NCBI RefSeq assembly: GCF_000142905.1
Contig: NW_013657598.1
Coordinates: forward strand, 1 to 14,204
Direction: 5' to 3'
Source of the DNA: Thecamonas trahens ATCC 50062
Lineage: Eukaryota > Protista > Apusomonadida
DNA length: 14,204 nucleotides
Shown here: positions 1 to 14,204 of the stretch, one piece after another
Position numbering within the stretch: position 1 is the stretch's first letter
Layout of the letters: each line of letters begins with the position of its first letter
The notes under the pieces: generated by a model
Told to the model about the DNA's origin: nothing
Seen by the model: only the letters and a program-made list of their open reading frames with translations
The model's database searches: none
Made by a program: the position numbers and the translations under genes

Positions 1-236
1 TCCATACCGCAGTCTATACCCATGCACACATACAGTACAGTACGACGACATACATCATTCATCCATACACCCATATACCCATAAGTGAGTACTCTCCCTT
101 CCATCTCCCCCACCACCACCCCCCCAAACCCCAAACCCCCCAACCTCCCCTCACGCTCCCCATCCCGAGTCGCCATGATCACCAGCACCGCCGCACCCAC
201 CACCCCCTCCCCCTCCCCTCTCCCTTCACCACCCTC

Positions 237-257
237 CACACACACACACACACACAT
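237..257 (+). repeat. (CA)n microsatellite at the end of a C-rich low-complexity tract (about 94-257)
   Basis: cacacacacacacacacacat seen directly. Confidence 0.9.
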
Positions 258-323
258 AAGTATGTACTACATACCAGCGCAAATGTACTTCATGACGTTA
301 AAGTCGCTAAAAGACAAGTGTGC

Positions 324-1862
324 CTACCATTCCACAACGCTGTCGGCCGGGAGGGGCGAGGCCGGGAGCTGGCCCGGCGAGGGCAGAATGGCGCTGCTGC
401 TGCTAGCGGGCGCAAGATCATCGTCGCCGGGGAAGAGGTACCGCTCGAGATGGGCAGGCGCCTCGGGCTCGGGCGACATTAACCGCCGCCGACGCCGCCG
501 CTCCGATTGTGGCGTCGAGCCGTAGAGGCTTGGCGGGCGCGAGGTTCGCGTTGGACTACTGCCCAAGGTCCCTCGTGGCGTCGGCAGCCACACACTGCCG
601 CTGCCGCGAGTCTCTTCGCAGGCAGGAAGGAGCGCCCCCGATGGCGGCGGCGTGAGCGTGTCACGTGGTCGTGCCCACGCTCGTGGCGGTGTCCGCGACG
701 CCGCTCGCGATGTCGAGAGCAGCAGCGCTGTTGCAAGTGCCTGCGCCGGAGACTCGCGCCGCGCTGGCCAGCTCGGCTCCGGGCTGCCTTCGACGGCATC
801 GAGCGCCGCAACTAGGGCAGCGACCCGCGTCCGTCCGCTTGTCTCGTGCGGACTCGCCTGCTCGTCGTCGTCAGACCATGAAAGGTCCAGGTCGTCGAGC
901 AGATAGCGGTTGCGCCGGATGAGCGACATCGGCGACGACGGCGCAGCTGCAGCCGTTCCTGGCGTCGCAGGCGGCGACGCCGTCTCTGGTTGTAGCGCTG
1001 GGCGTGCTGCCGGGCGCGGAGCGGTCGACGGTGAGAACAGGTACCACTCACCGGACTCGTGCAACCCGCCTCCGATCGGCGTCTGTGGCGTCCGGCTTCG
1101 CGGCACAGGCCGATCGTCGCGGTACGCCGCCAGCGCGTTGAGTGCAGCCTGCAGCCGCAGGCTGTGCACTCGCGGGCCGCGCGGATTACCCACCAGCCGC
1201 AATGTGCGGAGCGCCGGATACCGGCTCGCGCCGGGCTCAAAGGCCTCGAGCGCGGTAGCCAGCGCGCGCACGCCGACCACTCCGATCTTATTGTCGCGGA
1301 GCTCGACAAGCTCCAGCCGCAGTGGTGCAACACCTGGATCGAGCGCCGCTGCAAGCGCGCCGGCCGCCGAGTTCCCTACCTCGTTGGCGGCAAGGTCCAG
1401 GTGCGTCAGCGACGAGTAGGCGCGTGCCGACGGCGCAAGAAGCGCTGCAAACAACGCCGAGCCGCCGGCGTCGCTGATGCTGCAGCGAGCCAGACCGAGC
1501 GAAGCGAGAGCAGGCAGCGATGCGAGCGCCCCCGCCAGCGCCGTCGCGCCCATATCGCCCAGCGCGTTGCCACCGAGATCGACCGTCACAAGCGAGGCAC
1601 AGCCCGGAGCCATCAGCGCCGGTGCATACACCCGATCCGCCAGTGATCCGCTCATCTGCGTTGCCCAAAGATCCAGCTCCCGCAGTGCCGGTGATCGCAG
1701 CGCCGGCATGGCGCCCAGCGCTGCCGCCAGTGCCTTGTGTGAGCTCGTCGAGAGCGGAAGGAACCGCAGCGAGGCCGTGGCCACCCCCGCCCCGTCGGTC
1801 CTCGCCAAAGACTCTGCCATAGCTCGGACCGACGCCGACGCCTCACTTTCGTCAGTCTCCAT
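324..1862 (-). CDS. Leucine-rich repeat protein, RNI-like/NLRC3-type LRRs in the N-terminal half, followed by a long Pro/Ser/Arg-rich disordered tail
   Basis: About 28-30-aa repeats: LRELDLWATQM, LVTVDLGGNALGDMGATALAGAL, LASLGLARCSISDAGGSALFAAL, LTHLDLAANEVGNSAAGALAAAL, LELVELRDNKIGVVGVRALATAL, LRTLRLVGN. The track ORF starts at GTG 1868 and the first ATG is at 1862. Both ends may be extended by splicing (see findings). Confidence 0.85.
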   Translation of the reverse strand: METDESEASASVRAMAESLARTDGAGVATASLRFLPLSTSSHKALAAALGAMPALRSPALRELDLWATQMSGSLADRVYAPALMAPGCASLVTVDLGGNALGDMGATALAGALASLPALASLGLARCSISDAGGSALFAALLAPSARAYSSLTHLDLAANEVGNSAAGALAAALDPGVAPLRLELVELRDNKIGVVGVRALATALEAFEPGASRYPALRTLRLVGNPRGPRVHSLRLQAALNALAAYRDDRPVPRSRTPQTPIGGGLHESGEWYLFSPSTAPRPAARPALQPETASPPATPGTAAAAPSSPMSLIRRNRYLLDDLDLSWSDDDEQASPHETSGRTRVAALVAALDAVEGSPEPSWPARRESPAQALATALLLSTSRAASRTPPRAWARPRDTLTPPPSGALLPACEETRGSGSVWLPTPRGTLGSSPTRTSRPPSLYGSTPQSERRRRRRLMSPEPEAPAHLERYLFPGDDDLAPASSSSAILPSPGQLPASPLPADSVVEW

Positions 1863-2475
1863 CCCCACTTTGCCTGCGTGCAGTCTGCTGTCGTACCTTC
1901 GTCTTGCTCACACTCCCCGCGACTGGCGAAGCCGGCGGCCGTTTTGGCGCGCCTCTTGCAGCCGATGGCGCCGCCACAACGAGCCACGCTCTCAATGGCT
2001 CGTCAAGCATATATCGAGGAGCAGAGACTGGGGGACATGCCCACAATGGAGGTGCAGAGAAGGGGAAAGGTTCCATGATCATGGATGTAGCGTCCTTCCT
2101 TACGCCTCTGTCGCACTTGCGAGCCAGTTGCCGCAGCTGTGCTTGAGCACAGCAGTCATGGCACATGCATCTATGCTCCTTCTACCAGGTCGACCTCGTC
2201 TCTGATGCAATCCCTCATGACCACACCTACCACATCCCCATCGGTCCAACCACCGACACACCCTTTCCATGATACCATTCCTTCTCTCATCGCATCCAAT
2301 CATCAATGCAACTCAATCCGACAGAGCTGGAAGAGGCCAGCAGCTGCATGTCATGTTGTTCAAAGTGTGACGGCATTCGTGCCAGCGCCACCAAACGGCG
2401 GTCACTTCGGCTGTGGAACACCTCTGCCGACAGAGGCACACACCACTCACCCCCCCCCTCACCTCTCCGTCCCCT

Positions 2476-2480
2476 CACAC

Positions 2481-2512
<32 letters not shown>
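2476..2512 (+). repeat. (ACATAC)n tandem repeat about 20 nt upstream of ATG 2532
   Basis: cac atacacatac acatacacat acacatacac ac: about five to six hexamer units. Confidence 0.9.
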
Positions 2513-2531
2513 CCATCCTTAGAGATAAACC

Positions 2532-4175
2532 ATGGCCAAGGATCTCGGCCGTGCTCTGCGTGAGCTGAATGAGATTCTGGTCGTTCTGGGCAAGCCGCCC
2601 ATGGACGGACCTGTTCTTCCAGACGCTCTGGATTCCAGCAGTGATACCACTTCTTCCACAGGTGCTGGTTTGGTTGGAGACAACCATGTGACCGCTACGG
2701 ATGGGCCCGGCCATGCTGATGCTGACGAGGCAGGCGAAGATGGTTCTGGTCGTGATGATGGCTCTGTTCATGCTGTGGACAGCCTCGACGCCCTGGTTCT
2801 TGAAGAGGCGGCTGCGCAGGTGGCCCGTGCGGCGGTGGCGGCGCGCAAGGCGGTGGCCTCGGTCGAGCCGGACCTGGCGCAGATCGTCAAGCTGTATGAC
2901 GAGCGGGCGCAGAACGCGGTCAAGGTGATCCAGCTCGCCAGCGAGCTGCAGGTGGCCCGGATCGAGGTCGAGGCCCAGGCCAAGTTGAAGGACAAGGCCG
3001 AGCGCGCGGCCGAGGCCGAGGCCCAGTTGCGGACGAGGGCCGAGAACGAGGCCGCCGAGCTGTCGTCGCGGCTGAGCGAGGCATACACCCACATCAAGAC
3101 GATGGAGGCCGAGAAAGACGCGCTGCAGCGCCGGGTCGGCGAGCTCTCGGCCGCCATGCCGCAGAACGAGTCCGAGCGCGAGGCGCTGGCTGAACAGCTT
3201 GCTGAGCTGCAGGGTGAGCTCGAGGAGGCCAAGCAGTGGCAGCCGTCGGGCATCGCCCAGTCGGTGCTTTCAGGCATGTGGTGGACGGCCAAGTCGGCAT
3301 TTCAGCTCGCCTCGGACGGCATGGGGCAGATCAAGAACAAGACTCGGTCCAAGCCGGGTGTGTACACCCGTTACGAGACCCTACAGATGGAGACCATCCA
3401 GCGGTACTACGCCCGCCACATCACCTCGGAGCTGCCGGACATTCTCCAGACGCTTGTCGACGATGCCGGCCTCTTCCGCGCCGCCACCGCGCCTGCCCAC
3501 ATCCCCACCACTCAGGACTACCGATTTGCCGAGTGGTCTCACAAGATCGGCGCCGGCTTTCTCGCAGGCGTCGCCCGCAGCCTGGTCAAGAAGGTCTGTG
3601 AGTATCAGGCCGAGCGCGCAGGTCGCTACTTTGGTATCACCGGCTGCGGCTACGTCGACGACCCGACCAACCTCGTTCTTCGCGAGCTCAAGGACTGGCT
3701 TGTCGTGCTCTCCTCGTGCGACAAGACCGAGCGGACTCGTCTCGACATTGATGCCCGCTGCGCCTTTCTCGACGAGCTCATTGACAACAACGTTTTTCAG
3801 TCGTCCGGCCGCTCTACCACCACTATGACCGGCATGCTCGCCGGCGTCCGCACCGAGCTTGCCTTTGTTCGCGATCACTACGATGACGACGAGGCCCTCG
3901 ACCTTGAGCAGTTTGAGCTCCTCGCCGACGCCATGGCCTCGGACATGGGTGCATCGACAGGCTCCATGGCCCGCTCCGTCGCCGCCTCCTCCTCTGGCCT
4001 CGACCTTGCCCGCTCCTCGGCCGGCGTCAGGCTCCCGCGCGATGTCGCCGCCTCGGCCGCCTCGCTCTCCATGGACCCTCGTCCTCCCGCCGAGAGCCAC
4101 ACCACCAACAGCGGCGGCGGCAGCAACAACGACGACGACGACGACGACGACTTTGGCTTCCAGATCCTCAGCTGA
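2532..4175 (+). CDS. Coiled-coil protein (547 aa) with an uncharacterised C-terminal helical domain and an acidic tail; paralog of 4487-6043
   Basis: ATG in good context (aaccATGg) and strong C/G third-position bias. E/A/K/Q/L heptad region at about aa 110-235. The C-terminal domain aligns with the next gene (YYARHITSELP, VCEYQAERAGRYFG, DDPTNLVLRELKDWL). Confidence 0.9.
   Translation: MAKDLGRALRELNEILVVLGKPPMDGPVLPDALDSSSDTTSSTGAGLVGDNHVTATDGPGHADADEAGEDGSGRDDGSVHAVDSLDALVLEEAAAQVARAAVAARKAVASVEPDLAQIVKLYDERAQNAVKVIQLASELQVARIEVEAQAKLKDKAERAAEAEAQLRTRAENEAAELSSRLSEAYTHIKTMEAEKDALQRRVGELSAAMPQNESEREALAEQLAELQGELEEAKQWQPSGIAQSVLSGMWWTAKSAFQLASDGMGQIKNKTRSKPGVYTRYETLQMETIQRYYARHITSELPDILQTLVDDAGLFRAATAPAHIPTTQDYRFAEWSHKIGAGFLAGVARSLVKKVCEYQAERAGRYFGITGCGYVDDPTNLVLRELKDWLVVLSSCDKTERTRLDIDARCAFLDELIDNNVFQSSGRSTTTMTGMLAGVRTELAFVRDHYDDDEALDLEQFELLADAMASDMGASTGSMARSVAASSSGLDLARSSAGVRLPRDVAASAASLSMDPRPPAESHTTNSGGGSNNDDDDDDDFGFQILS
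4131..4151 (+). repeat. (GAC)7 coding trinucleotide repeat (poly-Asp)
   Basis: gacgacgacgacgacgacgac in frame, just before the terminal FGFQILS. Confidence 0.9.
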
Positions 4176-4438
4176 TATGTGGCAACTCCTCTTCCTCCCC
4201 CCTCACGCACGCGTGTGTATGGGCCGAGATCCAATGAACTAACAGTCTCACCCGACCAGCAATCACTGTTGCATCAAGTGCGACAGAACGATGGCCATTC
4301 GGGTTGTCGCCAACGAATCGAACACCTGTGCCATCGACTCCATGGAACACCGCCGAACGAAGACGCCCACCGACGGCACAGACTCACCCGCCACGCCCAT
4401 CACCGCACACCGCATACACAAAGCACAACTCCTCTCCC

Positions 4439-4471
4439 ACATATACATACACACATACATACACACATACA
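4439..4471 (+). repeat. Degenerate ACATAC/CA repeat about 15 nt upstream of ATG 4487
   Basis: acatatacatacacacatacatacacacataca seen directly. Confidence 0.8.
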
Positions 4472-4486
4472 ATCCTTCCCTCTCCT

Positions 4487-6043
4487 ATGGCTCACAGGGT
4501 GATCGATGTGTGCCGGGCGCAGGGCGAGGAGGAGAGCAAGCCGACCGTCGACGACGCGACCAGGACGACAGGCATGCTCATCGCGGCTGCGCTGACAAGC
4601 CTCCGCAGTTTGGATGCGGCGCTGAATGAGGTAGAGCGACCGAGCTTTGTCGCGGCAGAGGCGGCCAATGCTGCTGGTGCTCAGCTGGCGCAGTATGCGA
4701 ACGACGCCGACGATGCCGAGGCCCAAGCCATGGCCGGTGCTGCCGAGGCCATTGCCGCTGGTGGCGTGCCGGTCGTCATGGCGCTCGCCGCCGCCCTCGC
4801 CCGGGTCGCCGCCTCCACTCCGGTCCGCACCGGGGGCCGCAGGCGGTTGGCCGGCTCGCGATCGGGCGCATCCCCGATGCTGGCCCAGGAGAACAGGATG
4901 CTGCTGGCCCAGGTGGAGACGCTCAACAACGAGTACAAGCTCATGGCAGCCCACGCCGACGAGGTCGAGCGCCATCGCGACTCACTCGAGGCCGAGTTGC
5001 GCTCGGCGCGGGAGCGGGCAGACGCGGCAGAGGCCGCGGCGGCGGTGGCAGCTGCAGACGCGCAGGCTGCCAAGGCCGAGGCCCACGCCCACGCCACGGA
5101 AGCGGGAGCGGGAGCAGGAGGGCATCCGGCGGACGATCCCGACTCGCTGGTGCATGTGGTCGATCCCCAGCTGAACGAAGCGTCGAACATTGCGCGCATT
5201 CTCGACTGCCACAAGGCGATGCTCGCGGCACGGCATGCCACGATCGACGGGCTCGCCGAGCAGAACCGGGCGCTCCATGAGGAGGTCGACGCGCTTCGGG
5301 AGGCGCTGGCGGCGGCGGCGGCCGGTGTTTTTCCAGGAGAGACAAGCGGGCCGGGCGACGACGACAGCGCGAGTCTTGTCGTGTGGCTCTCAGATGCGGC
5401 GGCAAGCGTGGCGTCTGCGGCGAGTTCGGCTGGCTCTGCGCTGGGGCGGATGCTCGACGATGTGGCGAACCGGCGGCTGCTGTCGTCAAACGCGCTAGCG
5501 GAGCGCGAGCTGCAGCAGATGCGGACGGTGCATCTCAACTACGGGCGGCACGTGTCGTCGATGCTGCCGCGACAGCTCGAGCTGGAGCCGGTGGCCGAAG
5601 GTTCGAATGAGGTGACGGCAGTGTGCTCGGTGCCAGCCAAAGCGATGTGTGTCGCGTACTGGGTCGGCGACGCAAGCGAGCAGCGGCGGAGGTCGGCGTT
5701 TGCGTCGACGGTTGTGGAGGCCATAGCCGTGGTGTGTCGATACCAGGAGGCGCGGAGCAAGCGGGCGTTTGGGACGGCGTACCCGAACGATCCGACGAAC
5801 CTGGTGTGCTTTGAGCTCAACTCGTGGCTCTCGTCGCTGCTCTCGGTCGAAGTGTACACGACCGAGATTGCCGAGGCACTCGTGGCACGGCGCAAGTACC
5901 TGCTTGCGCTAATCGACGCCGGCATCTTTCCGTCGCCGCGGCGGTCGTCGTCGATGGCCGACACGCTGCGGATCGTGGCGCTACAGTTGGCGGCGCTGAG
6001 CGCGGTTCTCGATGCGGAGCCTGGCCTGCTTGCGCGTATTTAG
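4487..6043 (+). CDS. Coiled-coil protein (518 aa) with the same uncharacterised C-terminal domain; paralog of 2532-4175
   Basis: First ATG (MAHRV) at 4487. The track's upstream extension from 4304 runs through an ACATAC repeat and is probably UTR. Coiled-coil segments (LAQENRMLLAQVETLNNEY, LAEQNRALHEEVDALREAL) precede the domain NYGRHVSSMLP...VCRYQEARSKRAFG...NDPTNLVCFELNSWL. Confidence 0.88.
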   Translation: MAHRVIDVCRAQGEEESKPTVDDATRTTGMLIAAALTSLRSLDAALNEVERPSFVAAEAANAAGAQLAQYANDADDAEAQAMAGAAEAIAAGGVPVVMALAAALARVAASTPVRTGGRRRLAGSRSGASPMLAQENRMLLAQVETLNNEYKLMAAHADEVERHRDSLEAELRSARERADAAEAAAAVAAADAQAAKAEAHAHATEAGAGAGGHPADDPDSLVHVVDPQLNEASNIARILDCHKAMLAARHATIDGLAEQNRALHEEVDALREALAAAAAGVFPGETSGPGDDDSASLVVWLSDAAASVASAASSAGSALGRMLDDVANRRLLSSNALAERELQQMRTVHLNYGRHVSSMLPRQLELEPVAEGSNEVTAVCSVPAKAMCVAYWVGDASEQRRRSAFASTVVEAIAVVCRYQEARSKRAFGTAYPNDPTNLVCFELNSWLSSLLSVEVYTTEIAEALVARRKYLLALIDAGIFPSPRRSSSMADTLRIVALQLAALSAVLDAEPGLLARI

Positions 6044-6052
6044 TGGCACCGG

Positions 6053-7276
6053 TCAGTTCGATGACGAGGCGTCGACAACAAAGAGTGATCTGGGCTCGTC
6101 CGGCGCGGTGCGGCGCGGGAGCGCATGCGGGCGCTTGGCCGGTGGTGCGGCGAGACCGATCATGGTCGGCGACGGGGTTCGCTTGCGCTTGAGTGAGATG
6201 TTGGCGGCAGAGACGCGGGCCTCGAACGAGAACGAGCCGCCGAGCATGTGCGCGACAGGCGTTGTTGGTGGCGTCGACGGCGGGGGCAGAACGCGCCTGG
6301 ATGAGGTCGAGTTGGTGGAGAGGAGCATCGACGCCGAGTTCGAGTGCTCACGTGGGGTAAAGAGGCCCGATGAGACGGTGCCAAAGCCGTCCATGGTGTT
6401 GGACGAGGTGCCACCGGTCAGCGAGTGGCCTGCAGGCAGCAGCGGTGCCGACGTGGCCGACGAGAGCGGGATGTGCGGGATGGACGAGTGTGGGGTAAAA
6501 ACGTCGCCGTCAAGGAATGAGGCCAGGAAGCGGGCGGTGTCCGACGAGGCGCTGGCCGGAAGTGAGCCTGATGCGATGGCCGACGCCATGGTCATCGACG
6601 ACGACGACGCCGAGGCTGGCTTGGAAGGGGTCGAGCCGAGGCCGTCAAAGCCCAGGCTCGAATCGTAGTGACTCAACGGCGCATCGAGCAGCGGCTGAGC
6701 GCTCGACGACGGCTCCAGCGTTGGCGACGCCGCCAGCACTCTGCTGCTTTCCCTCTCGCCGGCGGCGATCAGCGGCAGCGGCAGCAGCTTGGTCTCGGCC
6801 AGATGCGGCGGCGGCTGGAGGCGGACGGGCGGAGCGAGGCTTGCGGCGTCGAGCTCGGCCGGCGAGCGCGAGACCGGGCGGGGGCGCGGCGGTGATGAGA
6901 GCATCGGCGAGCGCGACGAGCGCTTTCCTGTCCGCGATGAGCGCGGCCAGGCGTAGTAGAGGGTGAACATGCCGCCGGAAGCGCCAAGCAGCGAGTAGAC
7001 CTCATCAGCGGTGGCCTTTGTCGAGCCGGACCAGGTTCTGTCGTCGGCGCCGGTGGCCGAGGCCGAGGCGTGCAACCGAAGCGAGCGAAGGGCGCCGAGC
7101 GCCTTGGCCTTGGCCTTCCACTTTTTGATGAGGAACTTGATGGCGGCAGCAAGACACTTTGTCCGCGACAAGGTCATCCGCAAGTGCGGTGTGAACCCGT
7201 TCTTGGTCAGTGCCGTCGCGTACTGCGGGCGTCGTGGAAGCAGCTCGAGGGTGAGCTTGCCGGAGCGATTGGCCAT
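6053..7276 (-). CDS. Cramped/CRAMP1/TSL-kinase-interacting protein 1 (TKI1)-like protein (407 aa): conserved family domain at the N-terminus, then a Ser/Pro-rich disordered region with basic NLS-like motifs
   Basis: KLTLELLP...FTPHLRMTLSRTKCLAAAIKFLIKKW...W...ADEVYSLLG...FTLYYAW matches the recalled CRAMP1/TKI1 conserved pattern (K.L.L.P...NP.L.L.....K..S.....L..KW ... W...A.DVY...G....F.L.Y.W). LKRKR and PPAKRP are near the C-terminus. No SANT domain is visible. Confidence 0.72.
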   Translation of the reverse strand: MANRSGKLTLELLPRRPQYATALTKNGFTPHLRMTLSRTKCLAAAIKFLIKKWKAKAKALGALRSLRLHASASATGADDRTWSGSTKATADEVYSLLGASGGMFTLYYAWPRSSRTGKRSSRSPMLSSPPRPRPVSRSPAELDAASLAPPVRLQPPPHLAETKLLPLPLIAAGERESSRVLAASPTLEPSSSAQPLLDAPLSHYDSSLGFDGLGSTPSKPASASSSSMTMASAIASGSLPASASSDTARFLASFLDGDVFTPHSSIPHIPLSSATSAPLLPAGHSLTGGTSSNTMDGFGTVSSGLFTPREHSNSASMLLSTNSTSSRRVLPPPSTPPTTPVAHMLGGSFSFEARVSAANISLKRKRTPSPTMIGLAAPPAKRPHALPRRTAPDEPRSLFVVDASSSN

Positions 7277-7446
7277 TACCTAGTGTCTCGGGGGTGTGGG
7301 GTGGGTGGGTGTGGGGTAGGGGGGGAGGAGGAGGGGAGGGTGTTGCCGTCTGGACTGGCTGTCTTGATTGCCTTGGTTGCCAGAGGTAGATTCTAGCTCC
7401 CAATGCCGGGGTCCGCGCCAAAAGGTCTGCCAGCCGGAACCACGCC

Positions 7447-7471
7447 GAGAGAGAGAGAGAGAGACAGACAG
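7447..7471 (+). repeat. (GA)n/GACA microsatellite abutting the assembly gap
   Basis: gagagagagagagagagacagacag immediately before the N run. Confidence 0.9.
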
Positions 7472-7571
7472 NNNNNNNNNNNNNNNNNNNNNNNNNNNNN
7501 NNNNNNNNNNNNNNNNNNNNNNNNNNNNNNNNNNNNNNNNNNNNNNNNNNNNNNNNNNNNNNNNNNNNNNN
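7472..7571. other. Assembly gap (100 N, probably an unknown-length placeholder)
   Basis: Run of exactly 100 N. Confidence 0.99.
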
Positions 7572-7812
7572 TGGTGCAGGTAGTGCGACTTGGAGGACGA
7601 GTTTACAGAGGATGGGATGGAGGGGATGGAGTTGAAGGAGTGCGGTAAATAGGGGAGGACCGATCATGGCCTGGTTCCTGACAAGAGGGTGTGGGTGTGA
7701 TTGGGGTGGCAGAGACCAGGGATGAGTAGAGCACCGGGAGCCAGCGGGTGCGAGTGGTGACAGTCACCAAGCTCGGGGCAAAGGCAGATGGTGTGGAAGG
7801 TGGCGGGTGGGA

Positions 7813-8466
7813 TCAGGAGCGATGGCCTGTTGTGGCGGTCGGCTGCTGGAGGAGCGGGTTGTCGAGGCGGACGCGGACGAGCTCGATGACGTCGTCCGGA
7901 ATGACCGAGCCGTCAACGAGGAAGAACTTGTGGACAAAGGAGCCATTGACGCGGAGCCACCATGCGTGGTAGTTGTCGGCAGCATGGCCCATGACCGAGA
8001 CGACGGCCGAGAATCGGCGGCCTTCCGCTTCTGCCGGTGCCTCTAGCAACTGGAGCTCCGGATGGGCCATGTTGAGGCAAGTAAAGAGCTCAGTGACCGA
8101 GAGCTTTGACCGGGGGGTGGAGACCCACGAGGCGAGCGAGGACTCGGACGAGTCGACCCGCTCCATTGATGTTGTTGTGCTCTTCGGAGACGATGACAAG
8201 CCCGGTGATCTTGGTGAGCCTGGTGAGCCGTGCGTGTCTCCGGAGAGGAGGCTGGCAGAGCCACCCGCCGCAGTGACTGCGGTGGCTGCCGGTGGTGGTG
8301 CGAGGTTGGCCGACGACGGCGCGAGGGCAAAGGAGACGGGCGTGGAGGAAGGCGAGAGGAGGACTTCGAGGGCATACCCGCGCTGCACCGTGGAGTAGTA
8401 GTGCTTGGGCAGTTGCCGCTTGGGTGAGGCAGGCAGCTGCGGCTTGCGTGACGAGCCACAGCCCAT
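7813..8466 (-). CDS. MGCxxS dual-acylated protein with a C-terminal DUF4430/transcobalamin-C-like beta-grasp domain, copy 1 (217 aa)
   Basis: ATG at 8466 in a perfect gccgccATGg context gives MGCGSS. A Ser/Pro-rich linker is followed by SVTELFTCLNMAHPEL...AVVSVMGHAADNYHAWWLRVNG...VIPDDVIELVRV. Confidence 0.82.
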   Translation of the reverse strand: MGCGSSRKPQLPASPKRQLPKHYYSTVQRGYALEVLLSPSSTPVSFALAPSSANLAPPPAATAVTAAGGSASLLSGDTHGSPGSPRSPGLSSSPKSTTTSMERVDSSESSLASWVSTPRSKLSVTELFTCLNMAHPELQLLEAPAEAEGRRFSAVVSVMGHAADNYHAWWLRVNGSFVHKFFLVDGSVIPDDVIELVRVRLDNPLLQQPTATTGHRS

Positions 8467-8814
8467 GGCGGCAGTCGGGTGTACCCCTGCCACGGCAATG
8501 CGGAGGATGACGCGACTCGCCCATTCTGACCCACTTTCGATTGGCAAAACTGCTCCTCCCGGCACGCGTGGGTTGCATGTCGTTGCGAGAGTGGGTTTGT
8601 TTTCCGTCGAGGTCGGCTTTGGGGATCGAGGCTCGCTGACTATGGTTCTTTTTCAAGGAGATGGTGCTGTGCCAGAGGCGAGGGATGGGGCAGCGTACAT
8701 GCTGGCTCGTGGAAGAGGCTGCGCGATAGCGATGACGAGGGGAGGGCGCGCGGAAGAGGTGCGGCAGTTTGTTGTAGTTGCAAAGATGGCTCCACCACCG
8801 GGTCAGGTCGGATC

Positions 8815-8858
8815 ATTGGCCCAATAGTCTGTTTCCCAATTTCGCCTCCAATCACGTG
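8815..8858. promoter_or_regulatory. CCAAT-box cluster with an overlapping CACGTG E-box, upstream of the 7813-8466 gene
   Basis: ATTGG at 8815, CCAAT at 8821, 8836 and 8848, and CCAATCACGTG at 8848-8858, all in an intergenic region. Function is inferred from NF-Y/bHLH consensus motifs only. Confidence 0.4.
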
Positions 8859-9051
8859 GTCTCCTAGTTGGACGCAGTCCAGGGAGGCAATCACCGGAGT
8901 TGTGACGATCGTAATTGCCTCCCTAGACTCTGGCAACGTACTCGAACAAGCAACGGTGGTCCCGCCGTGGACGAAAGCTATGCGTTTTGTAGTGAAATCT
9001 GTCTGATGGTCGCGCGTGGTCCGGGCGCGCTCCAAGCGCGGTACGTATGGG

Positions 9052-10014
9052 CTAGATCGCGTAGGTGGGCGTCTGGGTGCTCCACGTTTTCAGCCTTGTG
9101 TCCGCGGCTGAACGTGAGTAGACCGAGGTAGAAACAGGCATGGCCGGGTTGGCTTGGCAGATGTGGTTGTCGGACAAGGCGTGCGAGAGTGGCTCGATGC
9201 TGCCCGCTTGACTGCTGTGCGGCGTGGTGGGTGGTGACGGGCGCTGAGCAACAACTATGTCCGAGTGCTTCCGCGGCGACGGCGTGAGCAAGCCAGCTGA
9301 AGTGCTCTCTGTACGGGTACTTGCCAGATTGGGCTGGATGGCGGTGATGATGTCGGCCCGGGTTGGGCGAGTGCTGAAGCGGACGACAGACAGGGCCGCC
9401 CGCGGCACAAGGGCGAGTTCGAGCACATCACCAGGCATGACCGACCGACAGGTCGCGGCCTTGTGAACGCCATGCATCTCCATGCCGTTGAGCGAGAGGC
9501 GCCACCCTTGCTCGGCGCAACTCCCCCATCCACCAGCAGAGATGACGGCGGCGACCGGCTCGGGAGATGGCAGCTCGACGTCAGCCGCGCCAACGTGAAT
9601 GTCATTGCAGTTTGTGACTGCCTGCATCGCCTGTTGCCGCCATCCCCCCGCTGAGTGTAGGCACCACTCGGTGCCGAGGTTGATGTCGAGGTCGGGATGA
9701 AGAACAGCGAGGGCAGCGATGACGCCCAGTGGCGTGATGCGACCCTGGAAGAACCAGGCGCCAGATTCGGCATTGCGCTCGGCAACGATGTCATGTAGCG
9801 CATCGACTTCTGATGCTAGCTCGTACCTGGCCTCGTCGGGGCCAAAGCTAATGACGATGGTGAGACTGGTCAGCGTTGACTCGGCAGCCGCGAGGCATGG
9901 GTTTGGCGAAACGGCATTGGCCGATTTCGCTTCGTGGTCACGATGAAGTGGTGCGGCATGGACAATGATGTGCCGGCCACCAACATCCGCAGAGCGTGAC
10001 GAGCTGCACCCCAT
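9052..10014 (-). CDS. MGCxxS dual-acylated protein with a DUF4430-like beta-grasp domain, copy 2 (320 aa)
   Basis: Starts MGCSSS. Domain ITPLGVIAALAVLHPDL...AAVISAGG...QGWRLSLNG...VMPGDVLELALVP, followed by a Ser/Thr/Pro-rich tail. Confidence 0.82.
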   Translation of the reverse strand: MGCSSSRSADVGGRHIIVHAAPLHRDHEAKSANAVSPNPCLAAAESTLTSLTIVISFGPDEARYELASEVDALHDIVAERNAESGAWFFQGRITPLGVIAALAVLHPDLDINLGTEWCLHSAGGWRQQAMQAVTNCNDIHVGAADVELPSPEPVAAVISAGGWGSCAEQGWRLSLNGMEMHGVHKAATCRSVMPGDVLELALVPRAALSVVRFSTRPTRADIITAIQPNLASTRTESTSAGLLTPSPRKHSDIVVAQRPSPPTTPHSSQAGSIEPLSHALSDNHICQANPAMPVSTSVYSRSAADTRLKTWSTQTPTYAI

Positions 10015-10206
10015 TCGAGGACGTCCGTGGGCCGACGGAGCTGGGCACGAGGTGCTTGGATGGCTCCGTCAAAGTGAACTGTGCGATGGCTCTGAGGTGC
10101 GGATGCGGCAGTCCGTCACCTGACCCGATGGACGGCAAAACGTAAGTGTGGCCAAAAAGGTACGTTTTTTACACGACTCCTTATCTGCCAAACCTTTTTT
10201 CTCGCT

Positions 10207-11211
10207 TCACATCGACGAGTACGGCCCGCTCAAGGCCGGGGTGGGCGACGGCGTTGAGGCCAGCTCCGAGTCGCACAAAGCGAAATGAGCCTGGTTGACC
10301 AGCATATTCGCCTCGTCGAACAAAGATGCGATGTCGAGATACGGGCTCGGAGTGTCGGTCGGCGAAATGGTGGTTGGGGCGCGCGGGACGGCGCGAACGG
10401 TAGCGTCGGCGCCAAAGCACACACGGCTGGTCGTGTCACAATCTGGCACAACGTCGTCTGACATCATCGACCGATTGGTTGGAAACTCGCAGGTGCGTGA
10501 ACCTGCCGGCGACGATGTGCCTGCTGAGGGATAGCAGCTTGAGTCAGACATGTGCGGGAGGCGCGGGCAGGCGAACGTGCGCGGGCGCCGAAGCGAGGAG
10601 CGAGCGACAAAGACGAGCTCGATGACGTCACCCGAAAAGACATCGTTGAGCGCGACTTCGGCCAGCTCGCACTCGATGCCGTTGAGCAACATGCGCCAAG
10701 CATGGCTCTCATCGGCACAAACGTTGTTGATGGCGGTGACCGCGGCGATCGGGCGGGCAACCTTGTTGTAGACGGGGGGCAACCACTCCGACTTTTGACT
10801 GATGACCAGATCACCATATTTGACCTGAACAGCGTTAAGCAAGTTGCCGACAGTCATAGAGTAGACCAAGCCCGAGCTCTCGGTGTCAACGCCGGGGTAT
10901 TCGGCTCCGGAGAAGGGGACGAGGCGACCGTGGCAACTCTTGAACGCGGCCGTGTCAGAGGTGCGGGTGTAGGCGGTCAAACCATTTCTCGCTTGAAAAG
11001 GCCTTGACCGTTCGTTTGACAGGTTAAAATCTGCGTATTCCGGACAAAGAACGTACCCGCTCGGCAGGCGGCGGGTAGAGTAGTCGACACGGACCACGAG
11101 GGGCTTGCTAGCGAGCGTGGACATGCGCGATGTCACGACTTGTGGCCCCACTAGGCGGGGCAGAGTCTCGAGCTTGGAAGGCAATGTGTTGCGGGACGTG
11201 CCACACCCCAT
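10207..11211 (-). CDS. MGCxxS dual-acylated protein with a DUF4430-like beta-grasp domain, copy 3 (334 aa)
   Basis: ATG at 11211 (caccATGg) gives MGCGTS, and there is an in-frame upstream ATG at 11280. Domain MTVGNLLNAVQVKYGDL...AAVTAINNVCADESHAWRMLLNG...VFSGDVIELVFV. Confidence 0.82.
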   Translation of the reverse strand: MGCGTSRNTLPSKLETLPRLVGPQVVTSRMSTLASKPLVVRVDYSTRRLPSGYVLCPEYADFNLSNERSRPFQARNGLTAYTRTSDTAAFKSCHGRLVPFSGAEYPGVDTESSGLVYSMTVGNLLNAVQVKYGDLVISQKSEWLPPVYNKVARPIAAVTAINNVCADESHAWRMLLNGIECELAEVALNDVFSGDVIELVFVARSSLRRPRTFACPRLPHMSDSSCYPSAGTSSPAGSRTCEFPTNRSMMSDDVVPDCDTTSRVCFGADATVRAVPRAPTTISPTDTPSPYLDIASLFDEANMLVNQAHFALCDSELASTPSPTPALSGPYSSM

Positions 11212-11343
11212 GGTGTTTTCACAGCAAGAGGAGGTGGGAAGAAAAGTGGCTCGCGAACTACGGTAAAGGTGGTCGGACATGGCTCACGTTTGCTACCGAG
11301 ACCGGATGCCGTCGTTTCGCCATTACGTGAAAAAGGAGAGCAA

Positions 11344-11949
11344 TCAATCACAGACGCTCCCACCGAGTGTTGGCGGGCAGCGCGGCCGGCCAGGAACCCG
11401 CACCAGTTGGATGTCGTCAAGGGCGGTGACGTGGCCGAGGGCAACGCGAGCGTAGTCAACACGCACGCCATTGATCCGCAGCATCCACTTGGCGGTTGGG
11501 GTGGACGGTAGGCCGGCGACGGCGACAATGGTCGCGGCGCAAGTGCTCATCTCGCGGTCCCACACGGTGGCCTCGACGAGACCCAATTTGGGGAACTCAC
11601 TGGCAAAAATAGCCAGCAAGTCGGATACGGTCACCCGCAGCACGCCAGAGTCATCATAGTATGCATCCGTGGCGGTTGGTGTGATCGCGAGTGTGGCCCG
11701 CGCAGAGAGGGTAGCCAGAAGGGAGACAGCCGAAGGCGAGGAGATGAGGTCTTCAGCGGGAATTGAGCCTGGCAGAACGCCCGTCCCCAACTGCCTCACT
11801 CGCTCGAGAGAAAGTGTCACGTCGAGCATGGGCCGACTGCCGCAAATGTCGACCACATGGAGAACAAAGTCCGTCGTGCCAGGAGCAGACTCTCTGACTC
11901 TAACCGTACCGGGTGGTTCTGCAACTGGACGGGATGCGCCACATCCCAT
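11344..11949 (-). CDS. MGCxxS dual-acylated protein with a DUF4430-like beta-grasp domain, copy 4 (201 aa)
   Basis: First ATG at 11949 gives MGCGAS. Domain VTVSDLLAIFASEFPKL...ATIVAVAGLPSTPTAKWMLRING...VTALDDIQLVRV. Confidence 0.82.
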   Translation of the reverse strand: MGCGASRPVAEPPGTVRVRESAPGTTDFVLHVVDICGSRPMLDVTLSLERVRQLGTGVLPGSIPAEDLISSPSAVSLLATLSARATLAITPTATDAYYDDSGVLRVTVSDLLAIFASEFPKLGLVEATVWDREMSTCAATIVAVAGLPSTPTAKWMLRINGVRVDYARVALGHVTALDDIQLVRVPGRPRCPPTLGGSVCD

Positions 11950-12230
11950 ATTGCACAGCTGTGAGAGGTGTTTCTGGTTGCTGTAGCGAGCCTTGACCTC
12001 TACAAATCCCGCAGCCAATCAAAACAAAAGGTACGTTCTTGGCTCGTGTTGCCGGGGCGGTGAGAGCGGGCCTTGTCCCACACGCCATGCGTGATTGGTG
12101 GTTGGCGCAAGAGTGCTGTCGACTGCTATCAGCCAAGCACTCGACAGCCGCCACGCGGAGGTAGACTAGAGTCAACTAGGCAATCAGTGGCTCGTGGAGG
12201 CTCCAAAGTGGTCTCATTGCCGACGGCGGC

Positions 12231-13898
12231 TCAATCGGCGGTGAGGACGGCGAGCAGGTCGGTGACGGCCGGTCGGTCCGAAGGCTCCTGGGCCCAGCAT
12301 GAGGTCATGAGTTCGTGGAGCGGGTGACTGAGGCTCAAGGCGGCTGATGAAGGGCGCCGACCGTCGGTAACAATAGCAAAGATGACGGCGAGCGGATCCG
12401 AGCCGGCAAACGGCGGCTCGCGGGCGCCGAGAAAGTAAAGCAGCATGCCAAAGGCGTAGATATCGACAGCGGCGCCGTACGGCTTGCCGGCAAGAATCTC
12501 TGGCGCCATGTACGCAGGCGTCCCGATTCGAGTCTGAGCCGAGCTCTCGGCGTCGGCCATCCGGCGCGAGATGCCAAAGTCGCAGAGGACCGCCCGGCCG
12601 TGCTCGTCGACCAGCACGTTGCCGGGCTTCAGATCACGGTGGATGATCGGCGGCGACGCGAGGTGCAGGTGGGCGAGGCCCGAGGCAATGTCCCGTGCTG
12701 TCCGCACTAGCGCCGCGCCCTCGCAGCAGAGCTCGGGAACAGCAGCGACAGCCTGCGCGAGGTTGTACGGCAGGTACGGCATGACAAGAAATGGCCGCTC
12801 CGCCGACGAGCACACACCAAGACATGCCACGATGTTGGGATGGCGCAGCTTGAGCAGAAGCGCCACTTCCGAGTAGAAGACCTGAAGCGTGGCGGCAGAG
12901 ACCTTGTGCAACCGCTTGACCGCCACCGGTGTCCCACGCCACCGGCCGCGCTTGACCTCGCCAAACGTGCCCATGCCCAACGGCTCGCCCAGCTCCAGCT
13001 CGAGCGGCTGGATCTCCCACTGCGCAAGCAGCGCCTGCTTGGCAGCGCGCTCGGCGGCAGTGTCCATCCGTAACCGCGCCTTGCGGCCCACACCAGCCGC
13101 GCCCTCCTGCGCTCTGCAACCACCGTCGTCGTCATTGGAGCTCTCTGCCGCGCTTGCCGAGTCGCTCGTGCAAGCCACTGCCGTCTTAAACGCCGATGGC
13201 GGCGCAGTGAAGCTGCCGTCAAGCGGCTCGGTCGCCGATGACGACGACGCAGAGCAGGCCGCTGGTCTTTCCGTCACAACCTCGGTGAGCGAGCTCGTCG
13301 CCGAGCCCGACTCTGGGCCAGAGTGAGAATTCGAGGCGGTGCCCACGGCCTGGGTTGCGTCGTCGGACGACTCGGATTCGCCGCGCCCGTCGCTGCCGGC
13401 TTCGTGTGGATGCCAGAACATGGCAGCGTGCCGCAGATTCTTGCGCCAGCGGTAGCACGACGTACCGTACCGACACACGCGGCGCTTGGCGCTCGGGGCG
13501 CGCGAGCATGCAACATCGTCGTCGTCCCCGCTGCCTCCTGCCGCCGCCCGCCGCCGCTTCAAGCTCGGTGGCGGCTGGCTTGCCTCGATCCGCACCGTAA
13601 GCAGCGGTGCACCACGGACAAGTCGGACGCCATCGCCGTCGGTCAGGCAGACGGCCGCCCCAGCCGCCAGTCGCGACACAGCCGCCGCCGCCGCCATCGT
13701 CACTTCCGCCGCATTGGCGCCGAGTTGGTGGAGCTCAAGCGCGCCGGCAACCGCATCAAAGCTCAGTCGCACCTGCCGCCGAGAGCACCGTCGCGCAGCG
13801 TCGCCGGCGGCCGGGCCACGGCCCAGAACAGTAATACCGGGAGGCAGCGGAACCCTCAGGCCACCAGCGCCCTCTAGCCAAGCCACGTGAGTCGTCAT
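12231..13898 (-). CDS. FHA (APLF/PNKP/aprataxin type) - PBZ zinc finger - TKL-group protein kinase (555 aa)
   Basis: First ATG at 13898. FHA: VLGRGP...RCSRRQV...LHQLGAN...LTDGDGVRL. PBZ: CRYGTSCYRWRKNLRHAAMFWH (13410-13475). The kinase has all catalytic motifs: GMGTFGEV, VAVK, alphaC Glu (FYSEV), HRDLKPGN, DFG, GTPAYMAPE, DIYAFG, CWAQEPSDRP, plus the TKL-type WEI...GRWRGTPVAVK start. Confidence 0.93.
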   Translation of the reverse strand: MTTHVAWLEGAGGLRVPLPPGITVLGRGPAAGDAARRCSRRQVRLSFDAVAGALELHQLGANAAEVTMAAAAAVSRLAAGAAVCLTDGDGVRLVRGAPLLTVRIEASQPPPSLKRRRAAAGGSGDDDDVACSRAPSAKRRVCRYGTSCYRWRKNLRHAAMFWHPHEAGSDGRGESESSDDATQAVGTASNSHSGPESGSATSSLTEVVTERPAACSASSSSATEPLDGSFTAPPSAFKTAVACTSDSASAAESSNDDDGGCRAQEGAAGVGRKARLRMDTAAERAAKQALLAQWEIQPLELELGEPLGMGTFGEVKRGRWRGTPVAVKRLHKVSAATLQVFYSEVALLLKLRHPNIVACLGVCSSAERPFLVMPYLPYNLAQAVAAVPELCCEGAALVRTARDIASGLAHLHLASPPIIHRDLKPGNVLVDEHGRAVLCDFGISRRMADAESSAQTRIGTPAYMAPEILAGKPYGAAVDIYAFGMLLYFLGAREPPFAGSDPLAVIFAIVTDGRRPSSAALSLSHPLHELMTSCWAQEPSDRPAVTDLLAVLTAD

Positions 13899-14204
13899 GT
13901 GGATTGTGGCGGGCAACAGATCCGTGGCGGGGAGTGATCAGTCTCGGGCTCCTCCGATCCAACCACCGCTGGACTGTATCAGATCAACGATCTGCGTGGT
14001 CGTCTCACTTCCTCTCTTCTCCGCTCAGTCTCCTTTGTGTGCGGCACAAACTGCGAGCTAGGCACTTGCGCCCACAATGACTACGACGTATCGTCAGACA
14101 AGAGTCAGGACGACAGTCGCGTGCGCCGTGCACCTCGCCAAGCTCCCTCGAGTAGAAGGAGGAGCAACGGTCGTCAAGCTATAGGGAAGGAGGGATGGGG
14201 GGGA

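Follow-up and report, generated by a model that had tools for sequence, protein, structure and literature searches.

Four adjacent genes in a stretch of DNA from the bacterivorous flagellate Thecamonas trahens ATCC 50062 (the window: 14,204 nucleotides of contig NW_013657598.1) raise the question of what a protein would do that opens like a lipid-anchored signalling protein, with MGC[GS][STA]SR, and then folds like the B12-binding domain of a transcobalamin. The array probably comprises four members of a seven-member, lineage-restricted T. trahens family of lipid-tethered proteins, in which a transcobalamin (TC)-type SLBB domain captures or hands over a small ligand. The genes, labelled A to D, and their common domain are laid out as follows.

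7813-8466, minus strand: gene A, 217 aa, opening MGCGSSR, ATG at 8464-8466
7864-8376, minus strand: SLBB domain of gene A, with the beta1-beta2 hairpin at about 8311-8376, a disordered Ser/Pro-rich insert and the core at 7864-8109
9052-10014, minus strand: gene B, 320 aa, opening MGCSSSR, ATG at 10012-10014; the ORF opens at the MGC ATG
9400-9864, minus strand: SLBB domain of gene B, core at 9400-9741
10207-11211, minus strand: gene C, 334 aa counted from MGCGTSR, ATG at 11209-11211
10600-11100, minus strand: SLBB domain of gene C, core at 10600-10863
11344-11949, minus strand: gene D, 201 aa, opening MGCGASR, ATG at 11947-11949
11389-11868, minus strand: SLBB domain of gene D, core at 11389-11640; modelled directly

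All four MGC starts are found where the first-pass annotation had placed them, and three are indeed hidden within longer calls in the mechanical ORF list. The MGC codon is the first ATG in genes A and D, since ORF A opens with GTG and ORF D with TTG, and among the four only gene C has an in-frame ATG further upstream, at 11278-11280, 23 codons before the MGC, where its public model starts. Public model AMSG_11456 fuses genes A and B, whilst gene D was not found in protein collections in any form. The proposal that the family is undescribed holds, as public records read 'hypothetical protein', the domain matches no Pfam model and the gene models conceal most of the MGC starts.

The T. trahens genome contains seven paralogs that combine the MGC start with the domain, distributed over three loci (4 + 2 + 1). 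The L, W, N-G, D, L and V residues of the C-terminal core are invariant in all seven, and the cores are 24-44% identical and therefore old duplicates. Expansion in place, as first suggested, describes the four-gene array but not the family as a whole, given the spread over three loci and the relatives in uncultured marine eukaryotes. One such relative, P0010, found on marine eukaryote contigs, likewise opens with MGCGSSSS.

Metatranscriptome contigs from four studies cover gene B fully, with one unspliced contig of 1003 nt over 9021-10023 showing 0 differences, and genes A (7802-7956 and 8203-8371) and C (10291-10879 and 10934-11202) in part. Intergenic bins are empty, and gene D has no RNA contig in the four runs. 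Six of the seven strain differences in these contigs are non-synonymous, which hints at either weak constraint or errors in low-depth contigs. It is scarcely credible that the array represents chance ORFs, decaying pseudogenes or bacterial contamination. The region is GC-rich, long spurious ORFs are frequent there and gene D is without RNA or database support; against this, seven intact paralogs keep the motif and the fold-determining residues, the models are confident, the RNA contigs lie over genes rather than spacers and near-identical variants of the family occur in independent environmental assemblies. The eukaryotic genes that flank the array, an FHA-PBZ kinase and an LRR protein, argue against contamination.

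The N-myristoylation rule (PROSITE PS00008) calls for Gly2, a residue at position 3 that is not charged, aromatic or Pro, one of S, T, A, G, C or N at position 6 and no Pro at position 7; in MGC N-termini, Cys3 is the site for palmitate. The MGC[GS][STA]SR start satisfies this rule in all seven paralogs and leaves Cys3 free for palmitate, as does the MGCGSSSS of P0010, which bears out the MGCxxS signature of the first-pass annotation as a predicted acylation signal. The MGCGSSR pattern has 23 matches in the genome, compared with 0 for a reversed-pattern control. The heptapeptide occurs in at least 18 ORFs of Thecamonas and heads at least 13 unrelated ORFs of cytosolic type (ankyrin, cNMP-binding, IQ and LRR), which suggests that it may act as an organism-specific targeting code. 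The paralogs have hydrophilic N-termini, with no signal peptide and no clear transmembrane segment. A lipid anchor on the cytosolic face of a membrane is likely because the heptapeptide heads cytosolic-type ORFs, T. trahens has NMT and about 24 DHHC genes, and a signal peptide is absent.

Nearly all known TC-like SLBB proteins do have signal peptides (PMC1796856), and in-frame ATGs precede the MGC of paralogs C and F, whose public models start upstream. Both points would fit proteins secreted from the cell or displayed on its surface, as bacterial DUF4430 proteins and animal transcobalamins are, with the MGC either incidental or not the true start. This is nevertheless very improbable. The MGC codon is the first ATG in five of the seven paralogs, and a hydrophobic N-terminal segment is absent from the MGC-start and the extended versions alike. 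Moreover, M1, G2, C3, S6 and R7 are invariant in all seven whereas the sequence preceding the MGC ATG is unrelated between them, and the coding sequence of P0010, identical on two contigs, gives way to complete divergence exactly upstream of its MGC ATG. The occurrence of the same heptapeptide ahead of cytosolic-type domains also speaks against secretion. The RNA contigs of gene B stop 9-29 nt upstream of the ATG, although such contigs cannot map 5' ends.

Behind the MGC[GS][STA]SR signal, the preferred lipid-tethered protein consists of a linker of 27-67 residues and a single folded module, followed in most copies by a disordered Ser/Thr/Pro-rich tail. The module is formed of a beta1-beta2 hairpin, a disordered insert and then a helix-hairpin-beta3-5 core. 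The first-pass annotation had recognised the one domain common to all four genes, with core coordinates that agree with those listed above, and had regarded the rest as unalignable. This second point stands only in part, as a conserved beta1-beta2 hairpin (phi-x-phi-x-phi ... P ... phi-x-phi, where phi is hydrophobic) can be aligned 25-90 residues ahead of the core. In both AlphaFold models the hairpin packs into the same domain as the core, and the domain therefore extends over longer spans than had been seen. At about 9520-9670, in the hairpin region past the helix, the domain of gene B holds some 28 additional residues.

The two models, of paralog F (model 1, pLDDT 81.5) and gene D (model 2, maa2121732b2c, pLDDT 78.9), were built from alignments that were shallow, with 7 sequences for one and 10 for the other. 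A helix is followed by two strands in each, at residues 50-60, 67-73 and 78-86 in model 1 and at 81-91, 98-103 and 110-117 in model 2. The top Foldseek matches of model 1 are transcobalamin, 3u7z, intrinsic factor (IF) and haptocorrin (HC), all with probability 1.00. In VIA-align, each of the 15 TC/IF/HC/DUF4430 entries scores Z 10.4-11.9 with rmsd 2.3-2.6 Å across 90-95 residues, and SAMP1 and MoaD come next at Z 8.0 or less. An exhaustive comparison of model 2 with 48,161 chains gives IF 10.8, TC 10.7, HC 10.7, TC-beta 10.2 and 3u7z 9.4, the next fold scoring Z 6.5. Across the two models, the alignments span 90-100 residues of the TC/IF beta domains. In an ESM Atlas shape search, the matches listed (six rows, one per family set, 30 nearest models) are DUF4430, transcobalamin-2 or unnamed small bacterial clusters, with no other named fold among them. 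Two models and three search methods thus have the TC clade as nearest structural neighbour, at Z 9.4-11.9 versus 8.0 or less elsewhere.

The same values favour transcobalamin in the comparison with MoaD and Urm1 that had been proposed at the outset, MoaD, SAMP and Urm1 all falling at Z 8.0 or less. The general beta-grasp resemblance to SAMP1, MoaD, CysO and Urm1 (Z 5-8), and a GG located 13 residues past the domain in gene D, are what a MoaD/ThiS/Urm1-like sulfur carrier or ubiquitin-like modifier has to recommend it. Such an identity deserves almost no credence, as these Z values are clearly below those of the TC clade and MoaD and ThiS do not have the post-helix hairpin. The GG (as LGG) is confined to D and lies beyond the domain, no Gly-Gly is conserved at the C-terminal end of the beta-grasp as a carrier would require, and the tails of the other six copies are long and unrelated or contain no GG.

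Sequence profiles lead to the same clade. When the family was compared by hhalign with 10 DUF4430 repeats, 46 columns at the C-terminal end matched with 95.6% probability and E 1.3e-8; among 31 controls made by reversal or shuffling, the best reached E 0.027. On the Pfam DUF4430 model itself (PF14478, gathering score 23.8 bits) the seven paralogs have no match even at E 10, and a six-frame genome scan revealed no DUF4430 at E 1. The family forms a branch separate from DUF4430, with support of 97/96. As modelled and as judged by profiles, the domain belongs to the transcobalamin/DUF4430 (SLBB) clade of beta-grasp folds, and the profile-profile kinship establishes homology to DUF4430; the original call of a TC/DUF4430-type beta-grasp with a post-helix hairpin, rather than one of MoaD/ubiquitin type, is upheld. 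An HMM search run exhaustively over 1.84 billion proteins returned the family itself, two multi-DUF4430 proteins, three small relatives and nothing else, the multi-DUF4430 matches being sums of weak 5-13-bit repeats of a kind that also brought up unrelated Ig-repeat proteins. The nearest relative among bacteria, P0009, is a lipoprotein with a lipobox anchor, and its operon also encodes a DUF4430 lipoprotein and a DUF4430/alpha/alpha-toroid protein.

The TC-like SLBB clade is defined by features that include two conserved glycines, one before beta3 and one just past the next conserved strand (PMC1796856), and these defining features are present in the family. The glycine of an S-x-x-G motif is found in six of the seven paralogs (Asn in C) and that of N-G is invariant, and the two align with the I-G-G and V-N-G of DUF4430.

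The nature of the ligand has to be approached by analogy. The isolated TC beta domain binds cobalamin (Cbl) and cobinamide (Cbi) (PMC5599065), with a Cbl/beta-domain interface of about 560 Å2 (PMC11107200). The B12 contacts of TC-like SLBB domains are mostly made by the backbone (PMC1796856), and ligand residues are therefore not checkable by sequence. T. trahens has MetH, MCM and MMADHC, whereas no match to MetE was found and MMACHC was not detected in the organism. Corrinoid binding is plausible, and a corrinoid may be named as the leading candidate ligand on a speculative footing. In the proposed mechanism, NMT would add myristate at Gly2 and a DHHC enzyme palmitate at Cys3; the dual acylation would hold the protein at the cytosolic side of a membrane, where the SLBB module could capture or hand over a soluble small ligand. 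Such a role is the most likely because the TC domain is a small-ligand cradle that binds cobalamin and cobinamide even when alone.

The same fold and anchor could also operate with no small ligand, the domain having been re-used, as has happened to many beta-grasp domains (UBX, RA, PB1, ubiquitin-like), as a protein-protein adaptor that recruits partners to the membrane, with the Ser/Thr/Pro-rich tails as phospho-regulated linkers. This is unlikely, yet it is a serious alternative. The family's neighbours in the MGCGSSR set are signalling-type proteins (ankyrin, cNMP-binding, IQ and LRR), most copies have long disordered tails, divergence is fast with mainly non-synonymous strain differences, and an alpha/alpha-toroid partner (Cobalamin_bind) was not found in the genome, in a search whose control was also silent. 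Set against these points, the models lie 2.4-4.3 Z units nearer to the TC/DUF4430 clade, which binds ligands, than to any beta-grasp of the adaptor or sulfur-carrier kind, and the best-conserved parts of the domain, the hairpin and the W-x-L-x-x-N-G and G-D-x-I motifs, are those it has in common with DUF4430.

An origin for the family can also be imagined, though it is decidedly doubtful. An ancestor of apusomonads or of a related marine protist may have captured a prey-derived bacterial SLBB lipoprotein gene, akin to P0009 and its DUF4430/toroid uptake operon. Its product would have lost the signal peptide but retained a lipid anchor, the ...GC-G of the lipobox becoming an MGCG start open to dual acylation. 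The B12-binding cradle would thereby have moved from the outer side of a bacterial membrane to eukaryotic membranes (phago-lysosomal or flagellar), on whose cytosolic face the paralogs would receive corrinoids from food vacuoles. If true, this would amount to a non-animal cytosolic B12 escort system and a possible stand-in for the undetected MMACHC.

Compared with the transcobalamin-like SLBB domains of TC and IF (PMC1796856), the Thecamonas proteins have the same beta-grasp with a hairpin after the helix, the two glycines and the W-x-hydrophobic...N-G and G-D/E-x-I-x-L motifs, and match them in structure at Z 10.2-11.9, with about 95 of some 100 residues aligned. Unlike them, they have no alpha/alpha-toroid in the same protein, no signal peptide and a predicted cytosolic, lipid-anchored location, carry 25-90 disordered residues inserted between beta2 and the helix, and belong to an organism that is not an animal. 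The combination of an MGC anchor with a diverged TC-type beta domain departs from the animal and bacterial proteins of this domain known so far, nearly all of which are secreted. Bacterial DUF4430 proteins (PF14478; RUMGNA_00854, PDB 3u7z, and multi-repeat S-layer or sortase-anchored forms) are alike in fold (Z 9.4-10.4), and P0009, in its DUF4430 operon, is itself lipid-anchored. In contrast, the Thecamonas family is eukaryotic, below the Pfam threshold and on its own branch, with a predicted cytosolic N-myristoyl/S-palmitoyl anchor in place of an extracellular diacylglyceryl-Cys. Dual acylation of the SH4 type on MGC N-termini is found in Src-family kinases such as Lck and Fyn and in the G-alpha i/o subunits. 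These proteins likewise have Met-Gly-Cys, a small side chain at residue 6, a basic one at residue 7 and a hydrophilic linker that leads into the folded domain, but the Thecamonas cargo is an SLBB beta-grasp. Finally, prokaryotic intracellular TC-like SLBB domains fused to ArsR/AraC wHTH domains exist (PMC1796856) and provide a precedent for cytoplasmic use of the clade as a ligand sensor; these are soluble one-component transcription factors, whereas the Thecamonas proteins have no DNA-binding domain and are predicted to be membrane-tethered. The family is a new architecture and topology inside a known superfamily.

Genes A to D belong to an undescribed family of narrow distribution, which a profile built from these four members places at exactly seven loci in the 28.7-Mb Thecamonas genome. 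The window is eukaryotic DNA, dense in genes and with a GC content of about 60–70%, and the paralogs outside it are named E, F and G:

2532–6043, plus strand: two adjoining coiled-coil ORFs (547 and 579 aa) without a convincing Pfam match
7813–8466, minus strand: gene A, start MGCGSSR
9052–10014, minus strand: gene B, start MGCSSSR
10207–11211, minus strand: gene C, start MGCGTSR
11344–11949, minus strand: gene D, start MGCGASR
12231–13916, minus strand: neighbouring 561-aa ORF with FHA_2 (E 3.8e-7), PBZ zinc finger (E 5.2e-5) and protein kinase (E 6.3e-50) domains by Pfam
contig 42: tandem pair of paralogs E and F, both starting MGCGSSR
contig 13: single gene, paralog G (public AMSG_03654), start MGCGSSR

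As the first-pass annotation had reported, three of the four MGC starts in the window are hidden within longer ORFs of the mechanical ORF list. The ORF that contains A begins with GTG and the one that contains D with TTG, so that the MGC codon is the first ATG in both, and gene C is the only one of the four with an upstream in-frame ATG. The C-terminal core of the shared domain, correctly located in A to D by that annotation, can be aligned across the four proteins with invariant L, W, N-G, D, L and V residues. The seven-paralog alignment retains this core and adds a second conserved piece that had been overlooked, a short beta-hairpin near the N-terminus, 25–90 residues ahead of the core, from which a variable insert of low complexity separates it. 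Pairwise identity within the core is just 24–44%, which indicates that the duplications are old. The tail of paralog E (L007:1126–2205) contains, at residues ~304–322, an Ala/Val/Ser-rich hydrophobic stretch with a Kyte-Doolittle 19-residue mean of 1.73, the sole borderline transmembrane-like segment of the family. An assembly gap of 100 N occupies 7472–7571, which is 240 bp downstream of the gene A stop codon. The 12-mer AAAAGGTACGTT occurs in two identical copies (10155–10166 and 12026–12037; 0.01 expected by chance), ~141 nt upstream of the B ATG and ~77 nt upstream of the D ATG, and may be a promoter or 5'-UTR element common to the two genes.

The MGC-start versions of A, D, E and F are missing from a collection of 15 billion proteins, and gene D is absent in any form from the searched protein collections. 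Neither D nor, later, a 10-sequence profile brought up new relatives in a word-indexed homologue search. The public annotation starts C and F at upstream ATGs and joins B to A via a predicted intron (AMSG_11456, 492 aa). Sequence near-identical to the window genes is found in metatranscriptomes of six studies, and contigs from four runs were aligned on 7700–12100. A contig of 1003 nt matches 9021–10023 with 0 differences and contains the whole of gene B without splicing, its ends lying 31 nt beyond the stop codon and 9 nt before the ATG; the upstream ends of further B contigs lie 10 and 29 nt before the ATG. Genes A and C are partly covered, and no RNA contig of the four runs covers gene D or the spacers. 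This pattern, including an unspliced B with its own stop, favours four separate genes over the B–A fusion; A and B are probably separate, on contigs that can neither fix transcript ends nor exclude a spliced form. Seven single-base differences distinguish the window from the environmental RNA contigs in B and C (9308, 9524, 10543, 10589, 10770, 10773 and 11075), all but one of them non-synonymous, which may reflect selection that is relaxed or diversifying, or else sequence errors in contigs of low depth.

Residues M1, G2, C3, S6 and R7 are invariant in all seven paralogs, which are otherwise 20–30% identical. The MGCxxSR motif satisfies the N-myristoylation rule and leaves Cys3 free for palmitate, the N-termini are hydrophilic, no clear transmembrane segment was found in the family, and the Thecamonas genome encodes NMT together with about 24 DHHC proteins. 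These observations support the topology put forward at first reading, that of proteins tethered to the cytosolic face of membranes, and make a lipid anchor likely. A degenerate DNA pattern for MGCG-S/T-S-R has 23 matches in the genome versus 0 for the reversed control. Thirteen matches outside the family open ORFs that start exactly MGCGSSR or MGCGTSR (loci L017–L029, at C3:426313, C5:453428, C10:392180, C10:574007, C23:340846, C25:127917, C25:276400, C29:401983, C30:359630, C40:179086, C43:233843, C48:222943 and C54:106296), and these include ankyrin-repeat, cyclic-nucleotide-binding (cNMP-binding), IQ-motif and LRR proteins. Since the codons differ between the MGCGSSR loci, conservation acts at the protein level. 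In Thecamonas, MGCGSSR appears to serve as a general signal for membrane targeting on the cytosolic side, with acylation predicted from the motif, and it seems to be the whole heptapeptide, beyond G2 and C3, that is reused.

No relevant Pfam match was found in any of the seven paralogs, even at E 10; DUF4430 (PF14478) has no match in the Thecamonas genome, and the family HMM gave 0 matches at E 10 against PDB sequences. An AlphaFold2 model of paralog F (model 1), made from the seven-sequence domain alignment (pLDDT 81.5, pTM 0.73), has the element order beta1, beta2, a disordered segment, a helix, a two-strand hairpin, beta3, beta4 and beta5. Its top Foldseek matches in the PDB are rat, human and bovine transcobalamin (TC), 3u7z (DUF4430), intrinsic factor (IF) and haptocorrin (HC), each at probability 1.00. 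A best match to MoaD or ubiquitin without the transcobalamin-type hairpin would have refuted the first-pass reading and was not seen: MoaD/ThiS/SAMP entries have E > 0.1, and the hairpin after the helix is present in the model. With VIA-align, all fifteen TC/IF/HC/DUF4430 entries give Z 10.4–11.9 at an rmsd of 2.3–2.6 Å over 90–95 residues, with SAMP1/MoaD/Urm1 clearly lower at Z 8.0 or less. For model 2, built on window gene D (pLDDT 78.9), an exhaustive comparison covered 48,161 representative chains, where the top five Z scores belong to IF (10.8), TC (10.7), HC (10.7), TC-beta (10.2) and 3u7z (9.4), and the sixth drops to 6.5. A shape search of the ESM Atlas listed six entries from its 30 nearest models, each standing for one family set, and every one of these six is DUF4430, transcobalamin-2 or a small unnamed cluster from bacteria; the Atlas model of paralog G has a pLDDT of 0.34 and a search with it was uninformative. 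The structural interpretation first made from sequence is supported, and transcobalamin/DUF4430 fold and homology can be assigned to the family with high confidence. A MoaD-like di-glycine tail in copy D is not conserved among the paralogs and was dropped. A kinetoplastid origin with SMP-1/HASPB-like proteins, suggested by GC content and CA repeats, was likewise discarded: exact matches of its proteins assign the window to Thecamonas trahens ATCC 50062, an apusomonad, and the fold is that of SLBB, the beta-grasp superfamily containing the transcobalamin-like clade.

A link at the sequence level comes from an exhaustive run of the family profile against 1.84 billion representative proteins, which gave 13 matches: five Thecamonas paralogs or strain variants thereof, two bacterial proteins that each carry five DUF4430 repeats, three proteins built of repeats, either Ig-like or of another kind, and three small single-domain proteins, P0009, P0010 and P0020. 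One five-repeat protein adds SLH domains together with an alpha/alpha toroid of the prenyltransferase-like type, the bacterial transcobalamin-like architecture. The multi-DUF4430 matches are weak taken alone, since they are sums of weak 5–13-bit repeat matches, a route by which the three unrelated repeat proteins also surfaced, with similar E-values. Alignment of the ten DUF4430 repeats of the two bacterial proteins with the ten-sequence family alignment by hhalign gave a probability of 95.6% and E 1.3e-8 over 46 columns, with the shared pattern I-x-S-I-x-G ... W-x-L-x-V-N-G ... P-x-D-x-I-x-L-x-Y; among 31 controls, reversed or column-shuffled, the lowest value was E 0.027.

P0009, a bacterial lipoprotein with the lipobox LTGC, is the closest bacterial relative of the Thecamonas family and itself falls under the Pfam threshold. 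Its metagenomic operon (L015:2543–7003) encodes, in order, a DUF4430 lipoprotein, a DUF4430 plus toroid protein (924 aa, squalene-cyclase-like toroid), P0009 and a DUF6580 membrane protein, and no cobalamin riboswitch was detected in it. P0010 (157 aa, start MGCGSSSS) is encoded on eukaryotic contigs, compact and rich in GC, that come from Tara Oceans and further marine metagenomes; their ESCO gene shares just 39% identity with its Thecamonas counterpart, and they show no synteny with Thecamonas. Two contigs share an identical P0010 coding sequence and have unrelated sequences directly upstream of the MGC ATG. P0020 (151 aa, start MWCCGTRQKK) is on different eukaryotic contigs. Genome contigs scanned for relatives of P0009, and metagenome contigs scanned for relatives of P0010, contained none. 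A small tree sets canonical DUF4430 apart from the family, P0009, P0010 and P0020 (support 97/96) and places the MGC-bearing sequences together (91/94), with inner branches unresolved.

The human TC beta domain on its own binds both cobalamin and cobinamide (PMC5599065), and the interface between cobalamin and the beta domain measures about 560 Å2 (PMC11107200), so a domain of this kind could in principle accommodate a corrinoid even when it stands alone. As TC-beta contacts are mostly backbone, residue conservation is uninformative on this point. The Thecamonas genome has MetH, methylmalonyl-CoA mutase and MMADHC; MetE had no match in a search whose control worked, and neither MMACHC nor the transcobalamin alpha domain was found, in searches whose controls were both silent. 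Thecamonas is therefore very probably dependent on B12 supplied by its prey, a context that at most makes a corrinoid role plausible. Overall, a putative small-ligand function is somewhat favoured, with a corrinoid as a tentative candidate for the ligand. If it is a corrinoid, the family would offer a handle on how B12 leaves food vacuoles in B12-dependent phagotrophic protists; whatever the ligand, the recurrent MGCGSSR provides a testable membrane-targeting code for Thecamonas. The public gene models are also corrected with respect to the B–A fusion, the hidden start codons and the unannotated gene D.

The SLBB superfamily and its transcobalamin-like clade were defined by Burroughs et al. 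(PMC1796856), and both clade-defining features are present in the alignment and both models of the Thecamonas family. In that description, TC-type domains scavenge corrinoids outside the cell in Gram-positive bacteria and were acquired once by animals, the only eukaryotes in which the clade was previously known; its members are mostly secreted, with prokaryotic cytoplasmic versions fused to wHTH domains (PMC1796856). An additional eukaryotic family, independent of the animal one and present in a protist near the animal-fungal lineage, would widen the known distribution and cell-biological use of the fold, here turned to the cytosolic side by a predicted lipid anchor. The Thecamonas proteins combine a dual-acylation signal, a split TC-like SLBB domain and a disordered tail, an architecture that is new for the superfamily, as is their predicted cytosolic topology.
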